IMG/VR virus record: IMGVR_UViG_3300049189_000069
Span: 1 to 52,148 of that record
Source: a virus
Taxonomy: Duplodnaviria; Caudoviricetes
Length of the DNA: 52,148 bases
Strand: one strand, 5' to 3'
In this document: positions 1 through 52,148 of the stretch, one piece after another
How positions within the stretch are numbered: position 1 is the first letter of the stretch
Layout: every line of letters starts with the position of its first letter
The notes under the pieces: generated by a model
Databases searched by the model: none
What the model was told of the DNA's origin: nothing
What the model saw: the letters and a program-made list of their open reading frames with translations, nothing else
Translations under genes and position numbers: made by a program

Positions 1-447
1 GCACAGATCCGCGCCGGCCAGAACCAGGCGGGCGCCGCCGCGGTGTATGCCGCGAACCAGGCTGTGTCGTCGACCGGCGCGAAGACCTTCAACGCGACGG
101 GTCTGTCGCCCAGCACGACCTACTACTGGCACTTCACGCACCGCGACGCCGCCAGCAACGACTCTGCGGTCGCATCGTCGGCGAGCTTCACCACCACTGC
201 TGCCAGCACGCTGACCAGCTCGCCGATGAAGAACAACACCGGCACGCTGCTCGCGAACGAAACGGGCATCACCGTGCACGTCTACCAGGTGGGCGGTGGC
301 TTCGTGGTCACCAAGACCGGCGAGACCACCGACGCCTCGGGCGTGATGACGTTGTCGGATGCTGCGCTGAGCACCGGCACGACCTACCGACTGATCTACG
401 TGCTCGCTTCGGGCGCTGAAGGCATGGAGAAAAAGGTGGCGACATGA
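1..447 (+). CDS. Virion-associated protein, C-terminal part (fibronectin type III-like motif); 5' end outside window
   Basis: Frame is open from base 1; TGLSPSTTYY is a typical FN3 motif; stop overlaps next ATG (ATGA). Confidence 0.6.
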   Translation, partial: AQIRAGQNQAGAAAVYAANQAVSSTGAKTFNATGLSPSTTYYWHFTHRDAASNDSAVASSASFTTTAASTLTSSPMKNNTGTLLANETGITVHVYQVGGGFVVTKTGETTDASGVMTLSDAALSTGTTYRLIYVLASGAEGMEKKVAT

Positions 448-1583
448 GCGTCCGTGTAGACACCGCCAGCCTGATCGCGGGTGCCGTCGTTGTCGGCGAC
501 CGCGGCCTGGGCGTGCTCGGCTCGGACGTGCCGTCCACCGGCACCAACGGGCCGGGCTACCTCTACAACGACCTGACGCTGCCGGCGGACGCGAACAAGG
601 AGGTGCGTGGTCTGATCATCACGCCGCCCAGCGCGGGCACCTTCTTCGCCTATGAGGATTCGGGCTTCACGCTGGCAGACGCGCCCAACGGCACCTACAC
701 GTTCACCTACCGACTGTTCGAGGACGGGGTGGACAAGGGCACTGCCACCGAGACGATCCAGATCGGAACGGCGACGGTTCAGGCCGACTTCACGAGCACC
801 TACGCGGTCATCAACGCGATCCAGAGCGACTTCGCGAGTGCATACGGCGTCTACAGCGGCGTTCAGCAGGACTACCCTGGCACCTTCTCCATCTCCTCGA
901 CGGTGCAGGCGGACCACGTCAGCGCGTTCGGTGTCTCGCAGGGCGTGCAGCAGGACTTCGCGTACGGCTACGACGTCAGCGAGGGCGGCACTGTCAGCAC
1001 GGACTTCGTCAGCTCCTATGGGGTGTACGGCTCGGTCCAACAGGACCTGGTCAGCGCGTTCTCGGTGTCCGGCTCCGTCGAGCAGGACTTCGCGCACGGC
1101 TATACCGTCGAAGCGAATGTCGTGGTCGCAGACTTCGACTGCGCGTACACGGTGATCGGCAGCGCCACGCGTGACTTCAGCCACGCGTACATCGTCGACA
1201 ACCAGCTGATCGAGATCCCGTACGTCAACCGGTTCAACGCACCGCCCCGGGTGCGCGCCTCGGACGCCTACGCCGGCACCAGCACGCCCGACGTTTTCTT
1301 CGACCCGAAGCGGCCCGACGAGGAGGAATACTTCGAGATCAACTTCGGCACGATCATGCCCAAGGGGGACTCGATCACATCGGCAGCGGTGACGGTCAAG
1401 CGTGCTGCCGGTGGGGACGTCGTCACCAGCATGGTGCCGACCCTGGTCGCATTCTCCGGCACGCGCGCCCAGCAGAAGATCCGCGGCGGCGTGAAAAACA
1501 CCTTCTACCACGTGCGTTTCGCTGTCATCACCGCCATGGGGCTGCGCCTGACTCAGGTCGGCGAGCTCGAAGTTCGCGACTAG
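444..1583 (+). CDS. Putative virion structural protein with ten ~14-aa repeats and a C-terminal adaptor-like domain
   Basis: SD GGAG/AAGG upstream; repeats VQxDFxxxYxV; C-terminal FDPKRPDEEEYFEINF segment resembles phage tail adaptor domains. Confidence 0.6.
   Translation: MSVRVDTASLIAGAVVVGDRGLGVLGSDVPSTGTNGPGYLYNDLTLPADANKEVRGLIITPPSAGTFFAYEDSGFTLADAPNGTYTFTYRLFEDGVDKGTATETIQIGTATVQADFTSTYAVINAIQSDFASAYGVYSGVQQDYPGTFSISSTVQADHVSAFGVSQGVQQDFAYGYDVSEGGTVSTDFVSSYGVYGSVQQDLVSAFSVSGSVEQDFAHGYTVEANVVVADFDCAYTVIGSATRDFSHAYIVDNQLIEIPYVNRFNAPPRVRASDAYAGTSTPDVFFDPKRPDEEEYFEINFGTIMPKGDSITSAAVTVKRAAGGDVVTSMVPTLVAFSGTRAQQKIRGGVKNTFYHVRFAVITAMGLRLTQVGELEVRD
777..1205 (+). repeat. Ten degenerate 14-16 aa tandem repeats (VQxDFxSxYxV)
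   Basis: Read directly in the translation, from VQADFTSTYAVINA to ATRDFSHAYIVDNQ. Confidence 0.8.
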
Positions 1584-1593
1584 TCAACTTACA

Positions 1594-1623
1594 TTGACCG
1601 ATAAGGAAGCGGTAACTTATCAT
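1594..1623 (+). promoter_or_regulatory. Sigma70-like promoter TTGACC-N18-TATCAT with an 18-bp operator copy (1602-1619)
   Basis: TAAGGAAGCGGTAACTTA matches the palindrome TAAGTCACCGGTGACTTA at 14/18. Confidence 0.65.
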
Positions 1624-1666
1624 AGGTCAAGGAATCGCCGAATTTTGTTGTTGGAGACCCCATTCC

Positions 1667-1984
1667 ATGAGCCTTCTTGTTCTTGAACTTGACCGCACCG
1701 CACCCGGCAGGAGCGAATGGCGTGGCGGAGGCGACTCCGCCGAAGCCGGCGGCAAGAAGTCCATCCAGGTTTCGGGTGCATCCAACTCCGGCAACTGGAC
1801 GGCGACCGTGCGCGTCTACGGCTCCAACGACGGGCGCTTTCCGATCCTGCTGTACGAGTTCGACATCAGCGACTCGGTGCCCAGCGAAGCCGGCGAGATC
1901 ACCTTCCGCTGGGAGCAGTTCTGCTTCGAGATCGTCGCATCGACCGGCAGCGCCACGCGCGTGTCGGCGGTGATGAGCGTCTAA
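1667..1984 (+). CDS. Hypothetical beta-rich protein
   Basis: GGAG SD, ATG, fills the gap after the promoter. Confidence 0.65.
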   Translation: MSLLVLELDRTAPGRSEWRGGGDSAEAGGKKSIQVSGASNSGNWTATVRVYGSNDGRFPILLYEFDISDSVPSEAGEITFRWEQFCFEIVASTGSATRVSAVMSV

Positions 1985-1993
1985 GGAGCGGTC

Positions 1994-3418
1994 ATGCCCC
2001 AGACCTCCACCAAGTACGCCAAGCCGCAACCGATAAGCGGCGGCGGCACCGTCGACCTGATCGATGACCTGGTCACAGGCGGCACCGACAAAGCGCTCAC
2101 CGCCGAGCAGGGCAAGGTCCTCAAGCAGCAGATCGACACGAAGGTCGTGCCCAGCCTGGTCGACGACCTGACCACGGGTGGCGCCACGTCCGCGCTGTCC
2201 GCCGAACAGGGCAAGGTTCTCAAGTCGCAAGTCGACGCCGCCGCGTCCGCCATCCCCGCGGTGGTCAACGACCTGATCACTGGCGGCACCACGGCGGCAC
2301 TTTCCGCCGAGCAGGGCAAGGTGCTCGCACTGGCGGTCGATGCGGTCGCAGACGACATCCCCGCGGTGGTCAACGACCTGACCAGCGGTGGGACGGCGTC
2401 CGCCCTCAGTGCCGAGCAGGGCAAGCTCCTCAAGCAGCAGGTCGACGGCATCAACGTGCCCGCGGTGGTCGACAATCTGACGAGCGGCGGCACGGCGTCC
2501 GCGCTCTCTGCGGAGCAGGGCAAGACGCTCAAGACCCAGCTCGACTCGGTTGCCGCCAGCGTGCCGAGCGTGATCGACAACGTGACCGCCGGCGGCTCAG
2601 CGGCTGCACTGTCGGCCGAGCAGGGGAAGTTCCTCAAGGGTCTGATCGACACCAAGCCGTCGTTCGCGACGCCGCAGACGCTCAACGGCGCCACGGCGCT
2701 TGTCGCCGCGCACGCCAACCGCCAGATCATCTACAACGGTGCGAGCGGCAACCTGACGATCCAGACGGACAACGCAGGCAACTTCACCAACGACGAAGAG
2801 TTCCAGATCGTCACCGACGACGCGAGCAGCGGCATTCCGACGCTCGTGTTGCCCGACTCCAGCGCCTACCCGGGTGGTCCGAACGTGATCATCGGCGCTG
2901 TGCGCAAGGGCGCGAACAAGTGGCAGGCGTACACGGTCAGCAAGACCGCGCCCGAGCGGTCGCAGGTCGTGACGTACCAGGGCAACAACGTCTCGATCCC
3001 CGGCGACACCAACACCAACGTGCTGGTCGCCCAGGTGATCCCGGGCGGCACACTGGGTCCGAACGGCTGGATCGAGTGCGAGATCTATGTCACGCGCGCA
3101 GCTGCTGGCGCGGGCAACCTGTCGTTCCAGATGCACCTGTCGTCCAGCCAGTTCGGCGTCGCCACACCGATGTCGCCCTCGCACCTGACGTATCGGGCGA
3201 TCCGCTCGATCTTCAACCTGGGTGCGCAGAACGTGCAGCGCTGCTGGCCCACCGGCATCGCCTACCCGGGCGAAGGTGGTACCACTTCGGCCGGCGGCTC
3301 GTCGGGCGTCAACACGGCGAACGACCTGACCCTGTACATCCGCTCGGTCAACGCCGCGGTCGAATCGACCACCATGACGCTGGTGAAGTGGCGCATCCGC
3401 TGCTTCTACGGGGCGTAA
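1994..3418 (+). CDS. Tail-fibre-like protein with six ~34-aa repeats
   Basis: AAGGAG SD; repeats VVxDLTxGGTxxALSAEQGKxL are typical of phage fibre repeats; beta-rich C-terminal domain. Confidence 0.75.
   Translation: MPQTSTKYAKPQPISGGGTVDLIDDLVTGGTDKALTAEQGKVLKQQIDTKVVPSLVDDLTTGGATSALSAEQGKVLKSQVDAAASAIPAVVNDLITGGTTAALSAEQGKVLALAVDAVADDIPAVVNDLTSGGTASALSAEQGKLLKQQVDGINVPAVVDNLTSGGTASALSAEQGKTLKTQLDSVAASVPSVIDNVTAGGSAAALSAEQGKFLKGLIDTKPSFATPQTLNGATALVAAHANRQIIYNGASGNLTIQTDNAGNFTNDEEFQIVTDDASSGIPTLVLPDSSAYPGGPNVIIGAVRKGANKWQAYTVSKTAPERSQVVTYQGNNVSIPGDTNTNVLVAQVIPGGTLGPNGWIECEIYVTRAAAGAGNLSFQMHLSSSQFGVATPMSPSHLTYRAIRSIFNLGAQNVQRCWPTGIAYPGEGGTTSAGGSSGVNTANDLTLYIRSVNAAVESTTMTLVKWRIRCFYGA
2057..2656 (+). 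repeat. Six tandem 33-35 aa fibre repeats
   Basis: AL[ST]AEQGK occurs six times; GCCGAGCAGGGCAAG recurs in the DNA. Confidence 0.9.
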
Positions 3419-3419
3419 C

Positions 3420-4556
3420 GTGCGGTTCGGCAAGACTCGAGCGCGGGTCTTCACCCCCGCGCTGCCGTATGTCTTGGACGTGCCGATCGGCACGGTCCTC
3501 GTGCTGCCCCTGCCTGCGGGGCAGTACGGGACGATCCAGGTCCAGCGCAACGACGTCGACATCCCGGGCGCCGTGAGCGCGCCGGGGTCGGCCTACATCC
3601 TCTACACGGTGGTCGCAGAAGACCAGGGCAAGAAGCTCACCGTGCGCGTCGTCGACGAGGGTGTCGACACGTCCCCGCCGATGTGGTGGGGCATGAACAT
3701 TTTCATCGCCGAGCCCGACACGGTGGTCATCGAGTACCACAAGTGGCTGGGCACGAATGCGCTCGAGCCGAGCCAGTTCGTGCTCAGCGGCACCGTCGCC
3801 ACGCCCAAGACACCGTTGAGCGCCACCTACGTCGCCAACAAGGTGAAGGTGAAGTTCGACAGCAACTTCGTCCCCGGGGACGAGCCGCAGCTGGCCTACA
3901 CCCAGGGCGTCGACAACGCACTGCGGGTGAAGGACTACGCGGGCAACCTGGCGGCGAGCTTCACCGCGCTGCCGGTGTGGAACGACTTCCCGGTGCCGGC
4001 CACGCTGGCGGTGGTCTTGACCACCGGCACCTCGTCGACCAACATGGTCGCCGGTGGTGGTGGCTACGTGAAGAGCAACACCAACGGTGGCCCGTACAGC
4101 GGCATCCCGACGATGCCCAGCTGGCCCACCCGGTTCTCGATCATGCACCAGGCCGGATGGCTCGAGATGCAGGTCAGCGACGCCAATGCGGCGGTGCGCA
4201 CCATCTCGCTGAAGTCGGCCACGCTGGGCAACGATGCGATCGCCTCGATGCCGTACCAGATCCGGCATTCGCTGGGCGCCGCGACCGCGTACGTCGACGG
4301 TGTGGCGGTCGGCACGCCCTACACGTTCGCCACACCCAGCGCGCTGTGCAGGGCCCGCCTGTTCCGCGACATCCCCTCCGGCGAGGTGACGTTCGACACG
4401 TCCGAGGACGGCGGCATCAGCTGGACCACCCGGTACACGTTCGTGACGGCCACGCCGTCCGACGACTCGCTGCTCGCGTACTTCCACTCCAACAGCACCA
4501 CGGTGGCAATCATCGGCACCGCGATGCAAGGGTTCACTGATCGAGGTTACGGTTGA
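3420..4556 (+). CDS. Putative virion/surface protein with a SwmB-like Ig repeat
   Basis: LAYTQGVDNALRVKDYAGNLAASF resembles the SwmB/flagellar-associated repeat; coupled to neighbours. Confidence 0.55.
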   Translation: MRFGKTRARVFTPALPYVLDVPIGTVLVLPLPAGQYGTIQVQRNDVDIPGAVSAPGSAYILYTVVAEDQGKKLTVRVVDEGVDTSPPMWWGMNIFIAEPDTVVIEYHKWLGTNALEPSQFVLSGTVATPKTPLSATYVANKVKVKFDSNFVPGDEPQLAYTQGVDNALRVKDYAGNLAASFTALPVWNDFPVPATLAVVLTTGTSSTNMVAGGGGYVKSNTNGGPYSGIPTMPSWPTRFSIMHQAGWLEMQVSDANAAVRTISLKSATLGNDAIASMPYQIRHSLGAATAYVDGVAVGTPYTFATPSALCRARLFRDIPSGEVTFDTSEDGGISWTTRYTFVTATPSDDSLLAYFHSNSTTVAIIGTAMQGFTDRGYG

Positions 4557-5689
4557 TGAAGAAATGGTTCACGAGGATCGCTGCGCTCGCCGCCATCGCG
4601 CTGTCGAGCGCAGCGATCGGCATCACGGTCTATGTGCCCACGGTGAGCTTCAACGGCGTGCCCGTGCGTCTGCACGATGCGCCGCCGCCCGCATACGCCG
4701 CCAGCGCCGCGTCGGGCGTCACCGCCATGCCGCCGAGCACGCAGTTCCCGATCAACGCCAAGGCAATGCCCAAGCGCAACTACGGCTCGGACCAGCTGCG
4801 CATCCGCAACAAGACCGACGGCTCGGTGCCAGTGCAGCTGGCCGACGGCGGCGCGTTCCGCATCACCTGTGCCACTTCGTTCCTGGGCCACTTCGACCCG
4901 CTCGTCTACCCGGGCCAGGAGAACAAGAGCCACCTGCACAACTTCTTCGGCCACAGCGACATCACTTTCAGCACCGACCCGAGCACCGACCTGGCGACCT
5001 TCGGGCGCAGCACCTGCGCCGGAGGCAGTGCGAACCGCTCGGGCTACTGGACCCCGTCATTGGTCCACGCGGCAGGCAAGTACAAGGGCTTTCCCATCCC
5101 CGCCTGGCTGAACGTCGTGTACTACAAGCACGAGACGGACTGGCGTCGCGCCAACAAGACCGTCCTGTACGTCCCGCCGCCGGGACTGCGCATGATCGCG
5201 GGCGACCCGAAGAACACCAACTCCAATGGCAACGGCACCTACCGCTGGCAGTGCATGGACGGCGTGTCGCCGATGCAGTACACCATCCCGACCTCGTGCG
5301 CGAACGGCAAGGAGGTGATGCTGCTGGTGTTCTTCCCGCAGTGCTGGGACGGCGTAAACCTGGATTCGCCGAACCACCAGAGCCACATGGCGTACGAGAA
5401 CAACACGACTGGCTGTCCGCAGTCGCACCCGTACCCGATCCCGCAGATCTCGTTCAACATCCACTACCCGGTCAGCGCGGACTCGCGGCCCGAGAACTGG
5501 CGCCTGAGCTCGGACACCTACTCGATGGGCCTGCCGGGCGGCATGAGCGCGCACGGCGACTGGTGGAACGGCTGGAACACCGAGGTGCTCACCACGATGG
5601 TCGAGTGCCTCAAGGCATCCTGGAACATGCATGCAAACATGCTCTGCTCTGGTGGCACGGGTACGCCGCCTTACCGCATTCTGTACTAA
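4556..5689 (+). CDS. DUF1996-family protein with N-terminal signal peptide
   Basis: DPLVYPG..SHLHNFFG, NRSGYWTP, FPQCWDG.NLDS.NH.SHMAY, CP.SHP..IPQI, HGDWWNGW motifs; basic then hydrophobic N-terminus. Confidence 0.85.
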   Translation: MKKWFTRIAALAAIALSSAAIGITVYVPTVSFNGVPVRLHDAPPPAYAASAASGVTAMPPSTQFPINAKAMPKRNYGSDQLRIRNKTDGSVPVQLADGGAFRITCATSFLGHFDPLVYPGQENKSHLHNFFGHSDITFSTDPSTDLATFGRSTCAGGSANRSGYWTPSLVHAAGKYKGFPIPAWLNVVYYKHETDWRRANKTVLYVPPPGLRMIAGDPKNTNSNGNGTYRWQCMDGVSPMQYTIPTSCANGKEVMLLVFFPQCWDGVNLDSPNHQSHMAYENNTTGCPQSHPYPIPQISFNIHYPVSADSRPENWRLSSDTYSMGLPGGMSAHGDWWNGWNTEVLTTMVECLKASWNMHANMLCSGGTGTPPYRILY

Positions 5690-5882
5690 GGCTCTCGTCG
5701 TCATCGCGGTAGCGGTCGGCCCCTTTATGGTGGTCGTCCACTACCGCGATGCCGCCCAGCTGCGCGAGTTCACCGAGATGGTGAGCAAGAGCATGAGCAA
5801 CTGCATCGAGCGCCCGCTGGGTCAGTGGGTGCCCTATCGCCCGAAGCCCGCTACGCCGCCCACCACGGGGCAAACATCGTAG
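5631..5882 (+). CDS. Small putative membrane protein (start uncertain)
   Basis: One hydrophobic segment (ALVVIAVAVGPFMVVV); fills a gap. Confidence 0.4.
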   Translation: MQTCSALVARVRRLTAFCTKALVVIAVAVGPFMVVVHYRDAAQLREFTEMVSKSMSNCIERPLGQWVPYRPKPATPPTTGQTS

Positions 5883-5897
5883 GTTCGTTTACACAGG

Positions 5898-5915
5898 TCA
5901 GTCAACGGTGACTTA
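5898..5915. promoter_or_regulatory. 18-bp operator copy upstream of phoH
   Basis: TCAGTCAACGGTGACTTA, 16/18 to consensus. Confidence 0.7.
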
Positions 5916-5976
5916 CCTGCATGCGGCTCTCAGAATCGTGCCTGGAAGCTGTACCTCACAACTGAATCGGAATTTC

Positions 5977-6723
5977 ATGGCACGAACGACCAAGGTCCGC
6001 AAGCAACCCGCTAAGGGCAGACGTGGGACAGCTTCCACCCAACACGAGGACTTCGCGCAGTACGACACCAGCATCCCCGCACCGCCGACCAAGCGCGCAA
6101 GGGGGCCGCTGGAAGCGAAGACGCCCAAGCAGGACACCTACCTGAAGGCGATCCGCAACCGCATCATCACGTTCGGCGTGGGTCCAGCAGGCACGGGCAA
6201 GACCTTCCTCGCTGGTGCTGCAGCTGCTGAAGCACTCGAAGCCGGCCAGGTCGAGAAGATCATCATCACGCGCCCCGCGGTCGAAGCCGGCGAGAAGCTG
6301 GGCTACCTGCCCGGTGAGATCGAGGACAAGATCGGCCCGTACATCGCTGCCTTCCGCGGTGCGCTCGAGGAGCGCCTGGGCAAGGGCATGGTGGACTACC
6401 TGGTGGGCAACGGACGCATCGAGGCGGTGCCGCTGGCCTACATGCGCGGGCGCACCTTCCGCAATGCCTTCGTCATCATGGATGAGGCACAGAACGCCGA
6501 CGCACGGCAGATCAAGCTGTTCCTGACCCGACTGGGCGAGGGCAGCACCATGGTCATCAACGGCGACGCCGACCAGGTCGACATCCCGCGCTCCGGGCTG
6601 CTTCCCTGGATGGACGCGCTGGCCTCCAACCCGCGCGTGGGCGTGGTGAAGTTCACGAACCGGGACATCGTTCGCCACGACCTCATCCAAGAGATCATCG
6701 AGGCGGCCCCTCAAGGTAGCTGA
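5977..6723 (+). CDS. phoH: PhoH-family ATPase
   Basis: GPAGTGKT, RPAVEAGEKLGYLPG, YMRGRTF, DEAQN, GDxDQ motifs. Confidence 0.95.
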   Translation: MARTTKVRKQPAKGRRGTASTQHEDFAQYDTSIPAPPTKRARGPLEAKTPKQDTYLKAIRNRIITFGVGPAGTGKTFLAGAAAAEALEAGQVEKIIITRPAVEAGEKLGYLPGEIEDKIGPYIAAFRGALEERLGKGMVDYLVGNGRIEAVPLAYMRGRTFRNAFVIMDEAQNADARQIKLFLTRLGEGSTMVINGDADQVDIPRSGLLPWMDALASNPRVGVVKFTNRDIVRHDLIQEIIEAAPQGS

Positions 6724-6731
6724 CACCCAAT

Positions 6732-6827
6732 TTGGGTATTGCCGCGGTTTCCTATAGATATTCCCTTCCTACACTCTTTAAGAGATCAAAGGGTTAGAAG
6801 ATGATAGGAAACCAAGGCAATACCCAA
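6732..6827. repeat. Long AT-rich inverted repeat (22 paired bp plus inner stems)
   Basis: TTGGGTATTGCC-gc-GGTTTCCTAT (6732-6755) is complementary to ATAGGAAACC-aa-GGCAATACCCAA (6804-6827). Confidence 0.85.
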
Positions 6828-7508
6828 GTTCAAGGCATGCCCAACTTCGTGGGCGCAGACAAGCCCCGGGGTGCGTGCGAAGCACTGTACCTGCAGCGGG
6901 TGCCACAAGATGTGCGGGCGTTTGAAGCGGACCTGTACGTCACCAAGTGGTTCGACTATCGCCGCTGGCACCCGATGACCGCGACCTATTACTGGGTCCA
7001 CTGCTACATCGAAGCGGCACGTCGCTTCTGCGCACAGAACAATGACATCGAGAAGGCCGAGCAGCTGAAGATCTTCGGCGTCGAGGACATCGGCTCCAGT
7101 CGAGACCTCATCGCAGCGATCACCGCCAGGCAGAACCTGGACCGCATCGGCTGCCGTTACGAGTGGGCGTTGACCTGGATGATCAAGCGCCACAGCGACC
7201 GCGGCTGGATGGCGTTCCCACGCCCCAACCAGCTGTACGGCGAGGAGCTCATGCTCGACGTCCGTGACGCCTGGACGGTGGAGTGCGATGCGTCGCTGCA
7301 GATCCCGCGCAGCGCCTACTTCAGGGCAGGGCAGGGCGACGTCCACCAGGAGTTCTCGAGCTGGGCCTTCGACCAGGTGCGTCGGCGCACGGTCGAGCAC
7401 TGGAGGCCCCTGTCGCGCCTCTTGCGTGAAGGAGTTGTCACACCGCAGCAGGTCCAGGAGGCGTTCGGGCACCGCACGGCGGAGCGTGCGATCCGTGTGT
7501 CGAAATAA
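6801..7508 (+). CDS. Hypothetical protein upstream of the replication genes (alternative start 6837)
   Basis: 235-aa ORF with coding-like composition; no motif recognised. Confidence 0.75.
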   Translation: MIGNQGNTQVQGMPNFVGADKPRGACEALYLQRVPQDVRAFEADLYVTKWFDYRRWHPMTATYYWVHCYIEAARRFCAQNNDIEKAEQLKIFGVEDIGSSRDLIAAITARQNLDRIGCRYEWALTWMIKRHSDRGWMAFPRPNQLYGEELMLDVRDAWTVECDASLQIPRSAYFRAGQGDVHQEFSSWAFDQVRRRTVEHWRPLSRLLREGVVTPQQVQEAFGHRTAERAIRVSK

Positions 7509-7527
7509 GTAAGCGCTGAACTATACT
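7506..7527 (+). promoter_or_regulatory. Operator copy fused to a TATACT -10 box
   Basis: TAAGTAAGCGCTGAACTATACT. Confidence 0.75.
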
Positions 7528-7562
7528 GAGCGCGTCCATCTATTTTGTTGGGGAGCAGTCTA

Positions 7563-7841
7563 ATGAGCTACGAGGCATTCGTGTCACCGCGCCCAGCGCG
7601 CAACAAGAGCGGCGACAAAGCGCCGCGCATCACCGGACACGATTCTGTCTTGCGGGCAATCCGCGAGCAGCAGCGTCCGATCACCGTGTGCCTCACCTCG
7701 GGCGACCACCGCGTCGGTCTGCTGGTCGCCAGCGACAAGTACACGCTGACCGTCAAGGGTGACGACAACGTGCGCCGCGTGATCTTCAAGTCCGCGATCG
7801 AGGAGTTCTTCGCCGAAGAGACGTCGGCGGCTCAAGCGTAA
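7563..7841 (+). CDS. Hfq-like (Sm-fold) RNA-binding protein
   Basis: HDSVLRAIREQQRPITVCLTSG..SDKYTL..VIFKSAI parallels Hfq [38 protein letters not shown] SD. Confidence 0.75.
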   Translation: MSYEAFVSPRPARNKSGDKAPRITGHDSVLRAIREQQRPITVCLTSGDHRVGLLVASDKYTLTVKGDDNVRRVIFKSAIEEFFAEETSAAQA

Positions 7842-7850
7842 AGGAGCAGC

Positions 7851-9323
7851 ATGTCTGAAGTGACCGTGGCAGCACCCGCCGTGCTGCCCGCCGGCGCTGT
7901 TGTGTCGGTTCCCGCTGCAGCACCGGGCTCGTGGCCCGGACTCGCGCCCACCCCTGTCGCATCAGCTGCGATGGTCACGGGCGTCGAGGAGCTGGAGCAG
8001 CCGAAGTTCGACTTCGATGCGGCGTTCCAGAGCAAGATCGCCGCCCTCGTGGTGCGCGACACCCAGTTCGTGCAGCGCGTGGACGGGCTCATCAAGCCCG
8101 AGTATTTCGAGAACGGCATCGAGGCGCAGTGGGTCTCCGTCGCGCTGCGCTACTACCAGAAGTACAAGCGTGTCCCCGCTGACGCGACGATCTACGCCCG
8201 GCTGATCAAGGAAGACGTCGCGGCGAAGATCATCGACTCGACGATGGCCGCGCTGATGGGCAAGCACTACACCACCAACGTGCTGGGTGCCGACCTGTCC
8301 GATCGCGACTTCGTGGTCGACCAGGTGGCGACCTTCGCCCGGCACCAGGCGGTCTCGGCTGCGATCCTGACGTCGGTGACGGACCTGGACCGTCGCGACT
8401 TCGACAAGATCGCCAAGCAGCTGCGCAAGGCGCTGGACACCGGCAGCAACAGCGACGCCGACGTCTACGACTTCGGTGAGGGCATCGCGCTGCGCACCGG
8501 AGAGCGTCTGGACCGTGCGGCGGGCAAGCTCCCGCCCACCGGGATCACCACCGGCTACGCGATGATCGACGACGTGCTCTACCACAAGGGGTGGGGCAAG
8601 CGCGAGCTCAGCGTGATCATGGGCGGCGCGAAAGCAGGCAAGACCACCGCGCTGCTGGACTTCGGCATCCAAGCGGTCAACGCGGGGCACAAGGTGCTCT
8701 ACATCACCCTCGAGGTGGCCGCGAAGATCCTCGCAGAGCGCGCCGACGCGAACATCTCCGACACACCGGTGATGGAGCTGCAGGATCAGGTCCACACGGT
8801 GAAGTCGAAGGTTGCCGACTGGGTCAGTCGCACCAGCGCCGCCGGCGGCAAGCTGATCCTCAAGGAGTTCCCGAGCGGCAGCGCGACGGTGTCGGACATC
8901 CGCCGGCTGATCGAGCGCTTCAAGGCGCGGTCGATCCAGTTCGACCTGATCATCGTCGACTACGCCGACATCATGTCGCCGGAGCGCTACACGGACAACC
9001 AGCAGGAGAACAGCAAGTCGATCTACGTCGGCCTGCGGGGTCTCGCGATGCAGGAAGACCTGGCGATGCTCACCGCGACGCAGACCAACCGCGACGGCTT
9101 CAAGGCGGCGGTCGCGAAGGCAGAGCACGTCGCGGAGGACTTCAACAAGGTCCGCATCGCCGACATCATCATCTCCATCAACAAGACCGACGAGGAGCGC
9201 AATGTCGGCCAGGCGCGACTGTACTTCGCAGCGTCACGCAACCAGGCCGGCGGCTTCACGATCCGCATCGAGCAGCAGCTCGACCGCATGAAATTCATCT
9301 CGAAGGTGGTCGGACATGAGTGA
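7851..9323 (+). CDS. dnaB: DnaB-like replicative helicase
   Basis: ITTG, Walker A GGAKAGKT, YITLE, IIVDYAD, ATQTNR motifs. Confidence 0.92.
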   Translation: MSEVTVAAPAVLPAGAVVSVPAAAPGSWPGLAPTPVASAAMVTGVEELEQPKFDFDAAFQSKIAALVVRDTQFVQRVDGLIKPEYFENGIEAQWVSVALRYYQKYKRVPADATIYARLIKEDVAAKIIDSTMAALMGKHYTTNVLGADLSDRDFVVDQVATFARHQAVSAAILTSVTDLDRRDFDKIAKQLRKALDTGSNSDADVYDFGEGIALRTGERLDRAAGKLPPTGITTGYAMIDDVLYHKGWGKRELSVIMGGAKAGKTTALLDFGIQAVNAGHKVLYITLEVAAKILAERADANISDTPVMELQDQVHTVKSKVADWVSRTSAAGGKLILKEFPSGSATVSDIRRLIERFKARSIQFDLIIVDYADIMSPERYTDNQQENSKSIYVGLRGLAMQEDLAMLTATQTNRDGFKAAVAKAEHVAEDFNKVRIADIIISINKTDEERNVGQARLYFAASRNQAGGFTIRIEQQLDRMKFISKVVGHE

Positions 9324-9588
9324 CCTGACGTTGACGCCTCGCGTCACCAGCATCCGCTTCTACAGCGGCCCCGTGCGTCGACAGCCCAGGGTCGGCGATC
9401 GGCGCACGACCAAGAAGCACGGTCTGCAGATCCGCGTGTTCAAGATGGTGAAGAGCCCGTGGAGTGATGCGCTCTGCTACGACTGCACCGGCGGTCGTCA
9501 GCGCTACGAGTGGAAGGCACCCGCGGAGCTGGGCTTGTCCGAGCGATACCTCCTCACCGCGGAAGAGCGAAAGGCGCTCGAGTCATGA
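9316..9588 (+). CDS. Hypothetical protein
   Basis: Tightly coupled ORF. Confidence 0.6.
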   Translation: MSDLTLTPRVTSIRFYSGPVRRQPRVGDRRTTKKHGLQIRVFKMVKSPWSDALCYDCTGGRQRYEWKAPAELGLSERYLLTAEERKALES

Positions 9589-9836
9589 GTCACACCGCCT
9601 GGAGTCTCGGCAGGTTCTACGTGACCACGACCAAGCAGTACGCCGGAGCCGCGCTCATCGAGGAGTGCACCACCGTCGAGCGCGATGGTCTGCGCCGGCG
9701 CGGCACCGGCTACGCGATCCGCCCGCCCTTCATCGTGCATCGGGCGGTGACGGCGCTGGTGGTCGGCATGTGGGACGACCCGGACCACCACAACCCGCTG
9801 CCGCAGTGGGAGCGCATGGCGGTCGGTGCGACATGA
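9585..9836 (+). CDS. Hypothetical protein
   Basis: ATGA coupling at both ends. Confidence 0.6.
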   Translation: MSHTAWSLGRFYVTTTKQYAGAALIEECTTVERDGLRRRGTGYAIRPPFIVHRAVTALVVGMWDDPDHHNPLPQWERMAVGAT

Positions 9837-10024
9837 CGGACCCGTACCAGCCGTGGCGTCCCGAGATGGACACCACCGAGCGGCTGCTTCTGATCGGCAT
9901 GCTGACGCCCAAGGAACGTCTCTACGCGGAGGCGTGCAAGAGGGCTCGGGACGAGCTGTGGCGTCGGCGCTTCCTGCTCAGCAAGCCAGCGCCCAAAGCA
10001 GACGATACGGACCATGCGAAATGA
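9833..10024 (+). CDS. Hypothetical protein
   Basis: ATGA coupling; MTDPYQPW start. Confidence 0.55.
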   Translation: MTDPYQPWRPEMDTTERLLLIGMLTPKERLYAEACKRARDELWRRRFLLSKPAPKADDTDHAK

Positions 10025-11123
10025 CGACGACCTGTCCGAGCTGCTGGACGCGTTGGACATCGAAGCCTGGTGCGATGCACAGGGCGTCGACTACATCGCC
10101 ACGCGTGGGCGCTCGGGCCGGCAGCTGAACATCAGGACCTGCCCCACGTGCGGCAGCGACGGGCACAAGGTCTACCTGAACGCGGACACCGGGCTGGGCA
10201 ACTGCAACGCCGGGCGACACCCGCCTGGCGAAACCTTTAACAAATGGAAGTTCATCCGGGCGTCGTTGGGCGACGTGTCGGGCCGGCAGGTGGTCGAGCA
10301 CATTCGGCACTTCGTCAGTTCACGTGGATGGACACCGAAGCGCACGACCACCAAGGTGCAGAAGGCGCCGCAGCTGATCATGCCCGACAGCTATCCGTTG
10401 CCGTTCCAGGGGCGCAACATCGCCTACCTCGAAGGACGCGGCATCGACAGTGCGACCGCGGCGTACTTCCACCTGCGCTACTGCCACGAGGGCTACTTCC
10501 CGTACGAGTTCGACGGGAAGATGCAGCTGCAGAACCACAGCCAGAGCGTGATCATTCCGGTGTTCGACCTGGACGGCAACATGGTGACCTTCCAGAGCCG
10601 CGACATCACCGGGCAGCGTCGGGGCCCCGACGGCGCGCTGAAGAAGTACCTGTTCCCGCCGGGTCTGCCGTCGACGGGAGCGCACCTGTACAACGGCCAC
10701 AACGTGCGCAACACCTTCCGGGTGGCGGTGGGCGAGGGCGCCTTCGACGTGGCGGCGGTCAAGATCGCGCTCAACAGCGACCGCGGGCTGCGTGACGTCG
10801 AGCCGGTGGGCACGTTCGGCAAGCACCTGTCCTGGGGCACCGGTGACAGCCAAGAGATGAAGTTCGTCGAGCTGAAGAACCGCGGCGTGGAGGAAGTCAC
10901 GTTCATGTGGGACGGTGAGATCCGGGCCACCGACGATGCGATCGACGCCGGGCTGCGTCTGCGAAAGCTGGGCCTGAAGGTGCGGGTTGGAATGCTGCCC
11001 AAGGATCGCGACCCCAACGAGGTGAGTGCGTCCGAAGTTGTGAAGACGTTCTATGAGGCAGTGCCGCTGACGATGCAGTCCGCGGTGCTGATCAAGGATC
11101 GTCGTCGGAAGATGAACCGCTGA
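10014..11123 (+). CDS. DNA primase (Zn-binding plus TOPRIM)
   Basis: CPTC..C zinc domain, VIIPVFD..G.MV.FQSRDI, KY, GEGAFD, WDGE, DPNE motifs. Confidence 0.9.
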   Translation: MRNDDDLSELLDALDIEAWCDAQGVDYIATRGRSGRQLNIRTCPTCGSDGHKVYLNADTGLGNCNAGRHPPGETFNKWKFIRASLGDVSGRQVVEHIRHFVSSRGWTPKRTTTKVQKAPQLIMPDSYPLPFQGRNIAYLEGRGIDSATAAYFHLRYCHEGYFPYEFDGKMQLQNHSQSVIIPVFDLDGNMVTFQSRDITGQRRGPDGALKKYLFPPGLPSTGAHLYNGHNVRNTFRVAVGEGAFDVAAVKIALNSDRGLRDVEPVGTFGKHLSWGTGDSQEMKFVELKNRGVEEVTFMWDGEIRATDDAIDAGLRLRKLGLKVRVGMLPKDRDPNEVSASEVVKTFYEAVPLTMQSAVLIKDRRRKMNR

Positions 11124-11124
11124 C

Positions 11125-11143
11125 TATACTAAGCCCGCACTTA
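11125..11143 (+). promoter_or_regulatory. TATACT -10 box followed by an operator-like copy
   Basis: GCTGACTATACTAAGCCCGCACTTA has the same layout as GCTGACTATACTAAGCGGTGACTTA at 51359-51383. Confidence 0.6.
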
Positions 11144-11610
11144 TGTCGATCAAGCTCCACATCTGGTACGCCAAGCACACCACTGGCACCAAGTTCTATC
11201 ACGTGCTCAGGTTTGTGGGGCCGCAGGGTAGCTTTGCGCTGCGTCATTTTGGTCCGGCAGCGACCTTCACCGGCATGAGCAAGATCTCCATGGGGCAGGT
11301 CGAGCTCGATGAGTGGGTGTCAGCCGGCGGCACCGCCGGCATCAAGAAGATCAACGAAAAGCGCAGCGGTGGTTACACCGAAGAAATGGCGAGGGAAGAG
11401 CACACGTTCGGCGGTATCGACGAACTCGAGCGCTTCTTCGGGGACCACTTCAACAACAAGGCAAAGATCGCAGCGCGCGAGGTGCTCAGGAAGATGACGG
11501 GCTGGCCGGCAACAGCAGCTGCAGCGGCGCCTGTTCCCGAAGAGCCGCCCGCAGAGCCCGAGCGCGAGCATGCAGACGAACCCAAACCCGACGCCTGGGG
11601 AAGTTGGTGA
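11143..11610 (+). CDS. WGR-like domain protein ending in WGSW
   Basis: TKFYHV..HFG..GQ..K...KRSGGY pattern of WGR domains; acidic Pro-rich linker. Confidence 0.6.
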   Translation: MSIKLHIWYAKHTTGTKFYHVLRFVGPQGSFALRHFGPAATFTGMSKISMGQVELDEWVSAGGTAGIKKINEKRSGGYTEEMAREEHTFGGIDELERFFGDHFNNKAKIAAREVLRKMTGWPATAAAAAPVPEEPPAEPEREHADEPKPDAWGSW

Positions 11611-11761
11611 CCTTGCCTGGTTGTCGCCCGATGTCAGGGCGACGGCCGAGTGGGTGACCAATGAGGTGAAGTTCCAAGCGCGCCAAGTGATCGCGCGCAT
11701 GATTCATGAAATCGCTCAGCGCAAGGAAGTGCTGGGCAACGACGAGTATGGGAGCTGGTGA
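11570..11761 (+). CDS. Small helical protein ending in YGSW (start uncertain)
   Basis: Fills the gap before the ligase. Confidence 0.55.
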   Translation: MQTNPNPTPGEVGDLAWLSPDVRATAEWVTNEVKFQARQVIARMIHEIAQRKEVLGNDEYGSW

Positions 11762-11766
11762 GAGCC

Positions 11767-13170
11767 ATGAACGATAAGTCACCGATGACTTCGAGCCAGG
11801 TCGTGGACGCGATCGCACAGATCGCCGGGACGTCCTCCACCAAGGCGAAGCAGGAGCTGTTGGCCGGCTTCATGCAAGACCCGACCTTCAAGCGCGTCGC
11901 GATCGCCGCGTACGACGTCGGCACCACGTACGGCATCGCGGACAAGACGCTTGCGGGCATCCACGTCGCCGGCAGCGCGCCCGGGCGTGACTTCGATGAC
12001 GGCACCTGGGCGCTGCTCGATGGACTCGCGAGGCGCGTGATCACCGGGCACGAGGCGGTGAATGCGATCTCCACGCAGCTGCAGGAACTGAACGTTCAAT
12101 CGTCGGGCCTGCTGCGCCAGATCCTGCTGCAGGACCTGCGCGCCGGCTTCACCGACACCATGATCAACAAGGTGGCGCCGGGCTCGATCGCCGAGTACCC
12201 GTACATGCGCTGCAGCCTGCCCGACAAGTCCAACATGGACAAGTGGGACTGGTCGAAGGGCGTCATCAGCCAGGAGAAGGCTGACGGCATGTTCTGCAAC
12301 GCGAACTGCGACGCCCAGGGCTACGTGTGGCTGACCACCCGTCAGGGCTCGCCCTTCCCGCGCGAAGCGATGGGCGTGCTGATCGGCTACATGGAGACGC
12401 TGCTGCAGCGCGACACCCAGACGCACGGCGAGCTGCTGGTGTTCCGCGACGGCGCGATCCTGCCCCGCGAGGTGGGCAACGGCATCCTCAACAAGGTGCT
12501 CAAGGGCGGCGAGCTCGAGCCCGGCTGCGTCGTGCGGTTCTTCGCCTGGGACAACATCCCGTTGGCGGCGGTCAAGCCCAAGGGCAAGGACGAGCGCCCG
12601 TACAAGCTGCGCCTGGCGACACTGCTGAACCACCTGTGCAAGCAGATCCCTGACGGGGATGCGCGCCTCGCAGCGCCGGTGCGCGTGATCGACACCCGCA
12701 TCGTGCGCAGCCTCGCGGACGCAAAGGCGCACGCCCGCGAGCTGCAGCGCCAGGACAAGGAAGGGACGATCGTCAGCAACCCGGACGCCCCGTGGAGGGA
12801 CGGCACGTCCAAGGACAAGGTCAAGCTCAAGGTCGAGGCCGACTGCGAGCTGATCGTGATTGCGAAGACCGAGGGCAAGGGCAAGAACGCCGACACGTTC
12901 GGCGCGCTGACCTGTCGCAGCGCCTGTGGGCTGCTGCAAGTCGACGTGCCGGTGCCCGACCCCAAGGACCGCAAGGCGCTGCACGAGGACCCGACCACCA
13001 TCGGCTCGATCATCACCACGCGCTTCAACGACATCATGGAACCGACCAAGGAAGGCGCGCTGCATTCCCTGTTCCTGCCTCGCTTCACCGAGCGCCGGCT
13101 GGACAAGTCCGAGGCGGACTCACTCGCCCGCATCCGTGAAGCCTTCAAGGCTGCTGTGGAGTTCGCATGA
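11767..13170 (+). CDS. ATP-dependent DNA ligase
   Basis: EKADG adenylation motif, HGEL, FFAWD, EGTIV, KLK, SLFLPRF..RLDK. Confidence 0.93.
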   Translation: MNDKSPMTSSQVVDAIAQIAGTSSTKAKQELLAGFMQDPTFKRVAIAAYDVGTTYGIADKTLAGIHVAGSAPGRDFDDGTWALLDGLARRVITGHEAVNAISTQLQELNVQSSGLLRQILLQDLRAGFTDTMINKVAPGSIAEYPYMRCSLPDKSNMDKWDWSKGVISQEKADGMFCNANCDAQGYVWLTTRQGSPFPREAMGVLIGYMETLLQRDTQTHGELLVFRDGAILPREVGNGILNKVLKGGELEPGCVVRFFAWDNIPLAAVKPKGKDERPYKLRLATLLNHLCKQIPDGDARLAAPVRVIDTRIVRSLADAKAHARELQRQDKEGTIVSNPDAPWRDGTSKDKVKLKVEADCELIVIAKTEGKGKNADTFGALTCRSACGLLQVDVPVPDPKDRKALHEDPTTIGSIITTRFNDIMEPTKEGALHSLFLPRFTERRLDKSEADSLARIREAFKAAVEFA

Positions 13171-13373
13171 TCGACGAGCGCTCCATCCCTGACATCCGTC
13201 AGGCACACCCAATGCCCTGGCAGGTGCGTATGACGCCCCAGCCTGGTCGGGTCACCATCGTCGACGCGATGGGCGTGATGGTGCCCCTGCCGGCCATGCT
13301 GAAGGTCCTGCACATCGTCACGCACCACTGGGCTGCTGAAAAGGCATCAGGTCAACAAGGAGGACAGGCATGA
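13167..13373 (+). CDS. Hypothetical protein
   Basis: ATGA coupling, GGAG SD. Confidence 0.6.
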   Translation: MIDERSIPDIRQAHPMPWQVRMTPQPGRVTIVDAMGVMVPLPAMLKVLHIVTHHWAAEKASGQQGGQA

Positions 13374-14065
13374 ACCGCACCGTCGTCACCATCACCGGGC
13401 CCAGCGCCTCGGGCAAGAGCGTGCTGGAAGCGGCCCTGTACAAGCCCCCGGGCAGCATCTTCGACCGGGTGATCTCCCACACCACGCGGGCGCCGCGCGC
13501 CGGCGAAGTCGACGGTGTCCACTACCACTTTGTCACCCGCGAGCGGTTTGAGCAGCTGCGCGCAGAGCGCAAGCTGATCAACGTCACCGTGCACGGCACC
13601 AACCTGTACGGCTCGCACGTCGACGAGTTCGAACGCATTTTCGCCCAGCAGAAGATCGCCATCCTGGTGTGCGATCCCGAGGGCAAGAACACGGTCGAGA
13701 AGCACGCCGACACGGTGGGCTGGCTGTCCATGTCCGTGTTCGTCACGAACCCGCCCAGCGTGCGCTACGAGCGCCTGCTGAACCGCTTCATCGACGACAT
13801 CGCCCAGCTGGAGCTCGGTGGCGAGGCGTTCCAGCAGCGCAAGCAACAGTTCGCCGAGCGCCTGGCGATCACGTCCGAGGTCGAGTCCGCCTGGTGCGAC
13901 GACGCCTGGCAGTACGACATCCAGATCGACGCCTTCAACGAGAAGAACACGACCGCGGTCCTCACGCTCGTCTCGGCGGAGGCGCTGAACCGCGCGATGC
14001 GCGGGCCCGTGGTCTCGATGAACGCGTGGGCGAACGCTCGGCGCATGACAAGGAGCCAGAAATGA
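13370..14065 (+). CDS. gmk: Guanylate kinase-like protein
   Basis: GPSASGKS, SHTTRAPRAGEVDGVHYHFV, NLYG. Confidence 0.88.
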   Translation: MNRTVVTITGPSASGKSVLEAALYKPPGSIFDRVISHTTRAPRAGEVDGVHYHFVTRERFEQLRAERKLINVTVHGTNLYGSHVDEFERIFAQQKIAILVCDPEGKNTVEKHADTVGWLSMSVFVTNPPSVRYERLLNRFIDDIAQLELGGEAFQQRKQQFAERLAITSEVESAWCDDAWQYDIQIDAFNEKNTTAVLTLVSAEALNRAMRGPVVSMNAWANARRMTRSQK

Positions 14066-14280
14066 AGGTGACCGTCGAACTGCGCCCGTTCCAGGTGCCC
14101 GAGTATGTCGTCATGAAGATGCCGCCTGGACGGCGGGAAAAGGGTATGACCGAGGTGCCGAAGTTCCCGTTGGGCGAGCTGGGCGCCGAGGTGCTGGAGC
14201 AGCTGTGCATCCAGTTCCGCAAGGATGTGTTCGAGGCAGCAGGCAAGAAGCCTCCGTCGGGAGACGACTGGAAGCTCTGA
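14062..14280 (+). CDS. Hypothetical protein
   Basis: AAGGAG SD, ATGA coupling. Confidence 0.65.
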   Translation: MKVTVELRPFQVPEYVVMKMPPGRREKGMTEVPKFPLGELGAEVLEQLCIQFRKDVFEAAGKKPPSGDDWKL

Positions 14281-14304
14281 TACGATCCCTCCATCGGAGG
14301 GGTC

Positions 14305-14736
14305 ATGTCCGACTTCTTGACACGGCTGCGCAATGTTCGGCCGGTCTTCACGGTGGGCGATTTGGTCGAAGGTCTCGGCTTCATGGAAGAAGCCGAGCGT
14401 AGTGCTGTCCTGTTCGGCATGGAACAGCAGCTCACTGCCAACCAGGTGACCGAGATGACTCATCGGCTCGCGATGCAGCTGCCCCTGACTCCGCTGTCAC
14501 GCGAGATCATCTTTCAGCAAGCGCGTCACATCCGCCTCGACCACCTGTTCTGGATCGAGCTGCAGGGTGGGGTGGTGGCGCCCATCACGGGGCTGGATCT
14601 CGCGGTGCGTCAGGCGTTCGCGGGCATGAGCTGGGACGACCTGCAGCTGGCCTATCGGTCGATGGCGATGATCGACCACGACGCGGACTACCGTGACTTC
14701 CTCTCAGTGGCGAGGGCAGAGGGTTTGATCCACTAG
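14305..14736 (+). CDS. Hypothetical protein, possibly a degenerate tyrosine-recombinase-like fold
   Basis: RSAVLFGMEQQLTANQVTEMT and PLTPLSREII..HLFW echo integrase box I and patch segments, with no catalytic R or HxxR. Confidence 0.5.
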   Translation: MSDFLTRLRNVRPVFTVGDLVEGLGFMEEAERSAVLFGMEQQLTANQVTEMTHRLAMQLPLTPLSREIIFQQARHIRLDHLFWIELQGGVVAPITGLDLAVRQAFAGMSWDDLQLAYRSMAMIDHDADYRDFLSVARAEGLIH

Positions 14737-14754
14737 CTCACGTGATGAGCTAGT
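14732..14754. repeat. Palindrome ACTAGCTCA-CGTGA-TGAGCTAGT; left arm of a 14-bp inverted repeat pair
   Basis: 14732-14745 is the exact reverse complement of 15435-15448. Confidence 0.8.
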
Positions 14755-14780
14755 CATCTGCAACCATTTGCAGATGGAAC

Positions 14781-14811
14781 AAACAAAAAGAAAGCCCGCT
14801 CAAGGCGGGCT
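14781..14811 (-). terminator. Rho-independent terminator of the repressor gene
   Basis: AGCCCGC/GCGGGCT stem followed on the minus strand by a T-rich tract. Confidence 0.75.
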
Positions 14812-14830
14812 CGGGAGGATCAAGCAAGGG

Positions 14831-15301
14831 TCAAGCAGCCTTCTTGTTCGGTGGACGCTTGTCGTACGCTGCAACCGAGGCTTCCGCCTTCGCATGGTCG
14901 CGACTCGCAATCTCGGCCAGCGCAGCGCCCAGGGCTTGTCGGTTCTCGGCGATGCCCAAGTCGATCGGCATGTTCTTCGTTTCCTTGCGCAGGAACTTGA
15001 TCAGCGCAAGCTCGTCGGCAGTGACGAACTTCTCGGTGCCGAAGATCTGCTCGAGCGCCTCCCAGGTTTCGGGCATGTACTCGCTCATGACCAGGCGCAT
15101 CATGAACGCCGGATCGACGCCCAGTGCTTTGGCGAACACACCGACCTTTGGCAAGGGCACCTTGGTCAGCCCCTTCTTGAACATCGTGATGATGTTCGCG
15201 TTCGGGTAGCCGATCTCATCGGCGATTTCTTTTTGCGAGCGACCACAGATGGCTACCTGCTGCTCGATGTACTGTGCGACAGAGAGTCTTGACTTGACCA
15301 T
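14831..15301 (-). CDS. XRE-family HTH transcriptional regulator (candidate repressor)
   Basis: SQKEIADEIGYPNANIITMFKKG..KVP..AKALGVDP; AGGAGG SD before ATG at 15301; one of only two minus-strand genes called. Confidence 0.88.
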   Translation of the reverse strand: MVKSRLSVAQYIEQQVAICGRSQKEIADEIGYPNANIITMFKKGLTKVPLPKVGVFAKALGVDPAFMMRLVMSEYMPETWEALEQIFGTEKFVTADELALIKFLRKETKNMPIDLGIAENRQALGAALAEIASRDHAKAEASVAAYDKRPPNKKAA

Positions 15302-15382
15302 TGCGGCCCTCCTACATCTGGGGCAGACGGCCCCTTGTTTAAAAACGGATGCGTTGCTCGTAAGCATCGCTTGACGGGGATC

Positions 15383-15413
15383 AGTATACCCAAGTAGGTA
15401 AGCGGTTAGTCAA
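15383..15413 (-). promoter_or_regulatory. Putative repressor promoter (TTGACT-N19-TATACT) overlapped by an operator copy (15395-15412)
   Basis: Minus-strand hexamers; TAGGTAAGCGGTTAGTCA 12/18; the 19-nt spacer is long. Confidence 0.5.
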
Positions 15414-15434
15414 TGTTCATCTCCCTAGTCTGTG

Positions 15435-15448
15435 TCACGTGAGCTAGT
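15435..15448. repeat. Right arm of the 14-bp inverted repeat (TCACGTGAGCTAGT)
   Basis: Exact reverse complement of 14732-14745. Confidence 0.8.
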
Positions 15449-15485
15449 TGTCGTTTCTTCTAGTAGGTTTGAAAGGGGCAGTGTC

Positions 15486-15512
15486 TATACTGCATAACCG
15501 AGGGGTTACTTA
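15486..15512 (+). promoter_or_regulatory. TATACT -10 box followed by an operator-like copy (15495-15512)
   Basis: TAACCGAGGGGTTACTTA 12/18. Confidence 0.5.
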
Positions 15513-15537
15513 GTCCAAGTCGAGAAAGGTAGCAGCA

Positions 15538-15708
15538 ATGTTGGTGAAGGTCGGGCACGATGCCGCTGTGCAGATCGCGAGTGAACTTCAGGTTCACGAG
15601 AGTGAAGATCTCGGCAGCGCCCAGGTGATGGTGGGCAGCCATCCCGCCCTCGGCACGATCACGCTGGTGATCAACGCCGCCGGAGAGTCATGCTACAGAC
15701 AGTCGTAG
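15538..15708 (+). CDS. 56-aa protein divergent from the repressor (not in the ORF track)
   Basis: GAAAGG SD; MLVKVGHDAAVQIASELQVHESEDLGSAQVMVGSHPALGTITLVINAAGESCYRQS. Confidence 0.6.
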   Translation: MLVKVGHDAAVQIASELQVHESEDLGSAQVMVGSHPALGTITLVINAAGESCYRQS

Positions 15709-15750
15709 CAAATAACTGCACACTTACTTCGCCTGTCGTTTGGGCGAACC

Positions 15751-15784
15751 ATGGGTCCGGGGTGCGCCAGCGTCCCGGGCCCAT
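15751..15784 (+). terminator. Strong hairpin (possible terminator or attenuator)
   Basis: ATGGGTCCGGGG..TCCCGGGCCCAT; weak pyrimidine tail. Confidence 0.4.
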
Positions 15785-15821
15785 TCTCCTGTCTGTCGAT
15801 TACTTATGTCATGGGTGACGA

Positions 15822-17693
15822 ATGAGGAATTTCAATAGTCGCGTCGTGGTCATGCGTGAGGCGATCACCAAGATCGTCCCGCTGCTGTCCAAGAAGGCGG
15901 TCGCGGTCACCATGCGGGGCATGCGTGCCTTCGTCGAGTACGACCCGAACAGCGGTCGGCCCGTCCGGGTCAACCTGCCGTACCTCCCGGACGACGCCAG
16001 CGAAGAGCTGATGAATGCCGTGCAGGGCTTCTTGGACCACGAGGTGGGCCACATTCTGTTCACCGACCCGCGGGCGCTCGCGGAAGCTGCCAAGCACGGC
16101 GAAGAGGTCGCCTCGATGCACAACATCGTCGAGGACACCTTCGTCGAGCGGCGCATGCACGAGCAGTTCCAGGGCAGCGCGTACAACCTGGCGAACGTCT
16201 CGCGCTTCTTCCTGAAGAACATGGTGCAGCCGAAGCTGACCGTGGCGAAGACCGAGGGCGACCAGAAGGCTGTCATGTCGCAGCTGATCGTGCCCGCGGT
16301 GCGAGCCTGGGCGGGCCAGCGCGACTTCGAGGCGTTCATGGACGACAAGTGGGATGACGTGATGAAGTTCCGGCAGCTCGTCGGCGACGATCTGATCGAG
16401 CGCATCCCGGAGTGCAAGAACTCCATGGAGTGCCTGGAGCTGGCACGGGAGATCACCAAGCGCATCTCCGAGGGCGGGGTGAAGCCCCCGCCTCCGCCTC
16501 CGCCGCCCCAGGAGGGCGGTGAGGGCAAGGGCGACGGCTCGAGCAGCGGTCAGGGCAAAGACGACGGCAAGGGCGACGGCAAGCAGCAAGAGCCCGGTGG
16601 CAAGGGCGAGGAACAAGCCAAGGGCAAGGCGGAGAAGGGTGACGGCAAGGAGAAGGGCGAGGAGAAGCCGGGCGAGCACGGCAACGCCCACGTCGAGGAG
16701 CAGCACTCGCACGCCGAGGAGACGATGGCGGCGCTGCGCGACACCGCCGACTTCGACGCGTCGGTCGCTGAAGCGCTGACCGCCCGCGCCGAGAAGGAGT
16801 CGCACAACAGCGAGTACCTGGTGTTCACCCGCGACGACGACAAGGTCGAGCCGATGACCTACAGCAAGGCGGCGGTCGACGAGATCCCGAAGATGCAGGC
16901 CCGCGTGGACGGCATGATCGGGCTGCTCGCCAAGGACATCCAGCGCATGGTCGAAGCACGCAGTGCCGCGGTCTGGACGGGCGGGCACCGCTCCGGTCGC
17001 CTGAATGGTGCGGCGCTCATGCGCAGCCAGTTCAACCGGGTGGACCTGTTCCGTCGCAAGCAGGAGAACCACACCAAGGATGTCGCCGTGTCGATCGTCA
17101 TGGACATCAGCGGATCCATGCGGCAGTACCAGAAGCTCACCACCGCCGTCGACACCTGCTACGCGCTGTCGTCGGTGCTGGATCGTCTGGGGATCGACCA
17201 CGAGGTCTCCGGCTTCACGACCCGCTCCTTCAGCCAGAAGGTGCTGGACGACCTGCATAAGGACCCGCGCTGCCACGACTACGCCCGTCACGAGGCGTTG
17301 ATGATCCCGATCTTCAAGGCGTTCGACGAGCGCATGGGCACGGACATCAGGGCGCGTCTGCTCGAAGCGACGATCGCCCCGCTGTGCCGTGCGAACGTCG
17401 ACGGCGAGTCCATCCTGCTCGCGTCCGTGCGTCTTGCCCAGCGCCGTGAAGCGCGCAAGATCATGATCGTGCTGAGCGATGGGCGCCCAGCCGTCAACGG
17501 GGGCTCGGGCGACCTGGACAAGCACCTGAAGGCGGTCGTGAAGAACATCCAGGCGCGCAAGATCGACATCGTGGGTCTCGGCATCATGGACGAGTCGGTC
17601 TCCAAGTTCTATCCGAAGCACGTGGTGATGAAGTCGGTCGCTGACCTGCCGACGGTGGTGATGGGCCAGCTGAAGAAGTTCCTGGTCCAATAA
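15822..17693 (+). CDS. CobT-like protein (HEXXH peptidase-like N-terminus, VWA C-terminus)
   Basis: DHEVGH, NIVED, GRL, MIDAS DISGSM, NVDGES, VLSDGRP. Confidence 0.88.
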   Translation: MRNFNSRVVVMREAITKIVPLLSKKAVAVTMRGMRAFVEYDPNSGRPVRVNLPYLPDDASEELMNAVQGFLDHEVGHILFTDPRALAEAAKHGEEVASMHNIVEDTFVERRMHEQFQGSAYNLANVSRFFLKNMVQPKLTVAKTEGDQKAVMSQLIVPAVRAWAGQRDFEAFMDDKWDDVMKFRQLVGDDLIERIPECKNSMECLELAREITKRISEGGVKPPPPPPPPQEGGEGKGDGSSSGQGKDDGKGDGKQQEPGGKGEEQAKGKAEKGDGKEKGEEKPGEHGNAHVEEQHSHAEETMAALRDTADFDASVAEALTARAEKESHNSEYLVFTRDDDKVEPMTYSKAAVDEIPKMQARVDGMIGLLAKDIQRMVEARSAAVWTGGHRSGRLNGAALMRSQFNRVDLFRRKQENHTKDVAVSIVMDISGSMRQYQKLTTAVDTCYALSSVLDRLGIDHEVSGFTTRSFSQKVLDDLHKDPRCHDYARHEALMIPIFKAFDERMGTDIRARLLEATIAPLCRANVDGESILLASVRLAQRREARKIMIVLSDGRPAVNGGSGDLDKHLKAVVKNIQARKIDIVGLGIMDESVSKFYPKHVVMKSVADLPTVVMGQLKKFLVQ

Positions 17694-17699
17694 CCAACG

Positions 17700-17717
17700 T
17701 AAGTCACCGGTTATTAA
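17700..17717. promoter_or_regulatory. Operator copy
   Basis: TAAGTCACCGGTTATTAA 15/18. Confidence 0.7.
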
Positions 17718-17788
17718 GCAGCGCCGGACGTTCCGGGCTACAGTTCAATTCGTCAGCGGGGTTGTCCCGCACCAACGCAAGGGGATTC

Positions 17789-18982
17789 ATGGACACGATC
17801 AAGTGCGAGATCTGCGGCGCGGAGGGTATCCACGCGATGCCGTTGCACCTCAAGGATGCGCATCCCGATGTCTCGATCGAGCAGTACATCAAGCGCTTCC
17901 CGGACGCGCCGGTCTTCAGCGAGGCAGCCAAGCTGCAGCTGGAGAAGAAGGGCCTGAGCCCGCAACAGGCGATCCAGCGTCCGCTGGTCGCGAATCACGC
18001 CCAAGCCGCGAACGTGGTCCACATGCCCGTCTCGCCGGCGCCCGCAGCACTGCCCACCAAGCAGCCGCTGCACCAACTGTTCAACCTCGCCGACACGCCG
18101 GCGGTGCGCAACAGTCGCGGTGACCCGATCTCTGTGACGGTGTTCGCGCCGTCGCACGAGCACGCGTCGTTCGTGCCGCCCACCGACGACGGGCACGTCT
18201 GGAACGAGGAAGACCTGAAGAACGAGCTGATGGCGCTCGAGCTCAACATGCCGCTGTACCTGTACGGGCACAAGGGCACCTCCAAGACCACTGACCTGAA
18301 GCAGATCTGCGCCCGCACACGCCGCCCCCTGGTGCGTGTGCAGCACACCATCAACACCGAAGAGGCCCACATCGTGGGTCAGTGGACGGTGCAGAACGGG
18401 CAGACCGTCTTCGAGCTGGGGCCCCTGCCGCTGGCGATGCTGCACGGGTGGGCGTACCTGGCCGACGAGTACGACTTCGCGCTCGCGTCGGTGCTGTCGG
18501 TGTACCAGCCGGTGCTCGAGGGCGACGCGCTGTTCATCAAGGAAGCGCCGGCTGCGATGCGCCTGATCAAGCCCCACCCCAACTTCCGCTTCCTCGCCAC
18601 CGGGAACACCAACGGAACCGGTGACGACACGGGCCTGTACCAGGGCACCTCGGTGCAGAACGCTGCCAACTACGACCGCTTCCAGGTCGTGATCCACAAG
18701 CAGTACCTGCCGGAGGACAAGGAAACCACGATCGTGGTCAACCGCAGCGGCATCCACGAGCGCGAGGCGAAGAAGCTGGTCAAGTTCGCCAACGACATTC
18801 GTCGTGAGTACGACGCCGGCAAGATCGGCGACACCCTTTCCACGCGCACGCTGGTCACGATCAGCAACATCGGGCTGCGCCGCGCGAACATGAAGCTCGG
18901 CATCCAGCTGGGCTTTTCCAACAAGCTGTCCAAGGTGGACCGCGCTACCGTCGACCAAGTCGCACAACGCCTCTACGCATAA
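17789..18982 (+). CDS. CobS/MoxR-like AAA+ ATPase with N-terminal C2H2 zinc finger
   Basis: CEIC..HLKDAH; GHKGTSKT; ADEYD; PHPNFRFLATGNTNGTGD; NAANYDRF. Confidence 0.9.
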   Translation: MDTIKCEICGAEGIHAMPLHLKDAHPDVSIEQYIKRFPDAPVFSEAAKLQLEKKGLSPQQAIQRPLVANHAQAANVVHMPVSPAPAALPTKQPLHQLFNLADTPAVRNSRGDPISVTVFAPSHEHASFVPPTDDGHVWNEEDLKNELMALELNMPLYLYGHKGTSKTTDLKQICARTRRPLVRVQHTINTEEAHIVGQWTVQNGQTVFELGPLPLAMLHGWAYLADEYDFALASVLSVYQPVLEGDALFIKEAPAAMRLIKPHPNFRFLATGNTNGTGDDTGLYQGTSVQNAANYDRFQVVIHKQYLPEDKETTIVVNRSGIHEREAKKLVKFANDIRREYDAGKIGDTLSTRTLVTISNIGLRRANMKLGIQLGFSNKLSKVDRATVDQVAQRLYA

Positions 18983-18997
18983 GTCACCCATGAGTAA
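18980..18997. promoter_or_regulatory. Operator copy overlapping the start codon of the sigma-like gene
   Basis: TAAGTCACCCATGAGTAA 14/18. Confidence 0.6.
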
Positions 18998-19613
18998 CGT
19001 CCCTCGCAACCGCAGCCTGCGCTTCGAAGATCACGCCGGCATCATGAACAAGCTGGCGAAGATGTTCTTCGCTCGCATGATGGCCGCGCAGATCCATTCC
19101 GCCACGTACGACGAGATCATGGGCGAGCTGTCGCTCGCCTTCGTCAAGGCGGCGAAGGGCTACAACCCGGACGCCGGCTTCACCTTCACGGCGTTCCTCG
19201 AGCGCTGCTGCCTGAACCACTGCAACAAGTGGGCGAGCAAGCTCATCAAGGAGCAGTACGGCAGCGACCGCGCCATTGACTTCCACGAGGCAGCGCTCGG
19301 GCACATGGGCCTGGGCTACGTCAGCGTTCACGACATGGAGACCGAGGACGGCGAGGACCCGGACTTCTACTCGTCCATCGAGGACGACACCTTCGCCCGG
19401 CCCGACGACGTGGCGGACGCTGCGATGACGCTCAAGTCGATCATCGGCGACGCGACGCTGCTGCCCGAGACGCGCGTCTATGTCGCGCTGCTCGCGAACC
19501 CGCACACTCAAGTTTCCGAGGAGGTGCGCAACCGCATCCGCCGCAATGCCGCCAAGGTGCGCGAACAGGTCACCAAGCGCTGGGGCGTCGAGCTTCCCTT
19601 CGTCCGCGTATGA
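18990..19613 (+). CDS. Sigma70 region 2-like protein (phage sigma factor-like)
   Basis: YDEIMGELSLAFVKAAKGYNPDAGFTFTAFL matches the region 2 pattern (L..A...Y.P..G.F.T). Confidence 0.7.
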   Translation: MSNVPRNRSLRFEDHAGIMNKLAKMFFARMMAAQIHSATYDEIMGELSLAFVKAAKGYNPDAGFTFTAFLERCCLNHCNKWASKLIKEQYGSDRAIDFHEAALGHMGLGYVSVHDMETEDGEDPDFYSSIEDDTFARPDDVADAAMTLKSIIGDATLLPETRVYVALLANPHTQVSEEVRNRIRRNAAKVREQVTKRWGVELPFVRV

Positions 19614-19789
19614 CCGAGCAGGAGGCCAAGGACCTGAAGCGGTTCAAGCATTGCTGCACCTGTGGTGGGTATGCCTGGCCGATGAACGGTCGGCCCAAGG
19701 AGCAGCCGCACATGCGCTGGTGCCCGCAGTACGAGGAGTACGGCGAATGGTGGCGCGCATTGCATCCCGAGGTGAAGCCAGATGACTGA
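19610..19789 (+). CDS. 59-aa Cys/His-rich protein (not in the ORF track)
   Basis: ATGA coupling; CTCGG..HMRWCPQ. Confidence 0.6.
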   Translation: MTEQEAKDLKRFKHCCTCGGYAWPMNGRPKEQPHMRWCPQYEEYGEWWRALHPEVKPDD

Positions 19790-20315
19790 TCGCGGCTGCT
19801 ACGGTTTGCCGTCCGTCTACAGCCACACGTCGACGACGTGCCAGGGGTGCGTCGTGCGCGCGTCCTGCAAGGACAAGGCGCTGTCCATCCTGCAGCTGGC
19901 GCGCGGCGCGATCAAGGTTGACGACCTGATCGACGGCTACCGTCTGAGCTACGCGGGCATGGACACGCCGCCTCGCACCCTGGCACCCGAGCAGCAAGCG
20001 CGCGTCATCACCGCACCCAGCAAGCTGCGGCGCCGGCTCGAGAACCTGATGCTGGCCGGCTTCGACCGTGTCGCCGCGGTCGCCTTCGGGCAGGGCGAGA
20101 ACCCCTTCCGCGAGGACGGCGCCAAGCATCTGCGCCTGGTCGGAGACAGTCTGCTGCAGGGCAGGGTGGCCAAGGCTGATCTGCGTCAGGCGTTCCAGCA
20201 CCAGTTCGGGTGGAGCGCTGCCACTGCGGCGAGCGAGGTGAGCAACGCCGTCGCGACCCTCTCAGGATTGGACCTGATCAACGAAACCCGCTCGTACATC
20301 GAGCTACGAACATGA
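19782..20315 (+). CDS. Hypothetical protein with N-terminal Cys cluster
   Basis: GCYG..CQGC...SC; GAGG SD. Confidence 0.7.
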   Translation: MTDRGCYGLPSVYSHTSTTCQGCVVRASCKDKALSILQLARGAIKVDDLIDGYRLSYAGMDTPPRTLAPEQQARVITAPSKLRRRLENLMLAGFDRVAAVAFGQGENPFREDGAKHLRLVGDSLLQGRVAKADLRQAFQHQFGWSAATAASEVSNAVATLSGLDLINETRSYIELRT

Positions 20316-20322
20316 TCCTGGC

Positions 20323-23300
20323 ATGACCATCAACCACGCCCTCGCCATCCGCAGCGACTTCTCCATCGGGGAGGCTAGTCTGCAGGTTGGCAAGATCGTC
20401 GAGCGCGCGAAGGAGCTCGGCTTCGAGTCCGTCGCCCTGGTCGACACCATGTCGGTCTCCGGGATGCCCGACCTCGCCAGCAAGGCGAAGAAGGCGGGCA
20501 TCAAGCCCATCATCGGCTGCACGCTGCGCGTGTACGACGACTCGACCTGGCGCAAGCCCAAGAAAGGTGAGACGGGCCCGACCACCAACCCGATGCACAC
20601 CCTGAAGGTGTACGTACACACCGAGGACGGGCTGCGCCAGCTGTACAAGCTGCTCACGCTCGCCAACGACGAGGCGCACTTCTACTACAACGCCCGCGTC
20701 AGCTTCCAGGAGGTGCTGGATCACCTGCAGCCCGGCGACATCTCGGTCAGCACCGGCGACTTCTACGGGTTGTTCCACCACCCGGACTACTTCAGCCGCT
20801 GCACCTATCTGGTCGACCACTTCAAGACGCTGTGGCTGGAGGTGTCGGCGATCGACACGCCCCTGTTCGACACGCTGAACCTGCGTGCCAAGCACGTCTA
20901 CGACAGCCTGTCGGGCACCAGGCCGCTGATGACCTACCCGGCGCTCTACCCCGAGGGCCAGGCGGACAGCGCGGACGTGCTGCGCGCGATCACGAGCAAC
21001 AACAAGATGACGGACCCGTGGTTGCAGGTGCCGTACATCCGCGACTTCGAGCTCGCCACGCCCATGTCGCTGATGCAGCACGCCAAGAAGGTGATCGAGC
21101 GCGGCGATCTGCCCAGCGAGTTCATCAAGGAGGCGATCCGCAACGTGCCGGTGTTCGCGTCCCAGGACTTCTACGCTTTCGAGAAGAAGCCGCCGTCGCT
21201 GCCCGTGATGGCGCCCGACGAGTTCGTCGCGCTGGTCGACGAGTGCAAGAAGGGCTGGCACGAGCGCTTCCAACACGACGTGCTGGGGCACTGCCCCACA
21301 GGCGTCGACCGCAACACCGTCTACCGCCAGCGCCTGGCGTACGAGCTGGAGACCATCCGCAAGATGGGCTTCAGCGGCTACTTCCTGCTGGTGCAGGAGA
21401 TCGTGCGCTGGTCCAAGGACAACGGCATCATGGTCGGGCCAGGTCGGGGCTCGGTAGGCGGCTCGCTGATCGCCTACCTGATGGGCATCACCGACGTCGA
21501 CCCAATCCGCTTCAACCTCCTGTTCGAGCGGTTCATCAACCCCGACCGGGTGGACTTGCCTGACGCCGACCTGGACTTCATGTCCACCCGCCGGCAGGAG
21601 GTGATCGAGCACATCGAGCAGCGCTACGGCAAGGAGAACGTCGCCGGCATCAGCAACTACTCCCGTCTGGGTCCCGCGTCCGCCATGCGCGACGTCGGCC
21701 GGGTGTTCGGGCTGGACCTGCTGGAGCTGCATGCATCCAAGCAGACCGAGAAGGAGCACGGGGAACAGGTGCCACTCGCGGAGTCCGCGGAGAACGTCCC
21801 CGACATCGCCAAGTTCCGGGACAAGCATCCGACCGTCTGGAAGCACGCGCTAGCGCTGTCGCCCGAGACGCGCTCGGATTCCGGGTGCCTGCGATCGCTG
21901 GGGCGTCACGCCGCCGGTGTGGTGGTTGCCGGCGAGCCGGTCGTCAACCGGGCAGTCGTCGAGACCCGCAGCGGGGGCCAGGTGGTCAACTGGGACAAGC
22001 GCACGGTCGAGGATCACGGCTTGATCAAGATGGACATCCTGGGTCTGTCGACCCTGGACATCCTGCAGCTGTGCGCCAACTACATCAAGGAGCGGCACTT
22101 CAAGACGGTCGACTTCATGCGCCTGCCGCTGGACGACGAGCGTGTGCTGAAGGCGTTCGCCCGGGGCGAGACGGTGGGCGTGTTCCAGTACGAGTCGGGG
22201 GGCATGCGCAAGCTGCTGACCCAGCTCGCCGAGGGCGGGCCCCTGACGTTCGAGGACCTGGTTGCCGTGACCGCACTGTTCCGCCCGGGCCCGCTGGATG
22301 CGGGCATGTGCGACGACTACGTGGCGATCAAGCAGGGCACCAAGACCCCGTACTACGAGCACCCCAACGTGCGCGCCGCGCTCGAGCCCACCATGGGCGT
22401 CATCATCTACCAAGAGCAGGTGATGCAGATCTGCCGCGACGTGTCGGGCTTCACGATGACCGAAGCCGACCACGTGCGCAAAGCGATGGGCAAGAAGGAC
22501 AAGGACAAGATGGCGGAGTGGGGCGAGAAGTTCGTCCAGGGCGCCGCCACCGTGTCGGGCATGGGCGAGTTCCAGGCGAAGGCGCTGTGGGAGAAGCTCG
22601 CGGGCTTCGCCGCCTACGGTTTCAACCGCTCGCACGCGGTGGAGTACGCCGTCATCAGCTGGTGGTCGATGTGGTGCAAAGTTAACTACCCCGCCGAGTT
22701 CTTCGCAGCGGCGATGTCCACCGTCGACAAGGACGACAAGCTCTCGACCCTGATGCTCGACGCGCGCCGCTGTCACATCGAGGTGCTGCCGCCGGACATC
22801 AACCTGTCGACCAACCGCATCGAGATCCGCGGCGAGCGCGAGCTCATCGCCCCGTTCCAGGCGGTCAAGGGCATCAGCGAGAACGCCAGCAAGGCGATCA
22901 TGCACCTGCGCGGCCTGGCCGGCGGGAAGTTCGACAACATGGCGCAGCTCGAAGCGCTGGTGACCGCCAACAAGATGGGCGCCAAGTGCAACAAGACCCA
23001 CCGCGAGCGCCTGGAGAAGGTGGGTGCCTTCCACTCCACGGACGGTGGCCCCGCACCGACGCACGAGGATCGCCTGAAGGACCGGCTCGACCTGATGCCG
23101 GGCTTCACCGTCGACACCGTGAAGGCGACCCGTGCGATCGTCGCGGATACCTACGTGATGAGCAAGATGATCCGTCTGCACGAGGACGCGAAGATCTGCA
23201 CTGCCTGCTCGCTGGCCGGGCACAAGCACGTGGCTTCGCGCACGGGCAGGACACCGAAGTTCATGGTGGTCTTCGACAGCCCGAGCTACGCCGAGGACAA

Positions 23301-23709
23301 GGCGGAGAAGATGTTCGAGGGTGACATGGCCGACTACTTCAAGGCAGCACTCAAGGACGCCGGCGTGTCGCTCAACGACGGGCACTACACGGCGCTCGTG
23401 CGCGCCATGAAGCCCAAGGGGGCGAAGACGCTGACCACCGAGCAGATCAACGGCTGCAGCAACTTCCTGCTGCAGGAGATCGACCTGCTCAAGCCACCGG
23501 TGATCGTGGCGATGGGCTCCGCGGCGGTGAAGTTCTTTGCGCCAGGGATCAAGGGCAATCCTTCCGAACTGATCGGGAAGGTGGTGTTTGACTCGAAGCG
23601 GGATGCGTCGATCGTCTTCGGGCTGAACCCGGGCCAGGTCTTCCATGACCCCGCGAAGGTCGCGCTGCTCGAGACCGTGGCGCGCAAGATCGCTGACCTG
23701 ATCGTATAA
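20323..23709 (+). CDS. dnaE: DNA polymerase III alpha subunit with C-terminal uracil-DNA glycosylase-like domain
   Basis: PHP-like N-terminus, GPGRGSVGGS, LPDADLDF, HAAGVV, KMDILGL, YQEQVMQ, YGFNRSH; C-terminal CTACSL..EIDLLKPPVIVAMG family-4 UDG pattern. Confidence 0.95.
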   Translation: MTINHALAIRSDFSIGEASLQVGKIVERAKELGFESVALVDTMSVSGMPDLASKAKKAGIKPIIGCTLRVYDDSTWRKPKKGETGPTTNPMHTLKVYVHTEDGLRQLYKLLTLANDEAHFYYNARVSFQEVLDHLQPGDISVSTGDFYGLFHHPDYFSRCTYLVDHFKTLWLEVSAIDTPLFDTLNLRAKHVYDSLSGTRPLMTYPALYPEGQADSADVLRAITSNNKMTDPWLQVPYIRDFELATPMSLMQHAKKVIERGDLPSEFIKEAIRNVPVFASQDFYAFEKKPPSLPVMAPDEFVALVDECKKGWHERFQHDVLGHCPTGVDRNTVYRQRLAYELETIRKMGFSGYFLLVQEIVRWSKDNGIMVGPGRGSVGGSLIAYLMGITDVDPIRFNLLFERFINPDRVDLPDADLDFMSTRRQEVIEHIEQRYGKENVAGISNYSRLGPASAMRDVGRVFGLDLLELHASKQTEKEHGEQVPLAESAENVPDIAKFRDKHPTVWKHALALSPETRSDSGCLRSLGRHAAGVVVAGEPVVNRAVVETRSGGQVVNWDKRTVEDHGLIKMDILGLSTLDILQLCANYIKERHFKTVDFMRLPLDDERVLKAFARGETVGVFQYESGGMRKLLTQLAEGGPLTFEDLVAVTALFRPGPLDAGMCDDYVAIKQGTKTPYYEHPNVRAALEPTMGVIIYQEQVMQICRDVSGFTMTEADHVRKAMGKKDKDKMAEWGEKFVQGAATVSGMGEFQAKALWEKLAGFAAYGFNRSHAVEYAVISWWSMWCKVNYPAEFFAAAMSTVDKDDKLSTLMLDARRCHIEVLPPDINLSTNRIEIRGERELIAPFQAVKGISENASKAIMHLRGLAGGKFDNMAQLEALVTANKMGAKCNKTHRERLEKVGAFHSTDGGPAPTHEDRLKDRLDLMPGFTVDTVKATRAIVADTYVMSKMIRLHEDAKICTACSLAGHKHVASRTGRTPKFMVVFDSPSYAEDKAEKMFEGDMADYFKAALKDAGVSLNDGHYTALVRAMKPKGAKTLTTEQINGCSNFLLQEIDLLKPPVIVAMGSAAVKFFAPGIKGNPSELIGKVVFDSKRDASIVFGLNPGQVFHDPAKVALLETVARKIADLIV

Positions 23710-23727
23710 GTAACCCGTGACTATACT
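23707..23727 (+). promoter_or_regulatory. Operator copy fused to TATACT
   Basis: TAAGTAACCCGTGACTATACT. Confidence 0.75.
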
Positions 23728-23748
23728 GTACCGACTCGAAAGGACCCC

Positions 23749-24336
23749 ATGAGCGACCAATCCATCTCCCTCGAAGAACTGCAGAACGCACTCGCCGACC
23801 TGCCCACCGACCCTGCGCCGGTGCCGCGTTCGGGCCCGCTCGATCTGAAGGCGTTCGTCGACCCGGCGCAGCTGCGCAAGGACGTGGACGTCGACATGAC
23901 GGACCTGGACAACGAGGTCCGCCGGCAGTCCGCGACCTACCTGTTCTACGCCCAGCGCGCCTCGATGGCGAAGGCCCAGGCGGCGCGCACCAAGGCATCC
24001 GCCGAGATCATCGAGTCCAAGCTCTACGCCCTGCACCGGCAGCGCCTGATCGACGAGGGCGGCAAGGTCACCGAGGCGGTGGTCGACGCCGCGGTCAAGA
24101 ACGACCGGCGCTACTACGAGATGAAGCAGAAGCTCGTCGACGCCAACCTGCACGCGGACCTGGCGCGCGACGCCGCCGTCTCGATGGAGCAGCGCAAGGA
24201 CATGCTGGTGCAGCTGACCGCCGACCGTCGCAAGGAACGCGAGGGCGAGCTGCGCATGGGCGTCGCCAAGGATGCGGTCGAGACCATGCGCAAGGACGTG
24301 CTCCAGCACCTGGCCGCACAAGTGGTTCCCGCCTGA
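23749..24336 (+). CDS. Helical protein, possible UvsY-like recombination mediator
   Basis: All-helical, K.TEA..DA.V..D..Y pattern; sits before SSB and RecA. Confidence 0.5.
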   Translation: MSDQSISLEELQNALADLPTDPAPVPRSGPLDLKAFVDPAQLRKDVDVDMTDLDNEVRRQSATYLFYAQRASMAKAQAARTKASAEIIESKLYALHRQRLIDEGGKVTEAVVDAAVKNDRRYYEMKQKLVDANLHADLARDAAVSMEQRKDMLVQLTADRRKEREGELRMGVAKDAVETMRKDVLQHLAAQVVPA

Positions 24337-24346
24337 TTGCGGCATT

Positions 24347-24374
24347 TTGCCGTAAGTAAGCGGTGAGCTATACT
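24347..24374 (+). promoter_or_regulatory. Promoter TTGCCG-N16-TATACT with an operator in the spacer (24353-24370)
   Basis: TAAGTAAGCGGTGAGCTA 14/18. Confidence 0.75.
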
Positions 24375-24433
24375 TCAACCGTCCATCTTTGATGGATTCC
24401 AACCCCTGAAACCTGAACTGAGCACCTGAAACC

Positions 24434-25570
24434 ATGACGACCAACGCTCTCCTGGCCCTCATCGCTGCGCGCAAAGCAGCGTCCAACCGTGGTGACACGG
24501 AAAAGCCCCCGATGGGGCGCAGCCGCTGGCGCATCCTCCCGGGCTGGCGCAACCCCGCGAAAGCTCCCGCGAACCTCGACGACGCCGGCAAGGCCGAGTG
24601 GGCGGCGCAGTTCTTCCACGACTTCGGTCAGCACTTCGTCAAGGACGCCTCCAACCAGGTCAAGGCGGTCTACCCCTGCGTGGACAAGATCTTCGGTCGT
24701 CCGTGCCAGATCTGCGACGAGATCTCCCGCGGCATCGTCGCGTCCCAGGACGACGTGACCAAGAAGCGCCTCGAAGACGCGAAGGCAGCCGGCCGCGTGC
24801 TGGTCAACGCCGTGCGTCTGGACGGCCCGGGCGGACACAAGGTCGTCGTGCTGGAGCTCGCCCCGAGCGCCTTCAACGGCAAGAAGGGTGTCGGCGGCGT
24901 CCTGTCGCTGTTCCAGGACTGGCCCAACCTGCTCGACTGGGACCTGGGCAACGACATCATCATCGAGCGCGCCGGCCAGGGCAAGGACACGACCTACGGC
25001 ATCAGCGCGGTGCCGCCCTCGGTCAAGCTCGACAAGGCGTCGCTCATCGGTCAGCTGACCGACCTGGACGCCTACGTTCAGCGCGAGGAGAACGCCGGCG
25101 CCCAGCGTGCGCTCGCTGCGGTCGGTGCCATCAGTGGTCTGCTGCCGGCCCCGACGCGCCCCGCGCTGACGCAAGCAGCTGCCGCTGCGTTCGCCCCGGC
25201 GCCGCAGACCGCCCAGGTGCTCAACGACATCCCGGACTTCCCGAGCAACGCCGCCCCGAACCCGTTCGAGCCGGCGCCGGCGGTCGCCCCCGCACCGGTT
25301 GCCCCGGTCGCGATGCCCACGGTGACCCAGGTCGCGCCGGCCCCGGTGGCTCCGCAGCCCGTCGCTGCGCCCGCGGCGAACCCGCTGGCGGGCATTTCGC
25401 CCGAGCAGCTGGCCGCGATGATGGCGCTGCTCCAGCAGCAGCAGGGCGCCGCGCCCACCGCAACGGTGGCTGCTCCGGTCGCTCCGGCACCGGTCGCTGC
25501 GCCCGTGCAAGCTCCGGCGCCCGCTTCCAGCGGCATGTCGCTGGAAGACATGCTCAAGGATCTTCCCTGA
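24434..25570 (+). CDS. ssDNA-binding protein (T4 gp32-like) with Pro/Ala-rich tail
   Basis: RILP, HF, C..PCQIC, GNDIII.R.G.G.DT.Y; acidic end LEDMLKDLP. Confidence 0.75.
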   Translation: MTTNALLALIAARKAASNRGDTEKPPMGRSRWRILPGWRNPAKAPANLDDAGKAEWAAQFFHDFGQHFVKDASNQVKAVYPCVDKIFGRPCQICDEISRGIVASQDDVTKKRLEDAKAAGRVLVNAVRLDGPGGHKVVVLELAPSAFNGKKGVGGVLSLFQDWPNLLDWDLGNDIIIERAGQGKDTTYGISAVPPSVKLDKASLIGQLTDLDAYVQREENAGAQRALAAVGAISGLLPAPTRPALTQAAAAAFAPAPQTAQVLNDIPDFPSNAAPNPFEPAPAVAPAPVAPVAMPTVTQVAPAPVAPQPVAAPAANPLAGISPEQLAAMMALLQQQQGAAPTATVAAPVAPAPVAAPVQAPAPASSGMSLEDMLKDLP

Positions 25571-25595
25571 TCCACTGATCCCTGTGTGCGAGTGA

Positions 25596-25636
25596 GGGGC
25601 GAGGCGAGGTGCGACGCCTCCCTCGCCCTTATTTTT
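25596..25636 (+). terminator. Rho-independent terminator
   Basis: GGGGCGAGG-C-GAGGTG/CGCCTC-CCTCGCCCT stem then TATTTTT. Confidence 0.75.
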
Positions 25637-25654
25637 CGACCCCAAGGGAGCAGC

Positions 25655-26611
25655 ATGAGCAAGATGCTCAACATCGTCGACGGCAACGCCATCGCGAACG
25701 CAATGCACAACGGCACGGTGTTGACCACCGGGCCCCACCAGACCCAGGCGATCTTCGGCATGGCGCGCAAGATGCGCGAGATCAAGTGCGACTACGACGC
25801 GTCCGTCGTCGTCCTGTGGGACGGCAAGCCGAAGGAACGGTTTGAGGTGTTCCCCGAGTACAAGGCGAACCGCGAGGAGAAGGAGCGCACCGACCCGGAG
25901 CACGCCGCGTCGCGTGCCGCCTACCGCGCCCAGATGCCGATCATTCGCAAGATGATCGAGCTGATGGGCATCGTGCAGATGGTGCACCCCCACAAGGAAG
26001 CCGATGACCTGGCGGGCTACCTCGTGCATCGCATGCCCACGCGTCGGATTCGTCTGTACACGGGCGACACCGACTGGCTGCAGCTGGTGCGCAACAAGCA
26101 CATCGACTGGTACGACAACCGGTACGACGGCAAGCTGATCACCTTCGACACCTTCCACCCGTGCACGGGCTTCGCGAACGCCGATGAGTACCTGGAAGGC
26201 AAGGTGCTGCAGGGCGACGTGTCCGACAACATCCCGGGCGTGCCCGACATGGGGCCGAAGAACGCGGCAGCGTTCATCGCTGAGCACCGGTCGCTGGAGG
26301 CGTTCTGGCGCAAGGTCGACGACGGCAGCTACACGCCCAAGGCGCGCAAGAGCAAGACCGCGAAAACGCTGCATCCCGAGCAGATCGTTGCCTCGCCCGA
26401 GGGGCGCCAGCAGCTGCAGCTGAACATGAAGCTGATGGACCTGCGCAACCCGGTGTTCGACGCCAGCGAGGTGGTCACCGTCAAGGGCAAGTTCGACGCC
26501 GAGAACCTGCGGCTGCTCTTCGCCCGACTGGGTTTTGCCTCCATCACCCGCAACTTTGCCGAGTGGTCGGCGCCCTTCGAGGAACCGAAGAGCCTTCCCC
26601 TCGCTGCATGA
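25655..26611 (+). CDS. 5'-3' exonuclease / flap endonuclease (T4 RNase H-like)
   Basis: VDGN, WDG, YKANR, EADD, GDTDWLQ, GDVSDNIPGV. Confidence 0.93.
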   Translation: MSKMLNIVDGNAIANAMHNGTVLTTGPHQTQAIFGMARKMREIKCDYDASVVVLWDGKPKERFEVFPEYKANREEKERTDPEHAASRAAYRAQMPIIRKMIELMGIVQMVHPHKEADDLAGYLVHRMPTRRIRLYTGDTDWLQLVRNKHIDWYDNRYDGKLITFDTFHPCTGFANADEYLEGKVLQGDVSDNIPGVPDMGPKNAAAFIAEHRSLEAFWRKVDDGSYTPKARKSKTAKTLHPEQIVASPEGRQQLQLNMKLMDLRNPVFDASEVVTVKGKFDAENLRLLFARLGFASITRNFAEWSAPFEEPKSLPLAA

Positions 26612-26636
26612 CCATACTGAAACGAGAGAACGCAAC

Positions 26637-27740
26637 ATGACGAACCCGTCTGCCCTCGCCCTTGCCAGCCAGCTCGAGAAGGAGCTCGGCAAGGACGACG
26701 TGAACATGGACATCAAGGGATACCTCGACACGGGGTATCCGCCGCTGAACGAGCGGCTGTCGGGTGATCCCGACCTGGGCCTGCCCTACGGTCGCATCGT
26801 CGAGATCTTCGGCGAGTCCGGGACGGGCAAGACCGCCTTCGCCGTCGACATGATCATCGCCGCCCAGAAGGCAGGCGGCTGCGGTGGGTTGTTCGACCAC
26901 GAGCACGCGTTCAACATCAACCTGGCGGTGGGCAAGGGCCTGAACCCGGCGGCGCCGTACTTCATCCACCGCAAGCCCGAGACCTGGGAGGACTCCAACA
27001 GCATGGCGATCCGTGCTGCGCGGATGATTCGCGAAAGCAAGGTGATCCCCGACAGCGCGCCCATCGTCTGGGTGTTCGACTCGGTCGCCGCGATGGTGCC
27101 GCAGTCGATGCTCTACGACAGCAAGGGCAAGCGGCGCGACATCGACTCGCTGACGATGAACGACACGTCGGCGCTGTCGCGCGTCTCGTCGACCACGCTC
27201 AAGATCATCAACGCCGAGATGGCGCGGCTGAACGTCATCACGATCTACCTGAACCAGGTCCGCACCAAGATCGGCATCGTCTGGGGCGACCCGACCACCA
27301 CGCCGGGCGGCGCCGCGTTCGAGTTCTACGCGACGACGCGTCTGCAGCTGCGTCGCAAGCTGGTCAAGGAAGGCGAGGACAAGCGTGTCACCGGCCAGAT
27401 CGTCACCTTCCACACGAAGAAGAACCGCATGGAGCGGCCCTTCCAGGACATCGACCTGCTGCTGACGTTCCCCGAGGACGGCGGCGCCTACTTCGATCGC
27501 GAGACGAGCCTGCTGGGCCTGCTGCTGGAGCAGGGTAAGCTCACCGTGCGCAACGCCGGCAGCAAGGGCAAGCTGCTCGTCTGGGACGGCAATGAGTACC
27601 CGTTGAAGACCTTCATCGACAAGGTCAGGGCCGACGGGCTGTTCCCGAAGATGGTCGAGCTCTACAAGGCTCCCGTGTCGGCTGCGCCCGCTGCCTCATC
27701 GGCGGCGGAGACAGCTGCTGCCGCTCTCGCAACGCTCTGA
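26637..27740 (+). CDS. recA: RecA/UvsX-like recombinase
   Basis: GLPYGRIVEIFGESGTGKT, DSVAAM, NQVRTKIG, TTPGG. Confidence 0.93.
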   Translation: MTNPSALALASQLEKELGKDDVNMDIKGYLDTGYPPLNERLSGDPDLGLPYGRIVEIFGESGTGKTAFAVDMIIAAQKAGGCGGLFDHEHAFNINLAVGKGLNPAAPYFIHRKPETWEDSNSMAIRAARMIRESKVIPDSAPIVWVFDSVAAMVPQSMLYDSKGKRRDIDSLTMNDTSALSRVSSTTLKIINAEMARLNVITIYLNQVRTKIGIVWGDPTTTPGGAAFEFYATTRLQLRRKLVKEGEDKRVTGQIVTFHTKKNRMERPFQDIDLLLTFPEDGGAYFDRETSLLGLLLEQGKLTVRNAGSKGKLLVWDGNEYPLKTFIDKVRADGLFPKMVELYKAPVSAAPAASSAAETAAAALATL

Positions 27741-27751
27741 GGGGTGCGTCC

Positions 27752-28141
27752 ATGCGATTTCCGGTTCCATTCCTGACCTTCACGCACCGGGACGGCCTCG
27801 ACCTTCCCGCGTTCAACACCATCCGCCTGGGCAGGGCGTGGTTCAAGCGGCTGAAGAAAGGGGACCGGATCCTGCTGGCGCACAAGCACGAGATCCTGTG
27901 CAGCGCGCGGGTGGTGATGCTGGCGTGCGGCCCGGTGCACAAGATGCTGGCAGAGCACGCGGTCTTCAACCACCGCGAGCTCGCGCTGGCTGCCCAGCAG
28001 CGCACCGACTACGCGCCCGACCAGGCACCGGCGCGGCGCCTCGAAAGCATGCGGCGCAACTACGGGCCCGCCAAGGTCACCGACACGTCGCACATCACGG
28101 TGATCGGGCTCAAGCTGATCAAGGTGAGGTCGAGCGGCTGA
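27752..28141 (+). CDS. ASCH/PUA-like domain protein
   Basis: NTIRLG..LKKGDRILL pattern; GAGG SD. Confidence 0.5.
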   Translation: MRFPVPFLTFTHRDGLDLPAFNTIRLGRAWFKRLKKGDRILLAHKHEILCSARVVMLACGPVHKMLAEHAVFNHRELALAAQQRTDYAPDQAPARRLESMRRNYGPAKVTDTSHITVIGLKLIKVRSSG

Positions 28142-28163
28142 GCTACAACCAGGGCCAAAGAAG

Positions 28164-28184
28164 TAACGGTCCACTGACTATACT
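28164..28184 (+). promoter_or_regulatory. TGACTATACT promoter with a weak operator match
   Basis: TAACGGTCCACTGACTATACT. Confidence 0.5.
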
Positions 28185-28199
28185 TCGGAGGTCCTAACG

Positions 28200-28571
28200 A
28201 TGCTGGAAGCAGCGATCGTGTGCTTGGCACACAACGTGTTCTTTGAGGCGCGCGGAGAAACAGTCCTGGGGCAGTACGCGGTGGCGCAAGTCACGCTGCG
28301 ACGAGCCGGCGGGGACCCGCGCAGGGTGTGTCGCGAGGTGTATCGATCGCACCAGTTCAGCTGGACGCTCGAGCCCAGGCGCAACCCACGCAAGGTGGAT
28401 CAGATCGCCTACGAGAACGCCCGACGCATCGCCCGGGTCGTGCTCACCGGGCGGATGCCGATGGACTTCAGCCGCGGGGCGACGCACTACCACGCCGTGA
28501 CGGTGCGCCCATACTGGTCGACAGTGATGATCCGCACGACGCGTGTCGGGCGGCACTTGTTCTACGCATAG
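28200..28571 (+). CDS. SleB-like cell wall hydrolase (Hydrolase_2)
   Basis: CLA.NVFFEARGE..GQ.AVAQV, QFSW, GATHYHA..V.P.W, GRHLFY. Confidence 0.9.
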   Translation: MLEAAIVCLAHNVFFEARGETVLGQYAVAQVTLRRAGGDPRRVCREVYRSHQFSWTLEPRRNPRKVDQIAYENARRIARVVLTGRMPMDFSRGATHYHAVTVRPYWSTVMIRTTRVGRHLFYA

Positions 28572-28574
28572 GGG

Positions 28575-28592
28575 TAAGTAAGCAATGACGAA
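28575..28592. promoter_or_regulatory. Operator copy overlapping the sbcD start
   Basis: TAAGTAAGCAATGACGAA. Confidence 0.55.
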
Positions 28593-29670
28593 ACCATGGG
28601 TCCTGTGCGCCGATGTCCATGCGCACAACTGGTCGGCGTTCTCGAGCGTCGATGCGGACGGCAAGAACACCCGCCTGGTCGGGCTGCTGGGTGAGCTGAC
28701 GCGCGCCGCCAGGATGGTCGATGGCGGCAAGATGGTCATTGCCGGTGATATGTTCCACGTCCGTGGGCAGATCGCGCCGAGCGTGCTCAACCCGACACGT
28801 GATGCCCTGCATGACATCGTGAATGACCGCGACGGCAGACTCGGCACGGGCTGCTACATCCTTGCGGGAAATCACGACCTGGAGGGCAAGCACAGCGATC
28901 GCCTGGGCAGCGCGATCACGGCCCTCGAGGGCAACTGCAGGGTCTTCAACAAGTTCGACTTGATCTACGACCTGAAGGCTGCCGTCATGCCCTGGCACGA
29001 TTCGGTCGCTGACCTGAAGGAACGCCTGCAGAAGCTGCCCGACTACATCAACGGTCACTCCGGTTGCAAGGCGCGCGGCATCACCCACGATCAGGTGGAT
29101 CTGATCATCCACGCGCCCATCAACGGCGTGATCATGGGCATCCCGGATCACGGGCTCGAGCCGCAGTGGCTCGCGGACCTGGGCTTCAAGCGGGTGTTCG
29201 GCGGCCACTACCACAACCACAAGTCGTTCTGCGACGGCAAGGTGTTCAGCATCGGCGCGCTGGCGCACCACACCTGGAGCGACGTCGGCTCGCTCGCGGG
29301 CTTTCTCATCGTCCACGATGACCGGGTCGAGCACGTCGAGTCGGAACTGCCGAAGTTCGTCGACCTGGAAGCCGGCGACACCGACCACATCGGCATCAAG
29401 GTGAAGGGCAACTACGTCCGCGCCAAGCTCAACTCGTCCAAGGTCGAGGACCTGAATGCGGTGCGCAAGCTGCTCGAAGACGCCGGCGCGAAGGGCGTGA
29501 CGATCGTCAGCGTCAAGCAGCCGGTGCAGACGCGCACCGGTGCGACCGTCCAAGCGGGCGCCAGCATCCAGCAGTCAGTATCCGACTTCATCAAGACGAA
29601 GACCTATGCCCGTCCCGACGCGGTGTCGATGCGTGCGCAGAAGGTCCTCGCCGAAGCGGAGGTCATGTGA
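28585..29670 (+). CDS. sbcD: SbcD/Mre11-like metallophosphoesterase nuclease
   Basis: DVH, GDMFH, GNHD, IIH, GHYH motifs; SbcC nearby. Confidence 0.88.
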   Translation: MTKPWVLCADVHAHNWSAFSSVDADGKNTRLVGLLGELTRAARMVDGGKMVIAGDMFHVRGQIAPSVLNPTRDALHDIVNDRDGRLGTGCYILAGNHDLEGKHSDRLGSAITALEGNCRVFNKFDLIYDLKAAVMPWHDSVADLKERLQKLPDYINGHSGCKARGITHDQVDLIIHAPINGVIMGIPDHGLEPQWLADLGFKRVFGGHYHNHKSFCDGKVFSIGALAHHTWSDVGSLAGFLIVHDDRVEHVESELPKFVDLEAGDTDHIGIKVKGNYVRAKLNSSKVEDLNAVRKLLEDAGAKGVTIVSVKQPVQTRTGATVQAGASIQQSVSDFIKTKTYARPDAVSMRAQKVLAEAEVM

Positions 29671-30179
29671 GTCTCTACGAAATCTCGGTCGTCAAGACGC
29701 TCCGCTCCGGCGAGCGCAAGCACACTGTCGTTTACTACCACGTGGTGGCGGCATCTACGCTCGAGGCGGAGACCAAGCTGCGCGAGTACATGGAGGACCG
29801 CATCGATCGCTACGAGCACGTCAGTGCCGCACGGGAGGTCGGCGACATCCAGACGAACAGCTACAGCACGTGCACGCCGGAGGAGCTTCTGAAGCGCCAG
29901 GGTAAGCCCTTGCCCGAGAAGAAGGTGAAGCCGGCGCCGGCGCTCAGCGATCGTCCGCTGGGCGATACGCAGCTGAACGTGCTGCGGGCACTGCGGGACC
30001 ACCAAGGTCGTTGGCATTCCAGCTGCGGTTGGTATTGGAGCACCGACAGTGGCACGCGTCGCATCTTGGAAACACTCGTGCAGCGATGCCTGGTGGATAA
30101 GGAAGGTGAGGGCTACCGCGCGACCTACACCATCAACAGAAGCGGGCTCGAAGCCCTGAAGCAAGGTCGACTCATCTAA
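29667..30179 (+). CDS. Hypothetical protein, possible C-terminal winged helix
   Basis: GTGA coupling; ILETLVQRCLV..YTINRSG. Confidence 0.6.
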   Translation: MSLYEISVVKTLRSGERKHTVVYYHVVAASTLEAETKLREYMEDRIDRYEHVSAAREVGDIQTNSYSTCTPEELLKRQGKPLPEKKVKPAPALSDRPLGDTQLNVLRALRDHQGRWHSSCGWYWSTDSGTRRILETLVQRCLVDKEGEGYRATYTINRSGLEALKQGRLI

Positions 30180-30187
30180 GCCTGAAC

Positions 30188-30523
30188 ATGGAATTCAAGT
30201 GCCCGAAGTGCGGAAGCCCGATGCGCATGCAGGTGCAGGCGGTCGTCTCTGCGCCCAGTGATCTGCTGCACGGGCTGTCCAAGCGCAACCTGCGCCGCAA
30301 GGACGTCTACCTCATGGGCGTGCTGTGGGAGACCGCCGATCACATCTGCACGAACGAGAAGTGCAGTCACGTGATCGATGGCTACGGCAACTACGTCACC
30401 AACCTGAAGAAGCAGCGCGACGAGCTTCTGGCTTCGTTGCAGGAGGCGTTGGTCTTTCTGCCGGTGTGCAGCGACGTGCGCAACAAGGCGAAGACCGCCA
30501 TCAACAACGCGATCAAATCCTGA
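30188..30523 (+). CDS. Hypothetical Zn-ribbon protein
   Basis: CPKCG..CTNEKC. Confidence 0.65.
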   Translation: MEFKCPKCGSPMRMQVQAVVSAPSDLLHGLSKRNLRRKDVYLMGVLWETADHICTNEKCSHVIDGYGNYVTNLKKQRDELLASLQEALVFLPVCSDVRNKAKTAINNAIKS

Positions 30524-30524
30524 T

Positions 30525-32480
30525 ATGGACTTCTACCGCCTTCGCATCATCAACTTCCTCACCATCGGGGACAGCGGCGACATCTACCTCACCAACCGTG
30601 GGCTGAACCTGCTGCAGGGCGTCAACGAGGACGACTCCAGCGCCAGCTCCAACGGCGCGGGCAAGAGCACGATCGCCGACGCCCTGTGCTGGGTGCTGTT
30701 CGGCGAGACCGCCCGCGAGGAGGGCGGCGACCTGATCGTCAACGACAAGGTGGGCAAGGACTGCATGGTCGAGCTCACCATGATCGACGGCGGTTCCACC
30801 TACACGGTGCGCCGCTACCGCAAGCACAAGACCTGCAAGAACGAGTTGCACCTGGCGGTCGACGCCGGCAGCGCGGGCGACCACGACCTGACCAAGGGCA
30901 CCACCGCGGAGACCCAAGCCGAGATCGTCAAGATCCTGGGCTGCACGCTGGACGTCTTCAAGGCGTCGATCTACGCCGGCCAGGACGACATGGTGGACCT
31001 GCCCGCGCTCAAGGACAAGGCGCTCAAGGTGCTGGTCGAGCAAGCAGCCGGCGTCGAGCGACTGGAGCGCGCCTACGAGATCGCCCGGCAGCAGCAGAGC
31101 GCGATCCACCGACAGGTGGAGACCACGACGGCGGAGGAACAGCGCCTGGGCGAGGCGATCCGCAAGACCCTGGTCGACATCGAGACGGCGAAGCTCAAGC
31201 ACAAGGAATTCGAGGACGGGCGCGAGGAGCGCGCCAAGCAGTTCGAAGCCGCTTCCGCCCTGGAGAAGGGCAAGGCGGCAACCATCGTCGAAGCGCTCAA
31301 GCAGTACGACGAGCCCAAGCTGCGCGCCGACCTGGAGACCCACCAGGCCAGCGTCAAGCAGATCCAGCAGCTGCAGGCAACCGCGTCGTCCTACGAGCGC
31401 GGCACCGTCAAGCCCGCGGAGCAGTCGCTGCAGGCCGCCCAGGTCGAACTGAAGTTCCTCACCGACCAGGCGCTGCTGCTCAAGAGGCAGCACGACGAAG
31501 CCGAGCAGCAGGTGGGCAAGCCGTGCCAGATGTGCGCGAAACCCCACACCCTGGAGGATGTGGCGACGGTGCGCGCCCACCTGAAGGGCAAGCTGATCGA
31601 AGCCGTGGGCAAGGCGAAGAAGGAGCAGGAGAAGGTCGCCGGGCTGCAGGACAAGCTGGTCGAGCTGCGCACCGAGCACAGTCGCCTGGTCGACGTGGTG
31701 CCCAATGCCGCGAACCTGATGGGCGAGATCGCGGTGATCAACACCAAGCTGCTGGAGATCGGCAAGCTCAAGGGCGACGCCCGCACGCTCATCACCAACG
31801 CACAGAACCTGCTGCAGCAGGCGACCGCCGCCCGCTCGGAAGTCAACCCGCACAAGTCGGTGCTGGACCACCTGGGCACGAAGCTGGACGCCGACAGCCA
31901 GGCGAAGGACATCGTCCGCACGAAGCTGGAGCAGCTGCAGGCGGAGCTCGAGGACGCGCAGGCGGTCACCGATGTGTTCGGACCCGCCGGCGTGCGTGCG
32001 CACATCCTGGACACGGTCACCCCGTTCCTGAACGACCGCACCGCCGACTACCTGGGCACCTTCAGCGACGGCAACATGACCGCGGTGTGGTCGACGCTGT
32101 CGCGCCTGAAGTCGGGCGAGATCCGCGAGAAGTTCGCCATCGAGGTGAGCCACGCGAAGGGCGGCAAGACCTACAAGCTCAACTCGGGCGGCGAGAAGAA
32201 GAAGGCGCAGCTCGCGTGCATGCTCGCGCTGCAGGACCTGGTGGCGTCACGGGCGAGCAAGCCCCTGAACCTGTGGGTAGGCGACGAGATCGACGACGCG
32301 CTGGACCCCTCGGGCCTGGAGCGTCTGATGACAATCCTCGAACGCAAAGCGCGCGAGAAGGGCACGGTGATCGTGATTTCTCATTCGGACCTGCGCGACT
32401 GGATCGACAACGTGACGGTGGTGCGCAAGCCGGCGGGCAAATCTTCCACGGTGGAGGGCTCGCTCGTCGAGCTACACTGA
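30525..32480 (+). CDS. sbcC: SbcC/Rad50-like SMC ATPase
   Basis: NGAGKST, coiled coil with CQMC zinc hook, NSGGE signature, DEIDDALD, ISH. Confidence 0.92.
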   Translation: MDFYRLRIINFLTIGDSGDIYLTNRGLNLLQGVNEDDSSASSNGAGKSTIADALCWVLFGETAREEGGDLIVNDKVGKDCMVELTMIDGGSTYTVRRYRKHKTCKNELHLAVDAGSAGDHDLTKGTTAETQAEIVKILGCTLDVFKASIYAGQDDMVDLPALKDKALKVLVEQAAGVERLERAYEIARQQQSAIHRQVETTTAEEQRLGEAIRKTLVDIETAKLKHKEFEDGREERAKQFEAASALEKGKAATIVEALKQYDEPKLRADLETHQASVKQIQQLQATASSYERGTVKPAEQSLQAAQVELKFLTDQALLLKRQHDEAEQQVGKPCQMCAKPHTLEDVATVRAHLKGKLIEAVGKAKKEQEKVAGLQDKLVELRTEHSRLVDVVPNAANLMGEIAVINTKLLEIGKLKGDARTLITNAQNLLQQATAARSEVNPHKSVLDHLGTKLDADSQAKDIVRTKLEQLQAELEDAQAVTDVFGPAGVRAHILDTVTPFLNDRTADYLGTFSDGNMTAVWSTLSRLKSGEIREKFAIEVSHAKGGKTYKLNSGGEKKKAQLACMLALQDLVASRASKPLNLWVGDEIDDALDPSGLERLMTILERKAREKGTVIVISHSDLRDWIDNVTVVRKPAGKSSTVEGSLVELH

Positions 32481-32498
32481 TAAGTAAGCAGTGAGAAA
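32481..32498. promoter_or_regulatory. Operator copy
   Basis: TAAGTAAGCAGTGAGAAA. Confidence 0.6.
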
Positions 32499-32535
32499 CG
32501 GAAAGCGCAAGACGCGCAGGGCGGACGCAAGGCTT

Positions 32536-33039
32536 ATGGCACAACAACTGACACCGGATCAGCAACGCACCCACCAGGAGTCGGTGGCGGCGTTCACCGT
32601 CGACGTCTTGCTGGCGTTCGCGGGCTTGGTGAGCGCCAAGCTCACCCGGCCGCGTCAACTGAACGCGACGATGCGGGTCGGCGTGCAGAACACCCGCGAG
32701 GTGCTGCACTCGGGCGGCGAGCAGTTCCGGCTGCTCTCCGCGCGCTGCAGCCAGGACACGCGCACGAACCTGCCCACCATCTGGTTGCGCCTGGCGCCGA
32801 TGCAGGTGCAGGAGTACCGCTACGTCGAGGTCGAAGCGGCGTTCTCCAAGGAGTTCGAGTTCTATTTCGACGGTGGTCAGCGCCAGGACTTCACGGGCCT
32901 GGTCGACCAACTCATGGCGCAGATTCACAAGGAGTCGGGCCGCACCTATCGCGAGCTGATGGATGCCGCGCTCGACGCAGAACGCAAGCGATTGCTGGCT
33001 GAGCAGCTGCAGTCGCACGATCAATTCGGAAGCTGGTAA
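32536..33039 (+). CDS. Hypothetical protein ending in FGSW (alternative start 32491)
   Basis: AAGG SD before ATG 32536. Confidence 0.7.
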   Translation: MAQQLTPDQQRTHQESVAAFTVDVLLAFAGLVSAKLTRPRQLNATMRVGVQNTREVLHSGGEQFRLLSARCSQDTRTNLPTIWLRLAPMQVQEYRYVEVEAAFSKEFEFYFDGGQRQDFTGLVDQLMAQIHKESGRTYRELMDAALDAERKRLLAEQLQSHDQFGSW

Positions 33040-33047
33040 GGGGCACA

Positions 33048-33608
33048 ATGAAGGTCAAGGTCGTTGGCATGGATCCCAGCCTGAACAACTGGGGGATTGC
33101 ACGGGCCCGTCTGGACATCGAGACGTTGCACCTCGACATCGATGGCCTGCAGCTGGTCGAAACCGACGCGCAGGCGGGCAAGACGGTGCGCAAGAACAGC
33201 GACGACATCCGTCGCGCCCAAATTCTCTACGGTGGGCTTGTCCTCGCCACGGCTGGCGCCACCGCTGCGTTCTGCGAGGTGCCCGTGGGCTCACAGTCCG
33301 CCCGGGCGATGGCGAGCTACGGCATCTGCGTGGGCGTGCTGGGCGCGTGCTCTGCGCCCCTGATCGAGGTGACACCCTTCGAGGTCAAGATCGCCGCGGT
33401 CAACCACAAGCAAGCCGCGAAGGAAGAGATGATCGAGTGGGCGGTCGCGAAGCACCCGGACGCTCCGTGGCTGCGTCGTGGCGGCAAGCTGATCGCCAAG
33501 AACGAGCACCTGGCCGACGCGGTCGCCTCCATCTATGCCGGACTCAAGACCGCACAGTTCGCATCGGTGCTGCAGATGCTGCGCGCAACGATGAGGATCG
33601 CCGCATGA
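33048..33608 (+). CDS. ruvC: RuvC-like Holliday junction resolvase
   Basis: VVGMDPSL..WG, FCE, VTP.EVK, A.KEEMI, HLADA. Confidence 0.85.
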   Translation: MKVKVVGMDPSLNNWGIARARLDIETLHLDIDGLQLVETDAQAGKTVRKNSDDIRRAQILYGGLVLATAGATAAFCEVPVGSQSARAMASYGICVGVLGACSAPLIEVTPFEVKIAAVNHKQAAKEEMIEWAVAKHPDAPWLRRGGKLIAKNEHLADAVASIYAGLKTAQFASVLQMLRATMRIAA

Positions 33609-33802
33609 AGGAACAAGACATCGAGTATGAGAACGGCAGGGCGTGGGTGCTGCGCGATCGCAAGAAATGTCAGTTCACCGTGTTTGTCAGCGGTGCCACA
33701 CATTCGACCAGCGACAGTTCCTATCCGTTGACCGACGATGGGCGAAGCATCGCGGTGGCACGTGCGGACTACATCGCCAAGCGACTTGGGGCTGTCGCAT
33801 GA
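33605..33802 (+). CDS. Hypothetical protein
   Basis: GAGG SD, ATGA coupling. Confidence 0.6.
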   Translation: MKEQDIEYENGRAWVLRDRKKCQFTVFVSGATHSTSDSSYPLTDDGRSIAVARADYIAKRLGAVA

Positions 33803-33963
33803 GGTGGAGGGGCAAGAGCAAGGATCACTACGAGTGGCACCGCTGGTTCGCCTGGTTCCCCGTGAAGACCGAGGTCTGGTGGGTGTGGCTCGAGCACGTT
33901 GATCGGTGCAGGTTTGCACATCGCGCCGGCGGTTGGTGGGAATACCGTGAGGTGCGGAGATGA
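33799..33963 (+). CDS. Small Trp-rich hypothetical protein
   Basis: WHRWFAWFPV..WVWLE.V.R, a pattern common in small phage ORFs. Confidence 0.6.
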   Translation: MRWRGKSKDHYEWHRWFAWFPVKTEVWWVWLEHVDRCRFAHRAGGWWEYREVRR

Positions 33964-34418
33964 CGCCGGGACAAATCGCCCTTGAGGCGTTCATCGGTCA
34001 GCTTTCTCCTGGCGGCTTCTTCTTGGACGCCATGCCCACGGCATGGAGCCAGGCGTCGACGGAGATGCGCAAGGCGTTCGAAGCGGCAGCTGAAGCGGTG
34101 ACCAAGGCAGCCCAGGTCGCGCCACCCAAAGAGGTGATGCCCAAGCTCTACGTCGACACCCGGCTGGAGAGCTGCGAACTTACCGTGTCGCCCAACGTGG
34201 ACGCGATGAAGGTCCGTCTCGACTTGGTTGTGCCGAGCGTGAACGCCCTGCGTGGCAGTGTCGGTCACGACTTGAACAGGGTGCTGACGGGTGCGAGGGA
34301 GCACACCGGCGTGCTGCGTCTGACGCTCACCAGCGACGAGCAGGCACGCTCCGAGTTCGCCCGCATCAACCCGGACGGCACGTTGCGCGAGATGAGCGAA
34401 GTGGAGGGCACATGGTGA
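33960..34418 (+). CDS. Hypothetical protein
   Basis: ATGA coupling; ends EGTW. Confidence 0.65.
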   Translation: MTPGQIALEAFIGQLSPGGFFLDAMPTAWSQASTEMRKAFEAAAEAVTKAAQVAPPKEVMPKLYVDTRLESCELTVSPNVDAMKVRLDLVVPSVNALRGSVGHDLNRVLTGAREHTGVLRLTLTSDEQARSEFARINPDGTLREMSEVEGTW

Positions 34419-34645
34419 GCGACCTGCCACCAGGCCCATACCGTCTCGTCGACAACCGCATCGTCGCCGGCGACAGCAGTTGGCTCACCCAGCCCGTGAC
34501 GATCTGCACCCTGCACCCGAAGCAGAACAAGGCGGAGCACCGGTCGTTCGTCCAGCAGCTGCTGGATGCACTGAACGCCGCGGCAGCGCGTGAACCTTAC
34601 GGAAACGACTGCATGGCGGGCACCATCGCTTATCTGGGCAAGTAA
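34412..34645 (+). CDS. Hypothetical protein
   Basis: GGAGG SD. Confidence 0.6.
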   Translation: MVSDLPPGPYRLVDNRIVAGDSSWLTQPVTICTLHPKQNKAEHRSFVQQLLDALNAAAAREPYGNDCMAGTIAYLGK

Positions 34646-34663
34646 GTAAGCAGTGAATATACT
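34643..34663 (+). promoter_or_regulatory. Operator copy fused to TATACT
   Basis: TAAGTAAGCAGTGAATATACT. Confidence 0.75.
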
Positions 34664-34699
34664 GCCCGACCCAACAACCCCAACCTCCCTGTAAGAAGT

Positions 34700-37048
34700 A
34701 TGCAAAACATGACCCCCGCGCGTGTCTACGCCGCGGGCATCGGCGACGCTGTCGCCGATCGCACCATCAATCGCAAGCTGGATCCCGAAACCCGCCTCGA
34801 GCTCGAGGCGTTGCCGCACGGCGTCAAGGACACCCGTGCCTTCGTACGCGAGACCTGGGAAGAGGTCGCGCTGCGCGTCGCCGAAGGCAACACGCTGCTG
34901 CATCCCAAGGACGCCGCGCACGAGTTCAGCGTCCTGCATCGCCACCTGCGTCAGGCATCCGTGCTGATGTCCGGTCGGCACCTGCAGCACGGTGACACCA
35001 CGCAGCCCTCGCGCAACCAGGAGGTGTTCACCAACTGCAGCACGAGCGCCATGTCCCTCGTTCTGTTCTACCTGCTGCTCAACGGCTCGGGCGTCGGTCG
35101 CTGCTACGACGACGACATGATGCTCGTGGACTGGTGCAAGAGCATGCCGGTTGTGGTGCCCTACATCAGCAACACGCACAAGGACGTGCTCACCGGCGAA
35201 ATCCCGGTGAAGTTCACCGACGACTTCTGGCAGTTCTTCGACGCCGACGAGGTGATCTACTTCGAGGTGCCCGACAGCCGCGAGGGCTGGGCGAAGGCGG
35301 TCGAGCAGATCGAGCGCTACACCTACGAGGGCGTGCACGCCAACAAGACGCTGGTGCTGGACTTCAGCCTGGTGCGCGAGAAGGGCGCTCCGATCCGCGG
35401 CATGCAGAACCGCCCCGCGTCCGGGCCGGCGCCGCTGATGCAGGCGATCGCGAACATCGGCACGCTCAAGGGCGGAAAGGTCGACCCGTTTGAAGCCACG
35501 ATGTGGGCCGACCACTACCTCGCCGAGTGCGTGCTGGTGGGTGGGGCCCGCCGCGCTGCGCGCATGGCGACCAAGACCTGGCGCGATCGCAACGTGCTGC
35601 GCTTTGTCAACATCAAGAAGGGCGGCGTGCTCTGGAGCTCGAACAACAGCGTCACGGTCGACGCCGAGTTCTGGGAGGGCGTGCGGGCGGTCGAGGAGGC
35701 GCTGGACCTGATCGGCAGCAAGGACCCCTGGGTGGCGCAGGAGATGCTCCTCAAGCTCGCCAGCAACGGCACCCTGACCGAGCTGCAGCTGCACGCCCAC
35801 CGCGTCTTCAGCGCCATCTGCCACGCGTCGTACTTCGACGGCACGGGCGAGCCCGGGCTGATCAACGTCGACCGGCTCACGCAGAACGACGAGGGCATCG
35901 AAGCGCTGCTCGACGGCGACTTCGCCGAGTCGCAGCGCTTCAAGCTGGACCCGCAGACCAAGCAGCTGACTGCGGCGCTCGCGAAGGTGTTCGCGACCAA
36001 GCCGCTGAACATGATCGTCAACCCGTGTGGGGAGATCCCACTGTCGCTGCTGGGCGGCTACTGCGTGATCGCGGACTGGGTGCCGTTCCACGCTGGTTCC
36101 CAGTCGCGCGAAGGCCCGGAGTTCTTCCTGCCCAACGAATGGGACGACGACGCCGAAGCCGCCATCCGTGCCGCGACGCGCGCCCTGATCCGCGTCAACA
36201 CGATGGATTGCCTCTACAGCAAGGAGGTGCGCCGCACCAACCGCATCGGGGTGGGCTTCACGGGCATCCACGAGTACGCCTGGGCGCGCTTCGGTTACGG
36301 CTGGAAGGATCTGGTCAACGAGCAGAAGAGCCTGTCCTTCTGGAAGACGATGGCGCGCTTCTCGTGCGCAGCGGTCGACGAGGCACGCACGTACAGCGCT
36401 GCGCTGGGTGTGCCGATGCCGCACACGGTGACCACGGTCAAGCCCGCCGGCACCACCAGCAAGCTCTTCGGGCTGTCCGAGGGCGCGCACCTGCCGAGCA
36501 TGCGTGAGTACCTTCGCTGGGTGCAGTTCCGCAACGACGATCCGCTGATCGAGGAGTACCGCGCGAAGGGCTACCCGGTGCGCCAGCTCAAGACCTACAG
36601 CGGAACGACCATCGTGGGCTTCCCAACGGTGCCGCAGATCTGCACGCTGGGCATGGGCGACAAGCTGGTGACGGCAGCCGAAGCGACGCCCGAGGAGCAG
36701 TACGAGTTCCTGCGCCTGCTGGAGAAGTATTGGCTGCACGGCGACGGCGCCCACCAGTACGGCGGACAGGTTAGCTACACGCTGAAGTACGACCCGAAGA
36801 CGGTGGACTTCGAGCATTTCCGCCGCACGCTGCTCGAGGGCCAGTCGACGATCAAGTGCTGCAGCGTCATGCCGCAGACCGACGCGACAAGCTACGAGTA
36901 CCAGCCCGAGGAGCCGGTGAGCAAGGAACGCTTCGATGAGATCGTTGCCGCGATCAAGACGGGCGCCCCGAAGGAAGACGTCGGCTTCGAGCACGTGGAC
37001 TGCAGTTCGGGGAGCTGTCCTGTGGATTTTTTGGGCAGCGAGAGGTGA
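34700..37048 (+). CDS. nrdJ: Ribonucleotide reductase, class II (adenosylcobalamin-dependent)
   Basis: SGR, TNC, DSREGW, GGARRAA, NPCGEI, TVKPAGT, C-terminal CSSGSCP; no beta subunit in the window. Confidence 0.88.
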   Translation: MQNMTPARVYAAGIGDAVADRTINRKLDPETRLELEALPHGVKDTRAFVRETWEEVALRVAEGNTLLHPKDAAHEFSVLHRHLRQASVLMSGRHLQHGDTTQPSRNQEVFTNCSTSAMSLVLFYLLLNGSGVGRCYDDDMMLVDWCKSMPVVVPYISNTHKDVLTGEIPVKFTDDFWQFFDADEVIYFEVPDSREGWAKAVEQIERYTYEGVHANKTLVLDFSLVREKGAPIRGMQNRPASGPAPLMQAIANIGTLKGGKVDPFEATMWADHYLAECVLVGGARRAARMATKTWRDRNVLRFVNIKKGGVLWSSNNSVTVDAEFWEGVRAVEEALDLIGSKDPWVAQEMLLKLASNGTLTELQLHAHRVFSAICHASYFDGTGEPGLINVDRLTQNDEGIEALLDGDFAESQRFKLDPQTKQLTAALAKVFATKPLNMIVNPCGEIPLSLLGGYCVIADWVPFHAGSQSREGPEFFLPNEWDDDAEAAIRAATRALIRVNTMDCLYSKEVRRTNRIGVGFTGIHEYAWARFGYGWKDLVNEQKSLSFWKTMARFSCAAVDEARTYSAALGVPMPHTVTTVKPAGTTSKLFGLSEGAHLPSMREYLRWVQFRNDDPLIEEYRAKGYPVRQLKTYSGTTIVGFPTVPQICTLGMGDKLVTAAEATPEEQYEFLRLLEKYWLHGDGAHQYGGQVSYTLKYDPKTVDFEHFRRTLLEGQSTIKCCSVMPQTDATSYEYQPEEPVSKERFDEIVAAIKTGAPKEDVGFEHVDCSSGSCPVDFLGSER

Positions 37049-37107
37049 TCGACTGGCCCGAGTTGCGGTTTGGGCCAGTCAACCTGCTTACCATTGGGCG
37101 TCAAACA

Positions 37108-37129
37108 TAAGTAAGCAGTGAGCTATACT
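37108..37129 (+). promoter_or_regulatory. Operator copy fused to TATACT, driving the ribozyme-tRNA transcript
   Basis: TAAGTAAGCAGTGAGCTATACT. Confidence 0.78.
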
Positions 37130-37139
37130 GCTTAGCGAA

Positions 37140-37222
37140 CCTCCTGATGAGCCCGTGAGATCCGGGCGAAACATCAACCGGGCAACTGCGGTGATCCACC
37201 GGAGCCTTGGTTGATGTCGGGG
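37140..37222 (+). ncRNA. Type I hammerhead ribozyme; predicted cleavage 3' of C37218
   Basis: Stem I CCUC/GGGG; CUGAUGA 37144-37150; stem II GCCCG/CGGGC; GAAA 37168-37171; stem III ACAUCAACC/GGUUGAUGU; GUC triplet 37216-37218. Confidence 0.9.
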
Positions 37223-37283
37223 CGAATGCAGGCGAGGTCTACATGGATAAGGTGACTTCGCCAACACCTAGTCGCCCCGACTT
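37219..37283 (+). ncRNA. Putative small structured RNA between the ribozyme cut and tRNA-Asn
   Basis: GGGGCGA/UCGCCCC terminal stem, internal loop, GGCGAGGUC/GACUUCGCC stem. Confidence 0.55.
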
Positions 37284-37358
37284 TCCGAGGTAGCTCAGCG
37301 GTAGAGCAGGGGACTGTTAATCCCCTGGTCGGTGGTTCGATCCCACCCCTCGGAGCCA
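37284..37358 (+). tRNA. tRNA-Asn (GTT)
   Basis: Cloverleaf: TCCGAGG/CCTCGGA, anticodon loop CTGTTAA, TTCGATC T-loop, encoded CCA. Confidence 0.95.
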
Positions 37359-37360
37359 AA

Positions 37361-37435
37361 GGCCCTGTCGACCAGCGGTTAGGTCACCACCCTTTCACGG
37401 TGGTAACGCGGGTTCGAATCCCGCCAGGGCTACCA
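37361..37435 (+). tRNA. tRNA-Glu (TTC)
   Basis: Cloverleaf: GGCCCTG/CAGGGCT, anticodon loop CTTTCAC, TTCGAAT T-loop, encoded CCA. Confidence 0.95.
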
Positions 37436-37503
37436 GTTTGAGGGGACGTCGTTGTGGATGACGGGCAAGTTAGGCAGAGGGTCGATTACTGGACGCCAGC
37501 ATC

Positions 37504-37806
37504 ATGCGCAAACGAGAGCTCGAGGCTTCGAATGGTTGGGCATCTGGCACTGCCTCATCAGACGCTGCTGCGGTTGATCTCGATGGAGAACGCAGCGGCG
37601 TTGCAGATGCTGAGTCAGAGCGGACTGCAGGGCAACAGGAGCCGCAGGACGCCCAAGACCCCGACCTCCTGATCTGGCTGCTGCAAGACAAGGTGCAGCG
37701 CCTGCAGCAGCAGATCGCCGAGCTTCTCGCCCACGTGATCGAGCTCGACTACCGCCTGGTTCTGCCCATGAAAGTTCAGAAACTCCAACAGCAAGGATGC
37801 GTATGA
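37504..37806 (+). CDS. Hypothetical protein with C-terminal coiled coil
   Basis: Heptad pattern LQDKVQRLQQQIAEL; stop coupled to ATG 37803. Confidence 0.5.
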   Translation: MRKRELEASNGWASGTASSDAAAVDLDGERSGVADAESERTAGQQEPQDAQDPDLLIWLLQDKVQRLQQQIAELLAHVIELDYRLVLPMKVQKLQQQGCV

Positions 37807-38521
37807 CGACTGCGATGCAGTTCAAGACCGCCCGGTGCGCCGTTACTGGGTCGACACGATGGCGCGCTCGATGCGTCAGGGCGACTTCCCGCTGACCCAC
37901 CAGCCCGTGGCGCTGGGTCCCAGCGGGCAGCTGCTGGACGGACAACACCGGCTCATGGCGGTGGTGAAGTCGGGCGCCACGGTGGAGCTGCCGGTCGCGT
38001 TCAACGTCGCCCCCGAGACCTTCGCCTACATCGACGGCGGCATCCGTCGCTCCAAGGCGGACGCGATGCGGGTGCCGCGCAAGATCCAGGAAGTCACCAA
38101 CATGCTGGGCGAGATCCTGTTCGATCGCCCCACCAACGCCGAGCTGCAGCGCATCCACGACATCGTCGGCGACACCACGCAGGCGCTGGTCGAGCACTGC
38201 TCGGGCAACTGCAAGTTCTTCAGCAGCGCCTCCATCAAGACCGCCGCGGTGACGCGCATCTTCGCCGGCGACCGCAAGAGCTACGTGCTGCCGCTGTACC
38301 GCAACCTGGTCATGGCAGACCTGGACGCGCTGCCGCCCATCGGCAAGGCGATGGTCAAGCAGCAGCTGCGCGGCACGCTCGCGGGCACCAACCGCAGCGA
38401 ATCGCTGCACCGGGGCCTGACCGTCTTCAACGAGAAGAACGCGGCGCTGACGCGCGTGCAGGTGGTCGACGCCGCCCTCGCGTACGACAGCGTGCGCCAC
38501 GTGTTCAAGAAGATCATCTGA
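37803..38521 (+). pseudogene. ParB/Srx-like (DGQHR) domain gene with an apparent frameshift near the 5' end
   Basis: SD AAGGA and ATGA-coupled ATG 37803 read only 30 codons; the LLDGQHRL domain is in another frame that opens only at GTG 37835 without an SD. Confidence 0.5.
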
Positions 38522-38543
38522 TCGTCAAAGTTCAAGGAGCACC

Positions 38544-39728
38544 ATGAGCGCATTCGAGTGCCCGGTCGTCCGGGTGAACATCGAGCCGCATCCGAACGCG
38601 GATGCGATCGAGCTCGCCGTCGTCGGCGGCTACATCTCCATCGTCAAGAAGGGTCAGTTCAAGAACGGCGATCTCGCCGTCTACATCCCCGAGCAGGCGG
38701 TGCTGCCCGAGTGGCTGCTGAAGTCGCTGGGCTTCTGGGACGACATGAACGGCAAGGGCAAGCTCTCGGGCGGCGCCGGCAACCGGGTGCGCGCAATCAA
38801 GCTGCGCGGCGTGCTGTCGCAGGGCATCCTGCTCGACGGTGACAACTACGAGGGCGACTGGGTGCTTGGCGGCGCACCCACCGAGATCGGCGTTCCGCTG
38901 CGCGACTTCAACGAGGGCGACGACGCCGCCGAGTTCCTGGGCATCACCAAGTTCGAACCCAAGGTGCCCGCGCAGATGGCGGGCAAGGTCGCCGGCGGCG
39001 ATCTGGATGCGACGATCGGCTTCGACTTCGAGAACCTGAAGAAGTGCCCGAGCCTGTTCGAAGACGGCATGGAAGTCGTCATCACCGAGAAGATCCACGG
39101 CACGCTGCTGCAGGTCGGCATCGTCCCGCGGCGCATCTGGGAGGGCAAGTCCTGGGCGGACAAGTGCCCGGACGTGGGCGACGACTTCAAGGGCATCGTC
39201 ACCAGCAAGGGCCAGGGCGCGAAGGGCCTGATGCTGGACCCCTCGGACACGACCAACCTCTACGTCAAGGCGGCGATCGAGGCGGGGATGTGGGAGAAGC
39301 TGCAGGCGATGCGCACCGAGGTGCTGGGCCACCCCGACGACATGCCGCTGTTCATCTTCGGCGAGATCTTCGGCATCGGCGTCCAGGACCTGGGCTACGG
39401 GCAGGAGAAGCCGGGGTTCCGTGCGTTCGACATCTACGCCGGCACGCGCAGCAACGGCTTCTACCTGACCCATGACCTGCTGGTGCAGTGCCTGGGTCGC
39501 GGTGACCTGCCCATGGTGCCGCAGCTGTATCGCGGACCCTTCAGCGCCGGCGTGGTGAAGCTGCACACGGACGGCAACACGATCATCAACGGCGTCAAGC
39601 AGATCCGCGAGGGCGTCGTCGTGAAGGCAGCGCACGACACCAACCACCCGCGCTACGGGCGCCGGATCGCGAAGAGCGTGTCCGAAGCCTACCTGCTGCG
39701 CAAGGGCGAGGTGACGGAGTACCAGTAG
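38544..39728 (+). CDS. ATP-dependent RNA ligase, DRB0094-like family
   Basis: N-terminal PHPNADAIELA..KKGQF..GDLAVY..LRGVLSQG; TEKIHGT, FGEIFG, FRAFD, REGVVVK, KSVS..YL. Confidence 0.9.
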   Translation: MSAFECPVVRVNIEPHPNADAIELAVVGGYISIVKKGQFKNGDLAVYIPEQAVLPEWLLKSLGFWDDMNGKGKLSGGAGNRVRAIKLRGVLSQGILLDGDNYEGDWVLGGAPTEIGVPLRDFNEGDDAAEFLGITKFEPKVPAQMAGKVAGGDLDATIGFDFENLKKCPSLFEDGMEVVITEKIHGTLLQVGIVPRRIWEGKSWADKCPDVGDDFKGIVTSKGQGAKGLMLDPSDTTNLYVKAAIEAGMWEKLQAMRTEVLGHPDDMPLFIFGEIFGIGVQDLGYGQEKPGFRAFDIYAGTRSNGFYLTHDLLVQCLGRGDLPMVPQLYRGPFSAGVVKLHTDGNTIINGVKQIREGVVVKAAHDTNHPRYGRRIAKSVSEAYLLRKGEVTEYQ

Positions 39729-39737
39729 CCGATCAAC

Positions 39738-39896
39738 GGGTCAGTCGAACGTGAAAGCAGTAGTGACACCGAAAGCTGGCTGAACTTTCGGTGGAGTGAA
39801 CCAACTAGCGTGTCGAGGCTAGCCAACGGAACGAGTGCACACGGCGGAACGCCGCTCTCCTCGGTCTGATGCCGCGGGGTCGAAGCCGCCTGACTC
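39738..39896 (+). ncRNA. Putative structured RNA with a tRNA-like (acceptor plus T-arm) domain
   Basis: GGGUCAG/CUGACUC; GCAGUAG/CUGAUGC; CACCGAAAG/CUUUCGGUG; CUAGC/GCUAG; CGGCG/CGCCG; GCGG/CCGC with a GGUCGAAG loop. Confidence 0.6.
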
Positions 39897-39920
39897 TCCC
39901 TTTTCAACGTGAGGAACCAA

Positions 39921-40412
39921 ATGGAAATCAAGCTGGGACAGACCGTCGAAGACGCCGTGTCGGGCTTTCGTGGCATCGCGCACCAGATGCGTCAGACGCT
40001 CAACGGCAACGTGCAGTTCGCCGTGCAGCCCAAGGTGAAGGAGGGCGAAGTCGCGCTGCCCGACTCGGTCTACTTCGACCGCCACATGCTCAACGTGATC
40101 GACGACGGCGTGTCCGGTCGAGTCACCGCGACGACGCACGTGGACATCCCGCTGGGCACCAGGGTGCGTGATGTCGCGACGGGCCTGGAGGGCATTGCCA
40201 CCGCGCGGCACACCTTCATCAACGGCTGCGTCTTCTATGACGTCATGCCGAAGAAGAAGACCGAGATGTTCGACGCCAACCCCGATGCCCAGTTCATCGA
40301 CAGCGTGCGCCTTGAGATCGTCAGGTCGCAGCCCAAGGTGCCGCTGCAGATTCCGCAGACCCGCACCGGCGGACCCAGCGGCAAGGTCAAGCGCGAGGCG
40401 GTGCGGCGGTGA
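39921..40412 (+). CDS. Hypothetical protein with a tandem duplicated small domain
   Basis: IKLGQTVEDAVSGFRGIA..LNG repeated as IPLGTRVRDVATGLEGIA..ING; GAGG SD. Confidence 0.75.
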   Translation: MEIKLGQTVEDAVSGFRGIAHQMRQTLNGNVQFAVQPKVKEGEVALPDSVYFDRHMLNVIDDGVSGRVTATTHVDIPLGTRVRDVATGLEGIATARHTFINGCVFYDVMPKKKTEMFDANPDAQFIDSVRLEIVRSQPKVPLQIPQTRTGGPSGKVKREAVRR

Positions 40413-40603
40413 AGTTCGTCCTCCTGTTCGTCGCCGTCCTGCTGGTCGCGTTCGTGTTCCTTCGCGGCTTCACGAAGCAGGAACGTCGGCTCGTGCTGCA
40501 CGGACTCCGCCAAGCGCTGGTGCCCACACTCATTGCTGTCGCTGCGGTGGTCGCAGCGCTGGTGATCGGTTTTTCTGACAACGGGCAGATAAGTAATCGG
40601 TGA
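40409..40603 (+). CDS. Small two-TM membrane protein
   Basis: Two hydrophobic segments; GTGA coupling. Confidence 0.6.
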   Translation: MKFVLLFVAVLLVAFVFLRGFTKQERRLVLHGLRQALVPTLIAVAAVVAALVIGFSDNGQISNR

Positions 40604-40610
40604 CTATACT
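40590..40610 (+). promoter_or_regulatory. Operator copy fused to TATACT
   Basis: TAAGTAATCGGTGACTATACT. Confidence 0.75.
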
Positions 40611-40648
40611 GCCCGTGTCATCTCCTCAACCCTGAACCCCTAGGAATC

Positions 40649-40960
40649 ATGATCAGCATCAAGCAAGTCGCGTCCTACACCACGTCGGACGGCACCTCTC
40701 ACACCACCCGCGAAGCCGCGGTCAAGCACGAGATCTACCTGCAGCGCGTGAAGAACCTGACCACGGTGCCGCTGGGTGACAAGAACGGTCTCTCGTTCGT
40801 GAACGAAGACGCCGGCAGCGACCAGCGTGTCTTGCTCATCACCGACATCCCCCAGTTCATCGCCGAGAACGCCGACGCAATCCTGGCCGCTCTGACCATC
40901 AAGCAGAACCGCGGTCGCGCCGCGAAGCCGGCGGCGCCGGCACCCGCTGCAGCCGCCTGA
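40649..40960 (+). CDS. Hypothetical protein
   Basis: AGGA SD; Y.TSDG...TREAA..HE; own promoter and terminator. Confidence 0.75.
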   Translation: MISIKQVASYTTSDGTSHTTREAAVKHEIYLQRVKNLTTVPLGDKNGLSFVNEDAGSDQRVLLITDIPQFIAENADAILAALTIKQNRGRAAKPAAPAPAAAA

Positions 40961-40978
40961 TCGGCACTGCATTCGTCG

Positions 40979-41006
40979 AGGGCCCGCTCACGAGGCGGGC
41001 CCTTTG
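40979..41006 (+). terminator. Putative terminator hairpin
   Basis: AGGGCCCGC/GCGGGCCCT with a short T tail. Confidence 0.55.
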
Positions 41007-41026
41007 GAATGCAACACGGGGGGTTC

Positions 41027-41326
41027 ATGAGCATCTACGTTTGGACGTTGCTGCTGATCGTTCAGAACGCGGCGTTCACCTGGGTGTCCCGGGCTCGCAA
41101 CTCTGGGTCGATCCATTACCACGCGATCGCGTCGGTCTTCAGCAACGGCATCTTCTTCGCCACCAACCTGATGTTGATCAGGTTCGTCACGATGGACGGC
41201 AAGTCGGTCGCGCAGCTGGTGGTTCTGGGTGGGATCTACGTCTGCGCCACCGTCTTGGGCGCCATCACGATGCACTACGTCTCGATGCGCTGGCTCGAGA
41301 AGGGTAAGCGCAAGGTCGGCGCATGA
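41027..41326 (+). CDS. Small multi-TM membrane protein
   Basis: Three hydrophobic segments. Confidence 0.65.
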   Translation: MSIYVWTLLLIVQNAAFTWVSRARNSGSIHYHAIASVFSNGIFFATNLMLIRFVTMDGKSVAQLVVLGGIYVCATVLGAITMHYVSMRWLEKGKRKVGA

Positions 41327-41541
41327 GTCACAAGCGTTGGGTCGTCCGGCCCGCTGAGATCGACGGACAGGTGGTCGATGTGCTGGTGGTCGCTTCTGCC
41401 ACACGGCACCCGACGACAGGCAAGCGAGTTAGGTCACACGTGACCATCTCGCCGGAGGCCAAAGACAACCGTCAGTACCTTGCGATTTTGATCCGCGAAT
41501 GCCGCAAAGGTATCGCGCACTTTTGGAGGAACAACCTGTGA
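41323..41541 (+). CDS. Hypothetical protein
   Basis: Coupled at both ends. Confidence 0.55.
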   Translation: MSHKRWVVRPAEIDGQVVDVLVVASATRHPTTGKRVRSHVTISPEAKDNRQYLAILIRECRKGIAHFWRNNL

Positions 41542-42377
41542 CAGCGACCGCCAAGGTCATCGAGGACAGCATCAACCCTTCAGGGCCTGGTGTGCGCCTG
41601 GTCACGATGCAGCTGCGCTATCCGCGCTTCGTGCATGCGGAGTTCATGACGCACCGTGTGTTCTCCCGCAACGCCAGCTCGAGCCGTGCGATCCCGGTCG
41701 CGAAGATGATCGAGCAGGTGCAGAACGAACCCGCGATGCCTGTGCACTGGGGCAAGAACCAGCCGGGCATGCAGGCGCGCGAAGAGGTCGGCAACCTCGA
41801 TGAGGCGAGACTGCAGTGGCGACTCGCCGCGCGCCAGGCTGCGGACACTGCCGAGCGGATGATGGAGCTGGGCCTGCACAAGCAGGTCGCCAACCGGATC
41901 CTCGAGCCGTTCCAGTTCATCAGCGTCGTCGTGACGGCAACGGAGTGGTCGAACTTCTTCGAGCTGCGCGATCACGAGGACGCCGACCCGAACATCCAGA
42001 TGCTGGCCCGGGTGATGAAGGACGCGATGGATGCGTCCAAGCCGGTCAAGCGCTACGCCTACGACTTCGACGCCATCGACTCGTGGCATCTGCCCTACGT
42101 CACCGCGGAAGAACGGCAGCTGTACCAGCTGTCGGTGCTGATCAAGCTCAGCGTCGCCCGCTGCGCGCGGGTGTCCTACCTGACCCACGACGGCGCAGTG
42201 CCCGACATCGCGAAGGACCTGGAGCTCTACGAGCGCCTGGTCGGCGCCCATCCGATCCACGCATCGCCCACCGAGCACCAAGCGAGGGCGATGAGGAGCT
42301 ACGACGCCTTCTACAAGAACTTCCGCGGCTGGCGTCAACACCGGGTGGACGTCGAGGCGCGCATCGCCAGCAAGTGA
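41538..42377 (+). CDS. thyX: FAD-dependent thymidylate synthase
   Basis: EFMTHRVFSRNASSSRA, HKQVANRILEP, NFFELR, HASP.EHQA. Confidence 0.9.
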   Translation: MTATAKVIEDSINPSGPGVRLVTMQLRYPRFVHAEFMTHRVFSRNASSSRAIPVAKMIEQVQNEPAMPVHWGKNQPGMQAREEVGNLDEARLQWRLAARQAADTAERMMELGLHKQVANRILEPFQFISVVVTATEWSNFFELRDHEDADPNIQMLARVMKDAMDASKPVKRYAYDFDAIDSWHLPYVTAEERQLYQLSVLIKLSVARCARVSYLTHDGAVPDIAKDLELYERLVGAHPIHASPTEHQARAMRSYDAFYKNFRGWRQHRVDVEARIASK

Positions 42378-42410
42378 CCCGGATCATCACCACAACCCAA
42401 CGAGAGAACC

Positions 42411-42644
42411 ATGTTGCAGAGACTCATCGATTTCTTCTTCGGCCCCAAGAGCGTCGACGCGGTGCTCGTCGCCTTCAATCGGGCACGCGAACAGCTGGAG
42501 CAGGTGCGTGCCGCCCAGCTCGACGAAGCCGGCAGGCAGCGTCAGGCGATCGCGGACGCCCAGAAGGCCCACGACGAAGCGACCAAGGAAGCCGATCGGG
42601 CTGCGAAGGTCGCCGAGCGCCTGAGTGCACTGGTGGACGCGTGA
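42411..42644 (+). CDS. Small helical hypothetical protein
   Basis: GAGAG SD, coiled-coil pattern. Confidence 0.7.
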   Translation: MLQRLIDFFFGPKSVDAVLVAFNRAREQLEQVRAAQLDEAGRQRQAIADAQKAHDEATKEADRAAKVAERLSALVDA

Positions 42645-43084
42645 TGCAGCTGAAGGTCAAGAAGCTGTATCCCGACGTCGAGCTGCCGTCGTACGCGACG
42701 GCCGGCGCCGCGTGCTTCGATCTCAAGGCTCATCTCTCCACGTGGAGCAGCTGGGTCCTGAGCCCGGGTGAGCGTCACTCCTTCGAGACGGGGCTTGCCT
42801 ACGAGGTGCCGCCCGGTCACGTCATGCTCGTCTTCGCGCGCAGCGGACTGGGTGTCAAGCACGGCATCCGACCGCCCCACTGCGTCGGCGTGATCGACAG
42901 CGACTACCGCGGCCCGCTGCTGGTGCCCCTGGTCAACGAGGGCGCAGAGCCGTTCTTGATCGAGCACGGCGACCGCATCGCCCAAGCCATGATCGTCCCG
43001 GTGCCGTCGATCGAGATCGTACAGGTCGACGAACTGAGCAGCACGGCGCGCGGCGAGGGCGGCTTCGGGAGCACCGGCAAATGA
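42644..43084 (+). CDS. dut: dUTPase (trimeric type)
   Basis: AACFDL, RSG, GVIDSDYRG, GDRIAQ, RGEGGFGSTG. Confidence 0.95.
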   Translation: MQLKVKKLYPDVELPSYATAGAACFDLKAHLSTWSSWVLSPGERHSFETGLAYEVPPGHVMLVFARSGLGVKHGIRPPHCVGVIDSDYRGPLLVPLVNEGAEPFLIEHGDRIAQAMIVPVPSIEIVQVDELSSTARGEGGFGSTGK

Positions 43085-43317
43085 GCCCGCTGTTCACGCC
43101 GGAGGGCGTCGAGGTCAAGGTGGGTCAGGTCTGGAAGGACCTGGACAAGCGCATGAGTCGGCACCTGCTGGTGCGGGCGTTCGACGGCGACACCCACGTG
43201 CTGGTCTCGGTCTGCTCTGCAGCAGGCGAACGGTTCACCGCCAGGGTCACGCGCGTCGCTATCAAGCGCATGCGCAAGAACAGCACCGGCTACGAGCTCG
43301 TGAAGGACGTCGCATGA
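43081..43317 (+). CDS. Hypothetical protein
   Basis: VKVGQVW.D.DKR; coupled. Confidence 0.65.
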   Translation: MSPLFTPEGVEVKVGQVWKDLDKRMSRHLLVRAFDGDTHVLVSVCSAAGERFTARVTRVAIKRMRKNSTGYELVKDVA

Positions 43318-43874
43318 ACAACATGGCCCGCAAGGGAGACTGGATCCAGACCAACAGCGGCATCGCCTACTGGCCGCTCGACCCCCGGGTCGAAGACGTG
43401 GACATCGAAGACATCGCCCATGCGTTGTCGCACCAGTGTCGCTATGCGGGCCACTGCAAGCAGTTCTACTCGGTCGCCGAGCACTCGGTGCTGGTGTCCT
43501 ACGTGGTGCCGCCCGAGTTCGCCCTGGAGGGACTGCTGCACGACGCCACCGAGGCGTACGTGGTGGACGCTCCGCGTCCGCTCAAGCGCCACCTCGCGGG
43601 CTACGCCGAGATCGAGGAGGTCAACTGGAAGGTGATCGCGCAGCGCTTCGGGCTGCTCGAGAAGCTGCCGCCCGAGGTCAAGGTCGCAGACGATCGCGTG
43701 CTGCTCGCCGAGAAGCGAGTGCTGCTGGACGAGCCGCCCATTCCTTGGACCTGGGCCCAGGGACTGACGCCGGCGGACGTGTCCGTGTGGGCACTCCGTC
43801 CCAGCGTCGCGAGGCGCGCGTTCCTGCAGCGCTTTGAAGAGCTGATGTCGGAAAGGCAGATCGCGCTCCGCTGA
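43314..43874 (+). CDS. HD-domain phosphohydrolase (YfbR/5'-deoxynucleotidase-like)
   Basis: DIAHALS..CRYAGH...YSVAEHS, LLHDATEAY, VK.AD. Confidence 0.88.
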   Translation: MNNMARKGDWIQTNSGIAYWPLDPRVEDVDIEDIAHALSHQCRYAGHCKQFYSVAEHSVLVSYVVPPEFALEGLLHDATEAYVVDAPRPLKRHLAGYAEIEEVNWKVIAQRFGLLEKLPPEVKVADDRVLLAEKRVLLDEPPIPWTWAQGLTPADVSVWALRPSVARRAFLQRFEELMSERQIALR

Positions 43875-43900
43875 GAGCTGAACAACCGAACGAGGATTGA

Positions 43901-44665
43901 ATGGCAAAGTTGGAAATGATGGGCTTCACGCCCATGTTGCGCGACCCCCGCGGGTTTGGCTATCGCGTGCGTGTGACCTACGCGCAGACGATCGGCTACG
44001 TCTTTGGTGCCCCGAACAGGGACGCGTACATCAAGATCGAGCACTACACGTCAAGAGACGGAAGTGCCATCTACAAGGCGTACGCGTACGACAACGGGCA
44101 GTACGATCGCTGGACGGCGAACGTGTTCCTCCACAAGGATGGAAGGTTCAACTGCTTCGCGACCGGCGCCAGTCCTCTGGACCTGCTGGTACATGCCGGT
44201 ATACCCATCAAGCAGGCGGAGAATCTCGTCGCCGCATGGGTCGCAAGTGGACCGATCAAGCCGACCGGCACGAGCTCATTCCTCTACGAAACGGAGAAGC
44301 TGCAGTTCGTGCCCAGCGCAACGCCGCCGGCGAAGGAACAGAAACCCGACGCGGGCGACGCGCCCGTTCTCGCCCGTATAAGGGCAGCGCTGGAGGAATA
44401 CCACCTGGCGCTGGACCGGCGCGAGCACGGCAGCGTCGCTGCGCACACGCTGATCAACAAGCTGCAGAACGAGCTGAACATGCCGTGGGTGCAGGGTGCA
44501 GCACTCAAGCGTGCGCAGCCTGTGCACGCGCAACCCGCGGTGAATCTCGTTCACGTCTACGCCCCGCCGACCGGCATCGCGGCGACGGGGATCTGGTGGC
44601 GCCCTCCGACCCCCGACGAGAGAAGGGAACAGCTGATGAAGTTGGCCCGGAGTCACCTGCGGTGA
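43901..44665 (+). CDS. Hypothetical protein
   Basis: GAGG SD; 254 aa; contains YHLALDRREHG. Confidence 0.65.
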   Translation: MAKLEMMGFTPMLRDPRGFGYRVRVTYAQTIGYVFGAPNRDAYIKIEHYTSRDGSAIYKAYAYDNGQYDRWTANVFLHKDGRFNCFATGASPLDLLVHAGIPIKQAENLVAAWVASGPIKPTGTSSFLYETEKLQFVPSATPPAKEQKPDAGDAPVLARIRAALEEYHLALDRREHGSVAAHTLINKLQNELNMPWVQGAALKRAQPVHAQPAVNLVHVYAPPTGIAATGIWWRPPTPDERREQLMKLARSHLR

Positions 44666-45189
44666 GCCTCGCGTTCGACGCCATGGTGTTTGCGCGCGAT
44701 GTCCACAAGGGACAGGTGCGCAAGTACACCGCCAACCCCTACGTCGACCACCTGGCGGAGGTCGCCGGCATCGTCGCGACGGTCCCCGACTCAGCACATG
44801 AGCGGTATCCGCATGACCGGATCGCTGTCGCGTGGCTGCACGACTGCGTCGAGGACCAGGGTGTCACGCACGACGAGCTGCGTCAACGCTTCGGGCCAGC
44901 CGTCGCGGACGGCGTGCTGCTTCTGTCCGACCTGGAGCGGGGCAACCGTGCAGAGCGCAAAGCGGCGTCTCGAGCGCGACTCGCTGCGGCGCCGGGCTGG
45001 GTGCAGACCATCAAGGTCGCGGACCTGATCTCCAACACGTCCAGCATCGTCAAGCACGACCCGAACTTCGCGGTGCAGTACCTGATCGAGAAGACCTGGA
45101 TGCTGGATGTGTTGACGAAGGCGGACGTGTGCCTGGTCAACATCGCCCGCGACCAGGTCTACAAGGCGCAGAAGGCACTGGTGCAATGA
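44662..45189 (+). CDS. RelA/SpoT hydrolase-like HD protein (small alarmone hydrolase)
   Basis: A..VH.GQ.RK...PY..HL.EVA, AWLHDCVED, IKVADLISN. Confidence 0.82.
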   Translation: MSLAFDAMVFARDVHKGQVRKYTANPYVDHLAEVAGIVATVPDSAHERYPHDRIAVAWLHDCVEDQGVTHDELRQRFGPAVADGVLLLSDLERGNRAERKAASRARLAAAPGWVQTIKVADLISNTSSIVKHDPNFAVQYLIEKTWMLDVLTKADVCLVNIARDQVYKAQKALVQ

Positions 45190-45527
45190 CCGTCTACGTC
45201 GATGACATGCGCGCACCGTTCGGGCGGATGGTCATGTGTCACATGATCGCCGACACCGACGAGGAGCTGCATGCGATGGCTGCCAGCATCGGTGTTTCAC
45301 GAATGTGGCACCAGAAGCCCGGCACGCCCAAGAGCCACTACGACATTTCCCTGTCGAAGCGTGCGCTTGCGGTCGTCGCCGGCGCGATCGAGATCACCTG
45401 GAAGCAGACGTCGGCGATGGTCAGGCGACGTGCCGTCACGGGACAGCTGGGTGATCCCAGTGATGCATGGGAGTGGCTTCGACAGCACAACGAACAACTG
45501 AAACGGCAGAAGGAAGCACAGCAGTGA
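45186..45527 (+). CDS. DUF4031-like protein
   Basis: MTVYVDD..CHMIADT.EELHAMA..IG...W.Q..HYDI...KR..A...GA. Confidence 0.8.
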   Translation: MTVYVDDMRAPFGRMVMCHMIADTDEELHAMAASIGVSRMWHQKPGTPKSHYDISLSKRALAVVAGAIEITWKQTSAMVRRRAVTGQLGDPSDAWEWLRQHNEQLKRQKEAQQ

Positions 45528-46156
45528 TCATTGGCCTGGCAGGTGCCCACCGCACCGGCAAGACAACCCTCGGACGGGAGTTCGCGAAGAAGCACCCGTC
45601 GTTCACGTTCGCCGCGACGTCGGTGAGCGCCATCATGGCGTCGCGGGGCATGGATCCCAGCAAGGACTACGGCATCAGCGAGCGCATCGCGATGCAGAAC
45701 GTGATCCTGAGCGAGCTCGACGCCTTCTACGGGCGCTTCAGGGACAACACAGTGTTCGACCGCACGCCGCTGGACGCTGCCGCGTACCTGCTGGCGGACG
45801 TGCAGCGCGAGAACGTCGATCCGCTGCTGCACCCGGAGATCACCGCGTACGTGCAGCGCGCCATCGACATCACCAACCGGCGCTTCGGCATGCTGCTGTT
45901 CGTGCCGCCCGTGCTGCCGCTGGTCAACGAACCGGGCAAGGCCCCCGCAACGCCAGCGTACGTCGAGCACATTTCACAGATCATCAACGGGCTTCGCTGC
46001 GACGAGCGCATGAAGGTGCGGCACTTCCTGCTGCTGCGCAGCATGGTCAGCATCGAAGACCGTGTGAACGCGCTCGCCGGCTGCACGGGTCGGATGTACC
46101 GCAACCACATGGAAGAGATGAGCTTCCTCGCCGCCAACGGAACGGAGATCCACTGA
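45524..46156 (+). CDS. P-loop nucleotide kinase-like protein
   Basis: GAHRTGKTT, FDRTPLD. Confidence 0.8.
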   Translation: MIIGLAGAHRTGKTTLGREFAKKHPSFTFAATSVSAIMASRGMDPSKDYGISERIAMQNVILSELDAFYGRFRDNTVFDRTPLDAAAYLLADVQRENVDPLLHPEITAYVQRAIDITNRRFGMLLFVPPVLPLVNEPGKAPATPAYVEHISQIINGLRCDERMKVRHFLLLRSMVSIEDRVNALAGCTGRMYRNHMEEMSFLAANGTEIH

Positions 46157-46353
46157 TGGACGAGCTGGAAGGTAAAGAGTGCGCCGTGGAGTTCAACCTG
46201 CCCTACAACGACTGGCCCATCACGGGTCACCCGGCACGCGTATTCGTTCGGAAGGTCGACATGCCGATGGTCAAGCTGGAAGCCTCCTGGGGCTCGACCA
46301 CCATGTGGGTCAACGTGGCGATCATCAAGACGATCCGTCTCTGGCCCTGGTGA
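46156..46353 (+). CDS. Hypothetical protein
   Basis: GGAG SD, TGATG coupling. Confidence 0.6.
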   Translation: MDELEGKECAVEFNLPYNDWPITGHPARVFVRKVDMPMVKLEASWGSTTMWVNVAIIKTIRLWPW

Positions 46354-46424
46354 AACCGAAAATCTCGCGCGCAGCGAGGACGTGAATTTTCGCCCTATAA
46401 GGGCCCTGCCTGCGTCGGTGAAAG

Positions 46425-46446
46425 TAAATAAGCGCTTAGCTATACT
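46425..46446 (+). promoter_or_regulatory. Operator copy fused to TATACT
   Basis: TAAATAAGCGCTTAGCTATACT. Confidence 0.65.
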
Positions 46447-46464
46447 TCTCGCACAGGAGCAACG

Positions 46465-46899
46465 ATGCAGAACCCGCCCACCATCGCGGAAGAGTTGGAC
46501 CGCAAGGCGATCGACACGCTGCAGAGCGTCATGCATGACCTGGCGGTCAGCAAGATCACCGTCAAGGACGCCAGCATGGTGATCGCCACGCTGTGGAACA
46601 CGGTCGCCGGGCTGATCCCCAAGGACACGATGAACCTGATCGCCCAGGCGCAGAACCACGTGGGCAGTCAGCTGGACGCGAGCGAGTGGCCCCACAAGAC
46701 CGTCGTGTTCCACAGCCCCGAATCGACCATCGTCGTGCAGCGGTTCGCCACCAAGGTGGTCGCCAAGGGCACGACCGCGTTCGGGTGCAGAGACGTGACT
46801 GCGCCCGTCGATGCGGTCCACCCCGGCATGTGGGCGGTCGACACGTTCAACCAGTGGTGCACGGCGCTGCAGGCGCGCAGCACCCAACGAATCATCTGA
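46465..46899 (+). CDS. Hypothetical protein
   Basis: AGGAG SD. Confidence 0.75.
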   Translation: MQNPPTIAEELDRKAIDTLQSVMHDLAVSKITVKDASMVIATLWNTVAGLIPKDTMNLIAQAQNHVGSQLDASEWPHKTVVFHSPESTIVVQRFATKVVAKGTTAFGCRDVTAPVDAVHPGMWAVDTFNQWCTALQARSTQRII

Positions 46900-46900
46900 C

Positions 46901-47065
46901 ATGAAGCGCATCACCAACGCCCTCATCCTCACGGCGCTCGAGCTGCTGATCGTGATCCCCGGGGTCATCGGCGTTCTGCACCTGTGCGGAAGGCTCTTCA
47001 ATCCATGGTCGATGGCCCTGGCGGCTGTCTTCCTGCTTGCATTCAACTACTGGACTGAAAAATGA
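46901..47065 (+). CDS. Small membrane protein
   Basis: Two hydrophobic segments. Confidence 0.55.
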   Translation: MKRITNALILTALELLIVIPGVIGVLHLCGRLFNPWSMALAAVFLLAFNYWTEK

Positions 47066-47505
47066 GTGGCATCCTCGCCAAGTACAAAGACCTGCGGGTT
47101 CACTACGACCGGGACCGCACCCTCGACCTGCAAGAGCGCATCGGCAGGATGTCCGCGCAGGAGCTCGATGCCATCCACGTGGGCAAGCACGCTGCCGGAC
47201 ACGTGTTCCTGCTCGAAAGCGACGGCGACCCCAAGGTCATCTGCGAGATGGCGGTGTCACCGTCCAATGGTGACTCGATCGGCACGCTCTACCTGCCCCA
47301 CCCGATCTTCAACAACCGCGGCGCCTACCTCGAGGCACGCGAGGAGATGGTCCAGCTGCTGCTGGACATGGGCAACGCGGGCACGCTGGGCCTGCTGGTG
47401 TGGTGCCCCGCACGGGGTCGCCATTGCCACGTGCGGGACCTGCCGTTCGCGCAGATGGTCGACATCGCCACCAAGCGGGTGCAGGCGGCACTGAAGACGG
47501 CATGA
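47062..47505 (+). CDS. Hypothetical protein
   Basis: ATGA coupling. Confidence 0.7.
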   Translation: MSGILAKYKDLRVHYDRDRTLDLQERIGRMSAQELDAIHVGKHAAGHVFLLESDGDPKVICEMAVSPSNGDSIGTLYLPHPIFNNRGAYLEAREEMVQLLLDMGNAGTLGLLVWCPARGRHCHVRDLPFAQMVDIATKRVQAALKTA

Positions 47506-47606
47506 AGCGCGAACACGTCGAGTGGATGATCTTCTACATGGTGACGGGCATCGCTGCCGCTGCGTGGATCTCCGCGCTTGAAGCACTGGCGGAGTGGTTT
47601 CGGTGA
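47502..47606 (+). CDS. Tiny membrane peptide
   Basis: 34 aa, one TM, coupled at both ends. Confidence 0.45.
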   Translation: MKREHVEWMIFYMVTGIAAAAWISALEALAEWFR

Positions 47607-47827
47607 TCTGGCACTTCAAGAAACGGCACGTCGTGCCCTTCGAAGAGATCGCAGCCGCGCAGCCTCCAGCGCCGTGCGGCGAACAGACTATCCACTACCA
47701 CTGGGAGCTGCTGGAAGAGATGCCGTGTCCACGATGTGCTGCACGACGTGCGGCGGCGCGAAGGGATGCAGATGAAGAACGACTGGCAACTCTGATCGCC
47801 GCAAAAGTTGCGGCACTCATCAAATGA
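47603..47827 (+). CDS. Hypothetical Cys-containing protein
   Basis: GGAG SD; PCG..CPRC. Confidence 0.55.
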   Translation: MIWHFKKRHVVPFEEIAAAQPPAPCGEQTIHYHWELLEEMPCPRCAARRAAARRDADEERLATLIAAKVAALIK

Positions 47828-48393
47828 TCGCCGCCGGCTTCGACCTGGAAACCACCGGCTTACTCGAAGACAGCCATCGGATCGTCGAGATTTGTTTGGC
47901 ACTGTACGACGTCGACAGCGGGCGCCAACTCGGCAAGTTCGTCGAGCGCTTCAACCCCGGGCGCCCGATCGATCCGAAGGCCACCGAAGTCCACGGCATC
48001 CGCTTCGAAGACGTGGCGCACCTGCCCACCCTGGACGACAACGCGCGGGCGATCGAGGTGATCCAGCGGATCGCCAACAAGAGCGACTTCTGGGTGGCGC
48101 ACAACGGGCTCGCGTTCGACAAGCCGTTCATCGAGAAAGAGTTCGCACGGATCGGCAAGCAGCTGTTCGTGCCCACCATGATCGACACGATGGTTGACGG
48201 TCGGTGGGCCACCCCGCTGGGCAAGGTGCCCAACCTGGGTGAGCTGTGCTTCGCCTGTCGCGTGCCCTACGACCCGTCGCTTGCCCACGCGGCGGACTAC
48301 GACGTCGAGCGAATGATGGACTGCTTCTGGTTCGCCTTGAAGCGGGGCTTCTACTCGCTTCCGTCCCAACTTCAACTGAAAGCAGCAGCATGA
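47824..48393 (+). CDS. DEDDh 3'-5' exonuclease (DnaQ/epsilon-like)
   Basis: DLETTG, VHGI, VAHNG..FD, IDT, H.ADYD. Confidence 0.92.
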   Translation: MIAAGFDLETTGLLEDSHRIVEICLALYDVDSGRQLGKFVERFNPGRPIDPKATEVHGIRFEDVAHLPTLDDNARAIEVIQRIANKSDFWVAHNGLAFDKPFIEKEFARIGKQLFVPTMIDTMVDGRWATPLGKVPNLGELCFACRVPYDPSLAHAADYDVERMMDCFWFALKRGFYSLPSQLQLKAAA

Positions 48394-48767
48394 GCTATCC
48401 CAAGGTGAGCGATCTGGTCGGCATGACCATGAGCGCAGTGGAAAAGAAGGAGGACGAGGCGATTGTCTTCACGTCCGTCGACGGAAGGCGCTTCCGTCTG
48501 TACCACTCTCAGGACTGCTGCGAGAGCGTGACGATCGAGAGCGTCGTCGGCGATCTGCAGGACCTGGTCGGTTCGCCGATCCTGCTCGCGGAAGAGGCGA
48601 CGTCCAACGACTGGCCGGCAGGCGTACCGAAGTCGGAATACACCGACAGCTACACGTGGACGTTCTACAAGTTCGCCACGATCAAGGGCTACGTCGACAT
48701 TCGGTGGTTCGGCGAGTCCAACGGCTACTACAGCGAGTCGGTGGACTTCGAAGAGGTGTCGGCATGA
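48390..48767 (+). CDS. Conserved phage hypothetical protein
   Basis: H.QDCCESV..TWTFYKFATIKGYVDIRWFGESNGYYSE. Confidence 0.75.
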   Translation: MSYPKVSDLVGMTMSAVEKKEDEAIVFTSVDGRRFRLYHSQDCCESVTIESVVGDLQDLVGSPILLAEEATSNDWPAGVPKSEYTDSYTWTFYKFATIKGYVDIRWFGESNGYYSESVDFEEVSA

Positions 48768-48982
48768 ACAACGTGACCGACTGGTTCCCTGGCTGTGTTC
48801 GGCCCGCGCACGTGGGCGTCTATGAGACGCTCAGCCGATCTGGCAACTCCGTCCGCTACCAGCACTGGGATGGGCACTTTTGGGGCTTCTTCAAACCCTC
48901 GCCGTACGAGGCACAGGCTCGCGCTCACATGCGAAGCCAGGATCAGTACCCGCAGTGGCGCGGGCTCGCGAAGCCGGAGTAG
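48764..48982 (+). CDS. Hypothetical protein
   Basis: TDWFP...P..VGVYE..WRGLA, a common phage pattern. Confidence 0.65.
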   Translation: MNNVTDWFPGCVRPAHVGVYETLSRSGNSVRYQHWDGHFWGFFKPSPYEAQARAHMRSQDQYPQWRGLAKPE

Positions 48983-48985
48983 CCG

Positions 48986-49207
48986 ATGCCGAAGCGTTTT
49001 GGTAAACGCGAGCGGTGGCGGCGCAAGATGTTCCGCAAGTACAACCCGCCGGAAGTCATCGCATTTCGCCGTGCCATGTATGACCCACACTTCGCACGCG
49101 CTCTGCACACGTGGGCGCGATGCCAGCGCCGTGAGGGCGACACGCTAGCTTTGGCGGTGTGGTGCGAGTTCGCCGAATACTGCCTCGATCGACCCGAGAT
49201 CGACTGA
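48986..49207 (+). CDS. Hypothetical basic protein
   Basis: GGAG SD. Confidence 0.5.
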   Translation: MPKRFGKRERWRRKMFRKYNPPEVIAFRRAMYDPHFARALHTWARCQRREGDTLALAVWCEFAEYCLDRPEID

Positions 49208-49268
49208 CCGTCGACCGCCAGGTCGCGGTGGACATACTGTCCACCATCGATCAACACGAGGGGCGCGA

Positions 49269-49712
49269 ATGACACGACTCGACAAGGTGGTGCAGGCAAA
49301 ATCGATGCTGACCACCCACTTGCGACGCTACATCAGCCAGGTGCAGCTGCGCACGCTGTTCGACATGCTCAAGGGCGAGGAAGCTGAGTGGTTCGCCGAC
49401 AAGATCATCGAGATCGTCGGCGTGATCGACAGCATGCCCGTCACCTACGCCACGGATGGGCAGGGTGAGGACGCAGTGGTGCATTTGCACTACTTCGTGG
49501 GCGGCTGCGACTGGTGGATCACCGAGAAGGATGTCGACGGCGGCATCGACCAGGCATACGGATGGGCAAGTCTGTTCGGTGGTGGCATCCGGGACGCGGA
49601 GCCCGGCTACATCAGCATCGCGGAGATCGTCGCACCAGGGGTGGCGATCCGTGGTGAGCTCGACCTGCACTGGACTCCGAAGACCGTCCGAGAGATCAAG
49701 GGGAAGGCATGA
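49269..49712 (+). CDS. DUF2958-like protein
   Basis: LHYF.GG.DWWITE.D..AYG...E.GYISI.EI..ELDLHW.P. Confidence 0.65.
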   Translation: MTRLDKVVQAKSMLTTHLRRYISQVQLRTLFDMLKGEEAEWFADKIIEIVGVIDSMPVTYATDGQGEDAVVHLHYFVGGCDWWITEKDVDGGIDQAYGWASLFGGGIRDAEPGYISIAEIVAPGVAIRGELDLHWTPKTVREIKGKA

Positions 49713-49951
49713 AGCAACATCCTGTTCCCAAGGTGGGCGATGTCGTTCGCCTGAACGACTACGGCATCAAAATCATCTTCGGGTCGACGCTTGGCTTGTC
49801 GCACATGAAGACCCTGGAGATGCGCATCACCTTCGTCGACAGCGAGTCGATGACTGCGCCAGAACTGACCTTTCCCGTGGAGGTCGACAACGCCGAGATC
49901 AGTCAGTATCTGATCGACCATCGGCACTTCGACATCGTGCGGAGGGCCTGA
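49709..49951 (+). CDS. Hypothetical protein
   Basis: ATGA coupling. Confidence 0.6.
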   Translation: MKQHPVPKVGDVVRLNDYGIKIIFGSTLGLSHMKTLEMRITFVDSESMTAPELTFPVEVDNAEISQYLIDHRHFDIVRRA

Positions 49952-49952
49952 C

Positions 49953-50210
49953 ATGCAGCTGTACAAGGTCAGCAACGAGGACTTGGACGAGCGGCCCACC
50001 TTCTGCACTAAGCAGAGCGCCGCGCACGAGAAGGCGAAGGTGTTTCCCAAGCACACCTGGCCCGCGGTGCGCATCGAGCTCGTGCAGCTGGAGGTCACGC
50101 AGCAGATGATGGCGGAGGTCCTGAGCGGCTGGGGCTGCAAGATGGAAGTGCTGCGCACGTGGAAGCTGAGCGACCGCGGCGGCATGCACGAGTGCCAGAA
50201 CGGAGAGTGA
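49953..50210 (+). CDS. Hypothetical protein
   Basis: GGAGG SD. Confidence 0.6.
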   Translation: MQLYKVSNEDLDERPTFCTKQSAAHEKAKVFPKHTWPAVRIELVQLEVTQQMMAEVLSGWGCKMEVLRTWKLSDRGGMHECQNGE

Positions 50211-50211
50211 G

Positions 50212-50796
50212 ATGGATGTCGAGTACCGATACGGCATGACCAGCGAATGGAAGATCGTCTGTGACTTCTACGGCGACAAGCGCGCTGAGCGCAGTCAGGT
50301 GCCGCTGATCAACCACATCAAGGAGGGCGTCGCCGTCCTCGAGCACCTGTGCGCCGGCATGACGACGATCAAGGCGTTCATGGTGCACCCGCTGTTCCAG
50401 GCGGACGACAGCTTGGCGATGTCGGCACGGTGCACGGCGACGTTGCTTCGGGTTCTTTCGAGCGAGGTCGTGCTGCTGGTGATGGAGTACCGCAACCAGG
50501 CGAACGCGTGGCTCTCGGACAAGGTCGAGAACCACTGCATCATCAACTCGCGCGGCGAGCGTGTGGTGGAAAACTTCCGCATGGTCGGCATGCCCACGCC
50601 CGGCCCGCTGCCCGAGGTGCGTCTGATGCTGATCGCCGACAAGGTGCAGAACTACAAGGACTTCCTTGCGCACCACCACGGCAAGCACGAGCGCAGCGAC
50701 GAGCTGGAACGCTACTTCCAGGCGTGGTTCAGGGCGCTCGGTGTCACCCACACCCAGTGGCTCGAGCTGTGCAAGGTGATGGCGGAAGTGCAGTAA
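50212..50796 (+). CDS. Hypothetical protein, degenerate HD-hydrolase-like
   Basis: R...S.VPLINHI.EG, AF.VHP, LIADKVQN. Confidence 0.6.
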   Translation: MDVEYRYGMTSEWKIVCDFYGDKRAERSQVPLINHIKEGVAVLEHLCAGMTTIKAFMVHPLFQADDSLAMSARCTATLLRVLSSEVVLLVMEYRNQANAWLSDKVENHCIINSRGERVVENFRMVGMPTPGPLPEVRLMLIADKVQNYKDFLAHHHGKHERSDELERYFQAWFRALGVTHTQWLELCKVMAEVQ

Positions 50797-50845
50797 AACA
50801 GGGGCGCGGCAAAATAGCGACTTTGGTTCTTGGTAAGGAGAGGCA

Positions 50846-51205
50846 ATGACAGCAAAGACCCTTGTGGCACTCGAGAAGCAGCGCGCCGAGATCGACGCCC
50901 AGATTCAGGCGATCCGCACCCGGGAGATTCCCGGTGTCGTGCAGCGAATCAAAGAGGCGATCGCCCATTACGGTCTGACGCCGGATGACCTGTTCAACGG
51001 GCACGGGCGCCGTCCCAACCAGAGAACGATCGCGGCAATGACTGAAGCTCGGGAGATGGCGAAGACGCCGTCGAAGAAAGCCACCAAGCGCACCATCTAC
51101 CGTGACCCGAAAACCGGCGCGACCTGGAACGGCAATGGCAGGCGCCCCAGCTGGATCGTCGCCCTCATGGACGCCGGGCGGGACAAGGAAGAATTCAGGG
51201 TGTGA
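50846..51205 (+). CDS. hns: H-NS family nucleoid-associated protein
   Basis: N-terminal coiled coil, YGLT..DL, YRDP.TG.TWNGNGRRP.WI. Confidence 0.88.
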   Translation: MTAKTLVALEKQRAEIDAQIQAIRTREIPGVVQRIKEAIAHYGLTPDDLFNGHGRRPNQRTIAAMTEAREMAKTPSKKATKRTIYRDPKTGATWNGNGRRPSWIVALMDAGRDKEEFRV

Positions 51206-51363
51206 AGAAACTTTACATCCCGCAGCCACAGTCAACCGACTATCGTCCGACGTGGCGGGACACTGTCGACTTCCTGTTCCTCTTTGCCTGCGCGGTCGCC
51301 ATCTCTGGTGTTGTGGTGATGGTTATCGACCTACATCTGACGAGGGTGGCGCAGGGCGGCTGA
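51202..51363 (+). CDS. 53-aa single-TM protein (not in the ORF track)
   Basis: GTGA coupling; FLFLFACAVAISGVVVMVI. Confidence 0.45.
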   Translation: MKKLYIPQPQSTDYRPTWRDTVDFLFLFACAVAISGVVVMVIDLHLTRVAQGG

Positions 51364-51364
51364 C

Positions 51365-51383
51365 TATACTAAGCGGTGACTTA
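51365..51383 (+). promoter_or_regulatory. TATACT -10 box followed by an operator copy, upstream of the excisionase
   Basis: TATACTAAGCGGTGACTTA. Confidence 0.7.
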
Positions 51384-51393
51384 GTTGCCGCAC

Positions 51394-51618
51394 ATGAAGT
51401 CCGCCGCTCCCATCATCGCCATCGACACCGCGCAGATCGCCGCCCTGCTGGGCGTCAAGCGCCGCTACGCGACCGACGTGATCACGAAGGAGGCGGACTT
51501 CCCGCAACCGGTGATGGACCTGAGCGAGCGCATGCGGCGCTGGGACCAGCGCGAGGTGCTGCTGTGGATCCAGAAGCGAACCCAGCGCCGGAGAGGGACG
51601 CGCAAAGTAGCGTCATGA
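51394..51618 (+). CDS. AlpA/excisionase-like HTH protein
   Basis: IAALLGV..FPQP..RRW...EV..WI; convergent with the integrase. Confidence 0.8.
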   Translation: MKSAAPIIAIDTAQIAALLGVKRRYATDVITKEADFPQPVMDLSERMRRWDQREVLLWIQKRTQRRRGTRKVAS

Positions 51619-51788
51619 GCACAGACAAATACCAGTCGCCCGACTGGGACGAGGAAGATCGGGTCCACAACTGGCGCAACTACGTGAGCGACGAGCTGCG
51701 TGCCATGTGGGGTACATTCACGCCCGAGCAGCGCTCCGCGATCGGGCGTAGCGCAGAGGAACAGGCAAGTCGCGAGGAATGGGACTAG
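51615..51788 (+). CDS. Small acidic hypothetical protein
   Basis: ATGA coupling; VHNWRNYV...LR.MW.TF. Confidence 0.6.
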   Translation: MSTDKYQSPDWDEEDRVHNWRNYVSDELRAMWGTFTPEQRSAIGRSAEEQASREEWD

Positions 51789-52148
51789 GGCAGCAAGGCA
51801 GCTGAGTCCTCTGCGTCCTGATCCTCGATCTTCAACGACAGCTGCGCAGGCAGCAGGGCTGCGTTCCGCTCGGCGTCGTTGTTGTAGTAGGTGTCGCGCA
51901 GCAGCCGCACGTCCTTGGTGCCCACCGCGTGGCTCAGCGCGATCACGTCGATGAACTTGGACAGCCTGGTGCACGCCTCGTGCTTCAGGTCGTGGAAGGT
52001 CAGATCCTCCACGCCCGAGCGATCGCGTGCCTTGCGCCACAGGGTGTCGCGCGTGCTGTCGTTCACGCCGACGATGTAGGGCTGATCCGCAGGCATGGTC
52101 GCGACCAGGCGGTCGAGCAGCTCCATCGCACGCGCGACACCCTGTGGC
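51785..52148 (-). CDS. int: Tyrosine integrase, C-terminal part (5' end outside window)
   Basis: DLTFHDLKHEACTRLS, LSHAVG, YY; frame open to the window end. Confidence 0.85.
   Translation of the reverse strand, partial: PQGVARAMELLDRLVATMPADQPYIVGVNDSTRDTLWRKARDRSGVEDLTFHDLKHEACTRLSKFIDVIALSHAVGTKDVRLLRDTYYNNDAERNAALLPAQLSLKIEDQDAEDSAALLP

What the first reader, a model, noticed from the sequence alone, without database searches (positions are those of the whole stretch)
37108..37435. Hammerhead ribozyme forms the 5' leader of the phage tRNA transcript
Seen: a complete type I hammerhead core (CUGAUGA 37144-37150, stem II GCCCG/CGGGC, GAAA, 9-bp stem III, GUC 37216-37218, 4-bp stem I). It begins about 10 nt after an operator-bound TATACT box and ends about 60 nt before tRNA-Asn and tRNA-Glu. 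Known: hammerheads leave a 5'-OH and a 2',3'-cyclic phosphate, and HDV-like theta ribozymes trim the 3' trailers of phage tRNAs. Inference: here a different ribozyme class processes the 5' side of a tRNA operon, removing the triphosphate end and defining the 5' end of the next RNA.
Basis: partly seen in the sequence, partly recalled or inferred. Interest (0 to 1): 0.88.

Follow-up and report, generated by a model that had tools for sequence, protein, structure and literature searches.

The report
Hammerhead ribozyme heading phage Y-RNA/tRNA cluster
A real self-cleaving hammerhead ribozyme in a soil phage sits directly in front of a small Y RNA-like hairpin and two tRNA genes, so it probably cuts out the front end of that small RNA rather than trimming the tRNAs themselves.

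Summary
Window 37140-37222 holds a complete type I hammerhead (HH). It scores 52.8 bits (E about 3.5e-16) against my own covariance model, built from 36 other phage HHs; the next best hit in the window is 10.9 bits. A descriptor found 0 hits in 300 shuffles.

The 65 nt between the cleavage site (C37218|G37219) and tRNA-Asn are not a spacer. They form a Y RNA-like (Yrl) stem carrying GGCGAAUGC...CUACA...CUAGUCGCC. In bacterial genomes this same element lies beside Ro60/Rsr (40 of 80 loci) and RtcB (38 of 80).

HH-then-Yrl recurs in five other viral records. One of these reaches Rfam's YrlA cut-off, and two have no tRNA gene found near the pair. In each record it is the only HH.

The mature tRNA 5' end must still be made by RNase P. 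HH and RNase P together would release a roughly 65-nt 5'-OH Yrl RNA.

Separately, HHs 18-102 nt upstream of tRNAs occur in 12 other viral loci.

The upstream 22-mer occurs four times in the window and is a plausible promoter, but this is unproven.

None of this has been tested experimentally, and Rfam cut-offs are not met in the window itself.

The parts
34700..37048 (+). Upstream gene: class II (B12-dependent) ribonucleotide reductase.
   Evidence: Pfam RNR-II_ins_dom E=1.4e-12 and Ribonuc_red_lgC. blastn matches Rhizobium phage RNR genes.
37108..37129 (+). Promoter-like 22-mer TAAgTAAGCnnTgAgCTATACT, ending in the TATACT box (37124-29).
   Evidence: Four copies in the window, at 7506-27, 24353-74, 37108-29 and 46425-46. 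All are on the + strand and intergenic, with 0 expected by chance. There is no canonical -35/-10 match.
37112..37134 (.). 8-bp inverted repeat TAAGCAGT-N7-ACTGCTTA overlapping the 22-mer. It could be an operator, or an RNA hairpin in read-through transcripts.
   Evidence: Seen directly in the sequence and flagged in the hairpin scan. The right arm is absent from the other three copies of the 22-mer.
37140..37222 (+). Type I hammerhead ribozyme: stem I 37140-43/37219-22, core 37144-50, stem II 37151-67, GAAA 37168-71, stem III 37172-37216, U16.1 37217, C17 37218.
   Evidence: Descriptor hit with stems 4/5/11 and 0 hits in 300 shuffles. R1 scores 52.8 bits, E about 3.5e-16. The MFE of 37130-37235 is a three-way junction, z=-2.5.
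37218..37219 (+). Predicted self-cleavage site, between C37218 and G37219.
   Evidence: Position follows from the hammerhead consensus (GUC then cut). It lies 2 nt before the GNCGAANG motif, as in 4 of 6 HH-Yrl loci.
37219..37278 (+). Y RNA-like (Yrl, stem-only, YrlB-like) hairpin: P1 GGGGCGA/UCGCCCC, 5' internal loop AUGC, P2 of 9 bp, apical CUACAUGG, 3' internal loop AACACCUAG. It contains GGCGAAUG (37221-28), which fits the GNCGAAN0-1G motif.
   Evidence: Folds at -29.3 kcal/mol, z=-2.8. The top two Rfam hits are YrlB at 19.5 bits (E=0.048) and YrlA at 16.1 bits (E=0.25). The same three blocks appear in viral loci. They also appear in 80 bacterial loci beside Ro60, RtcB, RtcA and RtcR.
37279..37283 (+). 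5-nt linker GACUU between the Yrl stem and tRNA-Asn.
   Evidence: GAC can extend P1 by pairing with GUC 37216-18 in the uncut precursor.
37284..37358 (+). tRNA-Asn (GTT), with CCA encoded.
   Evidence: ARAGORN. Rfam tRNA 69.6 bits.
37361..37435 (+). tRNA-Glu (TTC), with CCA encoded.
   Evidence: ARAGORN. Rfam tRNA 66.2 bits.
37835..38521 (+). Downstream ORF of unknown function carrying a DGQHR motif. The ParB-like label is recalled, not from a call.
   Evidence: phrog_5931, E=1.9e-18, unknown function. Translation.
38544..39728 (+). ATP-dependent-type RNA ligase with an N-terminal OB domain and a KIHGT motif.
   Evidence: Pfam RNA_ligase E=9.4e-19 and PHA02142 OB-fold E=6.8e-15. phrog_968 'RNA ligase' E=1.5e-48. 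Translation.

Best explanation
The locus is a phage non-coding RNA cassette in this order: probable promoter, type I hammerhead, Y RNA-like stem, tRNA-Asn, tRNA-Glu.

Proposed mechanism (all steps inferred):
1. The hammerhead folds as soon as its stem I 3' strand (GGGG, 37219-22) has been transcribed.
2. It cuts after C37218. The whole ribozyme, or the RNR mRNA plus ribozyme in read-through transcripts, stays on the 5' fragment with a 2',3'-cyclic phosphate.
3. The 3' fragment then starts with a 5'-OH exactly at the first nucleotide of the Yrl stem.
4. The short 4-bp stem I falls apart, and the same GGGG(CGA) pairs with UCGCCCC 37272-78 to close the Yrl hairpin.
5. RNase P cutting at the 5' end of tRNA-Asn (37283|37284) releases a roughly 65-nt Yrl RNA and the tRNAs.

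So the ribozyme makes the 5' end of a phage-encoded Y RNA-like RNA and separates the ncRNA cluster from upstream RNA. It does not mature the tRNA.

Shown: the sequence and structure matches, and their recurrence in other loci. Inferred: cleavage, the order of folding, the RNase P step, and any binding to Ro60.
For: Hammerhead:
- Complete core and three helices.
- 52.8 bits against an independent model of 36 phage HHs, whose helices show 13 of 15 pairs with compensatory changes.
- It is the only HH in the 52-kb window.

Yrl identity:
- GGCGAAUG at nt 3-10 of the 3' product fits the GNCGAAN0-1G motif that Chen et al. 2014 place near the 5' end of Yrl RNAs and link to Rsr binding (PMC4201824, passages).
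- The two best Rfam families for 37212-37290 are YrlB and YrlA, both aligned end to end from about 37219.
- The blocks GGCGAAUGC, (C)UACA and CU[A/U]GUCGCC are invariant or nearly so in 7 aligned viral and metagenomic copies, while the P2 sequence differs between them.
- One such copy (L086) sits in a tandem array of four elements scoring 54, 49.1, 38.3 and 33.5 bits on Rfam YrlA, directly upstream of RtcB.
From database size I estimated roughly six by chance; this is my arithmetic, not a call.
- Of the 80 loci returned, 40 encode a Ro60-like protein and 38 encode RtcB by tblastn. ORF clusters also give RtcA in 16 and RtcR in 10.

HH-Yrl link:
- The same arrangement occurs in L050, L067, L193, L197 and L203. 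L193 scores 69.7 bits on YrlA, at or above the gathering score of 69. L203/L206 scores 33.4 bits on YrlA, E=2.5e-5.
- The cut falls 2 nt before the motif in 4 of 6 loci.
- In all 5 other records the single R1 hit is the one at the Yrl, including two 100%-complete genomes.

Mutually exclusive folds:
- The full precursor prefers the Yrl P1 over HH stem I by 8.3 kcal/mol in the window, 5.0 in L050 and 0.3 in L197.
Against: - There is no experimental or expression evidence.
- Rfam gathering scores are not met for any HH family, nor for YrlA or YrlB in the window (16.1 against 69; 19.5 against 97).
- L197's stem-only element gave no YrlA hit at E<=1.
- Most viral Yrl copies were found with patterns taken from the window's own flanks, so flank identity is circular. 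Only the loop, P2 and genomic context are independent.
- No Ro60 (TROVE or vWA_Ro60) was found in the window or in 7 other viral records, 4 of them at least 90% complete. This fails the adjacency criterion used by Chen et al.
- The equilibrium fold of the uncut precursor disfavours the active hammerhead, so cleavage may be inefficient.
- 13 loci of RNR relatives (50-66% identity) have no HH, so the layout is not conserved with the neighbouring gene.
- Stem I is only 4 bp, and no tertiary contact was identified.
Confidence: 0.6

Rival explanations
1. The hammerhead is simply the self-removing 5' leader of a tRNA operon. It strips the 5' triphosphate and sets the 5' end of the pre-tRNA, and the 65-nt hairpin is an ordinary leader discarded by RNase P.
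For: HHs 18-102 nt upstream of same-strand tRNAs were found in 12 of 26 loci of a directed scan (10 distinct sequences). Some cut only 18-19 nt before the tRNA (L057, L055). In L040/L059 the cut falls 6 nt before a tRNA-like element. In L240 (Rhizobium sp.) an HH heads tRNA-Gly-Gln-Asn, and the Yrl lies after the tRNAs. The 22-mer promoter-like motif fits a start just before stem I.
Against: The leader is under strong sequence constraint. Its Yrl blocks are identical in distant loci where the adjacent tRNA differs: Asn in L050, Ser in L067. HH-Yrl pairs occur with no tRNA gene found near them (L197; L203/L206). RNase P removes any leader, so the ribozyme is not needed for tRNA maturation (established knowledge). 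The scan was designed to find HH-tRNA pairs. In an undirected sample, 0 of 36 HHs had a tRNA nearby.
Confidence: 0.2
2. Generic polycistronic processing. As proposed for prophage hammerheads, the ribozyme merely separates the RNR mRNA from whatever follows. This gives the mRNA a structured 3' end with a cyclic phosphate. The neighbourhood with Yrl and tRNA is incidental.
For: Perreault et al. 2011 (PMC3088659, passages) report multiple HHs flanking genes in prophages and in-vitro cleavage of such arrays. My sample shows the same: 7 HH-like cores in L016, 8 descriptor HHs in L024 and 5 cores in L027, each right after a stop codon and before the next RBS. Das et al. 2015 (PMC4524478, passage) predict an HH just 3' of an RNR alpha gene in Mycobacterium. 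No strong terminator separates RNR from the HH.
Against: This phage has one HH in 52 kb, not one per gene junction. The five other HH-Yrl records also have exactly one, always at the Yrl. The cut is placed 2 nt before the Yrl motif in 4 of 6 loci. A promoter-like 22-mer lies between the RNR stop and the HH.
Confidence: 0.15
3. Chance or decayed motif: a hammerhead-like sequence that no longer cleaves.
For: Rfam models do not reach threshold. Stem I is short. The uncut precursor favours a competing fold. No RNA runs were available to check.
Against: 0 descriptor hits in 300 shuffles. 52.8 bits on the independent model. Every core position matches the consensus. The same architecture recurs upstream of Yrl in five other records.
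Confidence: 0.05

Closest known systems
Type I hammerhead ribozymes of phage and prophage intergenic regions (Perreault et al. 2011, PMC3088659; Rfam clan CL00010)
   Same: Identical catalytic core, three-helix junction and GUC cleavage triplet. The stem II loop GUGAGAUC is shared with many IMG/VR phage HHs, and L030 has the identical stem II and loop. It also lies in a phage intergenic region.
   Different: It is a single copy per genome rather than an array between protein genes. It is followed by a structured ncRNA and tRNAs rather than an RBS. It has a long (45-nt) stem III element. It is not recognised by Rfam HH models at their thresholds.
Bacterial Y RNA-like RNAs YrlA/YrlB of rsr-yrl-rtcBA operons (Chen et al. 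2014, PMC4201824; Rfam RF02553, RF02565)
   Same: GNCGAAN0-1G motif near the 5' end. A long stem is formed by the 5' and 3' ends, with asymmetric internal loops. CUAC follows the P2 5' strand, as in the YrlA consensus. The same three sequence blocks flank Ro60 and RtcB genes in bacteria. tRNAs or tRNA-like modules are nearby, and RNase P takes part in processing (M. smegmatis YrlA; passages).
   Different: There is no tRNA-like domain (stem-only, YrlB-like). No Ro60 gene was found in the phage records examined. It sits in a tRNA cluster next to an Rnl-type rather than an RtcB ligase. Its 5' end is made by a ribozyme. It scores below Rfam gathering scores.
HDV-like theta ribozymes next to phage tRNAs (Kienbeck et al. 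2024, PMC10879173)
   Same: A small self-cleaving ribozyme embedded in a phage tRNA locus and acting in cis on the ncRNA precursor. This comparison rests on the title and abstract listing.
   Different: It is a different ribozyme class and lies on the opposite side. This HH cuts 65 nt upstream of the tRNA and does not create a tRNA end. That paper's main text contains no occurrence of 'hammerhead'.
Engineered ribozyme-RNA-tRNA processing cassettes and natural tRNA-linked small RNAs (recalled general knowledge, not from a call)
   Same: The ends of a small RNA are defined by a 5' self-cleaving ribozyme and by RNase P acting on a downstream tRNA.
   Different: This would be a natural phage example. 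The payload would be a Y RNA-like stem.

Membership tests
Hammerhead ribozyme (type I) | Conserved core C3-U4-G5-A6-N7-G8-A9 and G12-A13-A14. | tested here: met
   CUGAUGA 37144-50 and GAA 37168-70.
Hammerhead ribozyme (type I) | A15.1-U16.1 pair followed by a non-G nucleotide (H17) at the cleavage site. | tested here: met
   A37171-U37217, then C37218.
Hammerhead ribozyme (type I) | Three helices around the core, with core-adjacent pairs formed; stems II and III closed, stem I open. | tested here: met
   Stems of 4/5/11 bp. G10.1-C11.1 and C2.1-G1.1 are paired. The R1 alignment shows one non-standard outer pair only.
Hammerhead ribozyme (type I) | Score at or above Rfam gathering threshold for a hammerhead family. 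| tested here: not met
   No HH at gathering score. RF00008 gives 19.4 against 48.5 bits in a wrong register. RF00163 gives none at E<=10. My own model R1 gives 52.8 bits.
Hammerhead ribozyme (type I) | Tertiary contact between stem I and loop II, needed for fast cleavage at physiological Mg2+. | not tested
   No partner for loop II was identified. Stem I is only 4 bp.
Hammerhead ribozyme (type I) | Site-specific self-cleavage giving 2',3'-cyclic phosphate and 5'-OH. | not testable with these tools
   No RNA run is listed for this sequence.
Y RNA-like RNA (YrlA/YrlB) | GNCGAAN0-1G motif near the 5' end (Chen et al. 2014). | tested here: met
   GGCGAAUG 37221-28, which is nt 3-10 of the predicted 3' product.
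Y RNA-like RNA (YrlA/YrlB) | Long stem formed by the 5' and 3' ends, with internal loops. | tested here: met
   P1 7 bp plus P2 9 bp, -29.3 kcal/mol, z=-2.8. End-to-end alignment to the YrlA and YrlB models.
Y RNA-like RNA (YrlA/YrlB) | Score at or above Rfam gathering threshold. | tested here: not met
   YrlB 19.5 against 97; YrlA 16.1 against 69. A relative behind an HH (L193) reaches 69.7 against 69.
Y RNA-like RNA (YrlA/YrlB) | Encoded close to a Ro60/Rsr (TROVE) gene on the same strand. | tested here: not met
   No TROVE or vWA_Ro60 in the window or in 7 other viral records. The window is about 48% of a genome. The same element is next to Ro60 in 40 of 80 bacterial loci.
Y RNA-like RNA (YrlA/YrlB) | tRNA-like domain (YrlA only). 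| tested here: not met
   In the YrlA alignment the whole tRNA-like part is deleted. The element is stem-only, like YrlB.
Y RNA-like RNA (YrlA/YrlB) | Binds Ro60/Rsr. | not testable with these tools
   No Ro60 partner is known for this phage. No complex prediction was run.
Sigma-70-type promoter | -35 and -10 hexamers at 16-18 nt spacing. | tested here: not met
   0 promoter-like sites in 36500-38000. Only the -10-like TATACT and a conserved upstream 16 nt are shared by the four copies.

The most novel reading that the evidence does not exclude
Phages of soil bacteria, here probably a Rhizobium-type host, carry 'orphan' Y RNA-like RNAs without a Ro60 gene of their own. They use a dedicated hammerhead at the 5' end, and tRNA-processing enzymes at the 3' end, to manufacture them in a host-independent way. 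The 5'-OH Yrl RNA would then engage or titrate the host Rsr/Ro60-PNPase or the RtcR/RtcB RNA-repair system during infection. This would give a concrete biological role to a bacterial-virus hammerhead, and would reveal a phage strategy aimed at host RNA quality control and repair.
Probability: 0.35. Interest if true: 0.85.

Novelty: new variant of a known kind. Interest (0 to 1): 0.68.

Why it matters
What hammerheads do in bacteria and phages is still described as open in the review I read: Weinberg et al. [quoted passage not shown]

Here the ribozyme has one fixed partner across six viral records. That partner is a Y RNA-like stem whose first nucleotides are the ribozyme's own stem I 3' strand. 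This gives a testable function: making the 5' end of a defined small RNA.

It also extends Y RNA-like RNAs to phages that lack Ro60, and to tRNA clusters. Chen et al. 2014 searched only genomes that encode a TROVE protein (passage).

It also shows that ribozyme-plus-tRNA processing cassettes, used in engineering, may have a natural phage counterpart.

I found no paper that reports a hammerhead next to a Y RNA, or upstream of phage tRNAs (searches). Supplementary alignments of the hammerhead and Yrl papers were not available to me and might contain such cases.

Tried and rejected
- Rfam at gathering score found only the tRNAs.
- RF00163 on the window found nothing at E<=10.
- Relatives found through the RNR protein (13 IMG/VR loci, 50-66% identity) have no HH at E<=1. 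They do not share the layout, although L005 has a tRNA array right after RNR.
- A blastn search of phage GenBank records found only RNR and tRNA similarity, and no HH or Yrl region match.
- One IMG/VR scan was wasted on a mis-registered pattern (1 hit).
- The metagenome scan with a 16-base Yrl pattern returned mostly chance hits. Of the 80 loci returned, I judged one (L086) clearly structured. L071, L096, L129 and L130 were left undecided, and R1 found no HH in them.
- In one search, 4 of 8 hits (L065, L066, L068, L070) looked like chance or coding matches and were dropped.
- In one search, 11 of 17 loci had no R1 hammerhead and were dropped. L201 has an HH but no convincing Yrl.
- L047 gave a weak 3/3/3 descriptor hit that R1 did not support at E<=0.01. 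It is not counted.
- RNA ligase (window type) and RtcB were absent from the other viral records tested, so a ligase link is not general. It holds only for the window and L086.
- No RNA holder was listed for the sequence. Contigs from four soil or rhizosphere DNA runs are identical over the HH wherever they cover it, so they gave no variation to test covariation.
- Structure prediction, complex prediction, the protein database searches and the protein atlas were not used, because the question is about RNA.
- Supplementary files of papers were not opened.
Full report
THE WINDOW

The window is an IMG/VR virus record of 52,148 bases, estimated about 48% complete. GC content is 64%, and nearly all genes are on the + strand.

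Identified genes include a DNA polymerase III alpha fused to UDG, CobT/VWA, an SMC-like ATPase, a RuvC-like resolvase, a class II RNR, thymidylate synthase, an Hfq-like protein and an RNA ligase.

Near-identical DNA is held by soil and rhizosphere metagenome runs from 24 studies.

THE OBSERVATION

- The motif is a type I hammerhead. Stem I is CCUC 37140-43 / GGGG 37219-22. The core is CUGAUGA. Stem II is 5 bp with loop UGAGAUC, followed by GAAA. Stem III is long and itself branches into a small hairpin. The triplet GUC sets the cut after C37218.
- A descriptor written for this architecture finds only this site in the window. It finds none in 300 Markov shuffles on both strands.
- Rfam does not call it.
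- I therefore collected phage hammerheads independently. A scan of IMG/VR with the window's stem II sequence gave 21 loci. The descriptor then found 36 distinct type I hammerheads in them, most with other stem sequences.
- These align with 94.8% of cells paired, and 13 of 15 pairs show compensatory changes. The sequences were chosen with a pairing descriptor, so this is partly circular.
- The model built from them (R1) contains no window sequence. It scores 37138-37224 at 52.8 bits over its full length. The next hit in the window scores 10.9 bits.

I regard the hammerhead as genuine by sequence and structure. Cleavage itself is untested.

WHAT LIES BEHIND THE RIBOZYME

The 36 reference hammerheads sit after stop codons and before the next gene's RBS, often in arrays. 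This is the pattern described by Perreault et al. 2011 (PMC3088659, passages). None of the 36 has a tRNA nearby.

The window differs. It has a single hammerhead, and what follows is a 65-nt hairpin and two tRNAs.

A directed IMG/VR scan (HH core plus a T-loop 120-150 nt further on) gave 26 loci.

- In 12 of them R1 finds a hammerhead, and ARAGORN finds a same-strand tRNA 18-102 nt after the cut.
- L040/L059 and L053/L056 are duplicates, so these are 10 distinct cases.
- One of them, L050, has a leader whose ends are identical to the window's: GGCGAAUGC ... CCUAGUCGCC.

IDENTITY OF THE LEADER

- A scan for those two blocks in IMG/VR found structured copies in L050, L067, L064 and L069. Four other hits were dropped as probable chance matches.
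- A metagenome scan added L086.
- In all copies an unselected third block, (C)UACA, follows a P2 helix whose sequence differs from locus to locus.
- In L086 the element is one of four tandem elements that Rfam's YrlA model scores at 54, 49.1, 38.3 and 33.5 bits (E 4e-11 to 3.4e-5; gathering score 69). They lie directly upstream of an RtcB gene. A Ro60-like gene is also in that locus.
- For the window's 79-nt stretch, the two best of 4,227 Rfam families are YrlB (19.5 bits, E=0.048) and YrlA (16.1 bits, E=0.25). Both align end to end starting at about 37219, and both are far below gathering scores.
- Chen et al. [quoted passage not shown] The window has GGCGAAUG at nt 3-10 of the predicted 3' product.
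- The decisive context test was a scan of 185,579 species genomes with the three blocks. Among the 80 loci returned, a Ro60-like protein is encoded in 40 and RtcB in 38 by tblastn. ORF clusters gave 33 and 32, plus RtcA in 16 and RtcR in 10, with one representative of each cluster checked in Pfam.

That is the rsr-yrl-rtcBA neighbourhood. I conclude that 37219-37278 is a stem-only Y RNA-like element, with the caveat that the window's copy itself fails Rfam thresholds.

THE RIBOZYME'S PARTNER IS THE Yrl ELEMENT

A scan for an HH core followed within 20-50 nt by GCGAAUGC gave 17 loci. R1 confirms hammerheads in L193, L197, L203 and L201, besides L050 and L067.

- L193: the element behind the ribozyme reaches Rfam's YrlA cut-off (69.7 against 69). 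It is flanked by tRNAs on both sides.
- L203/L206: a YrlA-like element at 33.4 bits, with no tRNA in the 801 nt around the pair. The locus does hold one tRNA about 430 nt upstream of the HH.
- L197: a stem-only Yrl with no tRNA in 14.8 kb. It gave no Rfam YrlA hit at E<=1.
- L201: the motif is probably a chance occurrence.

The cut lies 2 nt before the GNCGAANG motif in 4 of 6 loci, 7 nt before it in L203 and 14 nt before it in L193.

Each of the five other records contains exactly one R1 hit, the one at the Yrl. Two of these records are complete genomes.

Conversely, only 1 of 80 bacterial Yrl loci has a hammerhead. This is L240 (Rhizobium sp.), where the order is HH, tRNA-Gly, tRNA-Gln, tRNA-Asn, Yrl, then tRNA-Ile.

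The ribozyme therefore always marks the 5' edge of a phage-type ncRNA cluster containing a Yrl element.

MECHANISM (INFERRED)

Stem I's 3' strand and the first nucleotides of Yrl P1 are the same nucleotides. In the uncut precursor the Yrl P1 wins: it extends to 10 bp by including GUC/GAC. The HH-competent fold is 8.3 kcal/mol less stable in the window, 5.0 in L050 and 0.3 in L197.

The ribozyme must therefore act while the roughly 55 nt up to the P1 3' strand are still being made. After the cut, the 3' product snaps into the Yrl stem with a 5'-OH at its first paired base.

RNase P at tRNA-Asn would then free a roughly 65-nt RNA. RNase P processing of a Yrl precursor has precedent in M. smegmatis (passages).

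THE PROMOTER CLAIM

The TATACT box is the end of a 22-mer that occurs four times in the window, always on the + strand and intergenic. The copies lie before the Hfq-like ORF, before ORF 24434, before the HH and before ORF 46465. None is expected by chance.

This supports a phage promoter or other transcription signal. It is not a canonical sigma-70 site.

The inverted repeat is peculiar to this copy. L050 and L067 have a terminator-like hairpin and T-run just upstream of the HH instead, and L193 has a tRNA. A promoter immediately upstream is therefore not part of the conserved design.

ORPHAN STATUS AND CONTEXT

No TROVE or Ro60-vWA domain was found in the window or in seven other viral records. 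Four of those records are at least 90% complete.

The nearest Yrl sequences to the window's are in Rhizobium genomes (L254, L240, L226). Another Rhizobium locus (L208) has the element with Ro60 and RtcB.

The window also encodes an Rnl-type RNA ligase 1.1 kb downstream of the tRNAs. Together with L086's RtcB, this hints at a link to RNA repair. The link is not general.

LITERATURE

I found no report of a hammerhead adjacent to a Y RNA, or upstream of phage tRNAs (searches).

- The theta-ribozyme paper (PMC10879173) does not mention hammerheads in its main text.
- I saw passages only of PMC3088659, PMC6765202, PMC4201824, PMC10085705 and PMC4524478.
- I saw no supplements.

VERDICT

The hammerhead is a new member of a known class. 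Its fixed coupling to an orphan phage Y RNA-like RNA in a tRNA cluster is, as far as I could find, a new variant, and it makes the function of a phage hammerhead directly testable.

Noticed in passing
window 7545-7841 (+), with the 22-mer at 7506-7527: A phage-encoded Hfq-like protein (Pfam Hfq, E=4.5e-8), directly preceded by a copy of the promoter-like 22-mer.
   Followed up: partly
window 20323-23709 (+): DNA polymerase III alpha (PHP, NTPase, finger and HHH domains) with a C-terminal uracil-DNA glycosylase domain in one ORF.
   Followed up: no
window 37436-37834: About 400 nt between tRNA-Glu and the next confident gene. The only ORF (37504-37806) has low GC3 (0.63, against about 0.9 elsewhere) and no family hit. 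It may be non-coding.
   Followed up: partly
L041, L043, L063 (IMG/VR, low GC): A conserved hairpin with loop GGUUCGUGAGAAUAG occurs twice per locus: just before the hammerhead, and again just before tRNA-Gln. Its function is unknown.
   Followed up: no
L040 and L059, 6 nt after the HH cleavage site: A tRNA-like element (7-bp acceptor-like stem, T arm GGUUCGAAUCC) that ARAGORN does not call. It lies between the hammerhead and tRNA-Pro inside a large tRNA array.
   Followed up: no
L086 9365-9965 (-), 8112-9335 (-), 2359-6051 (-): Four tandem YrlA-like elements upstream of RtcB, with a Ro60-like gene in the same locus. There is also a 1230-aa ORF ending in an RNR small-chain domain.
   Followed up: partly
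L016, L024, L027/L028 (IMG/VR): Arrays of type I hammerheads at successive gene junctions: 7 HH-like cores in 4 kb, 8 descriptor HHs in 7 kb and 5 cores in 2 kb. Each sits between a stop codon and the next RBS.
   Followed up: partly
L203 954-1028 (-): ARAGORN calls a tRNA with anticodon CTA (labelled tRNA-Pyl), a possible amber suppressor, in the complete 77-kb viral record that also has the HH-YrlA pair.
   Followed up: no
L050 7361-7484 (+): Rfam Betaproteobacteria-1 RNA at 73.4 bits, above its gathering score of 49.4. It lies 1.7 kb upstream of the HH-Yrl-tRNA cassette in a provirus record.
   Followed up: no
L062 11097-11170 (-): A tRNA with a four-base anticodon (ttca) reported by ARAGORN, in a 176-kb viral contig.
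   Followed up: no

Follow-up and report, generated by a model that had tools for sequence, protein, structure and literature searches.

A putative stem-only Y RNA between a predicted hammerhead ribozyme and a tRNA array in a soil phage

The window analysed here is the whole of a 52,148-nucleotide stretch, positions 1 to 52,148 of the IMG/VR record IMGVR_UViG_3300049189_000069, from a Caudoviricetes soil phage whose contig is 48% complete. A cluster of RNA features lies downstream from a ribonucleotide reductase (RNR) gene, its upstream neighbour, and consists of a predicted hammerhead ribozyme that sits about 90 nt past the RNR stop, a 65-nt stretch with homology to Y RNAs, and two tRNAs (Table 1). 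No sigma-70-like promoter was found between the RNR gene and the ribozyme, and the RNR gene and the RNA cluster possibly lie on one shared transcript. The hairpin directly upstream of the hammerhead was also scored as a terminator-like site for the opposite strand. The RNA ligase gene, 1.1 kb downstream, is tied to the RNA cluster by neighbourhood alone. Neither Ro60/Rsr (TROVE, vWA_Ro60) nor RtcB had a match in the 52-kb window; since the contig is 48% complete, a distant phage-borne copy of Ro60 is still conceivable. A 470-aa ORF with no Pfam family (11758-13170), considered as a hidden Ro60, turned out to be a DNA ligase.

Table 1. Features of the RNA cluster and of the neighbouring genes, in positions of the window
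Feature	Position	Strand	Basis
Class II (B12-type) ribonucleotide reductase gene	34700..37048	+	ORF; Pfam PF21995, PF02867
9-bp hairpin directly 5' of the hammerhead	37112..37134	+	in all computed transcript folds
Predicted type I hammerhead ribozyme, enzyme part	37135..37218	+	sequence; own descriptor scan
Predicted self-cleavage site	37218..37219	+	position follows from the hammerhead core
Putative stem-only ('mini') Y RNA (65 nt once excised)	37219..37283	+	Rfam, own YrlA model, alignment
Terminal stem, 5' strand, 7 bp with 37272-37278	37219..37225	+	sequence, folding
GNCGAAN0-1G motif, proposed Ro60/Rsr contact	37221..37228	+	Chen et al. 2014 motif; invariant columns
Second helix and 14-nt apical loop (37240-37253)	37231..37262	+	folding, alignment
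3' internal loop, 9 nt	37263..37271	+	matches family pattern CAA..CU.G
3' arm of the 10-bp helix	37272..37281	+	37272-37278 is the Y RNA terminal stem
tRNA-Asn (GUU), CCA encoded	37284..37358	+	ARAGORN; Rfam tRNA 69.6 bits
tRNA-Glu (UUC), CCA encoded	37361..37435	+	ARAGORN; Rfam tRNA 66.2 bits
ATP-dependent RNA ligase (Rnl-type) gene	38544..39728	+	Pfam PF09414, PF21189; phrog_968 RNA ligase

The core by which hammerheads are generally recognised (C3 U4 G5 A6 N7 G8 A9, G12 A13 A14, the A15.1-U16.1 pair and H17) is complete, with CUGAUGA at 37144-37150, GAAA at 37168-37171, A15.1-U16.1 formed by A37171 and U37217, and C37218 as C17. By the chemistry of the class, cleavage would here give C37218 a 2',3'-cyclic phosphate and G37219 a 5'-OH. 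The same core definition is given by Perreault et al. 2011 (PMC3088659). Stem II (5 bp, 37151-37155 with 37163-37167, loop 37156-37162) and stem III (12 bp, 37171-37182 with 37206-37217) are closed and stem I is open, which is the three-helix layout of a type I hammerhead. Stem I has 4 bp; its 5' strand is 37140-37143, its 3' strand is formed by the first four bases of the Y RNA terminal stem, and an extension by three pairs (37135-37137) across an internal loop is possible. A longer stem I through CUGC (37128-37131) and GCAG (37228-37231) was dropped, these bases being occupied by the 9-bp upstream hairpin. No tertiary contact between stems I and II, either loop-loop or pseudoknot, was identified, and stem I has only the 4 contiguous pairs. 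Our own hammerhead descriptor gave a single match in the window, with stems of 4, 5 and 12 bp; among 150 composition-matched random windows, one had any type I hammerhead at loose thresholds (0.0067 per window). The Rfam gathering score was not reached, the best match being a partial Hammerhead_3 (19.4 bits, with 48.5 needed), and the 45-nt stem III probably fits the Rfam hammerhead models badly.

These scores below all Rfam gathering scores, the short stem I and the failure to find a homologue could mean that the hammerhead is a chance look-alike that does not cleave, with a host nuclease or the start of transcription producing the 5' end of the Y RNA. However, the core is canonical throughout and is closed by helices of 5 and 12 bp, none of the 150 random windows held a type I hammerhead at 4/5/9 bp or better, and the predicted cut falls at the first base of an independently defined RNA. 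We regard a chance origin as very improbable, and from the sequence we predict self-cleavage after C37218.

The RNA that begins at this cut resembles the bacterial Y RNAs YrlA and YrlB. In an Rfam scan these were the top two families for 37219-37283, at 22.9 and 19.5 bits respectively, both far below their gathering scores (69 and 97 bits), and both alignments run end to end, starting at 37219 for YrlA and at 37214 for YrlB. In a scan of genomes for GNCGAAN0-1G together with permuted T and D arms we obtained at least 120 genomic sites; the ORFs beside these YrlA sites were Ro60/Rsr in all seven cases tested for it and RtcB in all three. Carriers of rsr-yrlA-rtcB among them include soil proteobacteria related to Sphingomonas, Rhizobium and Pseudomonas. 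From 101 YrlA RNAs at rsr-rtcB loci, the window sequence being excluded, we built a covariance model (R1), which matches 37219-37278 with 34.0 bits (E=3.3e-7, whole window, filters off), a score that is somewhat inflated because the training set was picked with the 9-mer GGCGAAUGC, also present in the window. The next non-tRNA match of R1 in the window has 16.1 bits. The R1 alignment starts exactly at the ribozyme cut, so that the predicted cleavage site and model position 1 of the YrlA-type matches agree to the single base, and it skips the tRNA-like domain.

It is in this domain that the window RNA differs from YrlA (RF02553). The 5' 26 nt and the 3' 24 nt of the window RNA are homologous to the YrlA stem, whereas the permuted T, anticodon-like and D arms of YrlA (about 65 nt) are represented by a 14-nt loop: 70 model positions are replaced by 13 nt in the R1 alignment and 59 by 9 in that of the Rfam YrlA model. 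Permuted T and D arms were not found at 37219-37283, and the RNA is therefore not filed as YrlA. Same-strand rsr within about 4 kb, a criterion of Chen et al. 2014 (PMC4201824), is likewise absent, the window having no TROVE or vWA_Ro60 match. In profile searches with single strands of the stem, the top window match of the 5'-strand HMM is 37221-37247 (E=0.0027), while the 3'-strand HMM ranks the Y RNA site third in the window (E=1.9); the 3' strand is thus unrecognisable from sequence alone.

Y RNAs that lack the tRNA-like domain are also found in bacteria. In 100 bacterial loci R1 detected 371 Y RNAs, including stem-only ones of 54-80 nt that score 37-46 bits and stand in tandem at rsr loci, with about 50 bacterial copies. 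We aligned 48 short Y RNAs, namely 47 others and the window RNA. The window RNA shares with the bacterial short Y RNAs the invariant GAAUGC (37224-37229), CUACA (37239-37243, at the end of helix 2 and into the apical loop) and U.GUC, and all 14 invariant columns of the alignment hold in the window row, which is itself part of it. Across the 48 sequences 96.1% of cells are paired, against 34-57% when the partners are slid. The terminal helix is 99.7% paired, pairing having been a selection criterion there; its two outer pairs show independent covariation in the 101 YrlA RNAs. Helix 2 was not used for selection, and here 93% of cells are paired and double changes occur in six of eight pairs. Because of one extra base in the window RNA, its inner four helix 2 pairs were placed one column off by MAFFT.

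The architecture is that of a Y RNA, whose two ends (model ends 1-116) pair into a long stem interrupted by an internal loop, and it agrees more closely with the stem-only form: this is a hairpin of two helices in which the terminal stem is followed by GAAUGC and helix 2 by CUACA, and U.GUC stands at the end of the 3' internal loop. The short bacterial Y RNAs, such as YrlB of Salmonella and M. smegmatis, Yrn2 of D. radiodurans and the tandem rsr-rtcB copies, have the same 7-bp terminal stem with GNCGAAN0-1G/GAAUGC, and they are also alike in their asymmetric internal loop, a second helix ending in CUACA, the lack of a tRNA-like domain and a length of about 60 nt. They differ in setting, since they lie within a few kb of rsr, in tandem with YrlA, whereas the window RNA is from a phage with no Ro60 in 52 kb, is fused to a tRNA array and has a 5' end that is predicted to be set by a ribozyme. 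In Chen et al. 2014 (PMC4201824), GNCGAAN0-1G is described as a common feature of bacterial Y RNAs, and BLAST orthologues of YrlB are reported only from other S. enterica serovars.

As excised, the RNA would span 37219-37283, which agrees with the 65 nt given in the earlier note for the distance between the two cuts, with tRNA-Asn starting at 37284 (ARAGORN, Rfam). It folds at -29.3 kcal/mol (z = -3.87), and one of 200 shuffles folds equally well. The Y homology spans 37219-37278 and leaves 37279-37283 as a 5-nt 3' tail. The inner second stem, mentioned in the earlier note with no coordinates, is present as 37231-37239 with 37254-37262, 9 bp including one G-U, and its 14-nt apical loop occupies the position of YrlA's tRNA-like domain. 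A pseudoknot between AGGU (37250-37253) and ACCU (37266-37269), suggested in the same note, can form in the window RNA, where the run is 5 nt long (p about 0.05 against shuffles). It is not a family feature, however: the mean longest run in the 48 short Y RNAs is 2.94, against 3.11 in shuffles.

The terminal stem had also been read as a 7-bp acceptor-like stem, from which a tRNA decoy was proposed. Such a decoy or minihelix would engage tRNA enzymes such as the CCA-adding enzyme, synthetases or anticodon nucleases. The stem exists, is G-C-rich and carries a single-stranded 3' tail, and full-length YrlA RNAs do mimic tRNA according to Chen et al. 2014 (PMC4201824). Its identity, however, is that of the conserved Y RNA terminal stem, and the tRNA-mimicking part of Y RNAs is exactly what is missing here. 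T arm, D arm and cloverleaf are all absent, and 37219-37283 is not called by ARAGORN or by the Rfam tRNA model. We think it extremely improbable that the RNA acts as a tRNA mimic.

The ribozyme and the Y RNA compete for the same bases. Positions 37216-37225 are the exact Watson-Crick complement of 37272-37281, as had been noticed earlier, and this 10-bp helix is not due to chance since a perfect complement within about 40 downstream positions has an estimated probability of about 4e-5. Folding energies bear out the mutual exclusivity claimed for it: the helix takes up bases of hammerhead stem I and of the last two stem III pairs. In transcripts that end at 37225-37271 the hammerhead-active fold is within 1.2-3.2 kcal/mol of the optimum, while the alternative helix wins by 6.7, 8.3 and 11.1 kcal/mol in transcripts that end at 37278, 37283 and 37290 respectively. 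At equilibrium the full precursor is predicted to fold with the ribozyme off, and efficient cleavage would therefore require fast co-transcriptional action. The competition arises because the substrate strand of the ribozyme sits inside the Y RNA. Seven of the ten pairs are the terminal stem, and GAC (37279-37281) pairs with GUC (37216-37218) in the uncleaved precursor only.

One interpretation of this competition is a regulated kinetic switch, in which the 10-bp helix turns the ribozyme off and the speed of transcription, or a factor that binds the downstream arm, sets the ratio of cut to uncut transcripts and thereby decides what becomes of the RNR mRNA and the tRNAs. It would explain why, with the 3' arm made, the alternative fold has an advantage of 6.7-11.1 kcal/mol, and why the helix runs 3 bp beyond the 7-bp stem of the family and covers the cleavage triplet; three extra Watson-Crick pairs have an estimated chance probability of 1/64. 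Against it, the seven pairs that belong to the conserved Y RNA terminal stem are explained by that alone, and extensions of at least 3 bp past the 7-bp stem also occur where there is no ribozyme, in about 9-14% of the other Y RNAs (4 of 29 from viruses, 7 of 55 short ones from bacteria and 22 of 246 of full length). No relatives were found in which conservation of the extension could be assessed. What competes is the terminal stem of the Y RNA itself, a switch purpose is not required, and we consider regulation of this kind unlikely.

Stem-only Y RNAs are not confined to this phage. About 40 IMG/VR phage contigs carry them, several directly between tRNAs: among 45 short Y RNAs from phage contigs, seven have a same-strand tRNA within 40 nt and four have tRNAs on both sides at 0-28 nt. 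A Y RNA between two tRNAs is an arrangement that can be resolved by tRNA processing alone. The phage short Y RNAs are not called at Rfam gathering scores, and a preprint (PMC11482910) goes no further than to speculate that Y RNAs may be among the annotated phage tRNAs. No match to a relaxed hammerhead descriptor was found beside these 45 RNAs, nor in 891 kb of bacterial rsr loci. The pattern GGCGAATGC..AGTCGCC occurs in at least 119 stretches of viral contigs, mostly as chance matches in coding DNA; none of these has an upstream hammerhead motif and one is near a tRNA. A combined hammerhead-plus-Y pattern gave ten viral stretches, all of which look like chance.

Loci with homologues of the RNR (13 viral and 17 metagenome, with at most 66% protein identity) have neither hammerhead nor Y RNA. 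Five near-complete relatives contain no TROVE match and lack the Y RNA too, and no relatives were obtained by way of the RNA ligase. A blastn search of 37050-37450 against 50,697 phage records matched tRNA parts only, among the 40 of 801 records listed. Two leads in relatives proved trivial, one being a 16-nt identity inside a gene and the other a tRNA pair scored by the YrlA model. As no relative with a hammerhead paired with a Y RNA was found, the ribozyme and its coupling to the Y RNA are without comparative support. Parts of a 4-kb stretch around the cluster are present in 24 public soil or rhizosphere runs, of which four (two RNA, two DNA) were compared at the level of assembled contigs. 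The DNA-run contigs match the window without a difference wherever they overlap it and hence provide no variants for covariation, whereas the RNA-run contigs cover the tRNAs with mismatches, so coming from other organisms, and include one identical 151-nt piece of the RNR gene. Positions 37132-37192 are absent from the contigs of all four runs, and the Y RNA is absent from the RNA-run contigs.

The position of the ribozyme, about 90 nt past the RNR stop with no promoter-like site between, is also compatible with a hammerhead that serves mainly as a separator of mRNA and tRNA. The RNR message would be trimmed to a 3' end made of the stable stem III hairpin and a cyclic phosphate, the tRNA precursor would be freed, and the Y-like hairpin would be a functionless, decaying remnant of an RNA captured from a host rsr locus. 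This would account for a window with no Ro60 gene and for the lack of any relative with the element. A decaying remnant would not be expected, however, to keep the family-invariant GAAUGC, CUACA and U.GUC and both helices intact, and the tRNA-like domain has been swapped for a clean loop, not degraded. In addition, the stem-only form recurs in the bacterial and phage copies described above, and the first base of homology is exactly where the cut falls. We judge a mere separator to be quite improbable.

The earlier proposal of a discrete RNA released by hammerhead and RNase P cleavage is instead backed by our results. Because the stretch is an end-to-end homologue of a known small RNA, it is most sensibly read as a discrete RNA delimited by the ribozyme cut and the RNase P site. 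With somewhat better than even confidence, we suggest that 37219-37283 is a short Y RNA gene whose product is cut at its 5' end by the hammerhead and at its 3' end by RNase P and binds Ro60/Rsr. The Y RNA would be transcribed at the head of the two-tRNA array within a longer transcript, and the hammerhead would use its first bases as the 3' strand of stem I. Cleavage after C37218 during transcription would place a 5'-OH at the very base of the terminal stem. In place of the upstream tRNA that flanks such a Y RNA in other phages, and that is absent here, the hammerhead would provide the 5' cut. Once 37272-37278 had been transcribed, the terminal stem would form and withdraw the substrate strand from the ribozyme, which would limit the time window for cleavage and, after cleavage, block re-ligation. 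RNase P would generate the 3' end with its 5-nt tail by cutting at the 5' end of tRNA-Asn. We infer that the free RNA would accumulate and bind Ro60/Rsr, either the host protein or one from the half of the phage genome that is unsequenced.

Full-length host Y RNAs recruit partners such as PNPase through the arm that has been lost here. With no tRNA-like arm, the window RNA would occupy Rsr without the partner that longer Y RNAs recruit. We therefore speculate, tentatively and as a rather unlikely extension of the Y RNA interpretation, that the truncated RNA is a phage weapon that traps host Rsr in dead-end complexes and so disables RNA repair and quality control by the rsr-yrl-rtcB system, and that the stem-only Y RNAs in phage tRNA arrays are a widespread, unannotated class aimed at Ro60. 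The hammerhead would then tie the freeing of the decoy to the transcription of an early operon for nucleotide metabolism, and the 5'-OH end would be poorly handled by host RNases that depend on a 5'-monophosphate.

Cis-acting ribozymes in phage tRNA clusters have a precedent in the theta (HDV-like) ribozymes, which adjoin gut phage tRNAs and have been proposed to trim tRNA 3' trailers (PMC10879173). Like them, the predicted ribozyme described here would define the end of a small RNA in place of a host nuclease step, but it is a hammerhead, not HDV-like, and would define the 5' end of a non-tRNA, not a tRNA 3' trailer. The intergenic phage and bacterial hammerheads of Perreault et al. 2011 (PMC3088659) likewise have a canonical core and presumably cut a polycistronic transcript; their purpose is mostly unknown, whereas in the window an RNA gene can be identified as the downstream product, and the substrate strand is at the same time the putative protein-binding motif of that product. 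A role has been established for very few hammerheads of bacteria or phages. Since the product of the predicted cut is an identifiable RNA gene, the role of this one is directly testable. The use of the same bases first as ribozyme substrate strand and then as protein-binding motif of the product would be a compact natural example of one sequence that takes up two folds in succession.

Phage Y RNAs are also known from mycobacteriophages Bxz1 and ET08, which have Ro60 as well (Chen et al. 2014, PMC4201824), and from the Thermus phage phiLo (Yrl1/Yrl2; PMC12135203). In our own control, the YrlA-like match in Bxz1 lies directly upstream of the TROVE gene. These phages likewise carry Y RNAs with a CGAA-type motif; their Y RNA stands beside the phage's own Ro60, whereas no Ro60 was seen on the half-complete contig studied here, and the sections of the two papers (PMC4201824, PMC12135203) that deal with these Y RNAs mention no ribozyme. 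Short Y RNAs with no tRNA arm occur in many phage contigs, sometimes between tRNAs, and if such RNAs do act on host Ro60/Rsr they would provide a handle on the role of bacterial Ro60 during infection.

The 65-nt RNA that lies between the predicted hammerhead cut and tRNA-Asn is a stem-only Y RNA, that is, a Y RNA (a small RNA that binds Ro60/Rsr) without the tRNA-like domain. It folds with a z-score of -3.9 and, as the earlier note had it, every base of 37216-37225 has its Watson-Crick partner in 37272-37281; inside this 10-bp helix 37231-37239 pairs with 37254-37262 across a loop of 14 nt. In a relaxed Rfam scan of the stretch the top two families were YrlA (22.9 bits), the full form with a permuted tRNA-like domain, and YrlB (19.5 bits), the short form. 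Both alignments run end to end, and the YrlA match begins at 37219, the first base 3' of the predicted ribozyme cut. Because both scores are far under gathering, the identity was given an independent test. A motif common to bacterial Y RNAs near the 5' end, GNCGAAN0-1G, is described in Chen et al. 2014 (PMC4201824), where it is proposed to contact Ro60/Rsr; it is present in the window at 37221-37228. In one genome per prokaryote species we looked for the window's form of this motif with T-arm and D-arm words after it, in their permuted order. This gave at least 120 stretches, against about two estimated by chance, from Sphingomonas, Rhizobium, Pseudomonas relatives, Massilia, planctomycetes, acidobacteria and others. 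Ten neighbouring ORFs were tested: all seven of ~515 aa are Ro60/Rsr (vWA_Ro60, some also TROVE) and all three of 408 aa are RtcB, which indicates that the stretches are genuine rsr-yrlA-rtcB loci. Both halves of the stem of these bacterial Y RNAs closely match the window RNA. The shared 5' half has two variable bases, GGCGAAUGC, the helix and then CUACAU, and the 3' half has the other strand of the helix, an 8-9-nt loop CAA..CU.G, then UCGCC and two covarying bases.

A YrlA covariance model was built from 101 RNAs, with the window sequence left out of training; for these RNAs RNAalifold gave a structure of 26 pairs, and compensatory changes occur in 14. When the entire window was searched with filters off, the best match was 37219-37278 (34.0 bits, E=3.3e-7, model positions 1-116), part of this score arising by construction since the training set was picked by a 9-mer also present in the window. 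The Rfam YrlA/YrlB result is unaffected by this selection bias. The match has 13 nt in place of the model's 70-position tRNA-like domain. That 37219-37283 is homologous to the Y RNA stem is very likely. The model's second match (37297-37410, 21.1 bits) is trivial, combining the T arm of tRNA-Asn with the D arm of tRNA-Glu, and all remaining matches in the window score at most 16 bits. Adjacent tRNAs imitate the permuted tRNA-like domain, a predictable YrlA false positive in tRNA arrays that recurs in L021, another locus fetched for comparison.

Short Y RNAs are also found in bacteria. The YrlA model detects 371 Y RNAs over 100 bacterial rsr-rtcB loci (L184-L283), which therefore hold tandem arrays, with more than 10 copies in some loci, for example L259. 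These arrays are a mix of full-length tRNA-mimic Y RNAs and stem-only copies of 54-80 nt, the latter scoring 37-46 bits with the model. When 120 loci were searched with a motif-plus-stem finder, it counted 301 Y RNAs, of which 55 measure at most 80 nt, a few of these being evident truncation artefacts. The window RNA can be aligned with the bacterial stem-only copies over its full length, and those copies are consistent with the 'long hairpin' Y RNAs, YrlB and Yrn2, of Chen et al. 2014 (PMC4201824).

In IMG/VR a short-form consensus pattern gave 99 matches in 96 stretches. At least six of the seven terminal-stem pairs are formed in 45 matches, against ~7 by chance, and all seven in 29, against ~0.7 (chance figures are our own calculation). 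When the window RNA was aligned with 27 viral and 20 bacterial short forms, 96.1% of cells are paired versus 34-57% with the partners slid, and the covariation score is 0.654 versus at most 0.137; helix 1 pairing had served to select the sequences, so only helix 2 gives independent support. This helix is 93% paired, with double changes in six of eight pairs. Among the IMG/VR loci L306-L399, about 40 phage contigs contain stem-only Y RNAs, 55-80 nt long and unannotated; several lie directly between the tRNAs of large arrays. A same-strand tRNA is present in the fetched locus for 21 of the 45 phage copies and within 40 nt for seven, while four (L330, L338, L364 and L374) have a tRNA on each side, 0-28 nt away. 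At gathering, Rfam called tRNAs and no other RNA in 18 phage short-Y loci. Three of five phage records with a short Y RNA encode Ro60, including a complete 407-kb genome, and a Ro60 gene is absent from the other two, including a complete 73.5-kb genome that holds L371; both arrangements therefore exist among phages. Neither Ro60/Rsr (TROVE or vWA_Ro60) nor RtcB was found in the 52,148-bp window, the record being 48% complete. Five relatives that are 92-100% complete gave no TROVE match, and the Y RNA is also absent from them, their single YrlA-model match being a tRNA pair.

Upstream of the 65-nt RNA, all parts of a type I hammerhead motif are present by sequence and descriptor scan. Among 150 random windows matched to the window in dinucleotide make-up, a type I site occurred in one at loose thresholds and in none at 4/5/9 bp. 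Rfam makes no call for the motif at gathering, and in a relaxed search only its front half aligns to Hammerhead_3 (19.4 bits versus a gathering score of 48.5), for which the long stem III is one likely reason. With our own descriptor, no second hammerhead of any topology was found elsewhere in the window, and none in the loci of 30 RNR (ribonucleotide reductase) relatives or across 891 kb of bacterial rsr loci. The window hammerhead is likely to be genuine. A 9-bp hairpin (37112-37134) lies immediately 5' of it, with GCGAA between this hairpin and stem I, and CGAAU comes directly after the 3' side of stem I. The near-symmetric loop, together with the hairpins at its flanks, might provide the tertiary contact needed by the ribozyme. 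In unrelated viral loci (L026-L154; 1.06 Mb) our descriptor, in its strict form, gave four candidate sites.

Features of the RNA cluster in the window, and example short Y RNAs in IMG/VR phage loci (L-numbers)
Feature	Position	Detail
RNR gene end	37048	upstream neighbour of the RNA cluster
Hammerhead stem I	37140-37143 with 37219-37222	4 bp
Hammerhead core	37144-37150	CUGAUGA
Hammerhead stem II		5 bp
Hammerhead GAAA	37168-37171	
Hammerhead stem III		12 bp, closing pair A37171-U37217
Nucleotide before predicted cut	C37218	
tRNA-Asn	37284-37358	
tRNA-Glu	37361-37435	
Phage short Y RNA	L330:1212-1281	
Phage short Y RNA	L338:1563-1625	
Phage short Y RNA	L364:4806-4866	
Phage short Y RNA	L374:6982-7040	
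Phage short Y RNA	L371:2670-2729	

Phage copies situated between tRNAs would be freed by ordinary tRNA end-processing. The window Y RNA is the first member of its tRNA array; its 3' end would be made by RNase P at tRNA-Asn, and its 5' end would have no tRNA-based route. The predicted hammerhead cut coincides exactly with this 5' end and may supply it. The proposal that a discrete RNA is excised was right in outline; cleavage, accumulation and binding of the window RNA we infer. We consider the full mechanism, a stem-only Y RNA freed by a hammerhead, to be moderately likely. No hammerhead was found within 250 nt upstream of any of the 45 phage short Y RNAs, relaxed thresholds included, and the combination of ribozyme and Y RNA is therefore unique so far.

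The earlier note took the 10-bp helix to be mutually exclusive with the ribozyme and possibly a kinetic switch. Seven of its ten pairs are the conserved terminal stem of the Y RNA. In transcripts ending at 37225-37271 the hammerhead-active secondary structure is 1.2-3.2 kcal/mol from the optimum, and in the active fold stem I can be extended by pairing 37135-37137 with 37227-37229 across an AA/CGAA loop. The Y fold is ahead by 6.7 kcal/mol once 37272-37278 are present, by 8.3 with the three extra pairs and by 11.1 with downstream sequence. These energies suggest that the ribozyme can act while ~50 nt are being transcribed; once the cut is made, re-ligation would be blocked by the Y stem. Nothing clearly sets the three extra pairs (GUC/GAC) apart, stem extensions of at least 3 bp being present in 4/29 viral, 7/55 bacterial short and 22/246 full-length Y RNAs. 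The helix does compete with the ribozyme by folding energies; a regulatory switch, though conceivable, is not required by the data. What looked like a switch is best read as the product's own stem in competition with the ribozyme that sets it free. A loop/internal-loop pseudoknot (AGGU/ACCU), also suggested, is marginal in this RNA and is not a trait of the family.

In the open-access literature searched, we found no paper in which a ribozyme, hammerhead or otherwise, is linked with a Y RNA, and none that describes phage tRNA arrays with stem-only Y RNAs in them. The supplementary tables of Chen et al. 2014 hold 22 phage hits. The nearest published statements found are on two phages: for phage Bas63 a preprint remarks that, of the tRNAs annotated downstream of its Ro60-like gene, some 'are possibly Y RNAs' (PMC11482910), and Thermus phage phiLo has a Ro60-Yrl pair (PMC12135203). 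The closest functional analogue of the window hammerhead in these sources is the theta ribozymes, proposed as trimmers of phage tRNA 3' trailers (PMC10879173).

The ribozyme, the 65-nt RNA and the two tRNAs form the sole RNA-gene cluster of the window, an IMG/VR virus record with a G+C of 64% and a completeness estimate of 48%; soil and rhizosphere runs contain near-identical DNA. Its gene content is a phage replication and nucleotide-metabolism block, encoding a DnaB-like helicase, primase, DNA ligase, a CobT/CobS-like pair, Pol III alpha fused to a UDG domain, SSB, exonuclease, RecA, an SMC-like ATPase, RuvC, class II RNR, an Rnl-type RNA ligase, ThyX and dUTPase. In the Pol III alpha-type DNA polymerase (20323-23709) the uracil-DNA glycosylase superfamily domain is C-terminal (residues 977-1088). 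A stretch of 151 nt of the RNR gene (36468-36618) is identical to one rhizosphere metatranscriptome contig, which indicates that the phage or its DNA was present in an RNA library and is silent on the RNA cluster. For the 65-nt RNA itself, the contigs of the public runs gave no RNA evidence. Within the final 40 nt of the RNR frame, upstream of the ribozyme, is a terminator-like hairpin plus T run (37008-37022). In a phage related via its RNR gene (L005:6275-9917), 16 tRNAs and a permuted tmRNA lie directly 3' of that gene, a position matching the one that the ribozyme, the Y RNA and the tRNA pair occupy in the window.
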